The position numbers and the translations under genes are program-made. A stretch of 63,819 nt of DNA, counting the filler, from Octopus bimaculoides (lineage: Eukaryota), in the NCBI RefSeq assembly GCF_001194135.2. It is 8 parts of 8 records of this genome, joined end to end, with 100 filler letters (N's around TTAATTAATTAA, not from the genome) between each part and the next. Parts side by side here need not be neighbours in the genome. Positions count along the whole stretch, not along the records: positions 21,876 to 46,605 come from NC_068981.1; 7 more parts are not named here. One strand, given 5' to 3'. Below are positions 1-63,819 of this stretch, one piece after another; position 1 is the first letter of the stretch, and every line of letters begins with the position of its first letter. The notes below the pieces were generated by a model. That model made no database searches and was not told the origin of the DNA. It saw only the letters and a list, made by a program, of their open reading frames with translations.

Positions 1-34
<34 letters not shown>

Positions 35-523
35 TCGATTAGAGGTTATGTTAGCCTCATGAAGAGATGGTGTCATCCAAGGAAATACTGGTTCAATACC
101 TAATATTTTGTGGGGAAATTGATTTTCCTTAAAATGATAGGTTTGTATATAAACTATAGTTTATATTCATATAAAGTAAGAAGACAAAAATGAAGATTTT
201 GAAGTTAATAAGAGTTTATTATCAACAACAAGTCAAACATTATCCTTTACAGCTGTTTCAATTATACACAGTGAATTAATGAAATACTAAGTTCATATTT
301 CTGAACATAATACCTTCAGAGGGAAAAAAATATATCCTTAGATGTTTTATTTTTTGGTTAATGGATTCATTATAGCAGATTGAATGACAGTATTTTATGA
401 TTTGTGTCTAGAAACGCTATAGTGTAAACATAATAATTCAAAATTCTATTAATCAACCCGAATCAACTAAGCACCATTGATTTATATCATCTTCTTCCTG
501 GGGGGTGATGAGTTAAAAAGTGA

Positions 524-667
524 CCGTCTACTAAATCTACTCATAAGGTTTGGGTCGGCCTGAGGCTATAGTAGAAGACACTTGCCTAAGGTGCCATGCT
601 GTGGGACTGAAGCCGGAATCATATGGTTGGAAAGCAAGCTTCTTACCACACAACCACTCCTGCGCCT
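524..667 (-). mobile_element. tRNA-derived SINE, family A, head region
   Basis: Reverse complement reads AGGCGCAGGAGTGGTTGTGTGGTAAG...GGCTTCAGTCCCACAGC...GGCAAGTGTCTTCTACTATAGCC, with A-box/B-box-like motifs. The same sequence recurs near 53.9 kb and 63.7 kb. Confidence 0.85.
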
Positions 668-1149
668 ATATATAAATGGACGTACATGTACATAAATATA
701 TATATATAAATGAATGTATACGTGTTGATAGGTGTGTGTGTACTTGTATATATACAAATGTTCTCAGCTTTATTTACAACTAATAACTGTACCCTACGCC
801 CTTACCTTATTTATATTGAAATTTCCATTAGCATCTCTGTTTAATTTATTCGTTTACCACTATAATTCTATTTACTTACTCTATCTTACTTCCAACCAAC
901 CAACCAGCCTGCAAACCCCTCGCCAGAACACATAAAAATACAAATCACAAATAGTGTCATTCAACCTGCTATAATGAATCCGTAAACAAACATATAAAAC
1001 ATCGAAGAATATATTTTTTCCCCGCTGGAGATATTATGTTCAGAAATATTAACTTAATATTTAATTCTCTGTGTATTATTGAAACAGCTGTAAGGGATAA
1101 TGTTCGATTTGTTGTTGATAAAAAAAAAACTCTTATTAACTTCACAATT

Positions 1150-1165
1150 TCCATTTTCTCCTTCC

Positions 1166-1235
<70 letters not shown>

Positions 1236-1310
1236 TATACACACATATGTATGCGTATGTGTGTGTGCGTGTGTGTGTGTATCTATATTTATATATATAT
1301 ATATATATAG
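1150..1310. repeat. (TA)n/(TG)n compound microsatellite
   Basis: Directly visible; source of the YIYI/CVCV pseudo-ORFs. Confidence 0.97.
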
Positions 1311-1704
1311 ATCCCTTTCATATCTTTTACTTGTTTCGGTCATTTTCTGCGGCCATGCTGGAACACTGCTTTGAAAATATTTAGTCGGACAGGCAGACAG
1401 ACGGCAGTAATAATCTTCAAGCTCTAGTAATGATTGCATCGGCTCAAGGCTATATATAGTAGAAACGATTGCCAAAGATGCTGCGCAGTGGGAATGAACC
1501 CCAAACCACAAGTCGGCAAAGCGAGCTTCTAAACTACACAGTTGTGCTCAAGGTTGAAAGTAGAGCCCAACATCGACACCAGTGACGTAATCGTACTGAG
1601 GGTTGATAGATGTGTGTCCCAGAGAGGAATAAAAAAAAAGTCTTATATCTAATATGAGTACGAGATAAGATGATTTTTGTTCTGCTTTGTTCTAAAAAAA
1701 TGAT

Positions 1705-1956
1705 AAACGTTTCCTTCTGGAGCCATGCCATGCTCATGAGGGTCGGTTTCCAGGATTCAGTGGCGTACAAATTCCCCGCCTGGACAAGATGCCGGTCTGC
1801 CGCAGGATTACTTATTTTCACCAGCTGAGGGGACTGGAGCAACGTGAGATGAAGTGTCTTGCTCAAGAACACGATGCGTCACCCAGTCCAGAAATCGAAA
1901 TCACAATCTTACGATCAAGAGTCCAACACCCTAACCACTAAGCCACATACCTCCAC
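1705..1956 (-). mobile_element. tRNA-derived SINE, family B-related head with a distinct 3' tail
   Basis: Reverse complement GTGGAGGTATGTGGCTTAGTGGTTAGGGTGTTGGACTC...GATTTCGATTTC...GTTCTTGAGCAAGACACTTCATCTCACGTTGCTCCAG; A-box and B-box-like motifs present. Confidence 0.8.
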
Positions 1957-2404
1957 CTTCTTTGTTTTAGGGGTTTTGATAATGTTTAAAGTAACACGGC
2001 TATATCTCTTCTCCTGATACATGACTCACAAAAGAAAAAGAAAAAAATGGCTGAGGTGAATTATTCAGTCCGCTTCTTTTATTTTCAGAACTGGAATTAA
2101 GATCCCGATTCCGTATTTACTCAGTGAAAAACCCTATATTTGTTCGGACTGAAAATTCAACCGTATCAGTCACCCTGGCTCACCCCTGTTCTATGTCCGA
2201 ATGCCTTATTTGAGCATCAAAATATAAAGGTGCCACCCGTATCGCGAGTGCAAGGTGTCAAACGTCTTCACAAAATCAAATTATAAACCCTTTCTTAACA
2301 TAAGAGAACCTCTACGAGTTCGCTCGACTTGCGAGAAATAACAGCAATATTCCCTGAAGTCACTCTCTAACGTCTCAAAGAAAACAAGGTTTGCACTATA
2401 CTGG

Positions 2405-2655
2405 CCCTCCATCGGTTACGACGATGAGTGTTTTAGTTGGTCCGATTAACAGAACAGCCTGCTCGTGAAATGAACGTGCAAGTGGCTGAGCACTCCACAG
2501 ACATGTGGACCCATAACGTAGTTCTCAGGGAGATTCAGCGTGACACAGAATGTCACATGGCTGGCCCCTTTGAATTACAGGTACAACTCATTTTTGTCAG
2601 GCGAGTGGATGGGAGCAGTGTGAAATACAGCGTCTTGCTCAAAGACTCAACGTGA
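2405..2655 (-). mobile_element. SINE family B, central and 3' modules
   Basis: Reverse complement matches the 3' ~170 bp of the full copy at 42445-42832 (CAGCC..GT.ACATTCTGTGTC...GAGTGCTCAGCCACTTGCACGTT..TTTCACGAGCAG). Confidence 0.85.
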
Positions 2656-3007
2656 CACCGTGAATCCCAATGCTACTCTGAATATACAAAACAAACCGAT
2701 TGGATGGTCATAACTGGAACACTTTTCGATGATGAGTTCATCTCAGAAATGACTGGGCAGGGTCTAAAAGGAAACAACAACATTTACGAATGAAATTCGA
2801 CAATGATATGATGAAGAAAAGGACGCGCCCGTTAAATCGATTCTTTCTAAGTCATGTGTAAGTCTATCGATTTTCTCTTGTGTTGAACGCCGCAATCAGT
2901 GCTTGACGCTGTGCCATTAAACCAGCGACCGAGGATACATAAAAATATACACGGCAGGGTCAGTTGATCTCCCGGCCATCGACAAGACGAAACCTGTCAC
3001 TTGAAAC

Positions 3008-3039
3008 AGAGAGAGAGAGAGAGAGAGAGTTATGAAAGA

Positions 3040-3113
<74 letters not shown>

Positions 3114-3133
3114 GTGAGTGAGTGAGTGAGTGA
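3008..3133. repeat. (GA)n/(GAGT)n microsatellite
   Basis: Directly visible. Confidence 0.97.
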
Positions 3134-3717
3134 GAGGCGGATGGTAGAAGAATGGCAATTATTATGAAGCTTTTCAGGTGAGACAAACCTTTGCAAATAA
3201 AACCAGCACATTCTCACACACTAACACATAACGTATTCAAACATACAGAAACACAGACACATAAACGTCATATACCTACAAGGACACAAAGACACACACA
3301 CACGTACAAGCACATACGCACGCAAGCATATAACTTATACAAACACACACATGACCTATACACACACACACATCCAAACACAAACATAAAACCGCCCCTA
3401 TTTAATTATTCATGTAACTATTGTTCTGCCATTCCTTAGTTTGTATAAACTAACAAGGATACGGCCATGCTACACCGCCACCTTCATTAATGGACATGTA
3501 CCAACCTAAAGTGCTTCGGGTCTTGTCTTTACGTGTATCAACACATCACCAGCTGAGGAGTCATTCCAGGTATGAAACCAGTCCAATCTCTGTTTTTTTT
3601 TCTCTTTGTCTTTTTTGTTTTGTTTTGTTTTTCATGCAGGAAACAGTTCCTACAAAACGGCAAGGGGTGGGGAAGAACCCCTCATTCTGGAACACGATAT
3701 ATTAATCCTTTATTTGT

Positions 3718-3790
3718 TCTTTTCTTTTATTCTTTCATTTGTTTCAGTCATCTGACTGCGGCCATGCTGGAGCACCGCCTTCAGTCGAGC
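3718..3790 (-). mobile_element. SINE family A, 3' tail fragment
   Basis: TTGTTTCAGTCATCTGACTGCGGCCATGCTGGAGCACCGCCTTCAGTCGA matches the tail of the copies at 53.6 kb and 56.7 kb; another such fragment lies at ~1325-1375. Confidence 0.85.
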
Positions 3791-3816
3791 ATGAAAAGAT
3801 GAGTGTATATGAGTAA

Positions 3817-3980
3817 CTAAAATATATAAACGTTCATTCTAACCGCCATAGATCGGTACTGAATAGTATTTCCATTAGAATATGCGATTCTTCAGCCAAT
3901 ACAAATATCATAACCACACCACCTATTATAATCAAATTCTGTTTGCTAGCGGATTGTCTGACAAAATGAATTTCTATTAG
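3817..3980 (+). pseudogene. Decayed PLE RT-thumb fragment (same type as the 48.4-49.4 kb copy)
   Basis: Manual translation across one frameshift: LKYINVHSNRHRSVLNSISIRICDSSANTNI / HTTYYNQILFASGLSDKMNFY, which aligns by eye to LSYINIASCHPPMVLK..ISNQISILSSNKDIF...YNEALAASGFKDHIIY at 48.55-48.72 kb. Confidence 0.55.
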
Positions 3981-5940
3981 ACCTGAGCTTAAGAATTACT
4001 TAGCACAGCCAGATCCTAAATCTAGGATTCCCAAGCAGCACACAATGCTTTCGAATCTACCATGGAAACCCATCTCACTTGAGATAGCAACACCCAACCA
4101 AATACCCTAATAAACATTAAGTCCTTATTCTTAAAATAAATACATTCACTGTTGAGAGTTACCATAGTAACTCTCAACAAACTCATTCGTCTAAAGTGCA
4201 CTCACCATCCTCATTATACATCTTATAGTCTATAAGCAGTATTTCCTTTCAACTTCACAAATACCATTTATTCCCCGCCCTGTCTTGCAATTATTTCTTC
4301 TTTCTATTTCCCTCTTTCCTCCTCTCCTTAGTTTAACCCTTTTCTTCTCACATATATTACACTGACCAACCTCTAATACAGCCAATAATTCTTAAGTATA
4401 TCTTAGTAACTTATACCCCACAGTGAAACTTAGACCTCCCCACCACAACACACTACCCCTCCTTTGGGTGGTCAACTGATAATTCCAGTTATTCCCCCCA
4501 TCCACCCCTGCAAACCCACACATTTCCCCCTCCATACCATCCTTTTAGTATCCCCCTTCCCCACCTTCACTGACACTAACCATTTCCTTCTACCTATCTT
4601 CCTCTAACTCTAGACATTCACTACTTCTCTTCTTTTAGACTCATTTTTGTGCTTCTTCCACGACTAACACATCTTTATTTCCGACCAAAGTCCGAACTCA
4701 CTTCTCCGAAGATGGAACAAATTGCCACAAACTGGAAGAGGGTGCGTGGCGTGAAAATCAGGAGATAATGTTACGAAATAGGGAAAGCTATGGAGTGTGT
4801 TAAGTGTAGTATAAATTTCCGTGTGCGTATGAGTGTGTATCTGTGTACGTGTGTGCGTGTGTGTGTCTGAGTGTATACGTACATATCTGCACATGTGCAG
4901 ACCTGACAGTTTTCCGGTTGATCTATTTCCTCATCTTCTCTTATTCGTCCCCCTCNNNNNNNNNNTCCTAAGCACTTTCCTGATATCTTGGTTGCCAAGA
5001 CAAACGTTGCTAATAGGGATCTAATAGGGATCTAATGTCCGTGTAGAAGCACACGGCCCCCATGAATATCTAAGTACATTCACACATAACTTATACAACG
5101 TGTACGCGCTCACACACATATTTACATACACACATACATACACACATACACACACATATATATATACATGCATACATATACAAATGTGTGTCTTCATGGT
5201 GATACATACATAAATAAAAAGTCATGTATACACAAGTATGTATATATACAAAATAAATACAAACATAGTCATATAAATACAGATAAACAATATATTGCAA
5301 CAAAATGTATCCTTCGTCACTTTCGACGGTGACTGCTTCAGTTGTTCGGTTTATGGAACCGTGAACGATTGAGTATTCTGGACACATTTGTCCACCAAAG
5401 ATAATCTGCAAAGAGAATGAACTTGATATGTTTGGGCTCTTGTTTCTAGGTTCGAAACTAGTTCTTTCGGCATTGGTGAGAAATAAATAAGCACAGGAAA
5501 GCATACGTAAAAAGACAGAAGGCATTGACAGAAAAGCAAATGTCGGCTGCTTAAAACTAAGACCCAAAACATCAACCCCCAGATCTCTCCACAGGAAACT
5601 TGAGACGGCGGCCCGAACAATCTGAAACAGAATAAGAAAAGAAAATTGCTAAAAGATAAAGTTGATTGGTGGGTCAAAAGATTATTGGACGAACTTAAAA
5701 ATGAAAATAGACATCAAATGAGAACACATTGGGCGAGGTATTGTTGTATAGGGAAAAGTATGCTCCCACATAGAGATCAGCGGCTCTCTCTACACAAATA
5801 TCACTAGAAAACACAGGAGAAAGAGGACGTCTGTGTACCGTTGATAAATGGTTAACAAAACCAGATAACCAAAATATATATTCAGTTTCACACGGCAATT
5901 ACTACAACATGTAGGCTTCCCTTTTTTGGACTTTTCCTAT

Positions 5941-5975
5941 ATTTCTGACGAAGATCTCCGATCGAAACGTTAAAT
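5941..5975 (+). ncRNA. Minimal type-I hammerhead ribozyme motif (PLE pLTR type)
   Basis: ATTT-CTGACGA-A-GATC(TCC)GATC-GAAAC-GT-T-AAAT: CUGANGA and GAAA cores, 4-bp stem II, palindromic ACGT stem III, 4-bp stem I (ATTT/AAAT). Lies in a short repeat that ends at a (TA)n tract. Confidence 0.75.
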
Positions 5976-6965
5976 CCTCTTTCTTTTCTTTCCTTTCCTG
6001 AGCGTCCAATAACACTGTACTTTTTCCACGTCCTCGCGTTGTTTTTTCGAGTTGTTTTTCATGTTTTTTCGCGTTTGTTCTTGTTTAAATTGACTATATA
6101 TATATATATATATANNNNNNNNNNNNNNNNNNNNNNNNNNNNNNNNNNNNNNNNNNNNNNNNNNNNNNNNNNNNNNNNNNNNNNNNNNNNNNNNNNNNNN
6201 NNNNNNNNNNNNNNNNNNNNNNNNNNNNNNNNNNNNNNNNNNNNNNNNNNNNNNNNNNNNNNNNNNNNNNNNNNNNNNNNNNNNNNNNNNNNNNNNNNNN
6301 NNNNNNNNNNNNNNNNNNNNNNNNNNNNNNNNNNNNNNNNNNNNNNNNNNNNNNNNNNNNNNNNNNNNNNNNNNNNNNNNNNNNNNNNNNNNNNNNNNNN
6401 NNNNNNNNNNNNNNNNNNNNNNNNNNNNNNNNNNNNNNNNNNNNNNNNNNNNNNNNNNNNNNNNNNNNNNNNNNNNNNNNNNNNNNNNNNNNNNNNNNNN
6501 NNNNNNNNNNNNNNNNNNNNNNNNNNNNNNNNNNNNNNNNNNNNNNNNNNNNNNNNNNNNNNNNNNNNNNNNNNNNNNNNNNNNNNNNNNNNNNNNNNNN
6601 NNNNNNNNNNNNNNNNNNNNNNNNNNNNNNNNNNNNNNNNNNNNNNNNNNNNNNNNNNNNNNNNNNNNNNNNNNNNNNNNNNNNNNNNNNNNNNNNNNNN
6701 NNNNNNNNNNNNNNNNNNNNNNNNNNNNNNNNNNNNNNNNNNNNNNNNNNNNNNNNNNNNNNNNNNNNNNNNNNNNNNNNNNNNNNNNNNNNNNNNNNNN
6801 NNNNNNNNNNNNNNNNNNNNNNNNNNNNNNNNNNNNNNNNNNNNNNNNNNNNNNNNNNNNNNNNNNNNNNNNNNNNNNNNNNNNNNNNNNNNNNNNNNNN
6901 NNNNNNNNNNNNNNNNNNNNNNNNNNNNNNNNNNNNNNNNNNNNNNNNNNNNNCATTTACTATTT

Positions 6966-7003
<38 letters not shown>

Positions 7004-7919
7004 GTGACGCCCAGTTGCTAATGTCGACCTGACGAGCTTATGTCTACACAAACATTTGATCGCTATAAACAAATCATCTGTGTGGTTGTTCGGCAATAAA
7101 TTGTCGAACGCTTCCTACATAATCTAACGACAGGAGAGTCCATAATATATATATATATATATATATATATACTCATGTATGCGTGTGTGTTGAGAGAGAG
7201 AGAAAGAAATATAGTGTGTGTGTGTGTGTGTGTGTGTGTGATGGGTTTCTGCATACACCAAATTTCACTCAGAAACTACTGGTCACTCCAAAGCACGAGT
7301 AAAAGGAAAGAAAAAGCTTGCTGCAAGGGCTTCGTTGCTGTGGGATCGAACCGGAAACGAGGCGGTTGCGAAGGTTGCTTCTTAGTTACACAGGCAAAAA
7401 TTCCAGTCTCTATGAACGTATAGCAACGTTATGTTTAGATTTCGCAAATGTCTAAGATAAAGGTTGTCACAGATTTTAGTGACCGGTTTTCATAGAAAGG
7501 AAAGAGCGACATCAGTATTGGGGAGCGAAAAGGAGAAACGGTGACGTCAGATGTGAAAGGAAATACTTAGAATCTCAAGTGGTTTTTAGAGAAGAGAGAA
7601 AACGGGAGCAAGTTTAGTGAGGGGGGCGGAGAAGAGAGAGAGACAGACAGACACACACAGGGATAGTATTTGGGGAGTGAGGGAGAGAGATTGAGAGAGA
7701 AGGAAGAGGGAGAGAGGCGAGAGAGAGGGGGTGTTGGTGTGTATGCTTGTTCTATTTATTTATTTATTCATTTATTTATTTCTAATCGATTTAGAAGATG
7801 TGAAGGCATTTTATTTATAAGGAGACAGGACTGAAACATGTGGTAAGCGTTGGCGGAGTGAGGGGGTGGGGGCAGAGAAATAAAGACAATTTTCAGGTCT
7901 TGTGGCTATAGAAGAGAGG

Positions 7920-7967
<48 letters not shown>
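7920..7967. repeat. (ATT)n microsatellite
   Basis: Directly visible. Confidence 0.97.
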
Positions 7968-8613
7968 GCAAACTCATGTTTGAGTATTGCCATTGCCAGA
8001 TCGAAAGTGCCACACATGCGAAAGAGGCTAAGACCAGCCATTCTTGTGATAGGTCTTACTTTTTTTTTTCCAAGCGATGCCTGTGTGTGATGAATTTTTT
8101 TATAGTGGGGGGAAAGGATTTGCACAACTCCAATCCCACTCTCAGAACATGGACACAGCATAAACTCGAAAAGAAGAACTAATCTACATTATCGAATATT
8201 CTCCAGTGTCACAAGTTTTCTCTCAGAGTTTGCCTCTCCTAGAAAGATGTTGTGACAACAGAGGGGCCTCCCACTCTCAGCGGGCCGACCGCACGCCTGG
8301 ACACCAATCCGGGTATTTCCACGTCCCCCACACATACATACATGCATACATACATACATACATACATACATACATGCATACATAACTACGCGCGCACGAT
8401 CCATGTGTTCCAAATACAAATTACGCATATAATATTCAATCCTCTTCGTCTAGATTTTCTTCGCTTTTGTGATCCTCTTCTCCTGGGGTATTTGGTTACC
8501 ACGCGACATGCAAGTATCAGACAGGTGTCGTTTTAGACCGACAGCTGCTGTAGACAGAGTGTGTAGTTGAGAGAGGGAGAGAGAGAGGGAGAGACAGAGA
8601 CAGAGAAAGAGAG

Positions 8614-8702
<89 letters not shown>

Positions 8703-9251
8703 GACAGAGTGCAAGAAGGGAGAGAGAAAACGAAAAGACAGAACGGCAGAGAAAGGGGAAAGCGAGAAAGAGAGAGATGGAGAGAAAGACAGAGCGAGAG
8801 AGAGAGATAGAAACAGAGAACGAGAAGGGCAGAGAGAAAGACCTATTGATTCCTAATACATTGGTATGGCTTTTTTTCCCTCTCGCCCTTTGATATCAAT
8901 GACTAGGAACATGAAAGTAGCTGCTGTGCGTTTCTATATTTATCGATTGACTGATTTAGACAGACATATATTTATTCATTTATTTAGAACTCTCACAATT
9001 GCCCTGCTGCCCTTTTCCCCGTTTGTTTTGCGAGTGTCCCCTGCTGTGAGGTTGCTCACCTAAACCGCAAAAATTGTTAAATGTATACAAAACAGGAGCA
9101 GACATGGTTGAATGAAGNNNNNNNNNNNNNNNNNNNNNNNNNNNNNNNNNNNNNNNNNNNNNNNNNNNNNNNNNNNNNNNNNNNNNNNNNNNNNNNNNNN
9201 NNNNNNNNNNNNNNNNNNNNNNNNNNNNNNNNNNNNNNNNNNNNNNNNNNN

Positions 9252-9337
<86 letters not shown>

Positions 9338-9654
9338 ACTTACTGTGGTCAAGGCAGCGTAGCATTCGATTATAAATAAATAAAATAATTAAAAATACAC
9401 ATTGTGTACAGGACATCACCGACGAGTGAAAAATACGAAAGCACACGAGAGAATAGTACAAGACAAAACGGCAAAAGAAGATAACTTCTCATTAGCTGTC
9501 GTTAAAAGCACGAAATAGGGAGTAATAATAAACAGGCTGACAACTGATGAGGAGTCATCTTATTTTCGTATTTTGTCTTGATATATATGTATATATATGT
9601 GTGTGTGTGTCTGTGTGTATGTGCGATGTGTATGTGCGTGTGTGTGTGCGTGTG

Positions 9655-9870
9655 TGTGTGTCTGTGTTTGTCCCCCACCGCTTGACAGCCGGTGTTAGCA
9701 TGTTTACGTTCCCGTAAATTAGCGGTTCGGCAAAATTCACCGATAGAATAAGCCCAGGGCTTAAAACACGAGAAGTACTCGAGTCGGTTCATTCGACTAA
9801 AAAAAATCCTTTAAGGTGATGCCCCAGCATGGCCTCAGTCTAATGAGTGAAACAAATAAAAGACAGATGT
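9655..9870 (+). mobile_element. SINE family A-related 3' half
   Basis: GTGTTTGTCCCCCACCGCTTGACAGCCGGTGTT...TAGCGGTTCGGCAAAA..ACCGATAGAATAAG...CCAGCATGGCC.CAGTC.AATGA.TGAAACAA matches 56590-56810. Confidence 0.85.
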
Positions 9871-10489
9871 TGAACAACCGTCTGTCAAATTAGGCCTCGA
9901 ACTACTGATTGACTGATTGACGAAGTCACAATCACTTTGTCAGTCATAGTAACTGATTAGTTGTCTCACTAGCTGGCTAAGTAATTGATTAATTAATTTA
10001 TAGACGAAGTGACTTACTGACAAACCAACTTGCTGACTAACAGTCGAAGTTTTCGATGAAGTGACTAACTGGTTAACTAACGAACCAACTAACAATGACC
10101 TCTACCCGTCAAAGCTGTCGTATTTGTAGGTAAGACAGCCATTCGACGAGAAAATCGAGTTAAGCGTCAACAGAATTGTGACAAAACGTGTCAGTAATAA
10201 AAGATCAGCCAACTTGACTAAGATCGAAGCTTTTACAATATAGATAAGTGGGACAGAAAATAGAAACGGGTGGTTTTACTGTGTGAGAATGGGATAGAAG
10301 GGAAAATGGGAGGTAGTGAGATGGTGTATGGGTAGTTTGACGACGACGACGACGACGACGACGAAGAAGGAGAACAGAAACATTGCAGAGAAACGTCGAA
10401 GGAGGAGGAGGAGGGAGAAGACAAAAGAGAAGCCAAATGTGAACTAACCAATCGGTCGCCGCCAACCAGTTGGTTCTCACGTACGCACG

Positions 10490-10517
10490 CACGCATGCAC
10501 GCAGGCAGACACGCGCG

Positions 10518-10605
<88 letters not shown>

Positions 10606-10860
10606 CACTTACAACAGGATTGACTGGTTTCGTGTGGTCGTTCTCAACCTAACTCACAATACAAACCTTCGTTATTTTAGAGACTGGCACTGGATCGTCT
10701 TGCGTTAGACGTGGCTGATCATTATTAGTATTATTATTATTATTATGATTATTATTATTATTATTATTATTATTGTCGTCGTCGTCGTCGTCGTCGTTGT
10801 TGTTGTTGTTGTTGTTGTTGTGAAGACGATGATAACGATGACGACGACGGCGAAGACGTA
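10490..10860. repeat. (CG)n-(CA)n tract and compound (ATT)/(GTC)/(GTT)/(GAC) trinucleotide block
   Basis: Directly visible; produces the poly-N/D/T/I pseudo-ORFs. Confidence 0.95.
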
Positions 10861-11137
10861 GGGTCGTAGGGGGTGGAGATGTGTTGGCAATTTTGGGCGT
10901 AGGTGTAACGCGAACAATTAACGACCACAGTTTAAAGACACGCAAGTAAAATACATACACCCAAATCACACACAGACACACACACTCGCACCTGTGTATA
11001 TATATATGCATATATGCGTGTGTGCGTATATGCATATACATACATGCATATAAACCGTACATTGACATATTTACATATCTCTACACAGACATAAACGTAT
11101 ATAAATATATATGTAAAGACATACATACGTACATACA

Positions 11138-11190
<53 letters not shown>

Positions 11191-11839
11191 AAAGAGAGAG
11201 AGAAAGAGAGAGAGAGGGTGTGTGTGTGATCGTTTGTAGAAAACATGAATCCGAAAGAAGAAGCTCACTCTAAGATGTAGAGTAGAATAGATTAAAAATG
11301 GGGAAGGGGCCGGTTTATGGGATTACCTTAGGTTTCCTGTCCATAAAGGGTTTAGTTTTATGACGTATCGACAGATCCCGAAAAGCTGTTCGCCCATGAC
11401 CTCTTAAAAATGTCTATTTTTAAATGGTCATCATATATACATACATGTATGTGTTTGTGTGTGTGTGCGTATGTATGTATATATGTGTATAAGGAAAGCA
11501 GAAAATGGAGATAAAATTGATGAATAACAATTAATTTACATCACTTATCATTTATTAATTAATTACAGAGACAGACTCTCAACTTACAGCTGTTTCCGTT
11601 AGCACGATTCGCGGGCTTCACCACCACAATAATAATAATAATGATGGTCATCATTGTAAGTAATTAATTATACCAATATGAATCACGGAACTTCATCGGA
11701 GCGGAAAAGTAAATAAAATAAAAGTAAAAAGAAAAAGAAGAAAGTGAGAACGGATCAACACGAAGTGGTCATCACCGCTCTCACTTTCTCTTTTCCTACA
11801 CATATACACACACACACACATATATATGCATGTATATAT

Positions 11840-11877
<38 letters not shown>

Positions 11878-11921
11878 NNNNNNNNNNNNNNNNNNNNNNN
11901 NNNNNNNNNNNNNNNNNNNNN

Positions 11922-11933
11922 TTAATTAATTAA
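11922..11933. other. Assembly gap spacer TTAATTAATTAA (artefact)
   Basis: The same 12-mer sits between two short N-runs at ~11922, 21820, 46650, 50283, 53470, 57728 and 62665. Confidence 0.95.
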
Positions 11934-11977
11934 NNNNNNNNNNNNNNNNNNNNNNNNNNNNNNNNNNNNNNNNNNNN

Positions 11978-12302
11978 TGGCTTGCCGGGTCTTCTCACGC
12001 ACAGCACATTTCCAAAGGTCTCGGTCAGTAGTCATCGCCTCGGTGAGGCCCAATGTACGAAGGTCTTGCCTCACCACCTCAGCCCAGGTCTTCCTGGGCC
12101 TACCTCTTCCACGGGTTCCCTCAACTGTTAGGGTGTGGCACTTTTTCACGCAGCTATCCTCCTCCATTCTCACCACATGTCCATACCAGCGCAATCGTCT
12201 GTCTTGCACACCACAACTGATGCTTCTAATGTTCAGCTTTTCTCTCAAGATACTTACACTCTGACGGGTATTCACATTGACATTACACATCCAACGGAGC
12301 AT
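11978..12302 (-). mobile_element. RTE-clade LINE, 3' end of ORF2 (5'-truncated)
   Basis: ORF 11922-12302: MLRWMC...RRLRWYGHVVRMEEDSCVKKC...GTRGRGRPRKTW...DRDLWK, the typical RTE C-terminal RWxGHVxR and RGRP signature. Runs into an assembly gap. Confidence 0.85.
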
Positions 12303-12429
12303 ACTGGCTTCATTCCTTGCGAGCTTACGTATGTCCTCAGCGTGTGTGTGAATATGATTATGTGTTTGGGGTTATATATATATACACCCACACACATATA
12401 TATGTATGTGTGCTTGTGTTTGTGTGTGT

Positions 12430-12630
12430 GATAATCGTCATCATCGTTTAATGTTTGTTTACCATGCTGGCATGTGTTGAATAGTTTGACAGGAGCTGGT
12501 AAGTCGGAGAGTCACATCAGGCTTCCTTTGTCTGTTTTAGCATGGTTTCTGTGATTGGATGCTCTCCTTAATATCAAACACTTTACAGTGTGTACTGATG
12601 TTTTTTACATGGTACCATCATTTTCATTAA
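12430..12630 (-). mobile_element. Decayed copy of the repeat ending ...CCATGCTAGCATGGAAAGCGGAC.TTAAACGATGATG
   Basis: CATCATCGTTTAATGTTTGTTTACCATGCTGGCATG is the reverse complement of the tail at ~51985-52025 with CpG-to-TpG changes; a further tail copy lies at ~13050-13093 (+). Confidence 0.7.
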
Positions 12631-13793
12631 AAACAGCTAAACAATGAACAGGAAATTATGTATTTCATGAACATCTAACCATGTATATTTTAAGACACAT
12701 CATTGGATATTGTTATGAGTTGGAGACATCAGAATAGCATATTGATATTCTTAATCATATCATAGAAGCATAAAGTCCTCAAACTTACATAATAACTTTT
12801 CACTAATTCTAATTACTTTCTCTACTGTCACCAATCCCTTCCACTCTAAGCACTCATGTGAACAGCAGATGACTCTATGCGGTCATTTAACCTGCTGAAA
12901 TATACACTGAATCTATTCCAGAGAGCATCTTGTTGTTTTTAAAAAGGAAGGACATATTAAATATTGTCATCTTAGTCACACTGTTTTTCAGTAAAAGACA
13001 TGTTGGTCATAAACGTAACACATTTCAACATAGGTTTGATTATTCAGTTTAACCTACACCAGCATGGAAAATGGATGTTAAACGATGATGATGGCCTAAA
13101 GTTAAACACATCACCAATTGTAAGCACATTACCAATCTTCATTTCGACATGATTGCTGTCATCTTTCTTCTCACAAGAGATGCCTCTAGAAACCTATATG
13201 GTCTTTTGTAACTCACTGGCAATCTTTTCTTAATGCAAGTTAAAATTGCACATCTGAGCACTATAGTGAATCGTATCCTTTATCACTGCAGATTTGTATT
13301 TAATGCCAATGTTTCATGCTGTGTGAGATCACTACTGACACCCACTTCAAATAGTCTATATTTTGCACAAAGGTAGAAACACTATTACTAACAGATACAT
13401 GTGTCCCCTGGATATCTTTCACTTTATTTCTATTCCAACTTGTATCGTTATCAAACAACTAATTCTATCACAAATTATGACACTCAGGTAACAGAAATCT
13501 TCTTTTAGTAGGAAATTTCAAGCCGTTCATGGACTTCCTTCTATGGTTGTCGCTGCAAATAATAATTGTGCACATCTGTTGCACTTAAGTTCTCGTTTGT
13601 TTACAAAAGGTTTGGCAGCACCTTCTATCTACCTACCCCTTGAAATACTACACAGTACTGAACTAAAATTATAACAGTAATGAGTCATGAGAGTTAATGG
13701 TGAATACACTCAAAAGGGGACAAGGTAAAAAAATTCTGGAATGTCGAAAGTTCAAAAATGAAATGGAGATATGAAACGGATAGAGTGTGAGTA

Positions 13794-15263
13794 TGATCTT
13801 TGGTAGCTATGGTAACAACTCCAGACAAAAGTTTTGTATAGATGAACGCTCTCAATAGTTTAGATTTTAGGGCTTTTCTCAGTTCTTTGTGGTTTTCATC
13901 ACAGTTTATAATTTTGTTCCAATTGTCTTCAAATTTGGTATATGGATTAAGTTTTGTACACTAATTATGAAAATGATAATCATTTTTTCCTATAAATCCG
14001 TAATTAAAAAGTTATTAGCCTTTAAAATTTGCAAAAATTGTGGTATCTTAGCCAATCAGAAGTGAGTATTTTACATATCACTGTGGCAAAAATTTCTATT
14101 TCCATAGAAACAAAGCAAAGAAGCACCAGGTGTTGCAAAGCTGATTGTGAAGAACTGTTTCTATAGTAACCAAAGATGCTGCACATGCACACAAAGATAA
14201 TTTATTTTATAAAATCTTAGTTAAATGTTTTCACATGCTGATGCCCCCACTCCCTGCTGATACTGGAAGAGGCAGCGAATGACCTGTTTTCTGATTGGTT
14301 GAAAATTCTGAAAATTATCAAAATTTGAATACCTGTAACATTTTTGAAAAATTTTTCTATAATAAATGAATAACAAATTCAGATTCAATATCAAAAATTA
14401 CATCTATATGACACATTAAAAAAATTTTAAAAGGTAATTGTAAACAGTGATGAAAACCACAAAGATTCCTTTTCTCTGCTTTACAATTCTTAAGATATCA
14501 TTGTTACTCAAGTGAGAATGGCCTTGCAAATACCTTGTTATACATGTCCTCATTGCACTGTCAAATATATACAAAAACTACTGGTGCATAGCCGACATGA
14601 AATTATCAGACCCAAGAACAACTTGAAAAGTAAATAATTTTTGTTGGGAAAATAATCCCATGATTACACAACACTTAATGATGTTAGAAAACTTCTCAAG
14701 AGTTCCTTTTGCAAATTGAACATATAATTGAGCACAGGTTATTATACTTAATTCAGTGAACTAAAAATATTTTTGAATCAATTGTTATTAAAACTAGAAT
14801 TGATGTCATTAGCTTTATGTCTTGATACACTGTCATTAGACATGTTCTGTTAAGGTATTCTACTATGACGAAAATATATTGGGAATTGTCACCGTAGCTA
14901 CCAAACGTCAGACTCATTCCAACACTTATTTTTGTTTAATTTTTTTCCTGAATTGATGGTTTGAAGTTTTCCCCCTTGTGAGGGGAGTTTTCTTTAAAGC
15001 TTATGACATCTCATTACAGCTCTAATTACAGTTACTTAAAAATTAATTTTTCTTCAATAAAACATATTAAGTATGTTAGCTTGCATTTTATGCTGTAAGC
15101 AACCTTCATTAATTTTCCATTGTTATTTAAAATTGCTTCATTGGTGAATTATTTTTATATCAAAATCAGCATAAAATTCAAGTTTGATAGTTGTCTATTG
15201 ACTATGCTTCATGTCTAATAAGACTAAAATGTCTGGAGTTATTGCCATAGTTACCAAAGATCA
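13794..15263. mobile_element. Nested inverted-repeat (MITE-like) relics
   Basis: Outer IR 13794-13827 vs 15230-15263 (31/34 match); inner IR 13884-13913 vs 14436-14465 (28/30); third diverged outer-type copy at ~14882-14915. No TSD identified. Confidence 0.6.
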
Positions 15264-16238
15264 AACTCGTTCCCTCCCTATATCTATTTTTGCATACGGA
15301 TGTACTAGCTGAGGCCAATCTCATAATATTTGTACTCCCTGATAACTAGCTTCCTGACTACTGGACTTCAACCGCTATATCATAAAAACTATTTATATAA
15401 CAGAATTCTGGAAGCATTATTTCTCTTCATATCTTGTACTCTGAACTTAAATGTCTCTACATCAGTGTAGCCATTTTAATATTTCTTGACAGGGCCATGA
15501 AAATCCCCATTTATGATAACAATATCACAGTTATCTAGTTGTGGTATATTTTATATAAATTAAGCCTTTTGCTAGTCCATTAATCCAAAATTTGTGATTA
15601 AATGGAGATTACAAATACTTTTATATTATCAGTCACTAATCTAACTTTCATTATTCTGTTGTTTAATCTTAGCTATTACAATTAAGCTATTCACCCACTT
15701 ATTTATTAAGAATATACTAATACCTAAACTACATGCTAACAAAAGAGCTTCTACATAATTGTACAACACACTAAAATAAGCAGCCAAATCTCCTTCACAT
15801 TTGACTGTATTGTCAACTATATCCTGCCATAAGTGAGCATGATTAGAGTTAATTTGAAACAACACAAGAACAATAATAACCTACATCATAATACCAAGTA
15901 AACCTTAAAATATTGTAGTTTTAATCAGGATGTTGATAAATTAACTTTGTAAAAGTAAAAAATCCGTTGATAGCAAAATGAGTTTATACATTTGTAAAAC
16001 ACAGTAAAACTTTAGGAGATATGTGCAATCAGCTAAAATTGCCCCTAATATATTCACGGTGCTTGTATCAACCCTTTGAGGTTAGAAGTTAGGTTGACTT
16101 AGCAGCATTTGAAATTTATTCTAACATTCTAAAAATTTATTCTAAAAATTCATTCTAACATTCTATCATTTCTACTATTCAAATGCTTTTGACATTGATA
16201 ATAACAACAACACAGTAATAATAGTAATGATCATAATT

Positions 16239-16239
<1 letters not shown>

Positions 16240-16297
<58 letters not shown>

Positions 16298-16370
16298 AAT
16301 AATAATGTTAATATTATTATTAATAATAATAATGTTAATAATTATTATAATAATGATAATTGTAGTAATA
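16240..16370. repeat. (AAT)n microsatellite
   Basis: Directly visible. Confidence 0.95.
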
Positions 16371-16644
16371 ATGTGAACATCATTTTCTGAAATAACTGAA
16401 TAAGATTTTTAATCTGTAGCAAAATGAAATCTTTGCGAATGCTTCCTTAGATCAAATATTTAGGCTTGCCATTGTTACAGTTGTTGGAATAAATCAGAGA
16501 TTTTCGGTGTGGCTAGGTAGGGGCAAGTATTCATTTCTGTCAGTAGGTGACAGGTCAAAGAACATTTAAACATCTCCAATGAAACTAAATAGGCTTTACT
16601 GGAGAGGAACAAGCTATTTTGAATGTCTTAATATATACATATAC

Positions 16645-16705
<61 letters not shown>

Positions 16706-19700
16706 CAAACAGACATACACACATAAACGTACAATCATTTATTGATTTATTGCGAAGAGTTGTTGCTTTTGTTTGTTTTACATATATGTTTGCTTGTATG
16801 GTTATACATACACATATTCATTCATATATATATATATATACATACACATATATATATATATACATATGTGTATGTATGTGTATGTATATTAAAACATATT
16901 GGCATCGAACTACCATTAGACTAATGGCAGTTATTGAAATTTAGAGGTGAAGGAGTTTCATATTTTTATTAATTTTTTTTTAGTTATTTTTTAAAAATTT
17001 ATTTATAAAATAAAGCAGAGAAAGTTTGGAAATCTCGGCTCTAATAATATCTCTTTCCAAAAGGAAGGAACTTTTAATTTTCTTTTTTTTTTTCTCTTTA
17101 TTATTTTATTCTTTTCTTTTCTTTACATTTAATCAGTTTTGTAATACATAGTGTTTGTCTTCCTCCACTCTTGCACTTTCTCTCTCTCTATATAAGTATA
17201 TTTGTGATTATGTATGTTTATTTTATCTTCCGTGATGCACATACATATGTAAATGTATGTGTCATTGATCTCTATATCATGCTCTGTTTATGATAATGTT
17301 TGGAGGCCAAATGTTGTTAGCTGCATAAGGTGAATGCAGGTTTGTTTAAAGATAGTAAGGTTACTGAAATCAAAATGAAATTATAAAATATAAAGGGTAT
17401 ACTCTTGTTTTTACTGAGTATAGAGTCACTTGCATTTAAATCCTTTTGAACTTCAAACAGGTGATCAGATTGATTTGTTAAAAAGAATTAAGCCAAAGAT
17501 AAAGATTATCTGAATATCATTCAGAACATTCAATGTTTATATACTTTTCTTACTTTTAACAATTCCTTTGGTGTGTGACATGTATGTTTTGGATATGTGT
17601 TTGTGCACGAGCTATTTATTCTATGATAATTAGTGTTCATTTCTTCTTTTTTTCCAGTCTAGAATAACACCAAATTATTAGAATATATCTGGTAATATAT
17701 GCATGTATGTGTACTTGAGCTGCTTTTGTGTTTTTCTGATGTCTTTTATTTTGTAATTCATGACTGTTTGAATGTTTTTTTAATGCATTTAAAAAAACAA
17801 TTTTCATTATTTAACATATTTATTATTATTTTTTTTTTTTTTTGTAGTGGGTAGAGGGTGATTTAATTTTCCATATCCTTGCTGTTGTTGCTATTTCCCA
17901 ATGTCTGTTAATTTCTGATCTGAATCAACATTGTTATTGCTGTCATAGTAAGTTACTGACCATCCCAATCCATCTCCTCTCCTTCCTCCTCTTTCAACAT
18001 TTTTCAGTCCATGTTACATTGACTTGTTGCTATCAGGAGTTTCCTTGTTGAGATGAAATTTCCTCTATTGCTTCTTGAGAATCACCATTTCCATAACTGA
18101 TGCCATTATTTATATATTTATATATTCATTTATTTAAACACTTTTTTTCTCCAAATAATATCAGCATTGTAATTTTTTTTATTGAAAGCAAGCTGCAAAT
18201 GTTTTTATCAGGTTCATGAGAGTACAATGAGTTTTGCTGTTCATTTTTTTTCTTTTTTGTTTGTACTTTTTGTTTGTTTTTAATAGTTTAAGAAGAAGAA
18301 AAGGGGAAAATGTTTTTGGAAATTTTCTTTCCAAAATGTTCAGTCTTTGAGAAAGATTTTTGAAAAATGTCTTCAGGATAACTACAAATAACACAATAAA
18401 ATAAAATAAAATAAAATAATGATATAAAATAGAATATTAAAGAAGTAACTATATTTTTAATAAAACCTGAAATCTAGATATTTTTTATTGCCTAAAATCA
18501 TTTACTAAATCTACTTTTTGTTTTTATTAAATTTATTTTTTCTTCGGTGTGTATATGTGTTAATGTGAATGTGAGATATCTGTTGTTTTAAAAATATTTT
18601 GATATGATTGTATTTTCTTGATGGTTTTCATTTCCTGCAGTGATTTTGTTTCTATAATTTTTGTGGAAATGTTATCAATTCAAGAAGAATCAAAATTATT
18701 ATTAGGTTGATGTGGACAATCTGTGATGAAATTCAATTTGGGTGAGCAGTGTGTTTATATTGAATTCTAGTTCTAATTAATCAGATTGTGCCAAAATTCA
18801 AAAGGCATAGACTATTAAAGAAAGTTATATAAAAAAAACAGCTCAATTCAATTGAAAATAAAATTAAAGTATAAAAAATGGTAATCATTTTGCCCCCACC
18901 ACAGACAAGAAAAATAGAAAAGCTAACACAAAAAAAATGGCAGCAAAAAAGAAAGCAAATGTTTGTTTAGAATTTCTTGATTAGAAAACCAAGTACAGAA
19001 TATGTGCAACAATATTTAAGATATGCTTTAATGGTAGACTTGGCATAGTTGGTAATGAGCTTAGCAGGTGTTAATGATATGTGATAGTCAGTACCTTTCT
19101 ACATTGTAGGTTCAAATCCTGTTGTCTCATTTAATTTCATTTCCATCCTGCCCTTGAAAATTCAAATTAGAATCAGATACCTAGACTCATCTCGTCCAAT
19201 ACAGTTTCATGTTAGATCAAAGAAATCAATGTAATAAAACTTTTCTTTATAAGACCAATAAAATATTCTGGGTATTATATGAAATTTATAATGCTTCTAT
19301 TCAATTTGTAGTTTCTTCATTCTATCCTTATCAAAGCAGTGAAAGTAAATGCTATTCTTAACAACTGTGAGTACAATACTTCTCTTCGTAAGAAAAATTC
19401 AAGTCCTGTTAGCTTTAGAGTTGGTTATTCTTTGACAATATAATTGTATATTTATAGAGTAAAGTTTGATGAACATTATTATTGTCATTTCTAGTGTGAG
19501 GTGTGTAATGCAATTTGGATATGGCATTACAAGACAGCTAATAAATTAGTGGTATGGTAAAATATTATACAATCCTGGAGAAATACAGTAACTGTTTGTA
19601 TCTAAAACTTGGGAAAGTTTTAAGTTATCTTTTAAATATTCATGGGAACAATGACCAAAGCAGTAAATGAGAGCACATATAGTACATTGCTTGTAAATTT

Positions 19701-19813
19701 GCATCATACTGCATCTGTATTTTTGAAGATGTCTATCTCAATGCAAATTCTTAATTTTCATGCAACAAAAAATATTTATGTATATTTTGCAAATCTTCAT
19801 TGTGATAGTAATG

Positions 19814-19865
<52 letters not shown>

Positions 19866-19959
19866 TAATAATATAAAATAATATATACTATCTAACAATA
19901 TGCTAATAAAAATTATATATTATTGTTCTTATTGTTATTATGGGAATGGGTGTGAAGGA

Positions 19960-20110
19960 TAAAATAGATTTAAGTGCCTTCCAATGCTTAGTCAGGTTCC
20001 TTTAAATTCTGTGTCCAAATCTCAATGGGGTTGATTTTACCTTTCATCTTTCCGGAGTCAATAAAATTAGTACTAGTCAAGTACCAGGGTTGATATTTGT
20101 AGCTTGAGCC
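19960..20110 (+). mobile_element. Old SINE (family C, as 23077-23310), CpG-decayed
   Basis: GGGGTTGATTTTACCTTTCATCTTTCCGGAGTCAATAAAATTAGTACTAG...GGGTTGAT vs GAGGTCGACTTTGCCTTTCATCCTTTCGGGGTCGATAAATTAAGTACCAG...GGGTCGAT. Confidence 0.75.
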
Positions 20111-21430
20111 TGCTACACAAATCATTCTTATTATACTTATTGTGTACACTTTGCTTAAACTGATAAATTTTAATGCTTATATCATAAGAAATTTTTTAAA
20201 TAATATTTTGCTATACATATTCATACACACACACACACATATATATATATATAAATGTGTGTGTGTGTATACATATGTTTATATAAATATGTACACACAT
20301 ATGCATATATCATTTTACAAAAGAAACATAAGGTTTAATGAAGGAAGTCATCTGGCTGTAAAATATATTGCCTCAATATTATATTTAACCAATGAATGAT
20401 GGCAAAATGAACATAGAAACCCAATGAATGAATCTGCATATGTATGATTAAGTGTGTGAGTGTATACACACATGTACACACACATACACACAAAGAAAGT
20501 AAATTAGTAAAAGTTTTGAGAGAATGCTCTACATAAAGACAGACTTGTGGCTATTTTTTAAATGTAATTCTATTTATATTTATTGATAAACAGATATTTA
20601 CCAATATCTAACATCATCTGAAATGTGACATACTTTAATATACCCTGTTATGCTTTCATATTCATCAGAAAAATTTGTAGAGATTTTAGCTCAATCTAGA
20701 ACACCATTAGAATCAATCAGAAATAATAGAGCTAGCCATACGCTGGTGTCAGTTCAAATAGATCAATATATAATATGTAGCTCTATATGAATACAGGAAA
20801 TGAATATTTATTGTCTATATACATATATATTGACAGATAAATAAAGTGATAGATAGATAGATAAGTAGATAGATAGATAAATAAATAGATAGATAGATAG
20901 AATAGATAGATAGATAGATACACTCAGACACAGAAAAACAGACAGACAGACAGAAAGACAATTAGATACACACACACAAACACACACACACACACACACA
21001 TTTACATAATAATCTTCACCCTCTTCATTGTCTATCCTTTCCCATGCTTCCATGGATCAAACAGGAGTATGCTGAGGCATAAATTTCTACAACCAGATGC
21101 CCTTCCAGATTCCACCTCTCCCTTGTTTCAAAACAAGGTAAAATCTCCCCCATCTATCAAACAATGGATAACCTGGACAAGTTTATACAGAGAACTAGAA
21201 ACAAATGATGAATTATTGTGTAAGCAGTTCATTTACAAAAATCATGCAAGATATCAAGAGTGGGAGGATACTTGGATATGATTCCACTGTCCACTGCAAG
21301 CATTTATTTATAACAACTAAATGCACATGGAAATAACAGGACATACAAATATATGCATGCCTGTAGACATGCATGCTAATACATATATATATATATATAT
21401 ATATACCCATGCTAACATGGAACATGAATG

Positions 21431-21466
<36 letters not shown>

Positions 21467-21985
21467 ATATGTGCGTGCATACTGATATGTATAGATATCG
21501 AATAATTACTATGAAGCATTGTGTAGAATATATTGTATGAAAGATTGTGGTGGGTAAGGCCAGAACAATGCGAAGTAAATGCAAGGTAAATCACAAGAAA
21601 ACAAATATATGAATTAACATAGACTTACCTTGCATTCAATATTTCGGGGTTATGACCCCGTTTTCAAGAAATTAATGAATGTTGCTGATGTGCGTGTGTG
21701 TGAGCATGTGTGGAAAGGTGTTGCTATAGCAACCAGCCAGCTTCCTGTAATTCCTGTAATTCAAGAGAAAGGAAGNNNNNNNNNNNNNNNNNNNNNNNNN
21801 NNNNNNNNNNNNNNNNNNNTTAATTAATTAANNNNNNNNNNNNNNNNNNNNNNNNNNNNNNNNNNNNNNNNNNNNAACTGAAAATCTCTCCCAACAAAAC
21901 CCTTCTTTAATAATCAGAGATGTTTTCATAGTAACATATATGAGAATGTGTCCATCCATCCATCCATCCATCCATCCATCCATCC

Positions 21986-22049
<64 letters not shown>

Positions 22050-22329
22050 CTACACACACATTAATAATAGACAGAAATTACAGAGTAACAATGGTCAAAT
22101 TCGTGTTTGATAAGTGCCAATACACGAAACTCTCAGCTTTTGACTTACTCTCTAACTTATATATATATACATAGATATATGAGTAAAAAAATCTCATCAC
22201 ACAATCGAACCAATGAAAGAGCCTGTATCTGGTCGCTCGACACGCTAAAAATAGCAGCCAAAGTATCCCCCTACCTAAATCACACGCCCATTGTACGTAA
22301 TGTCCTAGATTATCCCTAAAAAGACGGTT

Positions 22330-23645
22330 TGCTGAAGGCTGGAATGTCTTCGATGATAGGTTTGGTGTATCAGTGTTGATTTGAGGCTAAATAACAACAA
22401 AATTATTACTGAAGCAGACCAACGACGGAGCTTTTATGTGATTGCATGACCTGCTAGAAAAAGTAGCCAAACTTTCCATATGTTCGCTCAATGGAATTTT
22501 GCGAGCATTACTGTTCTGGATTTGTTGTGTGTGGACTTGTGAGCGTTCCGATAATGCGTTCCCTGTCTCGCCAATAGACAGTTCCTCGCAATTAGGGCAT
22601 TTAATACAGTAGATCAAATTTCTGCTTTTGTAGTTCATATCTGCATTTGTGAAAATCTGTCCATTTTTAAAATTCTAATGGATTTACCAGTATGCGTGTA
22701 TTGACACGTTCCATATCTGTTATCATTACACTTAGATATTGTGAATGTTTCATTCCGTTTGTTCATGTTGAATTTTGACTTTGTTAATAATTTCTTTAGG
22801 TTATGGGATTGCCTTTTGTTTAAGATAAGTGTTTGATTCGTTATTATGTTGTTTTAAAATTTTTCACTTTGTTTCATGATTTGAAAATTTGTTTTGGTGA
22901 TGTTAAAAATGTTCTGGTGATGCGAATTGTGTTACTAGAAATGGTATTGTGTTCCGTTGTTGAGTTCGTCTCTCTCGTGTTGCCCTAAGTTGTTCTATAG
23001 ATATCTCTTTTGCTCGTTGTATGCTATTTTCTATAACTAGGAGAAGGTGTTTTTGCTTGAGCAGAAATCTCTTTAGGCGGAGAGCTGGCAGAAACGTTAG
23101 CACGCCGGGCAAAATGCTTAGCGGTATTTCGTCTGCCGTTACGTTCTGAGTTCAAATTCCGCCGAGGTCGACTTTGCCTTTCATCCTTTCGGGGTCGATA
23201 AATTAAGTACCAGTTACGCACTAGGGTCGATGTAATCGACTTGATTCCTTTATCTGTCCTTGTTTGTTCCCTCTGTGTTTGGCCCCCTGTGGGCAATAAA
23301 GAAATAATAAATCGCTTCAGCTCTATACGTTGTATGTTCCTGGTATTTGCATCATCTACTATAGTACAAATTTTCCTAGCAAGACAGAACGGGATGTTGC
23401 GTTTTCTGTGTGTTGGGTGGAATGATTTGAAATTTAGGTACTGGTGTGTATCTGCGCTTTTGTAATAAATATCAGTTGTGATTATGGTGCTGTTTTTAAT
23501 TACCATTATGTTAAGAAGTGGTAATTGTGTGTTGCTAATTTCCGTTGTGAATTTAAGGCCAGGGTGTAGTTTGTGGAAGAGGGTGTTGAATTCTTCCAGA
23601 TTTTTTAGGGATTTGGTCCAAATTAGGAACCAATGATCGAGGTAT
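22330..23645 (-). mobile_element. Penelope-like element remnant (Neptune-type): RT motif C, thumb, Zn-linker, GIY-YIG
   Basis: YLD(H)WFLIWTKS at ~23645; TDIYYKSADTHQYLNFKSFHPTH..RNIPFCLARKICTIV (ORF 23024-23506); linker KCNDNRYGTC; NLIYCIKCPNCEELSIGETGNALSER..H (ORF 22387-22638). Frameshifted and interrupted by a SINE. Confidence 0.88.
23077..23310 (+). mobile_element. tRNA-derived SINE (family C) inserted in the PLE RT thumb, with 12-bp TSD
   Basis: Head GGCGGAGAGCTGGCAGAAACGTTAG...GAGTTCAAATTCC, core GACTTTGCCTTTCATCCTTTCGGGGTCGATAAA. Flanks AAATCTCTTTAG (23065-76) and AAATCGCTTCAG (23309-20) match 10/12 and duplicate PLE codons L-K-R-F. Confidence 0.88.
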
Positions 23646-23890
23646 GGGGGACGTGATTTGCTCCAGTTTTTGCAAACTGAATATGGGATACTTGGGACAA
23701 AACCTGTATCAAAAAATTGGAGAAAACTACGGCATGACCTTTAGAAGACATATAGAGGGCGGATGGAAAAGATACCTCGATGATTGTTTCCTAATTTAGA
23801 CAAAATTCCTAGAAAATCTGGAAAAATTCAGCACACTTCTCAACAGTCTACACTCTAGTCTCAAATTCACAAGAAAAATGAGCAACATAA
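23644..23890 (+). pseudogene. Inverted PLE RT fragment (motif B to motif C)
   Basis: MGT*FAPVFAN / MGYLGQNLYQKIGENYG...GWKRYLDDCFLI*TKFLENLEKFSTLLNSLHSSLKFT; directly abuts the minus-strand copy. Confidence 0.85.
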
Positions 23891-25114
23891 GGGAAAGATA
23901 GTTTAGCTTGCTGTGCTCGAATCCCGTAAATATTATGAGATCAGTGCTTTTAGTGGCTTTCAGTGTTAGCTTTTGACTCACATTTCTAGCAACACCGGTG
24001 TATGCCTCTCTTCCTTGATTCAATAAGAAGAAACTATGCATTCACCAACATCTGCACATACGCGTATCAACAATTTCAAATTCTTGAAATCTGGAACCTA
24101 AGGAATATAGTATAAATATAATAATCCTAAAGCCCAGAAATTTTCGAGTCTCTCCTTTCTGGTTGCTGCAACAGTTGGAAAGCTTAATTGAGCAAATTTC
24201 AACTGTCAAGATGCTCATCGGTAGATATTAACGAGTGCATCCAATAATTTCCAGTTTACTTGTTTTTATTGTTCTAATTTTTTGTTGTTGTTTTTCCTCA
24301 GGTCTCCCTGTTCGTGCAGTCTTATTGCATAAAGATTCTCGAACGAACGACGAGGCATAGGTCACAGAGCAATCTTTTCAGTACTTCGTATCCATCTAGC
24401 TGAGATCTACATTGCACATCCCGACATGTAGTGCTGAATCGTATGGTGAGTAGTGTGACAATCAGGCTATGTTGCAATGTCTCTACTGCCCGGTCTATTT
24501 CTGTAAGCCTATAGATTTTAGTAGTGGTTACAGAGTGGGCAAGCTAAGAAGACTCCGTTATAGCATGTTATTTGCTATGCATCTGCGGTTAATGTTGCAG
24601 GTGCATTTCAGTACATTGTCGGGAATTAACAAGGCTATTAAAGCTATGAATATTTTCTGAGGGTATATTTTTATGTTTAGCACGACTGATTGTGAGAGAC
24701 AGTGTTTTAAAACGTTGTCGCGCTACGTTCTCTGAGGTGTTGTATATATTGTTGTTTGTAAGTTATTTGTTGTGCATTAAATGGATCACGGGGAGTTGAA
24801 GTTTTCTACGGTAACAATGTATGTCTCACACACGTCCAAATAGTGTTTTATTTCCTTGTGTATTAAATCTCGGAATACAGTCTGTGTACAACTTGCTATA
24901 GTGCAGATATCGCTCTTCTGTGTTCTTCGCAAACTACGTGAGTCTTTGTGGAAGTGTTGGAGCTCATAGAGGACTAACGTAATCCATAATGGGTCAAATG
25001 AAATATTTTTACATCGTTGCTGTTGTTTCTTCTGTTATCCAACCGTAGTAATTGGGAAATATATTTCTAATCCATTTTGTTTTTTTACTATGTATTCTGG
25101 GTATGTTATGAATG

Positions 25115-25744
25115 GGATCTTTTTTGAAACGGGGGCCACATTTTTCATTAACGAAACACTCTTTTTTAAAACGGGGGCCACATTTTTCATTAACGAAACA
25201 CTTTGAAACTTGGAACACTGGTAGAATGTGTCATATAAAACATCTTTTTCTCTTAGTCTTCTTAAAAAAAAAAAAGAAATCCATAAGTTATTCCATGTTA
25301 AAGTTGTCGTATTTCTGTAATTTCAACCAATCACTGACGTCCATTCAGCCGATATACATTAAGTGCCGACTACATAAACAAACGATTCTGAAACAATTAA
25401 CCCTAACCCTAACCCTAACCCTAGGGTTAGGGTTAGGGTTAGGGTTAGGGTTAAAGCAAATTTAAAATGAAAAAAGCAAATAAAACGAAGGTATGGAGAT
25501 TAAATACGCTTTACATCGCTTAATCAGCCAAAGGAGTAAATGTAAACAACTGAATACTTGTCAGTGATTGGTTGAAATTATCGAAACAAGACAATTTTTT
25601 ACATGAAATAAATTCGAATACAAAAATATTTTTCTGTTCTATAACACAAAATAGATAAGTATACGAAGTTTGAAAGTCTTTCCGTACCAAAAACACTACG
25701 TAAAACATTAATGAAAAATGTGGCCCCCGTTTTAAAATAGATCC
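25115..25744. mobile_element. 630-bp non-autonomous TIR element (MITE), 8-bp TSD, GG-terminal TIRs (Merlin-like by inference), central telomeric palindrome
   Basis: TSD TATGAATG at 25107-14 and 25745-52. TIR GGATCTTTTTTGAAACGGGGGCCACATTTTTCATTAA vs right end, 35/37 match. Inner IR TTTCAACCAATCACTGAC / GTCAGTGATTGGTTGAAA. Tandem duplication of the ~42-bp TIR-containing unit at the left end. Confidence 0.92.
25398..25453. repeat. (TAACCC)4-TA-(GGGTTA)5 telomere-repeat palindrome
   Basis: Directly visible; centre CCCTAGGG at ~25422. Confidence 0.97.
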
Positions 25745-28700
25745 TATGAATGTTCTAAAGAAGTTGAATGTAACCCGTAATTTTACCTTCCTTGTTTGTA
25801 TGCAATGTTTAGATTGCTCAGTGCAACTGCTGACCGTATGTGAAGATGATTTCTAGTGTTGCTGGTAAAAAAGGAATTAGTGTGTTTGGTAGGTGTTACT
25901 TTAAATTTATTTTAAGAGGTTATTTTTCTATGTCTTTTAAGCAAGGTTAGAACAGTTGTGCAGCATTTTCTGAAGAATAATGAATGACATTAATGTGAAT
26001 CAATCTGCATATGAAGCTTCCTCTGTAAATCTTTGTGAAATATCCCTGAATTGTGCATGTATAAATTTAAATGATTGCACGAGAAAACGGACCCCTGTAA
26101 TAATCCATCTAAATAATTGTAAAAACCTGGAAATGTGATGTTTGTGAATTTAGCCTGATAATTAACTAGGCAGCATTTTATCTTTGTACAGATTATCGTA
26201 AATTTTAGTAGAGAAAGTGGAAGGACATAAAATAGAAAACTTTGGTTAGGTCGATGGCAGATAGATTCATTTGTGTGAAAAGAATTTAATTTGCGGGATG
26301 GTGGGGATCAGTAAACGTGAACATTTTTTTTTGTTTGATGTGATGGCTGAGTGTTGAAGTTTGAATTTGGATGTGATTTTGAGAGGAGTGAGGTCTAGGT
26401 GAGTAAAGTTTAAGATTCACAGATTTAGAATCTTGGAGAGTGTGAACAGAAAAGTGATAGATATTTCTGATTCTAGGATTTTCTGGGCTTTACGAGTATT
26501 ATAATTTTATCCAGTTTCGAGATTCCGGAAATTGGATACCGTTCGAAATTGTGGTTGCAGTTGTTGGTGAGTGAAATGATTTCTTCAGACTTTAAATGTT
26601 TTACGTTTATCATAGTAATATAGTCTAACCCTGAGGATTTTTACTTCTTAAATTTCCCTATGGAATTTTGGATGTTTGATGGAGGGAAGGATTAAAAATT
26701 GTGTTCTAGGCGGAATGTGTGTAATTTTCCTTGTGCAGTTTTAGAGACTTGTTCTCGTAATATATTTGATAAGATGGTTCATTTGATATTGCAACGTTTA
26801 GATGTTGGATGACATGTTTACAAAATTTATTTCTGTCTGAAGACCGTGTTAAAATTCTATGTGCATTCGTGTATCTATATCGCTGTTGATGTTGTTGCTT
26901 CTACTGATTATATCACTATTATCTTTGTAAAGTGTAATTTTTCTGGAGTGTTCGTAAATTATATTGTTTATTAGAATTTGTGTAAATAATCTGTAGACTG
27001 TAATACACAGTTATGGGAATTTTAGAAGCTGGTTCGTGCAAAGTCATAAATTGTGTCGTATTGTTTAGTTTTACAGGAAGGAGTCTATAGGACACATTTC
27101 TTTTAAAATATCGAATCTTTCTGCTCTCCAACATTAAAATGAAATTATATAATCCTGAACTGTTTACAGAGACTGTCCGGTATCCTTCCGGTGTCACAAT
27201 TATTTCGAAATAAAGGTTTACACAAGGAACGTTGTAAACTTTCTCTACACTTTCATTCAAAAAGGATCCAAAGTTATTCTGGAAGGCAAAAACTAACTAT
27301 GAGTTGGGTTTTATAAATACCTCCGTTGACTTCAGATAAGAAATCATTTTATTTTATATACAAGTATGTATGTATTCTGGCAGTTTTACTACAACGGTGT
27401 TTTGCATCTTCCTCGTAGTTAAATAGTATACAATCTAGTCCGTAGGAGAGACATTCTTCACATAATTGATGTATGGCTTTATTTCTTTATTATCTATATA
27501 AAATATTTTCTAGACAGGTTTGCAAGCCTGGAGATGTTCTTTCCATTTCATTATTCTATGTCTGGTTTTGTTATGTGGATTTCAGGTAGTGGGCCTGCAG
27601 GAATAATATGTCCACTCAAGAAACTAATCTATGGTACATGCAACAGAAAAATTAACAGTGAAGAGAAAACTGTTCTCCGGTTATTGGTTAAAAGTAACAG
27701 TAAAAAACCATGAATATTAGCAGAGAGACTAGGAACATGTGTATAAGTAAAAGCATCCCTCGCATGCATCATTGTGACCAAAGACACATAATCCACAGAC
27801 TACATATTCCTGTCCTGTATCTAAACAACATTTCTAATCAAACATGTATCAACATGTAAAACCTCACTTGACCTCGTAGCTGTTGTTATGGTTTTCATCA
27901 ATCACTGATGGCTGATCAGATGCAAACACATGCGCTTAATGAGTCATATTTTTTACTGTGTTTTCCTAACTTTTCTCGCTTATATATTAAAAGTTCTAGC
28001 TGACATATTGACAGTCAATGGATATATAGATATATAAGTAGAGAGTAATGTAAAAATTATATAATTATATAATTATAAACGTTTTTCTTCTTCATATAAA
28101 TATATATGATAACGTTGTTTAATAACAATTCTTAACACTATATTGATTCCTTACATAAGATTGCTCATAATTAACACATGCACTATAAATGTAATGTGTA
28201 AATTTATTCATTGTATAGAATATTGACAGAGTAAAATAAAATTTATTTTGAGGTGAACGATGAACAATATTTTTTCATGACTAATATAATAGATATAATG
28301 ATTTCCACTTTAGGGAAATTTAGAGCGTGTTTCATTTTCTTTGAGCGGAGAGTCACTGTTGGAAGTGTTAAACTTGCCGTAACATGCCGCAGAATAAGCG
28401 ATCGAAATGCTCATTGAAGTTCATTTGATGATCTGTAGGAACGACTTTTGTGTGTTATTTACGTGTTCAGCTCACACTTACAAGCACATACAGACACACA
28501 CACACATACACACACACTCACACACACATAGTTACAAACACACAAATATATATTGAAGACATAAAGAAAATTGACATAAATATGTAGGTAGAAATAATAT
28601 GCCCCTGATCATATCAGTTATCCACACACACACACACACACACACACACCACGCACACACACCATACACACACACACATACACACACATGCACACACACA

Positions 28701-29055
28701 CGCCAGTACATACACACTCACACACAGACACTCATATATATGCTGAAAACATAAAAAAGGAGAATGCTTTGAGAACTTTACCATGGAAAAGTGAGACAAT
28801 ATTTACGATATTAACTAAGCAACTACTGGTTTCTATTGTTTTAAGAAGATAACCTATTCATGTTTAAATAAAAGGAAAAATAATTCATATTCATTCAGTT
28901 GAAGTTTTCATAATATCAGTTCAGTTTACGTGATTTTGTTATAAAAATCACTTAGTGCTGTATTTCATGTCCTTTCTGTTGTTTAGTAGCAGCTGACAGC
29001 ATCAGCAGCCGGTAGTGAGTTAAATAAACATGAAACAGTAGAAACAAGACTGACC

Positions 29056-29111
<56 letters not shown>

Positions 29112-29649
29112 AATTATCAGTTCTGAACTTACAAAATTGAGCATCTTAGATGATTTGCACTACACACATGAAGACTCAGAACTCCTCTGAGGTATGTGTA
29201 CAGATTGAAATCTATTGGCATACTTTGCATCTGTTTGGCATTGCTATTTTGAAAGGCGATGAGCCTATATTTAAAATGTCAGTGAGAAAAAGGGTCTTGC
29301 TGTTAAAACGTCAAACATAATTGAGGAACTACAAGAGAAATAACAAGAACATCATTAAAAAAATGTCAATAAAATCCACTTTTATTGAGAAGTGCACAAA
29401 TTGAATGTCAGCATAATCTAGTATATAACTCAGTCATTTATTAAGGTGGAGGATTATTTCATAAATAACTGGCTGGTATTTAAGGCTGATAATACGGGCC
29501 TACAGAAAAAAATAAAATTCTTCCACCATAAAAGATTTTAACTTTTTCAAGCAATTTCGATGTTCTGATTTCATAAACCCGTTAATTTTGACCCAGAATG
29601 TCTGGATGTTTTCTTATGAAAAGCCACAATAGTTTTGGGAGAAAAATGC

Positions 29650-30730
29650 TACCTATGCCATAGGCAAAATCTGAGGTCGAAATTCTTTATAGAACAACAA
29701 AATACAAGCTCATAAATAATTAGCAATTAATTTTGCAAAACAGGTCACCTTGTTCATCGCTCAGCTTACACAGATTTTCAGAAAATCTTTCCAAATGACT
29801 AAAAAAAAAAAACATTTTTAATACTCATGTTACTACCAAGGGCATGAAATCTGTGAATTAAATAGTTTTATAACCTCTACAGACGCATTCTAGACCGTTG
29901 CTTCAACCTTATTCACAAAATAGTACAAAATTAGGATCTATGATAGTTAATTTCTGGTTTGATTGAAAATACCAGCATTCAAATTTGCTTCGCTAAATCC
30001 GGGAAGCGCTCTATGAGTATAGTTTAATCAATCTCATTCCTTGTCCAGGGCTTTCACAACCTACTTCATGAAATCCAAAATAATATGAAGGGTCAAGAAT
30101 ATAATTATATTTCTGTCAACTAAAGTCTCTTAATCACGAACCAAGTCATTCACTTCATTTTGTGAAAACAGCTCCCGTATTGATTCTTCAACATAATTTT
30201 GTTCCGCTGTTCATTGCTTAGCAATTCATCATCTGACTCATGTATATCTTCCTTATCTAGGTCACTAATCACTTTGTAAACTGGTACATGAATCTCATCA
30301 GACTGTTTATGCCAGTTCTATATATTCATATATTCATTGATGCTAGTTCTATATATTCATATATATTCATATATATATTCTATATATTCATTTTTCATTT
30401 TGTTTTTAAAATATCGAAACTTTTAGTATAAATCAAACACAAATAGCAAACTCTAAAATGATATTCAGGTTACTTCCAAATCAATGGCATTCCAAATTCT
30501 CTTTCCTTCCTCTTCCTACTTGCCAATCCTCACAGATTTACTAGATACGTTTCGCAAAATTCACGAGAAACCCAGTCCTTATCTTGGTCTCCTATTTTCA
30601 GTTTAACGTATAGGATTTATAACTTTTTAAATAAATCATTGAGTCTTCATTTTTTTCTGCAAAATGTATGAGCCACTCATAAAACAAAAAGTCAGGATCA
30701 TTTAAGCATTTTCTTTGCTTCGAAGACGTT
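29650..30730 (-). mobile_element. DNA-transposon transposase relic, probably Chapaev (CMC) type
   Basis: Manual translation: CLNDPDF; GDQDKDWVSREFCET...KRKEREFGMPLIWK*PEYHFRVCYLC (Cys/His N-terminal domain); ELFSQNEVNDLVRD; LHIILDFMK*VVKALDKE; PGFSEANLNAGIF; SHLERFSENL..LSDEQG. Family assignment is from recalled motifs, not a search. Internally deleted with many stops. Confidence 0.65.
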
Positions 30731-31503
30731 ATTTATTGTTATTTTTATCGTGAAATCATAAAGCAAACATTAAAAAATGAATTTATATATGCAAGCAGTC
30801 AAGTCAATTTCATTGAGACTATTTGAGAGTTTTCTGAGATAATTGTTTAAAAGGAAAATACTTTTCTTGCCGAAAAAATTTAAGGTATCTCTATACAAGA
30901 TTCATTCCATGAAATCAATTCAATGGACTTATAAAATTTCAAGAATCTTTGACATTGTAATGGTGTTTGAAATTTTATGAAACAATTTATATAATTTTCT
31001 ATATCTTTGAAATATCGGAGGCAGCAAAATTGTAATAAGAGGAAACTACTTAAATTTGGCAAGAATTTTCTGAAGTTTTCAACAAATATTCAAATTTTAA
31101 TAAACCACGTAGGTACTTTTTAAGTGATTTTTCCCACCGACAGATTGTATTAAAATGTATAATCTTATCAGACTCAGAGAAAACGTTACAGCAATACTTA
31201 GATTCATAGCCACATCTCAAATATTGAACCGCTCAAAAATATTCACTTCTACAACACACGATGAATCATCAAGTTGAAACAGAAACAGAAAATCTTTCAT
31301 CCCCCAAATAGTCCTCTTGTTTCAATTGTGAAAACCAGACAATAACATTCCACATCATTGCTTTATATAATCCAGAAGGAATAATAGTATGAACATCTCC
31401 AGACCATAGTTTCATCACAATTCTGATTTTACCAGATACAGTATTTCCGCAATAGAAAAATAATACGAAATGTGAATAAATGGACATTTTCAAAGTCAAC
31501 GCC

Positions 31504-31595
<92 letters not shown>
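31504..31595. repeat. (GTA)n microsatellite
   Basis: Directly visible; source of the poly-V ORF 31480-31779. Confidence 0.97.
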
Positions 31596-31596
<1 letters not shown>

Positions 31597-32757
31597 TTAG
31601 CGGTAGTAGCAGCAACGGCGGCAGTAATATTAGTTTTTGTTGTGTTGGTTATTGTGTTTGATTTTGTTGTTGCCTTTACGCCAAAGTCCGCCTATTTCGA
31701 GCAAATATATCATATCAAAGGTATTGGAGTTCAGACTTTAGAATTATATTATTTAATATGTGGGTGTTTTGTTAGATAATTGTACGTGATTTCAGAAATA
31801 TTTGCTTGTTACTTCTGGCAAGTTGAGCGACAATGTTCAGGCTTGTTAGAGAAATTGTAGTATTTATTGTTTAGCTCCTGTTCCATGAGACTAATCATTC
31901 GAATGGTAGCGTGCGATGTGAGGGAGTTTTGACTGCTATCACAAAGACACCAAGCGACCATGTAGAGACACTGTTTTAGCAAAATAGCTGTATACAGTAG
32001 TGATGATGAATGCAAGATCTGTTCAGAACGGTTGGGTTATCCTGTAGATAGATTTTAGGTAAAATATAATCACATATCACGCTATCTGTTTAGACATGCA
32101 TGTGAGCACGCAGGTAGGAAACAGAAAAACGATAAAAATAAAATAAAGACAAAATCAAAAACAAGACTAAGGTGAATATATAGTTAATACCTTAGTCGCT
32201 AGCGTTATCTTCTTTCTTTCCCTTTACAATCTGAGTTCAAATCCCACGGAAGTCAACTTTGTTTTTCATCTAGCACTATTTAAGTGCTGTGATCGACTTC
32301 ATCGTTTATACCCTTCTCTAAGATGCATGACCTCGAGCAAATATTAGAAACGATGTATATTAAAATCTGATGAAATTTTGTGAGAGTTTATTAGTTCAGT
32401 TGCCAACTAAGAGTTGATGCACACGTCTTGATGTCTGTTCTAATTAATTCGTGACCCTATTATTAAGCAATATCGGCAGTCTCCATATAACTTTATCATT
32501 TTATTCATTAGATTGTGGCCATGCGGGTTTACAGCGTTCAAGGGTTTTAGTGAAATATATCGACAGCGAAGACGGAAGTTAATCTGAAAACTTGGCTACC
32601 AGGCAGAACATTTGTAGCTTTAAGATTACAAACTTGTTATTTTAAAAATATATGAGTGTTTAAGTAGAGCAAGGGTATTATACCTGTAAAGACAATGGGG
32701 TTGTCGACTCTATCTCAAAGTCATCGGAATGAATTACAATGTTGTTGGCATAATCTA

Positions 32758-33920
32758 TTAGGTTGTCAAGAAAGTTCTTGCGGAATTTTTAATTTTGGTT
32801 TTAAATGATGTATTTTCAAACTAATTTTCGTTAAACTACTTTGACTTTATATATTAGTTTAAAACCCGTTTTTCGCTCTATCTAATCGTGTTACTCTTTT
32901 TTTTTTTGAATAATTAGGCCATTTCTTTCTGGAACGTTGAATACAACATGGACGAAAAGCAAATTCGCACAATTTTCTTATTCCAGTTCAAGCTAGGCCG
33001 AAAAGCTGCTGAAACAGCTCGCGATATCAATGATGCGTTTGGCCCAGGAACCACTAATGGACGTACATCACAATGGTGGTTCAAGAAATTTCGTAGTGGT
33101 GACGAGAGTCTTGAAGATGATAAGCGTAGTGGTTGGTCATCGGATGTTGACAACGAACAACTAAGAGCCTTAGTCGAAGCCAATCCACGCACAACTGTTC
33201 GAGAGCTTGCTTCTGAATTAAACGTAACGTATACGACAATGTCCAACCACTTGAAAGAGATTGAGAAAACAAAAATACTTGAGAAATGGGTGCCGCACGA
33301 ATTGAACGAACCCCCCCCCCCCCAAAAAAAAAAACACCGTTTTGAAGTATTGTATTCCCTCTTTTACGCAACAAAAACGACCCGTTTCTCGACCGGATTG
33401 TAACTTGCGATGAAAAGTGGATTATTTACAACAACCAGTGACGTTCAGCTCAGTGGTTGGACACCGACGAAGCTCCACGGCACTTCCCGAAGCCAAAGTT
33501 GCACCAAGAGAAGGCCATGGTGACTGTTTAGTGGTCTGCGGCCGGTCTCATCCATCACAGCTTTTTTGATCCAGGCGAAACTATTACGGCGGAGAAGTAC
33601 TGTCAGCAAATGGACGAAATGCATAAGAAACTCCGACAACAACAGCCAGCATTGGTCAATAGAAAAGGACCAATTCTTCTCCACGACAAAGCTCGGTCGC
33701 ACGTCGCACAACTGACCCTGCAGAAGTTGAACGAATTGGGCTACGAAACTCTGCCTCATCCGCCATACTCACCAAACCTCTCACCAAACCTCTCACCTAC
33801 CGACTACCACTTTTTCAATCATCTCGACAACTTCTTGCGTGAGAAATGCTTCAAAAACCAAGACGATGCCAAACACACCTTCAACGATTTCATTGCCACC
33901 AGAACGCAGGATTTTTACGC
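32758..33920 (+). mobile_element. Mariner (DD34D) transposon, 3'-truncated
   Basis: TA then TIR-like TTAGGTTGTCAAGAAAGTTCTTGCGG at 32758; transposase follows at 32948. No matching 3' TIR found. Confidence 0.92.
32948..33920 (+). pseudogene. Mariner transposase pseudogene (Hsmar1/cecropia-like)
   Basis: MDEKQIRTIFLFQFKLGRKAAETARDINDAFG..., WVPHEL, TCDEKW, LLHDKARSH, PPYSPNLSPNLSPTDYHFF. Frameshift at the C12-A10 tract (~33311-33332), in-frame TGA/TAG, homology lost after RTQDFYA. Confidence 0.92.
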
Positions 33921-34869
33921 GTTCTGTTATAACTGTTATGAAAAGCTGCAGGATTTCGGAGTTTGTCAAGATTTCAGAACCTTCACAGTGTTTGCGGTAA
34001 AAGTTTTCTTTGAGCTTAATTTAAATTTTTCTTGAGAGAGTTTAAGCTAGGTCGTAACAAAGTGGCAAAACTTACAGATTTAATAGAGTTTCCATTGTTT
34101 GTAAAATTTGTTCGTATAAAATCCTGATCCATCTAACACGTAGCCTCACTCAAGGTTTTAACGCTACAGCGTTCATGAATGTCTTGTTGTTTTAGTATTA
34201 TGATAAAGTTCATATGATAACCCTTTTTCAACGGAGAATGCATCCGCCTAAAATGCTTGAATTTCTTATAGAATAAAACCCACCTCAGAACATAATAACA
34301 GCAATCGAAGATAACCACTTTACCCTTTCTTTTTGCCAAAGAGCACAAAGCTAGAACAAAGAGCACAATGCTAGAATGTACTGAAGTCACGACCTTACTT
34401 GGGATTAGAATCCCCAGCCTGAGTGATGCTTAAGTTACGGTAGTGACTTTGACAGTGTGGGAATAAAGGCGTTGTGAAAAATCTTCAAGAAATGAAATAG
34501 AGTTTCGTTTGTCCAGTAAAATTTCCGTAAACACGTAGAGAAGAAAGTCACATGAATCCTGCAAAACGTCAATAAGCAGAAATTAATGATTCGGTCACCC
34601 ACATTAGACCGAAACTGATCCAAACTTTCACAATGCCAACAACGACGCTTTTGAGATTCTGAAACAATCTATCAACGGAAAAAAGTAAATCATTATGAAA
34701 AATAAATAGCCCCATTTTGTTGGAATAACTAACTTACGTATGTATGTATGTATGTATGTATGTATGNNNNNNNNNNATGTATGTATGTATGTATGTATGT
34801 ATGTGTGTATGTATGTATGCATGTACATACGCATGCATGTACGTAAGTATGTATGTATGATTTTCTTTG

Positions 34870-36860
34870 AGTTTAATCTAAGCTCTACTCGAAGGAGTTC
34901 AAGCCGGTTGCTAACAAAGTGACAAGATTTATGGAGTTCCCGGTGTTTGTAAATATGCGGATGCAAACCCCAAAATGTGTGCATCTCTTCAAATAAGAAT
35001 ATCAGATGGAAATCTTTCGAATATCTTAGAAATCTTAACTGTATCACTGATACAATGGATTTAGAAAATTCACGTCAATTTCTTTTGCTCTTTTTCCGTG
35101 AAATAGAGTATTCCAAAGTTTTTGTACAATGTTGTTCGTTCATAACCTAATGCACCTGTAATGATAGGTGTAAATGCGAATTCATAATCAGAGCTCAAGA
35201 GATGTAAGTCCGGCATTAATTCTCCATAAATGTTATATTTTCCCTAAAGTTTTGACTGTAATTTCACATCCGCTATGCAGCTGACCTCCACAACAATGCA
35301 CGTCTTTTGTTCCCTATCCTACAGAATAATATGAGGCCTATACTGAATTGATATTTTTATTGGGGTGTTCCAACAGTATTTCCTGTGTGAATATCTGCTG
35401 GTTCTGACATGCCTTTGATGTACACGTTAGAGCAGTCCTTCCCACGGACGTCATTGTAAACGATCTTTGCAAGTATATCATGTCTTAGGTGTTGGTAGTA
35501 TCTCTTAGACCTTTGGTAGGTTTCGTTCCTCTTGCTTATCGTGTATTTAATAACTATCTCTTGTTCCGTGACAGTGAAGGCATATCCATCTAGGTGGGAT
35601 GTAATGATTCTATCGCAGGTCCAGGAAAGGTTACTCTCTTCCTGTCGATATTGTTGCTTACAAGATATGTACCCCTTTATTGCGTTTTGTTGGCATGATT
35701 CCTGCTTCTCGTCTAAGCTTCTGTTTAGGTAGACCAGTTAAGCCACCTTTCAGTCGCATGATACTGTTGTATTCTCAGTGTACCTTCACAGTAGTTCCTC
35801 CCCAACTGTGATGATATTGCTGCTCTCACTTTATGAGTATGTATAGAATGGGCTAAATTCGTTCTTTACTATTCATGTGACATACAAAGGCTGTTTGGAT
35901 TGATCTTATGGCTCTATCGGCATTACTTTATCTCACATTAATCCTATCGGTGTCACTATTAATATGGAAGTAACCAGTTGTGGTCAGTACATTTCTGGTT
36001 TTGACATCCAGGCTGCTTTTGTCACCGAGTGTGCTGTCCAATATCCCAAACGTTGGCACTAGCACTTGTACTGCAAAAGCATTCTACAGAAGTACTCTTT
36101 TGTTATGTTGGCTTCAGTGACAGCACCAATGCATGCAACATTCTCATCGATTCGAAGTAGTGGAGATAGACAAACTGATGATGTATTTGTTCTCTGTTTG
36201 TTCGACAATCTTACCTCGGTTGACTATTATGCATGAGCATTTATCTTGCCCAAACACTATTCGTTTATCCCGTGGGTATGTTGTAACCAGTTTGAATTGT
36301 CTCTTGATGTTCGTTATATTACAGAATATAACTTTAGGTTATCAGCAAAAACTGTTTGGGTAACATTAATTTTATTATTTTCTTCATATCCCTGCATGCA
36401 CCCTTGGCATTGTGTTAGGAGAGCTGACAAATAGATTCACCGCCAGTACAAACAGCATTACAGATGAATCATCACACTGGAATATGTCTGTTTATAGCTT
36501 GATTCTTTTTGTAACAATAAGAAATGCTTTAGTAGTTGTCAGTGATAATTGTGTGAACCACGTCGCAGTGTGTCTTTCAATGGAATTCACTATAGCAGCT
36601 TGTAATTTGGCAAGGTGTGGTGTTTCTATCCTGCATGAGCGAGATACAGAGTCGAACAATTTCTTGTAGTTTAGCCATACATTTAACAGTTTACACCGAT
36701 GTGATTGGCTTCCTTAAGGACAGCTTTGTTGGGGAGGAGCTATTCTGCACAGCCCCAGACTTTTTTCTTTCTTTCTGCCTATTCGTCAATTATTACACTA
36801 TTTGTTTGACATTGGCGTTGTAGAAACATATCCAGACAATTTACCGTTTGCATATTACGT
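34870..36860 (-). mobile_element. REL-endonuclease non-LTR retrotransposon remnant (R4/Dong-like), 5'-truncated
   Basis: Manual translation: WLNYKKLFDSVSRS; IFQCDDSS..LFVLAVN; FADNLKLY; TSHLDGYAFTVTEQEI; LRHDILAKIVY; YRPHIIL.DREQKTCIVVEVSCIAD; PIITGALGY. This is RT followed by a C-terminal restriction-like endonuclease. The 3' end runs into (CATA)n. Confidence 0.8.
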
Positions 36861-38278
36861 TCAGGCGGCATGCAATGGGTTTATAGTTTGGCGCCACACT
36901 GGTCTCTTTGTTCTTGTGGATAAGAGTAGTCCATGAAACCATCAGTTAATCTCACTCAGTGTCCATTTTTTAAAGAAACAGTTTCGTAAACTTTCATGCC
37001 AAGACATGAAAATAATTTTGAACTTCGCTTTGCAATAAAATGTTTCTGTTAAACTTACGAAACACACGATACAGTAACATAGGTAATGCTCCAGAATTCA
37101 TATCTTTTAACTGTATGAGCCGAGTATGTGTTTTTCGTTGGCACAAAAGGTCAGGAAAAGCAAATTCACCGAGAATATGACACCCTCTTTTGTCATTAAG
37201 AGTATGGTATACATTCGATAGGTTCCCTATGGCTAAACAGTCATCAAAGACAACTTTGTGAATATTTTGAGGGAATTCAGAAAGGGATTTCGTTGTAAAA
37301 GGCCAGAGTACCTAGACCAAGAGAAGGCACCACTTCACAGCTCGAACCCAGAATGATAGTGACAACAGCTTAGAAGACAACAAATGTGGCCAGCAAGGCG
37401 CTACACACATTCGAAACTTGTCGCTCTAAAATTCCGGATGACATCTCTGTGCTATCAAGCTGAGTCCCTGACATCAGATACTGTCTTTTATAACACTCAC
37501 CATCGGCAAGTCCCCTTAACTAATACATCCAGTCGTTGGGGTGAAATTCTGGACGTTTTAATAGTCATATGTCTTCACCAGTCACCGTTTTCTGTCATGC
37601 ATAGCATGTTCATTGTGCTGTGACCTCCTCAGTCCTTGATGTTGTCAAACCAGGGATTTTTTCAAAATGGCCTTTATAACGTTAAATATTTTACGATGAC
37701 AAAAATATATTGATTTGTTAGAATGTCGCCTAGCCACATTGTCGCCCAGCCACAATATACTTCTAGTTACCAATATTTTCCGATGAGCTTTTCAGAATAA
37801 GATTCATATTCATAGAGTTATTTCATTTGAACATCACTGTTGTGTAGATTACTCTTATGATAGCTAAGATATTCTGATACAACTTCAAATTTTGGGATTA
37901 CCATTTTCTTCGTAACTTAATGTCACACAACATTTTTCACAGCTAATTATTTTTAAATGAATAATTTTTAAATGAAATTTTCAGCAAAAGATCATTCTCA
38001 TTGAGCATATTCTTTGAAACCCAATTAATATATAATTCACTTTTAAAATAATTGAAATATTTTAATTCAAAGTCAACTTTTCGGTTTACACCAATTTCTG
38101 CCCTCACATATCATGATCTAACTATTTCTTATAATAAACCAAATTTCAATTATTTTATATCCAAACAGCATTCAATTTGGTTGAGAATTGAATTACCGAT
38201 GAAACCTACAACAGCTCGCAATTGTGTAAAAGTTGACCTCAAGCGTATGTACATCACCTGTCGTTGGGTGAATGGTAA

Positions 38279-38320
<42 letters not shown>

Positions 38321-38879
38321 TAAAGTATCAAATATTATTATCGAGTTAGAAAACAGAGAGATCTAATGGATACAAATTAATTTATTAATTAATTAACATA
38401 TTCACCTACAGTTGTTTCATTTCAGGAACAAAATTAAAATTACAAAACATATATAAATATATAATTTTGCATTTTAAATACCTTGTATGAAAGCTCATCA
38501 GGGTGTACAAAGGACAATAAGGATTACATTATGATACGATTGGAATACGCAGAATATATAACCATGTTTATTATGTGCGTATGTATGTGTGCGCGCGCGT
38601 GCGTTAAAATTATTACTTTTATTTTTTTATTCAATAATAATAATAATAATAATAAAAATGATAATAATAATATTTTGAAAGGATTGACGTAACTCTTCAC
38701 AAAGGTAAACAGTCAAGACGAAAAGCGCGATTCGATTGTAAGATATTTTATTAGTTGAACGATATATCGACAGTAAACCTGTCTTTGTCGAGTTCAAAAT
38801 AAGAAGTGATAAAAATTCAAAATTATAGAAATTTAAATTTAATGTATGAACGAGAGCAACTAGCGTCCACATGTTGATG

Positions 38880-41576
38880 AAATGACATCATCAGTCTTTA
38901 AGTTTCAATTTTATAACAAGCGAAAAGAAAAGAAGGCAGAAAAAAGACTGAAAAAAAGAAAAGGAAAAAGAAGACTATTTAATCAAACTGTTTTGTATAA
39001 ATTTGATGATATTTTCCCGTCAATTTATTCATTCCTCCAGGGCCTGATGTTAATAACCCGCAAACATATTTCCCCTCATGCATTTTGAGAAGTGAAAGTG
39101 AAGCAGATTCAGAATATTTTCTGAGAATATGCACTTTCAAGTCTTTTTCTAAATTGCAGCCGTTTGAAGCAACATGCTCAGAAAATTCTGTTGAACTACT
39201 GTTGTAGTGTCTGACGTCATATCTGTGCCCATTAAATCTTTTATATAATTGTTCTATTGTACAATCAACATAAATCGAGTTGAGTTTCGTGCATTCTGCC
39301 GCGTACACCGAATGGGAATCTTTATATGCCCTACTTTCTTTATAAATGTTAACATTTCTGTTATGATTCGTGATGGAATTCCCTTGATGCATGTTGTTGC
39401 ACAATGAACAGAGCTTACCTCTCTTGCAGCTGTTTTTCAAGGTACGGTGAGCAGGTACTTGAAGTTCTTTTTCTTGGAATCAGAAATAAAGGTCAATAAT
39501 TCTCTAATATTTTCATCCCGTCTAAAGTTTAACATAGGCGGCTGAGGAAATATTTGCTTGAAACGCGGATATTTTTTCGCCACATGCTAGCAACTTTCAT
39601 GCAACACTTTTGAAATGCCAACGAAATTTCGGGGCCAGTTAATCACTAAAGGAATTCTGTCATCTATCATATTGTGTTTGATAAAATTATGCGTTAAGGT
39701 TTGACTATCTTTGCTAATCTTAGCTATTTCATTTGTTATTTCCTTTTATCGTGATTCACTGTAACCGCGTATATGTAACATTTGTATATTTCCAGTAATT
39801 CCCTATGTCAATACAAAACTGTTTTATCTCCAAACATTGGGATTTCGGATTTGACCGAATAATTTGATTTGGATGATTGTAGCGGCGGTGGAAAGAAATG
39901 TGGGATGACGTGGGCTTGCAAAATAACTCTGTCACTAATCTACCTCCAGTAAACTTAACTTTTGTGTCCAAAAATTCAACGCTATTTTTTGCGAAAAATA
40001 GACGTAAATTTTATGTTGGACTTAAAGCCACAGTTTTTAGCATAACAGTCACAGAAATGCAAGAAGTCAATTAAACTATCCTGTGATCTTTCCCAGACAA
40101 AAACAAAATGTCATCAATGAACCGTAACCAAAGTATTATTGGTTCATGACCATGAACGGATTTGAATGTCTTCAGTAGCTGTGTCTCGGATTTCATCATG
40201 AAGACATTAGCGAAATTAACTGCCATGAGAGTACCCATGGCGTAACCCCTCGTCTGGAGGTAAACGCTTCGTCCAAATTTCATTGTGTTTCGATCGACAG
40301 GTAATTCTTCATATGAAGTTTTGTCATTTAAAAATTCTTCTCAAATCGAAATATATTCACTTCTGTCCTGTCCATTATTACGATAACGCCTCCCTTATCC
40401 GTTATTAGCTAGACGTCGGTGTGTGTAACGTTGGGAATTTGTGAGGTTATTCCAAGACTTCTTTCCAATTGTTTTAAGGCTTTCTCTAATGCCTGTCTGA
40501 CAAGATTCAAGAAATGCCACTAGTGCTTATGAACGTCCATCCCTAACTTTATCAGGATACCAATTAGGATGCCTTTCAATCCAATTATGCCAGATTCCAT
40601 CATCATTTTTATTTTCAGTAAGCATAGAGTTTTCTGACTCCTTTTTTCAAAAAAATATTCCTTCAGCTTGTGACGGCGGAAAACTGAAATAGCTGTTCAG
40701 CTACTTAATTCCTGTCGAATTTCTTAGTGCTAGGGAAGAAACTCAGTCCAAGATCCAAGACTGAGACATCGTCGGGCGAAAGTTTTAGTTTAGATAAATT
40801 TATGACCGACCTATTCTCTAGTGTGATGGATTTTCTCGGGCAAGTAGGTTTCAGTCTTATTCTCATTAGATTCCTGACTACATTTTAGGCTTTTGTCTAA
40901 ATCTTCACTTAAAACATGGAGCCAATTGGGTAATAAAATTTGTTCTGAATGTTCATGTGAGAAGTTATAATTTTTAGTCATCTTTCTTGTGGTAATTCAT
41001 TTCTTGGGTGGGTGATAGAAAGTGAGTAACTTCTGTGGTATTTGTAGACATTTGAAAAACCTTTATTTTCGGTAAAGGAACAAATTCATTCTTTTCGAGG
41101 CAAAATGTTAGATGTGCTCGCATTTTTGACTGATCAAATAAAAACTTTTCTAGCGCGTTTTCAATGTCCAGTTCAGATGCATAGGCCAGCGCAAAAAGGT
41201 CACAATCATAAGAGCCAACTTGGGATTTAGTTATATGAACTTGTTGAACTGTAGGAATGTTTGTTTGTGGTGAGTACAACATTGTTATTTGTGCTATTAG
41301 TTCCTGTGAAACTGGTAAGTTCAAACTGTCATAAATATAAATATCTCCGAAAAAATTGGTCGACAAAAGAAAATGATTGTTACTGGTGTGATGAATGAAC
41401 AGTGTGCAGTATGGACTGTATGTTAGAAATTCCGTGTGAGAAAAATTGGTCGATTGTATTGGAATTTCAGGAAAAGTTTTCGCTACGATTTTCAATCTGG
41501 CATCAATAAGTTTATTACATAACATATGTCCCGAAAGTAAAAATGACTTCTCATATTTCAAAGCAAATGTTCTCAT
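38880..41576 (-). mobile_element. Penelope-like element (Neptune-type) with upstream Ulp1-like protease domain
   Basis: VINLSKLKLSPDDVSVLDLGLSFFP (from 40806); TDKGGVIVIMD; QTRGYAMGTLMAVNFANVFM and WLRFIDDI (ORF 40071-40283); LDTKVKF..LVTELFCKPT (39756-39971); CKRGKLCSLC linker and VYAAECTK..IYVDCT..LYKRFNGH..TSGPGGMN GIY-YIG (38979-39440). Internal deletion at ~40285 removes RT motifs 1-A. Confidence 0.9.
40974..41576 (-). CDS. Ulp1/SENP (peptidase C48)-like cysteine protease domain, 5'-truncated, transposon-borne
   Basis: 200-aa open frame with LLSGHMLCNKLID, FIHHTSNNHFLL (His), IYIYDSLN (Asp), SQVGSYDCDLFALAYA (Gln, Cys), FDQSKMRAHL. The ATG coincides with the junction to another element, so the true start is probably lost. 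Confidence 0.8.
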   Translation of the reverse strand: MRTFALKYEKSFLLSGHMLCNKLIDARLKIVAKTFPEIPIQSTNFSHTEFLTYSPYCTLFIHHTSNNHFLLSTNFFGDIYIYDSLNLPVSQELIAQITMLYSPQTNIPTVQQVHITKSQVGSYDCDLFALAYASELDIENALEKFLFDQSKMRAHLTFCLEKNEFVPLPKIKVFQMSTNTTEVTHFLSPTQEMNYHKKDD

Positions 41577-42110
41577 TCAAAATTATTATTCCTTCATAAA
41601 CCCCAATATCTTAAATAGTGCCCTCATTTTTGCTAAGAACTATACTAAGATCAAAGAAATGAATGTAATCCTCACGGCCCAAAAATCAATCATTGAATTG
41701 TGGGCACGAAAGGACACACCAAATTTCTTTAATATAACAATGGGACCCCAGACTCAGCGGAAGTGACCGACCTTGTGGGAATATATCAGACAACATTAAT
41801 AAGGTAGGGGACTCTACAAGATCTGCTTAAAAAATGCCTGTACAAATTTTTCAAAAGATTCGGCCTTTCTATCACTACAGAGAATGAAAATTGTTCTATC
41901 AACTACCTAGAAGTTAACTGTGATTTAAATACAGGATTACATGAACCTTACATGAAACCTAACTCTAACATAAAATAAATAACCTATCAAAGTAATCATT
42001 CACAATCTATAAAAAAGGTTCTTATAAAAAGCATTAGTAATAAAATTTCTTCTCTTCTAATGAGGACTTATTAAAAAAAAAAATATAAATAGAATAAGAC
42101 ACTAAAAGAA
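41575..42110 (+). mobile_element. PLE RT remnant of the second type (Hydra-clade-like by inference)
   Basis: IQNYYSFINPNILNSALIFAKNYT..ILTAQKSI..WARKDTPNFFNITMG; DSAEVTDLVGIY; FKRFGLSITTEN..INYLEVNCDLNTGLHEPYMKPN..SNH. Confidence 0.78.
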
Positions 42111-42444
42111 GCAGGTAACGTAATTGAATCATATATATTTATACGCATCCACATAAATCATGCATGAACACCCTCGTATTTTTTGGATCCTTTTTATTTA
42201 CTGTTGTTAATCTTGATATCTTGTGTCACTTTTATCTCGCATTTTAGATGTATTAGAAAAATTAGACGATTTAGGCGGTCTGCCACTTTGAAGATTGACA
42301 TTTTTATTCTTATAATTATCAACCTCTCATCTGCATTGTGCACCACTATGTTTATCACGCATAACTTTTTACATGTAATCTTTATTTATATGAGATTTTA
42401 TATTAATCTTTATATATTGTTGTATGCTTTTATATCTCTCCTAT

Positions 42445-42832
42445 GTGGAGGCGCAATGGCCCAGTGGTTAGGGCAGCGGACTCGCGGTCGTAGGATCGCG
42501 GTTTCGATTCCCAGACCGGGCGTTGTGAGTGTTTATTCAGAGAAAACACTTAAAAAGTTCCACGAGGCTCCGGCAGGTGATGGTGGTGAACCTTGCTGTA
42601 CTCTTTCACCACAACTTTCTCTCACTCTTTCTTCCTGTTTCTGTTGTACATGTATTTCAAAGGGCGAGCCTTGTCACATTCTGTGTCCCGATGAATATCC
42701 CCAAGAACTACGTTAAGGGTACACGTGTCTGTGGAGTGCTCAGCCACTTGCACGTTAATTTCACGAGCAGTCTGTTCCGTTGATCGGATCAACTGGAACC
42801 CTCATCGTCATAACCGACGTAGTGCCAACAAT
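42445..42832 (+). mobile_element. Near full-length tRNA-derived SINE, family B
   Basis: A box TGGCCCAGTGGTT, B-box-like GTTTCGATTCC, body, and 3' module shared with 2405-2655, 47271-47399 and 53185-53425. CpGs retained. Confidence 0.92.
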
Positions 42833-43087
42833 AATCTCTCCTATATTTTTATGTATGTTTGGTTTTATTCTTTATACCCTTGGAGAATCTTTACGGCTAT
42901 ACATGCATGATTTATGTTGATGTGTATAAGTATATATGATTCAATTACATTGATTGAATATCTTCATTTATGCGTTCGGGAATTTTGTTGACTACTTAGG
43001 ATTTGCGTTTTCATTTTCATCTACTTTGTATTATTTCGCATTGGCTCTCTACGAGCACTATTTAAATAGTCCATACTTTCTACAACA

Positions 43088-43159
<72 letters not shown>

Positions 43160-43962
43160 GGGTCACTTGTTCATTAGTCAAACAGGCACACTCTGAGAAG
43201 AGATTTGAGGAATTATGTTTAGTGTAGTTGTTGGTTATGACTGCTGGGAAAGTTTCCATTGGTTTCACGTGTATTACTGTTCTTAACAATATCATTGATA
43301 CATCAGATTTGCTGGTTTGAAGCAGAGAACCATTTTAGTAACGGAACTAAAAATACACTGAGTCAGCCCGGATTGTGACAACAAACCTGAAACGATATTC
43401 TTCGAAGCAAAATCTCTTCCAGGTGCTACGGATTTATTCCCCTTTGACCACATCCACTTGTGTCTGAATTGGGTCAGTTCATATACGATTTTCGTTCAGT
43501 AGTCAGCAAGCAGAGAATTCCGTGCTCTCAACACAATTTTTTCCACGTGAGAGGACCGGTTAAAAACACTTTTTGAATTTTGGAACGCCATAGGTGAATA
43601 TTCACCAATTTTAAAGGTAAGATGCTTAATCGGTGCCCTTATGAGAAAAATTCGAGTTCAAGACATAGAATGCTCTGCACGCTGACTTGTGAACAGAAAT
43701 CGTACATAGACGGACACGTCTGGATACAACTAGAACTGGTCAATGGGAAATAACTCCACTTCACCAAGAATTTCGTTTAAGATTTGTTTTCACACTTCTA
43801 TCTCCATTAGTAAGGAGGTTGTGTGCCCCCGTCTGGTTTATTACGAATATCAGCAAAAGACGTGAGACCAATGATACATTTCTGACCAATCACAACCAAA
43901 GTTAACATTATATTTGTGCGTATGTGCGTGCGCGTGATTTTATATGTATACACACACACACA

Positions 43963-44029
<67 letters not shown>

Positions 44030-45155
44030 NNNNNNNNNNNNNNNNNNNNNNNNNNNNNNNNNNNNNNNNNNNNNNNNNNNNNNNNNNNNNNNNNNNNNNN
44101 NNNNNNNNNNNNNNNNNNNNNNNNNNNNNNNNNNNNNNNNNNNNNNNNNNNNNNNNNNNNNNNNNNNNNNNNNNNNNNNNNNNNNNNNNNNNNNNNNNNN
44201 NNNNNNNNNNNNNNNNNNNNNNNNNNNNNNNNNNNNNNNNNNNNNNNNNNNNNNNNNNNNNNNNNNNNNNNNNNNNNNNNNNNNNNNNNNNNNNNNNNNN
44301 NNNNNNNNNNNNNNNNNNNNNNNNNNNNNNNNNNNNNNNNNNNNNNNNNNNNNNNNNNNNNNNNNNNNNNNNNNNNNNNNNNNNNNNNNNNNNNNNNNNN
44401 NNNNNNNNNNNNNNNNNNNNNNNNNNNNNNNNNNNNNNNNNNNNNNNNNNNNNNNNNNNNNNNNNNNNNNNNNNNNNNNNNNNNNNNNNNNNNNNNNNNN
44501 NNNNNNNNNNNNNNNNNNNNNNNNNNNNNNNNNNNNNNNNNNNNNNNNNNNNNNNNNNNNNNNNNNNNNNNNNNNNNNNNNNNNNNNNNNNNNNNNNNNN
44601 NNNNNNNNNNNNNNNNNNNNNNNNNNNNNNNNNNNNNNNNNNNNNNNNNNNNNNNNNNNNNNNNNNNNNNNNNNNNNNNNNNNNNNNNNNNNNNNNNNNN
44701 NNNNNNNNNNNNNNNNNNNNNNNNNNNNNNNNNNNTATATATATATATATATATATATCGTTTCAGGGAAAAGAACCATGGTTCATGAATTCATCGATGA
44801 AAATCCACTGTCACACATAGAAAAATTAATAAGTAAAAGCACAATGAATAAGTATAATATAATAGAAAGTAAATATCATGAGATAATGATAATAAAATGA
44901 CTACAAGTGTTTCATTACCAATTTTCAAATAGAAATAATATTTAAATCGTATGGGTACATGTATGTATGTGATTGTGTGTGTTTTAGTCTGTATGTGTTA
45001 GTATGTATGTATATATATGTGTGTATGTATGTGTATGTATGTATTTATATATGTATATGTATATATGTGTGTATATGTGTATATGTGTGTGTGTGTGTTG
45101 TGTGTATATATATGTATATATATGTGCGTATATGTGTATATATATATGTATATAT

Positions 45156-45200
<45 letters not shown>

Positions 45201-45498
45201 TATATATATATGTATGTGTGTGTGTGTGTGTGTGGGCGTGTGTGAATGTGTGTTTGTTTATACTATTCCTTCTTTACTAAATGTAGTAGTGATAATTTAT
45301 ATTTATTAATTGTGTATCTATTGGTACGTTAATATTTTAGTGAGTTTAAGGATTTAATATTGTAATGACACTACGATATTTATAAGATTAATAATATAGA
45401 TATTTTAATTAATTAAATTAATAATAGTATTTTAGCTTATTTCATATATATTATTCAAGTTATGTTTCTTAGTCTTATTACCTAAAATTTATAATTAC

Positions 45499-46330
45499 TT
45501 AGAATTTAAAGTTCATTGAAATGTTTTACAATATAGCTAATTGTTTTATTACGATGTAAGTTATATAAAGTTTAAATCTTTCCTTCATGATTTTATAAAT
45601 AATTCTTTCATTCATGTTTTTATATCTTTTTATTCTATTCTTTATCTTAACGTAATATCTTCACGCGACCTCTTTCTAATAAACGCTCTAGTTCTAAGTT
45701 TAACGTCTAAAGTTTTAGTTTAAACTGCAGCAGCGTAGCGATAAGTATCATCTTTACCTTTGTTAAATGACTTTATATCATTGATTGAAAAAAATATGTA
45801 TTTTTATATTATTCAATTGATTTTTAATAATTTTAGTCGATACCTTTTTTAACACTAAATTAATTAGTAGTGAGTTTATCATCTTAGCCTAAACTAAGAC
45901 TTCGATTAGATTAGGATTGAATTTTTTTCCATTAATACTGTTTAATATTTCTTTTTATTTTATGAGATAAATAACTAGTCTTTTTATTTAATTTCTATGA
46001 TTATACAATATAGTTAATTGTTTTATTATGATTTGAGTTATATAAAGCTTAATCTTTCATTCATAATAAAATTTTCTTTCATATTTTTATATCTACTTAT
46101 TCGATTCTTTTTCTTTACGCAATATTTTCACGGGACTTCTTTCAAATAATCGTTTTAGTCTAAAATCTTTAAGTTTAAACTATTGCATCGTTTAGAATTT
46201 AAAGCTCATTGAAATGTTTTACAATATAGCTAATTGTTTTATTACGATGTAAGTTATATAAAGTTTAAATCTTTCCTTCATGATTTTATAAATAATTCTT
46301 TCATTCATGTTTTTATATCTTTTTATTCTA
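45499..46330. repeat. AT-rich direct repeat: two ~139-bp near-identical copies plus a diverged middle copy
   Basis: 45499-45637 vs 46192-46330 (TTAGAATTTAAAG[T/C]TCATTGAAATG...TTATTCTA); diverged copy at ~46010-46190. Confidence 0.88.
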
Positions 46331-46705
46331 TCTTTATTATTTTAACCTAAAACTTCGTTCAAATTGCATTTTAAACGAAAGATTCGTTAAAGTTGGTTTT
46401 TGCATATAATATTCCTGTTAGCTTGTATTATAATGAACGTAGGGTTGATTATGAAACGTTTATAATTTTGATATTTTTAATAATATTTTTCTATCTTAAT
46501 ACAATAAGTATTTTATATGCATTCATTTGTTATTTATTGTTGGTTGATATATACATTCTTTTATTATTATTATTGTTGTATTTTGACCTGAAGATTAGCT
46601 ATATTNNNNNNNNNNNNNNNNNNNNNNNNNNNNNNNNNNNNNNNNNNNNTTAATTAATTAANNNNNNNNNNNNNNNNNNNNNNNNNNNNNNNNNNNNNNN
46701 NNNNN

Positions 46706-46744
<39 letters not shown>

Positions 46745-47270
46745 GTAAACAATATTTTATTATTTAAACAAGACCTACTACTAACTGGAAACACAATGAC
46801 TCAGCAGATATATATAACTTGCCTTGCGTCTTCAAGCAAGCCTTCATGCTTCACATACAATTTTAGTCCCATGGGAAAACAGGAGCACAACATTCTTGGT
46901 TTCCTTTCTTTACATTCTTTTTTCCATTTTTATTCACCCTTTGTCTTTTACGTCCACTTCTTGCATTAATCCCCTATTTCCCATATGTTTTCTTATAGAC
47001 CAGCGTACCGGTTTTCAAATAGGAATGGTCTGGTCTGTTAAGCCTGAGGTGTTGCTTGCAGATACAAAGCACGTTAATATAATCTTCTAAATTATCATGT
47101 TTCCATGACATGAAAATGTTAGGAACTCTTATTAAATACTGAATACATTAAATGATACTTATCCCTCACTGGATGAAGTACTGTCATGTTGACCATGCCT
47201 AAAATTGAACAGTAAACTATATGTGTGAGAGTGCGTGTGTGCAAGTGGGGGATCACACTACACTCAAGCC

Positions 47271-47399
47271 TACCCTTAACGAAGTTCTCTGGGAGATTCA
47301 GCGTGACATAGAATGTGACAAGGCTGGCCCATTGAAATACAGTCTGTTCTGTTCATCCGATGAGCTGGAACCGTCGTCGGGGTAGCAAACGGAGTGCTA
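47271..47399. mobile_element. SINE family B fragment with 5' inversion
   Basis: 47271-47342 is the reverse complement of the sub-terminal module; 47343-47399 is the forward 3' terminal module. Confidence 0.75.
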
Positions 47400-47400
47400 G

Positions 47401-47435
<35 letters not shown>

Positions 47436-48369
47436 NNNNNNNNNNNNNNNNNNNNNNNNNNNNNNNNNNNNNNNNNNNNNNNNNNNNNNNNNNNNNNNNN
47501 NNNNNNNNNNNNNNNNNNNNNNNNNNNNNNNNNNNNNNNNNNNNNNNNNNNNNNNNNNNNNNNNNNNNNNNNNNNNNNNNNNNNNNNNNNNNNNNNNNNN
47601 NNNNNNNNNNNNNNNNNNNNNNNNNNNNNNNNNNNNNNNNNNNNNNNNNNNNNNNNNNNNNNNNNNNNNNNNNNNNNNNNNNNNNNNNNNNNNNNNNNNN
47701 NNNNNNNNNNNNNNNNNNNNNNNNNNNNNNNNNNNNNNNNNNNNNNNNNNNNNNNNNNNNNNNNNNNNNNNNNNNNNNNNNNNNNNNNNNNNNNNNNNNN
47801 NNNNNNNNNNNNNNNNNNNNNNNNNNNNNNNNNNNNNNNNNNNNNNNNNNNNNNNNNNNNNNNNNNNNNNNNNNNNNNNNNNNNNNNNNNNNNNNNNNNN
47901 NNNNNNNNNNNNNNNNNNNNNNNNNNNNNNNNNNNNNNNNNNNNNNNNNNNNNNNNNNNNNNNNNNNNNNNNNNNNNNNNNNNNNNNNNNNNNNNNNNNN
48001 NNNNNNNNNNNNNNNNNNNNNNNNNNNNNNNNNNNNNNNNNNNNNNNNNNNNNNNNNNNNNNNNNNATATATATATATATATATATATATAAATGTATAG
48101 ATATCTATTTATGTATATTTATGTATATGTATATATATATGTAAAAGTGTGTATATATGTATGTATTTATATTTATAACTTAACATTATGAACATCCTAA
48201 ACTCTCTGAAGAAGCCAAGAGGCACATCCAAGTACCTTAATCTTATCTACCAAATACTTTAGTTCACTGAAAGGGATGGAAGTAAAATGGGGTACTATGA
48301 ACACTAGGCTGAAACAGCTGTAAGAAACTTTTCTACTTTCTATGTTCTACGTTATATATTTTAATAATT

Positions 48370-49435
48370 ACTGGTGAAAACGGCCATATTTTAGATAGCC
48401 TTAGAAAAGACATCATACACACCTTCAACAACGTTGGCCTTACAATCACCATAGAGACTAACCTCACCGTGGTGAACTTCTTGGATGTCACGCTTGATGT
48501 AGATAGTGGCAAGTACAGACCATACCGTAAAACGAATGATAGGCTATCATACATTAATATAGCCTCCTGCCACCCACCCATGGTGTTAAAAAAACCTAAT
48601 AAAAGGTATCAGTAACCAGATTTCGATCTTATCTTCAAATAAAGATATTTTCGATGCAGCGGCTCCCGCTTACAATGAGGCGCTTGCGGCCAGCGGGTTC
48701 AAGGACCATATAATATATACACCGGGATTGAACAACCATAAAAGGAAACGCCACTGCAAGACCTTATGTTTCGCTCCCAACATCTCCCTAAGTGTCCGGA
48801 GATGCGTAGGTAAGATTTTTCTTAGGCTGGTTGATAAGCTTTTCACACCATCACACAAACATAGAAAGATCTTAACAGACATAATTTAAGAATCTCTTTC
48901 AGTTGTGCACCCAATGTTAAGAAAAAGTTACTTAGCACTCATAAACCACGGATAGAGGCAGGTTATTCATGTAGGATTAGAAACAAATGCCCAGTGGACG
49001 GCCGATGTAACACCGAGGCTACAGTGTACCAAGCAAAGGTAGCCTCAAAAAGAAGCAGCACAAATATCAGTAACATCAATGCCAACACAGGGACACACAC
49101 TAACATTTATGACGGATCTTGTGAATCGAAATTTATAATTTGTCTGAACAACCACTGATCTTCTTCCAGGATTCCGGAGAGACACAACACAACGACACTC
49201 GCAGCATACGTGTGGCGCCTTAAGGACGATCATATGTCCTTCAATATCAGGTGGAAATTACTGGAAGCTTGTGGACCCTATCGCAATGGAACAAGACTAT
49301 GTAAATTGTGTATGGCAAAAAGATATATAATCCTTATGAACTTACATGAGCCAGGAGGCTACCTGAACTCCAGTATAGAAGCTGTGGTAAGTTGTCCATA
49401 TTTTGGGAAATTTTTGCTTCAAAATTGGAAAACCT
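48370..49435 (+). mobile_element. PLE remnant, RT thumb to GIY-YIG (Hydra-clade-like by inference), 5'-truncated
   Basis: VNFLDVTLDVDSGKYRPYRKTND..YINIASCHPP; VGKIFL..ISFSCAPN; CRIRNKCPVDGRC..TVYQAKV; ORF 49210-49437 (LAAYV)WRLKD..FNIRWKLL..CKLCMAKRYII..LNSSIE..SCPYFGKFLLQNW. Confidence 0.88.
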
Positions 49436-49550
49436 AGCTATAAAGCGAAGAAAGACAACTCGCCCGGTCATAATTTTTCAAAAGGAATATTTCTTGAACT
49501 ATCACCGGAGTTCTTGTGTTTTAAAAAACATTCTTTGCAGAGAAGTTATC

Positions 49551-49614
49551 GTTTAGAGAAACTGAAGAGGTGTCTAGTTCACACTACATATGAAACCAAG
49601 GTTTTTTTCTAAAC
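49551..49614 (+). ncRNA. Hammerhead-like motif in the PLE 3' region (degenerate stem II)
   Basis: GTTTAGAGAAA-CTGAAGA-(GTGT..ACAC + 7 nt)-GAAACC-AA-GGT-T-TTTTTCTAAAC; 11-bp stem I with one G.U pair. ~115 bp downstream of the GIY-YIG stop. Confidence 0.55.
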
Positions 49615-49786
49615 TGTTACGTTACACATACANNNNNNNNNNNNNNNNNNNNNNNNNNNNNNNNNNNNNNNNNNNNNNNNNNNNNNNNNNNNNNNNNNNN
49701 NNNNNNNNNNNNNNNNNNNNNNNNNNNNNNNNNNNNNNNNNNNNNNNATATATATATATATATATATGTGTGTGTATGTGTGTGTA

Positions 49787-49827
<41 letters not shown>

Positions 49828-51082
49828 ATTCACATATTTGTATGTATATATGTATAAGTGTGTATTTATCCTAAAGTATACCGAATTTAACGCATAAATT
49901 TCACTCTCTTAGTTTTCCATTATTGCTTTCTGTTTAATAATTTTTTGTAACTGAAGGTATAGATATGTATATCTCTTATCTTTGCTTTTCATATTTACTC
50001 GATCAAGACATTGATTGTTTCATCAAACATCTTTAAGATATAGAAGTATACTTTTCTATATTCATTGGGACTATCAGTTCACAATACTTCACAGAATTGT
50101 AGATTTTAATGAATATATAAACCAGTATACATATATACATACATACAGATATATATGTGTGTGTGTTTATGTATGTGTGTATATATATATATATATGCAC
50201 ATGTATACACATATATGTATGTAAATATATATATATATNNNNNNNNNNNNNNNNNNNNNNNNNNNNNNNNNNNNNNNNNNNNTTAATTAATTAANNNNNN
50301 NNNNNNNNNNNNNNNNNNNNNNNNNNNNNNNNNNNNNNGGGAGAGAAAGAAGCTGGCAGACAGGTGGACAGATAGATAGATAAACAAAGATATATGTTAT
50401 TCTTTTGTTCAATGAAGCCTTTATATTAAGCAATTGTATATGTGTATGTGCATATGGCATGCCCGAGCACATGCACACACAAACTGACACGTATTTAGAT
50501 ATGCACAAAGCCCATATTAACATCTGTTTCATGTCTTTAGAAAGCCAAAACTATACGATTTGTAAAGATCCTGACAAGGGCTTTTTTCCCAACAAGGCAA
50601 AGATGTTTTGTATTTAAACTCCCAGTGGTTATTCATACATTTGTTACCTTGTGCCTTACAAAGTAAGGTCTTTCTTTGTCTCTTTTCTTCCACTGTGCAG
50701 CATGTTTGCACAAATATATTGTACATGGCAAGATATATATGTATGATTTTGTATGTATTTGCTCCTCTGTGTGTGTGTGTGTGTTGTTGTTGTCTTTATC
50801 TGTGCATTCGTTTGTTTGTTGGTTTCAAATTTTTTTATTTTTTTATTATTCATGTCAGTATAGATTTAGAATTTTGTGACTGGATGCTCTCCTGATGCCA
50901 ACCCTAATTTCTCATCTGATTTCCTCAAATGGTTCCAAAACATGGAGTATAAATATTGATGCACATTCATACCCACCATACACATCCATATGTATAGAAA
51001 TATAATATTATATGATATATATATACATATCTATATATATAAAGTTTTGAATGGTACAACAATGTACTATAATACAAAAAAC

Positions 51083-51275
51083 GGACTATATACCTGTTGT
51101 AATTTAGTCATCCATAGTCCGATGATATTTCGGAATACAATTCCTTCTTCAGATATTCTTAGATGGAGTCGCTGCTATAATCTATACTAGCAACTCCATC
51201 TAAGAATATCTGAAGAAGGAATTGTATTATATAGGAATTCCTATAGATAACTAAATTACAACAAGTATATAGTCC
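51083..51275. repeat. ~190-bp foldback: 36-bp perfect inner arms, 30-bp outer arms (28/30)
   Basis: 51134-51169 is the exact reverse complement of 51193-51228; 51083-51112 vs 51246-51275 has two mismatches. Confidence 0.95.
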
Positions 51276-51586
51276 ATTTATATATATATATATATATATN
51301 NNNNNNNNNNNNNNNNNNNNNNNNNNNNNNNNNNNNNNNNNNNNNNNNNNNNNNNNNNNNNNNNNNNNNNNNNNNNNNNNNNNNNNNNNNNNNNNNNNNN
51401 NNNNNNNNNNNNNNNNNNNNNNNNNNNNNNNNNNNNNNNNNNNNNNNNNNNNNNNNNNNNNNNNNNNNNNNNNNNNNNNNNNNNNNNNNNNNNNNNNNNN
51501 NNNNNNNNNNNNNNNNNNNNNNNNNNNNNNNNNNNNNNNNNNNNNNNNNNNNNNNNNNNNNNNNNNNNNNNNNNNNNNNNNNNNNC

Positions 51587-52025
51587 TGCGCCAGTGGAGC
51601 ATTAACAGCACTGTCGAGCGTGTTCATTGCCAGAGCAGCTGTCTGGCTTCCGTGCTAGTGGCCCGTAAATAGCACCATTTGAGCGTAATCGTTACCAGCA
51701 TTGCCTTCTAGCACTTGTGCTGGTGGCACGTTAGAAAATCATTCGAGCGAGGTCGTTGCCAGTGCCCCTGGACTGGCTCCCGTGCAGGTGGCACATAAAA
51801 AACACCTTTTTGAGCGTGGCCATTGCCAGTACTGCCTGACTGGCCCTCATGCTGGTGGCACGTAAAAGCACCCACGACACTCTCGGAGTGGTTGGCGTTA
51901 GGAACGGCATCCAGCTGTAGAAATCAGATTAGAGCCTGGTGTAGCCATCTGGTCCACCAGTTCTCAGTCAAATCGTCCAATCCATGCTAGCATGGAAAGC
52001 GGACATTAAACGATGATGATGATGA
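51587..52025 (+). mobile_element. Non-autonomous retroposon with ~65-bp internal tandem units and (GAT)n tail
   Basis: GTGGCACGT-type units start at 51658, 51723, 51788, 51855; then GGAGTGGTTGGCGTTAGGAA.GGCATCCAGCTGTAGAAA; ends ...GCATGGAAAGCGGACATTAAACGATGATGATGAT. 5' end lost in a gap. Confidence 0.82.
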
Positions 52026-52129
52026 TATATAAGGTGACCAACCAGGCTATCAGATATTGTTACGTATTGCTGGTCTCAATGTGCTTTTGCATTGCTTTAG
52101 CCTTCTAATGATGCCCCCCCACTGCTGGC

Positions 52130-52268
52130 TGGAAAAGCAGGCCAACATTATCCCACTTATTGGAGCAATGTGAAATGAAGTGCTTTTCTCAAGAACACAA
52201 TGAACCACTCAGTCAGGGAATCAAGCCCACTATCTAGCATTTGTAAGTGCAACAGTCAGACCACTAGG
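52130..52268 (-). mobile_element. Old SINE head (as 1705-1956), CpG-decayed
   Basis: GGAGCAATGTGAAATGAAGTGCTTTTCTCAAGAACACAATG vs GGAGCAACGTGAGATGAAGTGTCTTGCTCAAGAACACGATG at ~1840-1875. Confidence 0.7.
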
Positions 52269-53184
52269 CTGTGTGCCTTCACACACATGCACCCCCCCCC
52301 AACACACATATCTATTACAAGTTACTATTAATTTTTTTTTTTGCTGTATTGTGTATTTGTTTCTTTTTTTTTGTATCATCTTTGTTATGGATCTTCTATA
52401 AGAATGAAGCTGTATCCCTCAATTTACCATTTCTATATACAAAGACCAAGAAGAAAACAAGCAGAAATAAGTTATGTGAAACAGAATTTATTTTAATGAG
52501 ATACCTCATACATACATACATACATACATACAACTTACATATATACTGACATACATATCCTCTTGCACATCAGTCTCCCACATCACTTCTCTGTGTCTAC
52601 CTCATCTCTCTATTTCCATCCTTCACAACTCAAAGGCATGAAGACTGTTTCAGAAGCCTTCAGCAAAAGTTTTCAAGGCAGCAAACAACTCTTTGGAACT
52701 CGGCTTAATATTGAGTGGACTCAAGATGAACCCGTTGTAGGCGTTGTGTGCGGGACGGAGCTCCAAGGCATAGCTGTATTTCGCTTGCGATTTCAGCTTC
52801 ACCCAGTCGTAGACTCCACCACCAGCTACATCTGGTTAAAGAAAAAAAAACAAAAAACAAGAAGGATAATGAAAAAGAAGTAATGGAAGAGAGGCTCATG
52901 GGTCGTATGGTTTAGCTTGGTCTCGTATTTGACTGGCTCTCATCCTCGCCTAGTAGCCCTACCTGCCTCTCAACTAGCCACACCTTCCTGCCAACTTGCC
53001 TTATCACTCTACTCATCTCCTTACTTAGTAGTCCTACTTCCTGTCCACATTCATGCCTAGTGGTATTGCCTTCCTTCCTACTTGCCTCCGTGCGTGCCCA
53101 CCTTCCTCTCTGTCTACCATCCAGACCTATAGGTCTACTTGCCTGCTCATCTGCCCATCAAACTTGCTTATCTATTTGCCCAAA

Positions 53185-53425
53185 GTGGAGGAGCAATGGC
53201 CCAGTGGTTTCGATTCCCAGACCGGGCGTTGTGGGTGTTTATTGAGCGGAAACACCTAAAAGCTCCACAAGGCTCCGGCAGGGGGTGGTGGTGAACCCTA
53301 CTGTATTCTTCCACCACAACTTTCTCTCACTCTTACTTCCTGTTTCTGTTGTGCCTGTAATTCAAAGGGTCAGCCTTGTCACATTCTGTGTCACGCTGAA
53401 TATCCCCGAGAACTACGTTAAGGGT
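53185..53425 (+). mobile_element. SINE family B with 34-bp deletion in the tRNA head
   Basis: Matches 42445-42720 except that AGGGCAGC...GATCGCGGTT is missing; truncated by a gap. Confidence 0.9.
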
Positions 53426-53592
53426 NNNNNNNNNNNNNNNNNNNNNNNNNNNNNNNNNNNNNNNNNNNNTTAATTAATTAANNNNNNNNNNNNNNNNNNN
53501 NNNNNNNNNNNNNNNNNNNNNNNNNATATATATATATATATATATATAATATACATGTTATAAATAGATTTCATGTATATATGTGTGTATGT

Positions 53593-53825
53593 TCTTTTAT
53601 TCTTTTTTTCTTTTACTTGTTCCAGTCATTTGACTGCGGCCATGCTGGAGCACCGCCTTTAGTCGAACAAATCGACCCCAGGACTTATTCTTTGTAAGCC
53701 TAATACTTATTCTGTCGGTGTCTTTTGCCGAACCGTTAAGTTATGGGGACGTAAACACACCAGCATTGTTTGTCAAGTGATGTTGGCGGGACAAACACAC
53801 ACACAAATACACACACACACAAACG

Positions 53826-53861
<36 letters not shown>

Positions 53862-53980
53862 CGACGGACTTCTTTCAATTTCTGTGTACCAAATCCACTC
53901 ACAAGGCTTTGGTCGGCCCGAGGCTATAGTAGAAGACGCTTACCCAAGTGCTACGCAGTGGGACTGAACCCGGAACCACA
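53593..53980 (-). mobile_element. SINE family A, near full-length, with internal (TA)/(TG) spacer
   Basis: Head (GGTTCCGGGTTCAGTCCCACTGCGT on minus), body, internal microsatellite and tail all present. Confidence 0.9.
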
Positions 53981-55493
53981 TGTGTATATTTCTGCTATAT
54001 ATTTCATATACACATTTTGTATATACACTAAATATATGTTAAATATATTTTTATAAATTATATATAAAACTTATACTTATATTACGCACTATGCAAATAA
54101 AGAGAAGCACCAACATACACATGTATTATACACACACACACACTCACAAACACACACATACACTCTAACACACACGCATACTCGCATAAACTGCACACCC
54201 GCGCAAACCTACACATACATAATAAATGTTAAATGAAAGTGTTTTTTTACAAGAATTTTCCATGGCCAGATAACTGAAGAGATGTTAGCGTGGGCCCCCG
54301 ACCCGGCATCCGAAATTTGGAGTCCTATCATGCCTACCGAATAAGTGTCACATATTTTTACAGATAAATTCCTCTATTTACATAATATCGAGGTCTCTTT
54401 CTTTCTTTTGTTGTCCTTCCTATGTATATATATATATATTATATATCTATATATANNNNNNNNNNNNNNNNNNNNNNNNNNNNNNNNNNNNNNNNNNNNN
54501 NNNNNNNNNNNNNNNNNNNNNNNNNNNNNNNNNNNNNNNNNNNNNNNNNNNNNNNNNNNNNNNNNNNNNNNNNNNNNNNNNNNNNNNNNNNNNNNNNNNN
54601 NNNNNNNNNNNNNNNNNNNNNNNNNNNNNNNNNNNNNNNNNNNNNNNNNNNNNNNNNNNNNNNNNNNNNNNNNNNNNNNNNNNNNNNNNNNNNNNNNNNN
54701 NNNNNNNNNNNNNNNNNNNNNNNNNNNNNNNNNNNNNNNNNNNNNNNNNNNNNNNNNNNNNNNNNNNNNNNNNNNNNNNNNNNNNNNNNNNNNNNNNNNN
54801 NNNNNNNNNNNNNNNNNNNNNNNNNNNNNNNNNNNNNNNNNNNNNNNNNNNNNNNNNNNNNNNNNNNNNNNNNNNNNNNNNNNNNNNNNNNNNNNNNNNN
54901 NNNNNNNNNNNNNNNNNNNNNNNNNNNNNNNNNNNNNNNNNNNNNNNNNNNNNNNNNNNNNNNNNNNNNNNNNNNNNNNNNNNNNNNNNNNNNNNNNNNN
55001 NNNNNNNNNNNNNNNNNNNNNNNNNNNNNNNNNNNNNNNNNNNNNNNNNNNNNNNNNNNNNNNNNNNNNNNNNNNNNNNNNNNNNNNNNNNNNNNNNNNN
55101 NNNNNNNNNNNNNNNNNNNNNNNNNNNNNNNNNNNNNNNNNNNNNNNNNNNNNNNNNNNNNNNNNNNNNNNNNNNNNNNNNNNNNNNNNNNNNNNNNNNN
55201 NNNNNNNNNNNNNNNNNNNNNNNNNNNNNNNNNNNNNNNNNNNNNNNNNNNNNNNNNNNNNNNNNNNNNNNNNNNNNNNNNNNNNNNNNNNNNNNNNNNN
55301 NNNNNNNNNNNNNNNNNNNNNNNNNNNNNNNNNNNNNNNNNNNNNNNNNNNNNNNNNNNNNNNNNNNNNNNNNNNNNNNNNNNNNNNNNNNNTATATATG
55401 TATGGGTGTGTGTGTGTGTGTGTTTCTACTACTTGAAGCTTACAAACTTCTTACACTTCGGATCTAAGGATCGTATTCACACACACACACACA

Positions 55494-55532
<39 letters not shown>

Positions 55533-56550
55533 ACACACACACACACAGATGTATGTATATATAGCGGGAGAGAAAGTGAGTGAGAGAGGAAGAGAGAGAG
55601 AGAGATTAAGACAAAGGTAGATAAATATGTATATATGGACACCTGTATACACATTATATATTTTCTTATGATTGTAAAATCTGTCTAGAAATGAACCAAT
55701 ATTCAATGAATCATCTAAATGCTACAATGAAACCTTTCATCGAAGCGGTTTTAAGAAAAATATCTCTATCTATAACATTGATCCTACAAGTAGAACTAAG
55801 AAGTTCAATAATAGAAGAAATATCTCATAGTAAAGTACACAGTGTAACATAGAAGTATACAATGTCTTAACTAAATTTTTCTTTACTTTGTTTGCAACAT
55901 TCTGAGAAAGTATATTCATAAGCCTTGCAGCTAAGCAATTTCAGTTCCACACATTTCTCTAGAAACATCGCAAAATGACCTGTTGCTTAATTTGCTAGTT
56001 ATTAAAGAATTTAATACGTCACAGACCCTAAGACGGTATATCACTGTTAAACTTATTCAAACAACATAATTGATATTGAGACGTATTAAAGTATACGCAG
56101 ATAGACAAATTCATATATATATATATATATATATATATANNNNNNNNNNNNNNNNNNNNNNNNNNNNNNNNNNNNNNNNNNNNNNNNNNNNNNNNNNNNN
56201 NNNNNNNNNNNNNNNNNNNNNNNNNNNNNNNNNNNNNNNNNNNNNNNNNNNNNNNNNNNNNNNNNNNNNNNNNNNNNNNNNNNNNNNNNNNNNNNNNNNN
56301 NNNNNNNNNNNNNNNNNNNNNNNNNNNNNNNNNNNNNNNNNNNNNNNNNNNNNNNNNNNNNNNNNNNNNNNNNNNNNNNNNNNNNNNNNNNNNNNNNNNN
56401 NNNNNNNNNNNNNNNNNNNNNNNNNNNNNNNNNNNNNNNNNNNNNNNNNNNNNNNNNNNNNNNNNNNNNNNNNNNNNNNNNNNNNNNNNNNNNNNNNNNN
56501 NNNNNNNNNNNNNNNNNNNNNNNNNNNNNNNNNNNNNNNNNNNNNNNNNN

Positions 56551-56810
56551 TGAAAGAAGCCCGTCGTATATATGTATATATATATGTGTGTGTATATGTT
56601 GTGTATCTGTGTTTGTCCCCCCAACATCGCTTGACAACCGATGCTGGTGTGCTTAGGTCCCCGTAACTTAGCGGTTCGGCAAAAAGAGACCGATAGAATA
56701 AGTACTAGGCTTACAAAGAATAAGTCCTGGGGTCGATTTGATTCGACTAAAGGCGGTGCTCCAGCATGGCCACAGTCAAATGACTGAAACAAGTAAAAGA
56801 ATAAAAGAAT
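56551..56810 (+). mobile_element. SINE family A, 3' two-thirds
   Basis: TGAAAGAAGCCCGTCGTATAT...GTTTGTCCCCCCAACATCGCTTGACAACCG...GACTGAAACAAGTAAAAGAATAAAAGAAT; head lost in a gap. Confidence 0.9.
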
Positions 56811-57396
56811 ATACTATATCAACTATGCTATATGCTGTATCAACTTTCGCTCCAACATAAATTTCCGGATTATCCCCACAAGGATTACTTTACACGGATT
56901 TCTACACGGATATTTACTACTGGAATGAAACTACACTTCAAGATGTGATATATTGGGGAGAAAAAGTTAAAAGCTAGAATAAATGACTAGGGATTACAGG
57001 GAAAAATGGGGAAAAGGTCGAAAGAAGTTTGGCTCGAAATGATCGGGTGAAGTTTTAGATTGGACAATAACTAAATTTCAGCAGGACCAACGTTGACGAT
57101 TGGGCAAAGTTTTAACTCGAAAAATTTACGCAAATGTAAAATTATTGATGCTCTCTTATATTTTCCTTTTTCTGCGATCTTACTTTAGGGTGAAATCCCA
57201 ACAGCCCTCCACATTTGCTAGCTAAAATCTGCTTGGAGGGCGTTCTTTTCTGTTAGTACATTACATACATAATACATGCATATCACACACACTTGCGCAT
57301 AAACCTTAGTACACATAGTCGGAAAGTGAACATATCTATGATTACACAAAGGAAAGAAGGGAAAAGAGAAACAGGGAGTGGGATATATATAGTGAG

Positions 57397-57397
<1 letters not shown>

Positions 57398-57474
<77 letters not shown>
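57398..57474. repeat. (GATA)n microsatellite
   Basis: Directly visible. Confidence 0.97.
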
Positions 57475-59628
57475 TCATGCAGACAGACACAGAAGCACGT
57501 GCACAGAGCAATTGCACACATACGTGCGCGCGCACAAATATGGATTTATTTAAGTGAACACAGATAAATACCAGAAGCGAATATGATTGAAAAGTGTTCT
57601 ATAAATACGAAGGAATTCACCTCGTAAATCTCGTTGTTGGGAATCTGGTAAACATTGTTAGCAGAAGAATTTCCAACTCTACCNNNNNNNNNNNNNNNNN
57701 NNNNNNNNNNNNNNNNNNNNNNNNNNNTTAATTAATTAANNNNNNNNNNNNNNNNNNNNNNNNNNNNNNNNNNNNNNNNNNNNATGAAAAGGTTATGTAT
57801 ACAAAGGTCTGGTTGAGAATAGTTTATTCACACGCCCTTTTATGTGTGTGTACGCGTATGTATATGTAAATATAGGTGAATATGCATATATATATGCGTG
57901 TGTGTTTATGTGTGTATGTTTGTGTGAGTGCGTGTGTGTCTGTATGTGTTTGTGTGAATGTCTGTGTGTTTTGTGTATTGATAATTAATATCAGACAATG
58001 ACTTGCATAAACGATCCTAACAAGATTCCATCATCCGTGTGACGCCAATGCTCGGAATTCTGTTTTAAGTCTCAGGTGTTTTCGCATGATCTTATTTTTA
58101 TGAGTAAAGTGAAATAAAATGAGAAAAAGGAGAAGAAACTAAGCCAAGAAGAACTACCACGTAAGAAACTAGAAAGAGTGACAGAAATAATTAGAACAAA
58201 AGCATATCATGCATACATACATAGATATATGTGTGTGTATACACACACACACACACACACACATATATATNNNNNNNNNNNNNNNNNNNNNNNNNNNNNN
58301 NNNNNNNNNNNNNNNNNNNNNNNNNNNNNNNNNNNNNNNNNNNNNNNNNNNNNNNNNNNNNNNNNNNNNNNNNNNNNNNNNNNNNNNNNNNNNNNNNNNN
58401 NNNNNNNNNNNNNNNNNNNNNNNNNNNNNNNNNNNNNNNNNNNNNNNNNNNNNNNNNNNNNNNNNNNNNNNNNNNNNNNNNNNNNNNNNNNNNNNNNNNN
58501 NNNNNNNNNNNNNNNNNNNNNNNNNNNNNNNNNNNNNNNNNNNNNNNNNNNNNNNNNNNNNNNNNNNNNNNNNNNNNNNNNNNNNNNNNNNNNNNNNNNN
58601 NNNNNNNNNNNNNNNNNNNNNNNNNNNNNNNNNNNNNNNNNNNNNNNNNNNNNNNNNNNNNNNNNNNNNNNNNNNNNNNNNNNNNNNNNNNNNNNNNNNN
58701 NNNNNNNNNNNNNNNNNNNNNNNNNNNNNNNNNNNNNNNNNNNNNNNNNNNNNNNNNNNNNNNNNNNNNNNNNNNNNNNNNNNNNNNNNNNNNNNNNNNN
58801 NNNNNNNTATATATATATATATATATATGTACATGTTCTTGCAAACATATTCATATAATTGTGTAGTGGTGAGGAATTTCCGTATATTTATGCGCTAGGT
58901 ATATGTACACACATGCATTTTTATTTATATATGTATGACAGCATACATATGTGAACATATATGTGAACAACATATGTGAGCATACATTTACATATATATA
59001 TATATATACATATATTTATATCTGTGTGTATGTATATATATATGTATATACATATAAATATATTTACGTATAAATGTGTGTGCGTATATATATATGTGTG
59101 TGTGTGTGTGCGAATGTATGCATGTGTATTACACAGACATACTGTTAATATGAGCGCAAAGTAAAATGGCAGAGTGGAATTGTTTATTCGTCTTCGTCAG
59201 CAAACTAGGTAACGAAAAGTGATAAAAATCTCAGGAAATTAACTATTTGGAGAATTTAAAATGATAGAAAGACAAGGCAAAAATAGAGTGAAGAGGTGGG
59301 GAAAAAGATATAAAGGAAAATGAAAGACACATTGAACGAAGATAAAATGTATAAAACAGGTAAAATAAGGGGAAGTAAGAATGAAAGGAAAGATACCTGA
59401 AGTGCTGTTAGGAATGGTACAAACGTTTATGATAATTGGTAAAAAAAAGTCTTCAGGGAATTTAACGTTAAATGAATCAAGACAAGCTGCCGACTAGAGG
59501 TAAACTTTAGAAAATTGATCAATAAAAATTGATAAATGGAATACTTCTCTCTCATTTGTTACTTCATATAAACACACAAGAACCGCTCAAAAAACATGGA
59601 TATGTATATATATATATATCTATGTGGA

Positions 59629-59665
<37 letters not shown>

Positions 59666-62310
59666 NNNNNNNNNNNNNNNNNNNNNNNNNNNNNNNNNNN
59701 NNNNNNNNNNNNNNNNNNNNNNNNNNNNNNNNNNNNNNNNNNNNNNNNNNNNNNNNNNNNNNNNNNNNNNNNNNNNNNNNNNNNNNNNNNNNNNNNNNNN
59801 NNNNNNNNNNNNNNNNNNNNNNNNNNNNNNNNNNNNNNNNNNNNNNNNNNNNNNNNNNNNNNNNNNNNNNNNNNNNNNNNNNNNNNNNNNNNNNNNNNNN
59901 NNNNNNNNNNNNNNNNNNNNNNNNNNNNNNNNNNNNNNNNNNNNNNNNNNNNNNNNNNNNNNNNNTATATACACATGCACACACATTCATAAACGACAGT
60001 GAGCCAACAATAAAGAAATTATTCTCATTCTTTACGATCCCATTTAACATTTGTTTGTTGTTTCCATTGCTATGCATTTTTATTAGATCTTTTCTTTTTA
60101 TTTATTTTTGTCTCTATATCTCTTTCGACTTTCTTTCTGTAGTATCATTTGATATTCTTATTGTTTTACCCCTTTTTCTAAACAAGAAAATATAAAATAA
60201 GTAAATAAATATAATAAAATTCGTGCCTTTTATAGTTTGATGTGTTTATTATGTATTGATATTTCTTACTGCCACAAGGAATACATATCCGTCATTGATT
60301 TTGGCTCAAAAACTTTGCAACATCAAATCAATGTTTCAGCTTTCTATTTTAAAAACAATAGTAACATCACTTGGACGTACAAGTAACTTCTCTCTTCTCT
60401 CTGTCTATGCCTCTCTCTCTCTCTTTTTTGTTATTGTTCACAAGGAAAACATAATACTCGTGAAAGTACTGTAAATGACATGAATACTATCGTACGCTAC
60501 CGAGTTCCAGCGTTGGGGGTTCAATTTAAAGCAGATGTAGCATTTACTATGAGCTTTATTAATGTGAGTGTATACAAATATACGTCTGCGTCTCCATGCA
60601 TGTGTGTGTGTGCAAGTATATACGAATATGTGCGTGTGTGTGCATGTGTGTGCGTGTGCTTGTGTGTGTGCGTCTATGAGTAGACATACGTAAAAAATGA
60701 CACCCAACACATTTGCTAGAAGTTACATTATATATCTAATAACAGTTTGATAAGCCACATAGAAACACTCATATATATATATATATATATATATATANNN
60801 NNNNNNNNNNNNNNNNNNNNNNNNNNNNNNNNNNNNNNNNNNNNNNNNNNNNNNNNNNNNNNNNNNNNNNNNNNNNNNNNNNNNNNNNNNNNNNNNNNNN
60901 NNNNNNNNNNNNNNNNNNNNNNNNNNNNNNNNNNNNNNNNNNNNNNNNNNNNNNNNNNNNNNNNNNNNNNNNNNNNNNNNNNNNNNNNNNNNNNNNNNNN
61001 NNNNNNNNNNNNNNNNNNNNNNNNNNNNNNNNNNNNNNNNNNNNNNNNNNNNNNNNNNNNNTATATGCTTGCATTTCGGTTTGTGAACAACGAGAAAATA
61101 CTCTACGCCAAAGTAAAATCTAAATATACTCCGCTTTTGAGAAAATGTCGATTACTCAAAATTTTGATATCCGCTTTATGCTATCGCTTCTATAACTGAT
61201 TATATTTTATACATAGAACATATAATTTATAACATTAATTATATAATGGTGGGCAACTATGGTTTTATAAATGATTAATTTCAGCATCATAATAGAAAAT
61301 AAGTGATTTGTTTCGAACATAGAGAAATATATATTTCCAATTATAGATATGAAATAATATATAGATATATATTTATAAAAACAGGAAGTCAGAAAAAATA
61401 TAAATAACAGCCAGAACAAAATAATAGCTTTATAGGAATATTTATGACATTGTAGTTGAACCGAAAGAGAAAAGACAGGAAGCTTTATTATATTAAATAA
61501 ATGCAGAAAGATATCAGCCATTTTCTTCCTCTCATGTCATTGACGAAAGAAAAGGATTCTCTCCCTTGGTATGGAAAATCTTATAATGCTACAAATTATT
61601 CTGGTCTGAACGTTCGTTTTGCATGGCTTTGGTCGAGAGCGTTTGAGATGTTTAGAACACTTCTTGCACAAGTGTGTAAGACTATGTGTACAAACCCAGT
61701 GGAAATATTTGGAATACAATGCCTGTAGTTATTTGAATAATAAAGAAAATTAATTAGGAAGGTCGTGAAAACTATTTCATCCAGTACATATTTTTCATCT
61801 CAAATTCTCTCTCTTTCTCTCTCTGTTACCATATCTTGCTCTTCTTTCACATTACGTATATTATGAGGAACAACGTCTTCATATTGAAATATATTTATTA
61901 TATATACTTTCCCTATCTCTCTACTTCTTATAAATTAAATTATTCCATGTGATATAATATAATGCGATGTATTAAATATATACTACTGTCATATTTTTAT
62001 TGCGTATTGAAGATAGCCAAACAGATCGAAATAACAGATGTATACAAATATTAAGGATTGTATAATTCCAACGTAAGGAAAACAAGAGAAATTGTATGTA
62101 CATAACAGCATAAAGATATTCACTATATCGTTCCTTTTATTTCACTAAAAGGGAAAATTACATTCTTGCCAAGAATATTTTCTATTGCGCAATGGATGTG
62201 AAATGAATAACCAATTGGTATAAAGCTTAAATACATGCATACATAAATACATACGTACATACATACATACATACATACATACACACACACAAACATACAT
62301 ACATACATAC

Positions 62311-62492
62311 ATATATGCATGTCCAGATATGCAACTATATGCATGAGATTACATACATAAAACGGACAAATCTAAACATACATACATACATACATGCATG
62401 CATATATGCATGTCTAGCTATGCAACTATATGCATGAGATTACATACATAAAACTGACAAATTTGCACATGCATACATACATACATACATGC
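62311..62492. repeat. 91-bp tandem duplication
   Basis: ATATATGCATGTC.AG.TATGCAACTATATGCATGAGATTACATACATAAAAC.GACAAAT starts at 62311 and 62402. Confidence 0.9.
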
Positions 62493-63159
62493 ATGCATAC
62501 ATACATACATCCGTTTCCTATTGTTGGCGTTGAAATTCCAATGAAGGAGACTTGGATCTAGGGTTGGAAACGGGTTTTTTCTCTATTGGCAAGAAATATT
62601 GAAATAAACTGAAAAATGATAAAAATGCTANNNNNNNNNNNNNNNNNNNNNNNNNNNNNNNNNNNNNNNNNNNNTTAATTAATTAANNNNNNNNNNNNNN
62701 NNNNNNNNNNNNNNNNNNNNNNNNNNNNNNTATGTATATATGTATGTATATATATATGTATATATATATGTATACATATACACACATATGGATATGTGTA
62801 TTATATATCCAACCAGTCTTGAGGAAATAAGTTTTGAAACAATGGACTGAGTGTATAAAAGATAACTTTATGAGGAAGAACTTGAGGAGACAGAGATCTT
62901 TAGTTGAGAATGGGGAAAAAAAAGCAGAAAGGAAGGCAGAAGAATGTATTTGCAATTAGAATGGTTTACAGCCAAGGCAGTAAAGTGAATGGAAATAGAA
63001 CAAACAATGGAGAAAGGATGGGAACTGTGTAGAAGAGTGTTTCTCAACTGAGGGAGAGGGAGAGTGAGAGTAAAGGATATGAGACATGTTGATCTGCCTG
63101 GCTCACTTTTGCTTTGAATTGTGTGCATGTGTTTGTGTGCTCATTTGCACATCCATGTA

Positions 63160-63306
63160 TCTATCTATCTATCTGCCTATCTATCTACCTGTCTATCTAT
63201 CTATCTTTCTACCTGTCTATCTACAGTTGTATTTGTCCCGTCTGTGTGCAGCCCTGTGTAGCTAATAAAAGAAAGTTATCTATCTACCTATCTATCTATC
63301 TACCTG

Positions 63307-63369
<63 letters not shown>

Positions 63370-63595
63370 GTCTAACTATCTATCTATCTCTCTGTCTTTT
63401 TGTCTATCTATCTATCTCTCTGTCTTTTTGTCTCTCTATCTATCTACCTGTTTATCTATCTATCTGTCTGTCTGTCTGACTATCTATCTGTTTATTTATC
63501 TATATATCCTTTTATCTATCTATCAATCTATCAAACTATCTATCTATTTATCTCTCTCTCTCTCTACCTACCTACCTACCTACCTACCTACCTAT
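63160..63595. repeat. Degenerate (CTAT)n/(CTAC)n microsatellite
   Basis: Directly visible; source of the LSIY pseudo-ORFs. Confidence 0.95.
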
Positions 63596-63604
63596 CTGGT
63601 GGTG

Positions 63605-63819
63605 GTGATGGTGGGGGACAAACACAGACACAGAAACACGCACACACACGCAAACATATATATTTATATACGACAGGCTTCTTTCAGTTTCCATCTACCA
63701 AATCCAGTCAGAAGGTTTTGGTCAGCCTGAGGCTACAGTAGAAGACACAGTTGCCCAAGGTGCCGCGCTGTGGGACTGATCTCGGAACCATGTGGTTGGT
63801 AAGCAAGCTACTTACCACA
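63605..63819 (-). mobile_element. SINE family A, head and body (cut by the window end)
   Basis: CGACAGGCTTCTTTCAGTTTCCATCTACCAAATCC...GAGGCTACAGTAGAAGACAC...GTGGGACTGA..CGGAACCATGTGGTTGGTAAGCAAGCTACTTACCACA. Confidence 0.9.

Follow-up and report, generated by a model that had tools for sequence, protein, structure and literature searches.

The locus analysed here raises the question of whether a protease-like ORF and what is left of a Penelope-like retrotransposon (PLE), lying end to end in the DNA of Octopus bimaculoides, are parts of a single element and, if so, what such an element would do with a protease. The whole stretch of DNA that was analysed, called the window, is 63,819 nucleotides long, filler included. 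A preliminary description had read the region as an Ulp1-like domain separated by two single frameshifts from a PLE reverse transcriptase (RT) and a GIY-YIG nuclease, and every ORF named in it was found on the minus strand where it had been placed. Judged from its sequence, the segment 41576-38319 (minus strand) is a dead PLE copy, truncated at the 5' end and internally deleted, and full-length relatives align colinearly with the minus strand from 41552 to 38982. The features of this copy are listed below, with P0164 (a relative 74-81% identical to the window) as the reference for reading frame.

41576-40974, minus strand: C48/Ulp1-like cysteine protease domain, a lesion-free ORF of 200 codons, with homology over 41552-40998
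40997..41003, minus strand: lesion at the first junction, with 1 nt (G near 41003) inserted and TGG changed to TGA at 40999-40997, relative to the P0164 frame
40981-40811, minus strand: linker between protease and PLE core, a 56-codon frame (MTKNY...HHTRE) with 67% identity to P0164 aa 266-326
40852..40855, minus strand: second junction lesion, a 1-nt deletion after codon ACT (40855-40853)
40866-40705, minus strand: PLE N-terminal conserved motif VINLSKLKLSPDDVSVLDLGLSFFPS, a 53-aa ORF with 81% identity to P0164
40293..40704, minus strand: PLE N-terminal region up to DKGG (FRRHKLKEYFF, WYPDKVR, NNLTNSQR, DKGGVIVIMD), with 4 frameshifts and 1 stop
40286..40296, minus strand: deletion junction, with ~150-160 aa gone, comprising FYGLPKxHK (RT motif 1), PLRPIxS (motif 2) and DVxSLYxNI (motif A)
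39789..40289, minus strand: RT motifs B (YLQTRGYAMG) and C (RFIDDILF) and downstream palm, with 2 frameshifts; ORF 40283-40071
39494..39787, minus strand: RT thumb / helix-turn-helix (RIPLVINW..., IFPQPPMLNFRR), interrupted by 2 in-frame stops, plus one frameshift at either end
38979..39470, minus strand: CX5CxxC zinc-finger-like linker CKRGKLCSLC and GIY-YIG nuclease; ORF 39440-38979 lesion-free, stop at 38981-38979
38319..38978, minus strand: probable 3' UTR, ~660 nt to the (TA)n, by analogy with L001 and L002
38280..38318, no strand assigned: (TA)19.5 microsatellite at the element 3' end, probably its insertion target

In P0164 the protease, the 56-codon linker and the PLE N-terminal motif are all read in a single frame; therefore, the two frameshifts at the junctions of the window copy are real single-base indels, with the deletion near 40853 moving the linker frame into that of the motif, whose ORF terminates at an in-frame stop (40707-40705). 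The linker also keeps a remnant of a conserved (S/T)N(R/K)FxxL motif, in the form PNWLHVL. That part of the preliminary description was correct, but the repair of both indels would not restore a polyprotein as it had expected, because approximately eight more frameshifts and at least four in-frame stops lie downstream. In total, the copy has approximately 10 frameshifts, at least 4 stops, the deletion of RT motifs 1 to A and a change of DCG to DCD in the protease. Nothing in it is functional, and this particular copy is without functional importance.

The intact state of the lineage was recovered, mostly as metagenome contigs, from assemblies independent of one another: ENA metagenomes (Tara Oceans among them), Logan and JGI. 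At least 24 full-length ORFs carry a protease-like domain, N-terminal to a PLE RT, and a GIY-YIG nuclease at the C-terminus in one frame, P0164 spanning the exact junctions of the window, and approximately 16 further ORFs are N-truncated within the protease domain; the architecture proposed from the window alone is thus borne out by its relatives. The order of the predicted domains in the single ORF of the intact lineage (1200-1460 aa) is established as follows.

Part 1: short leader ending in a 2A-like (V/I)ExNPGP motif
Part 2: all-helical module, ~150 aa
Part 3: C48/Ulp1-SENP-like cysteine protease, ~180 aa
Part 4: disordered linker, 55-280 aa
Part 5: usual PLE N-terminal motifs, RT and thumb
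Part 6: C-terminal GIY-YIG nuclease of CCHH type

Within the PLE core, the window motifs VINLS...LGLSFFPS, FRRHKLKEYFF, WYPDKVR and DKGGVIVIMD, as well as RT motifs B and C, are colinear with the full-length relatives, which match RVT_1 and, in precomputed Pfam data, bear DUF8422 and HTH_animal, two families associated with PLEs, and the nuclease ORF at 39440-38979 (SVYAAEC...YVDC...RFNGHRYD), which shows the CCHH-type cysteines between GIY and YIG, aligns with nucleases of relatives that pass or approach the threshold of PF01541. Whether DUF8422 (PF28514) already catalogues the protease was considered and rejected because it is also present on 740-870-aa PLE proteins that lack the N-terminal extension.

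A phmmer search of the window protease ORF against 1.84 billion representatives yielded 1196 matches (E<=1e-3), with a best non-self value of 1e-35 and a top range of 1e-35 to 1e-24, so that its homology is far above chance; a word-indexed homologue search with the same ORF returned only itself, and phmmer against the PDB produced nothing beyond a spurious match to WDR12. The best relatives are proteins of 1100-1460 aa in which the domain occupies approximately aa 225-420 and is followed by RVT_1 and GIY-YIG, and the proteins nearest to the window protease are the same as those nearest to the window RT. These data bear on whether the protease ORF happens to lie beside a PLE with which it has no connection, as a fragment of a protease-bearing DNA transposon or host gene, or whether the long relatives are chimeras of assembly or gene modelling. 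The coincidence of the window frameshifts with the junctions would suit such a reading, as would the more distant members of the protease family, which are found with PHD fingers, SWIM, YqaJ exonuclease or polycystin domains. However, it is refuted by the read-through of both junctions in P0164 (67-81% identity to the window), by the identity of the nearest relatives of both parts, and by the repetition of the architecture, in the same order and with similar spacing, in the full-length and partial ORFs from ENA, Logan and JGI, and we give it practically no credence. The protease is present in other copies, its closest relatives lie inside PLEs and not beside DDE transposases, and no element boundary lies between 40974 and 40806, which are three points at which the preliminary description had considered its proposal vulnerable. 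We are therefore close to certain that the window copy belongs to a PLE lineage with a protease placed before the RT and the GIY-YIG nuclease.

The association between protease and PLE is neither recent nor made at the window locus, but is an old trait of a large and diverse PLE group. Nearly all relatives with at least ~35% RT identity and a complete N-terminus have the C48 domain, the exceptions being P0202 and P0209, which may represent gene calls that start inside the linker, and a clade without C48 is found at 33-35% RT identity. The CX2-5CxxC linker upstream of GIY-YIG, which is of Neptune/Nematis type and is absent in Penelope/Poseidon, is present in the window (CKRGKLCSLC), in the basal C48-bearing P0085, P0233, P0246, P0258 and P0260 and in the C48-less sister clade, and absent from the large P0003-type group, which is the largest subgroup.

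Depending on the relative used for comparison, 85 to ~235 aa of the N-terminal portion of the family ORF are absent from the window copy. Upstream of 41576, neither tblastn with 12 N-terminal segments, nor profile HMM searches on six-frame translations, nor a scan for NPG/PGP motifs gave any match, for which reason we consider the copy to be 5'-truncated, a truncation that also accounts for its lack of the 2A-like region. Since no pseudo-LTR or target-site duplication was identified around the copy in the window, its 5' boundary is set only by loss of homology, and because a metagenome scan with P0164 as query found no close relative, the ends of the element could not be fixed by comparison between copies. 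At the 3' side, direct repeats of 58-300 nt join the contig start to the element 3' end in L001-L004, consistent with tandem (pseudo-LTR) units of 4.4-4.85 kb, and L001 and L002 have (TA)n ends after 3' UTRs of ~600 nt, which provides the analogy for the window, where (TA)19.5 lies ~660 nt past the stop codon. Hammerhead ribozymes were detected neither by Rfam (E<=1) in the window piece and L001-L004 nor by a scan for the core CUGANGA...GAAA in the window element and four full-length relatives; minimal dimeric PLE forms can go unnoticed by both kinds of search. Rfam matches to mir-297 and mir-466 corresponded to microsatellites.

The integrity of the 200-codon protease ORF in an otherwise ruined element could indicate that the host kept or exapted it after the decay of the rest. 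As approximately 15 lesions fall within 41003-39440, approximately five would be expected in the protease segment, whereas its 549 nt of homology contain neither stop nor frameshift, and the ORF exists as a predicted protein (P0001). Nevertheless, the Gly of DCG, invariant wherever present among 50 PLE-linked domains, is Asp in the window, the ORF is cut off at its N-terminal edge, and the observation was made post hoc. Moreover, the protease is not alone in this pattern, since the nuclease ORF at the opposite end is equally lesion-free. Retention by the host thus appears very improbable, and decay of the whole copy remains our reading.

Regarding the nature of the domain, Pfam searches with the window ORFs alone gave no match for the protease, nuclease or N-terminal motif ORFs, and the C48 assignment made in the preliminary description consequently stands on family-level evidence and not on the ORF itself. 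Pfam Peptidase_C48 (PF02902) is matched by 28 of 38 aligned members (best E-value 5.7e-8), with P0061 above the gathering score (49 bits vs a cut-off of 20.7), and a family profile run against the PDB retrieved SENP1 (E=2e-6) and Ulp1 (5e-4), together with an Ulp1-like protease, SENP5, SENP2 and SENP8. An AlphaFold2 model of the domain (pLDDT 88.7, pTM 0.85) gave a Foldseek list in which the top 11 structures are all SENP5, SENP1, Ulp1 or SENP2 (E 5e-5 to 5e-4, TM 0.53-0.63), followed by other enzymes of clan CE, which also includes deubiquitinases, deNEDDylases and viral polyprotein proteases. Profile search, predicted structure and fold comparison thus all assign the domain to the SENP/Ulp1 group (C48, clan CE). 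The catalytic residues claimed for the window ORF (NNHF, YDSL, SQVGSYDCD) are all in place, as H68, D83, Q119 and C125 in the order H-D-Q-C, in columns that are invariant or nearly so against 37 homologues. Wherever present, H, D, Q, C and the G after the Cys do not vary among the 50 PLE-linked domains, the window being the copy in which this Gly is replaced by Asp (DCD), and the four catalytic residues are nearly invariant in a further 159 homologous domains. The column that follows the catalytic His is present in 37 of the 50 PLE-linked copies, and all 37 have an aromatic residue (F, W or Y) there.

SENP structures show a pair of Trp residues clamping the Gly-Gly tail of SUMO, half of the clamp being the W of 'NWLNDEII' in SENP1. 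Of 31 PLE-linked copies, 28 have a different residue (E, Q, D or another) at the position aligned with this W, where the window has M, so that specificity for SUMO is uncertain. Preceding the protease, the N-terminal helical module is, according to its AlphaFold2 model (pLDDT 81), a generic long-helix module, for which the fold search gave no PDB match better than E=1.6. Of the 24 full-length proteins, 17 have the NPGP motif, located within aa 17-153 and directly after a predicted helix, in the form (S/G/A)(V/I)ExNPGP and usually following DP, the canonical Asp of D(V/I)ExNPGP being replaced; the remaining 7 have the protease and no recognisable NPGP. Between protease and RT, the linker is long and of low complexity, with two conserved motifs, KWxxPxK and (S/T)N(R/K)FxPL.

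Those two motifs could serve as docking or cleavage sites if the protease cut the polyprotein of the element itself, for example freeing the helical module and the protease from the RT-nuclease part within the disordered linker, as the CE-clan proteases of adenovirus, African swine fever virus and poxviruses do with viral polyproteins. The presence of the African swine fever virus polyprotein protease pS273R among the Foldseek matches points in the same direction, and the 2A-like motif would already give the ORF a separation device. CE-clan processing proteases cut after motifs of Gly-Gly or Ala-Gly type, whereas, of the 19 full-length relatives with a linker that could be delimited, 18 have no Gly-Gly in it, and the best matches in both sequence and fold are cellular SENP/Ulp1 isopeptidases and not viral processing proteases. 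In addition, a canonical, protease-free PLE protein is active in vitro as an uncleaved RT-EN polyprotein (PMC11167929). Processing of its own polyprotein is, on this balance, an unlikely function.

Somewhat lower still is the probability that the domain is a deubiquitinase or another ubiquitin-like (UBL) hydrolase tied to the 2A-like motif, which would counter the ubiquitin-dependent quality control of ribosomes or the degradation that stalling at 2A sets off, or would shield the element proteins from the proteasome. The joint presence of motif and protease in the 17 relatives mentioned above, the incomplete Trp clamp, and the appearance of the CE-clan enzymes SseL, OtDUB, ChlaDUB and XopD among the fold matches would agree with it, and a link of this kind has been raised for Josephin and OTU domains in 2A-bearing LINE ORF2 proteins (2026 preprint, PMC13405545). 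That link is itself a hypothesis, however, and the top matches by sequence and by fold are SUMO proteases, while 7 of 24 full-length relatives have the protease and dispense with a recognisable NPGP.

Deconjugation of SUMO or a related modifier in trans is the function that we favour, and it is quite possible, though short of probable. In the mechanism that we propose, a tandem or pseudo-LTR arrangement would drive transcription of the element, and translation would give a single polyprotein, from which the 2A-like motif would set free a hydrophobic leader during translation. The protease would be an active enzyme that strips proteins of the host or of the element of SUMO, or of a ubiquitin-like modifier related to it, and this removal would relieve a modifier-dependent repression of the element or help its ribonucleoprotein. 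Finally, AT-rich or (TA)n DNA would be nicked by the GIY-YIG nuclease and the RNA copied by the RT through target-primed reverse transcription. Taken as a whole, a decayed copy of a protease-bearing PLE lineage operating by this mechanism is probably the best explanation for the locus. More speculative is the full proposal that the lineage constitutes an undescribed, large and old PLE group of marine animals, at least some hosts being cnidarian-like plankton, whose active Ulp1/SENP-type hydrolase and 2A-like signal would serve it to escape silencing by acting in trans on host SUMO or UBL; we offer it tentatively. If true, this would represent a counter-defence enzyme encoded by a retrotransposon, and the connection of SUMO with transposon repression could then be examined in species other than model organisms.

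Of all classes of eukaryotic retrotransposons, PLEs are the least understood, and the usual description of them is one ORF that encodes RT and GIY-YIG. The literature examined contained no description of a PLE combined with Ulp1, C48, a SUMO protease or 2A, and no catalogue entry for the architecture was found, Repbase and Dfam being outside the scope; the 1200-1460-aa ORFs carry no C48 annotation in precomputed Pfam data. A widespread PLE lineage with an Ulp1/SENP-type protease whose catalytic residues are invariant, and usually with a 2A-like motif, shows that PLEs gained accessory enzymes, as did NeSL/Utopia and Dualen LINEs. LINEs, DNA transposons and PLEs therefore each appear to have taken up a domain of this kind independently, and recruitment in three classes would in turn argue for a recurring benefit, either from tampering with SUMO/ubiquitin-type modification or from self-processing. 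There is also an effect on annotation, since decayed copies yield stand-alone 'protease' gene models; P0001, which corresponds to the window protease ORF, is one of them.

In comparison with known systems, the canonical PLEs with C-terminal endonuclease (Neptune, Nematis, Penelope/Poseidon; Arkhipova 2006; PMC8557442) share the CX2-5CxxC linker with the window copy and its basal relatives, and with the relatives they also share what appears to be a tandem or pseudo-LTR organisation, as well as ends associated with (TA)n. In contrast to them, the family adds 400-600 aa before the PLE core (2A-like leader, helical module, C48-type protease and long linker), has lost the CX2-5CxxC linker in its largest subgroup, and gave no hammerhead ribozyme in the searches above. 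The available portion of the survey of PLE architectures by Craig et al. 2021 (PMC8557442) lists no Ulp1/C48 domain.

Among LINEs, the nematode non-LTR elements NeSL and Utopia-1_TSP (Kojima & Jurka 2015, PMC4640811) likewise carry a protease domain, but together with a LINE-type RT, a restriction-like endonuclease and zinc fingers, and no 2A-like leader has been reported in them, whereas the window family has a telomerase-like PLE RT, GIY-YIG and a putative 2A-like leader. Dualen/RandI (Josephin, OTU) and Chlamys-1_cBra (PMC8557442; PMC13405545) resemble the family in having a cysteine protease of UBL-hydrolase type inside a retroelement polyprotein, which in Dualen-like LINEs also occurs together with 2A-like peptides, although the fold is Josephin or OTU in place of clan CE/C48. 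Chlamys-1_cBra is itself a PLE, with a Josephin-like motif that differs from the present case in its C-terminal position and in its host, a charophyte alga. A C48-type accessory protease is likewise found in the DNA transposons Ginger, CryptonF/S and MULE-type (PMC2836005, PMC3212892), and the PHD, SWIM and YqaJ domains of distant family members are typical of such transposons, which, unlike the window family, are cut-and-paste or tyrosine-recombinase elements without RT, often with the protease in a separate ORF.

With cellular SENP/Ulp1 proteases (MEROPS C48), the PLE-linked domains have in common the fold, the H-D-Q-C order, DCG and the aromatic residue after His, whereas identity in structural alignments is 12-16%, the 'WLND' Trp is replaced in most copies, and the N-terminal targeting regions are absent. 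The leader, for its part, resembles the 2A/StopGo sequences found N-terminally in ORFs of APE-type non-LTR elements (Heras et al. 2006; Odon et al. 2013, as cited in PMC12338488), which combine a short hydrophobic-helix leader with (V/I)ExNPGP, except that the putative motif of the family sits in a PLE and not in a LINE, and has S, G or A in place of Asp.

All of the open reading frames that the preliminary description had assigned to a Penelope-like element (PLE) with an N-terminal Ulp1/SUMO-protease domain were recovered from the ORF listing as described:

41576-40974, minus strand: 200-codon ORF, the protease
40981-40811, minus strand: 56-codon frame overlapping the protease ORF
40866-40705, minus strand: 53-codon ORF containing VINLSKLKLSPDDVSVLDLGLSFFPS
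40283-40071, minus strand: ORF carrying reverse transcriptase (RT) motifs B and C
39440-38979, minus strand: 153-codon ORF with a Cys-rich linker and GIY-YIG-like motifs

Three-frame translation revealed that the PLE coding region of this copy is spread across all three frames.

A Pfam search with the 200-aa ORF alone gave no match, and a word-indexed homologue search with the same ORF returned only itself. An exhaustive HMMER scan of 1.84 billion representative sequences was decisive in establishing the ORF as a real protein domain, with 1196 proteins at E<=1e-3, 148 at E<=1e-10 and a best non-self match of 1e-35. In the best matches, which are proteins of 1100-1460 aa, the homology covers about aa 225-420; precomputed annotations assign DUF8422 and HTH_animal to these proteins as well. 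When the ORF was aligned with 37 homologous segments (alignment A1), D83, Q119, D124, C125, R153 and H155 were invariant and H68, S84 and G126 nearly so. The top PDB matches of the A1 profile were exclusively enzymes of the C48 (Ulp1/SENP) peptidase family (SENP1, 2e-6; an Ulp1-like protease, 1e-5; SENP5; SENP2; yeast Ulp1, 5e-4; SENP8), with alignments covering the catalytic domain. Pfam Peptidase_C48 was matched by 28 of the 38 members of A1 (best 5.7e-8), and one two-domain relative exceeded its gathering score. An AlphaFold2 model of the window ORF (pLDDT 88.7, pTM 0.85) had SENP5, SENP1, Ulp1 and SENP2 as its best structural matches (TM ~0.6), followed by other clan-CE proteins, namely bacterial deubiquitinase effectors, XopD and the ASFV polyprotein protease.

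Among 50 protease domains physically joined to a PLE RT, no variation was seen at the catalytic residues (His, Asp, Gln and Cys) or at the Gly that follows the Cys in any domain that includes the position; such conservation speaks for selection on an active enzyme in live elements. In the window copy, Asp replaces this Gly (DCD). The Trp of SENP1 'NWLNDEII' forms half of the Gly-Gly clamp in SENP structures; the position aligned with it is occupied by E, Q or D in the majority of PLE-linked domains, so SUMO is only a candidate substrate. Among more distant members of the protease family, none of them in the window (P0106, P0109, P0144, P0094, P0123 and P0165), there are fusions with PHD fingers, SWIM zinc fingers and a YqaJ-type exonuclease; three gene models are fused to polycystin channels and are probably chimeric predictions that took in a transposon fragment.

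The long relatives are colinear with the minus strand of the window. In P0003, one such homologue, aa 236-419 align with 41552-40998, 492-543 with 40836-40681, 565-635 with 40613-40401, 837-999 with 40289-39795, 1007-1100 with 39787-39494 and 1127-1260 with 39392-38982; the window protease and the window RT and GIY-YIG nuclease (RT-EN) therefore have the same proteins as nearest relatives. P0164, a 370-aa fragment obtained from the profile search, shares 74% identity with the protease, 67% with the linker and 81% with the PLE N-terminal motif, and runs in a single unbroken frame through both window junctions, leaving no element boundary between 40974 and 40806. The two single frameshifts that had been proposed to split the polyprotein correspond in the DNA to one inserted nucleotide near 41003 and one deleted nucleotide near 40853, and a TGG to TGA change at 40999-40997 is also present on the ancestral path. 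The domain is carried by at least 24 full relatives and is not associated mainly with DDE transposases. The proposed Ulp1-RT-GIY-YIG architecture is thus supported and extends to a large family, whose full-length members have the following order:

Leader, N-terminal: M(D/V/I)D(L/I)xxYRxRIGxF, then a basic stretch and a hydrophobic helix
2A-like motif closing the leader, at aa 17-153: (S/G/A)(V/I)ExNPGP, in 17 of 24 relatives
Helical module after the 2A-like motif: about 150 aa, three long helices
Protease, followed by conserved KWxxPxK and (S/T)N(R/K)FxPL motifs
Low-complexity linker between protease and PLE core: 55-280 aa
PLE core, last in order

The leader, with which most full-length relatives begin and which is exemplified by ORF 502-4284 of contig L001 (aa 1-65 of P0003), is absent from the window; a few relatives have HPGP variants of the 2A-like motif. 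The AlphaFold2 model of the helical module (pLDDT 81) had no significant match in the PDB. In four contigs with full-length relatives (L001-L004), taken from ENA metagenome assemblies, Tara Oceans among them, direct repeats link the contig start with the 3' end of the element, as would be expected if the units were arranged in tandem or as pseudo-LTRs in the manner typical of PLEs. Their units measure 4.4-4.85 kb, with 3' UTRs of ~600 nt and a (TA)n end in two of the four. As a (TA)19.5 tract is situated 660 nt beyond the stop codon in the window, the 3' end of the relic is probably near 38319. Rfam and a core-motif scan found no hammerhead ribozyme in the window or in L001-L004; the putative 3' UTR contains an octamer resembling the hammerhead core (CTGATGAG, 38501-38494, minus strand), but it lacks both helix II and the GAAA context, is not matched by Rfam and is probably due to chance.

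With the RT-EN part of P0003 as query, 1058 proteins were retrieved at E<=1e-20. DUF8422 was discarded as a protease marker, since it also annotates PLE proteins of 740-870 aa without an N-terminal extension and hence marks the PLE core. Among relatives with at least ~35% RT-EN identity and a complete N-terminus, the protease is present in nearly every case (the 24 full proteins), and ~16 further relatives are cut off inside it. In P0202 and P0209 an N-terminal extension is present and no protease was seen; these gene calls may start inside the linker. A protease-less clade at 33-35% identity, which contains an amphioxus protein, has an extension of 115-260 aa. In a rough neighbour-joining tree (midpoint root, no support values) the protease spans several deep branches, which makes the fusion an old one. 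Upstream of GIY-YIG, the window copy retains the CX2-5CxxC linker, as do the basal protease-bearing proteins P0085, P0233, P0246, P0258 and P0260 and the protease-less clade; the linker has been lost from the largest protease-bearing subgroup (P0003, P0007, P0015, P0018, P0027 and others), where (TA)n ends persist in two of four examined contigs. By their motifs, this linker and the CCHH-type cysteines suggest a Neptune-like canonical PLE. Most relatives come from marine metagenomes, and those of the RT include a protein of the hydrozoan Clytia hemisphaerica.

The window copy is an old, non-functional relic that is unable to make RT. A frameshift-aware alignment with P0018, a protein of the largest subgroup, combined with the junction DNA, located 10 frameshifts (near 41003, 40853, 40681, 40643, 40399, 40340, 40098, 39983, 39775 and 39440), in-frame stops at 40707-40705, 40529-40527, 39748-39746 and 39589-39587, and the loss of ~150-160 aa with RT motifs 1, 2 and A at a junction near 40293-40289. 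Upstream of 41576, nothing was recovered of the first 85 to ~235 aa of the family ORF. A post-hoc observation was that, within 41552-38982, all ~15 disabling lesions and the internal deletion are confined to 41003-39440, with none in the protease segment (549 nt; ~5 expected from the density in the middle part of the relic) and none in the nuclease segment (459 nt; ~4 expected). Exaptation of the window protease is unlikely, because it carries the DCD substitution and the nuclease ORF is equally intact.

The piece bearing the relic (~35% G+C) is AT-rich and dense in microsatellites and transposon relics, and thus constitutes eukaryotic, repeat-rich DNA. Tracts of (TA)19.5 (38280-38318) and (TA)33 (43092-43157) flank the relic 4.8 kb apart, a spacing near the unit length of the full-length relatives; as 41577-43091 holds no homology to the 5' part of the family, a connection with the relic can be made for the 3' tract alone. 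About 540 nt upstream of the relic, inverted repeats of 57 nt (42117-42173 and 42895-42951, 88% complementary) enclose 721 nt in a unit that looks like a MITE-type non-autonomous DNA transposon. A mariner/Mos1-like transposase relic (32948-34035, plus strand; local G+C 0.42-0.45) comprises two ORFs, the first matching Pfam HTH_48 (1.4e-15) and the second containing ...PPYSPNLSPTDYHFF..., a motif typical of mariner catalytic domains. Fragments of a second, different PLE-type RT, with 25-33% identity to that of the protease-bearing relatives, lie in opposite orientation at 23285-23725 (minus) and 23641-23883 (plus), meeting near 23641-23644; together they form an inverted partial duplication, as has been described for PLE insertions. 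A run of N (assembly gap, ~44030-44745) is bordered by (AC)n and (TA)n repeats, and ORFs spanning it are meaningless. Rfam E-value matches to mir-297, mir-466 and similar families (34785-34857, 43913-43987, 45009-45213) fall on (TG/TA)n-type microsatellites far below gathering scores and were rejected as low-complexity artefacts.

Live elements would produce a single polyprotein, from which the leader would be released at the 2A-like motif, and the protease would be an active clan-CE hydrolase. The GIY-YIG nuclease would nick the DNA and target-primed reverse transcription would follow, a mechanism established for PLEs (PMC11167929, PMC8557442). Self-processing of the polyprotein by the protease appears unlikely, given that Gly-Gly self-cleavage sites are essentially missing: the protease-to-RT linker has no Gly-Gly in 18 of the 19 relatives where it can be delimited. 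Because of this absence and the best matches to SENP/Ulp1, we tentatively prefer a trans-acting SUMO/UBL isopeptidase that might relieve modifier-dependent repression or help the ribonucleoprotein of the element. A deubiquitinase-type role tied to 2A-induced stalling or protein turnover, an idea also raised for LINEs bearing Josephin or OTU domains (PMC13405545), seems more doubtful still than self-processing.

Full-text literature searches yielded no description of PLEs with a C48/Ulp1 domain or with a 2A-like motif, and the C48/Ulp1 domain is missing from the fullest survey of PLE architectures; Repbase or Dfam may already have such consensus sequences. The family represents PLEs that carry a UBL protease as an accessory module together with a 2A-like leader. 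Comparable modules are known elsewhere: one Chlamys PLE has been described with a Josephin-like motif (PMC8557442), APE-type LINEs have 2A-like peptides, and Ulp1-like proteases occur in the DNA transposons Ginger and Crypton and, likewise N-terminal in the RT ORF, in the NeSL and Utopia-1_TSP LINEs (PMC4640811).
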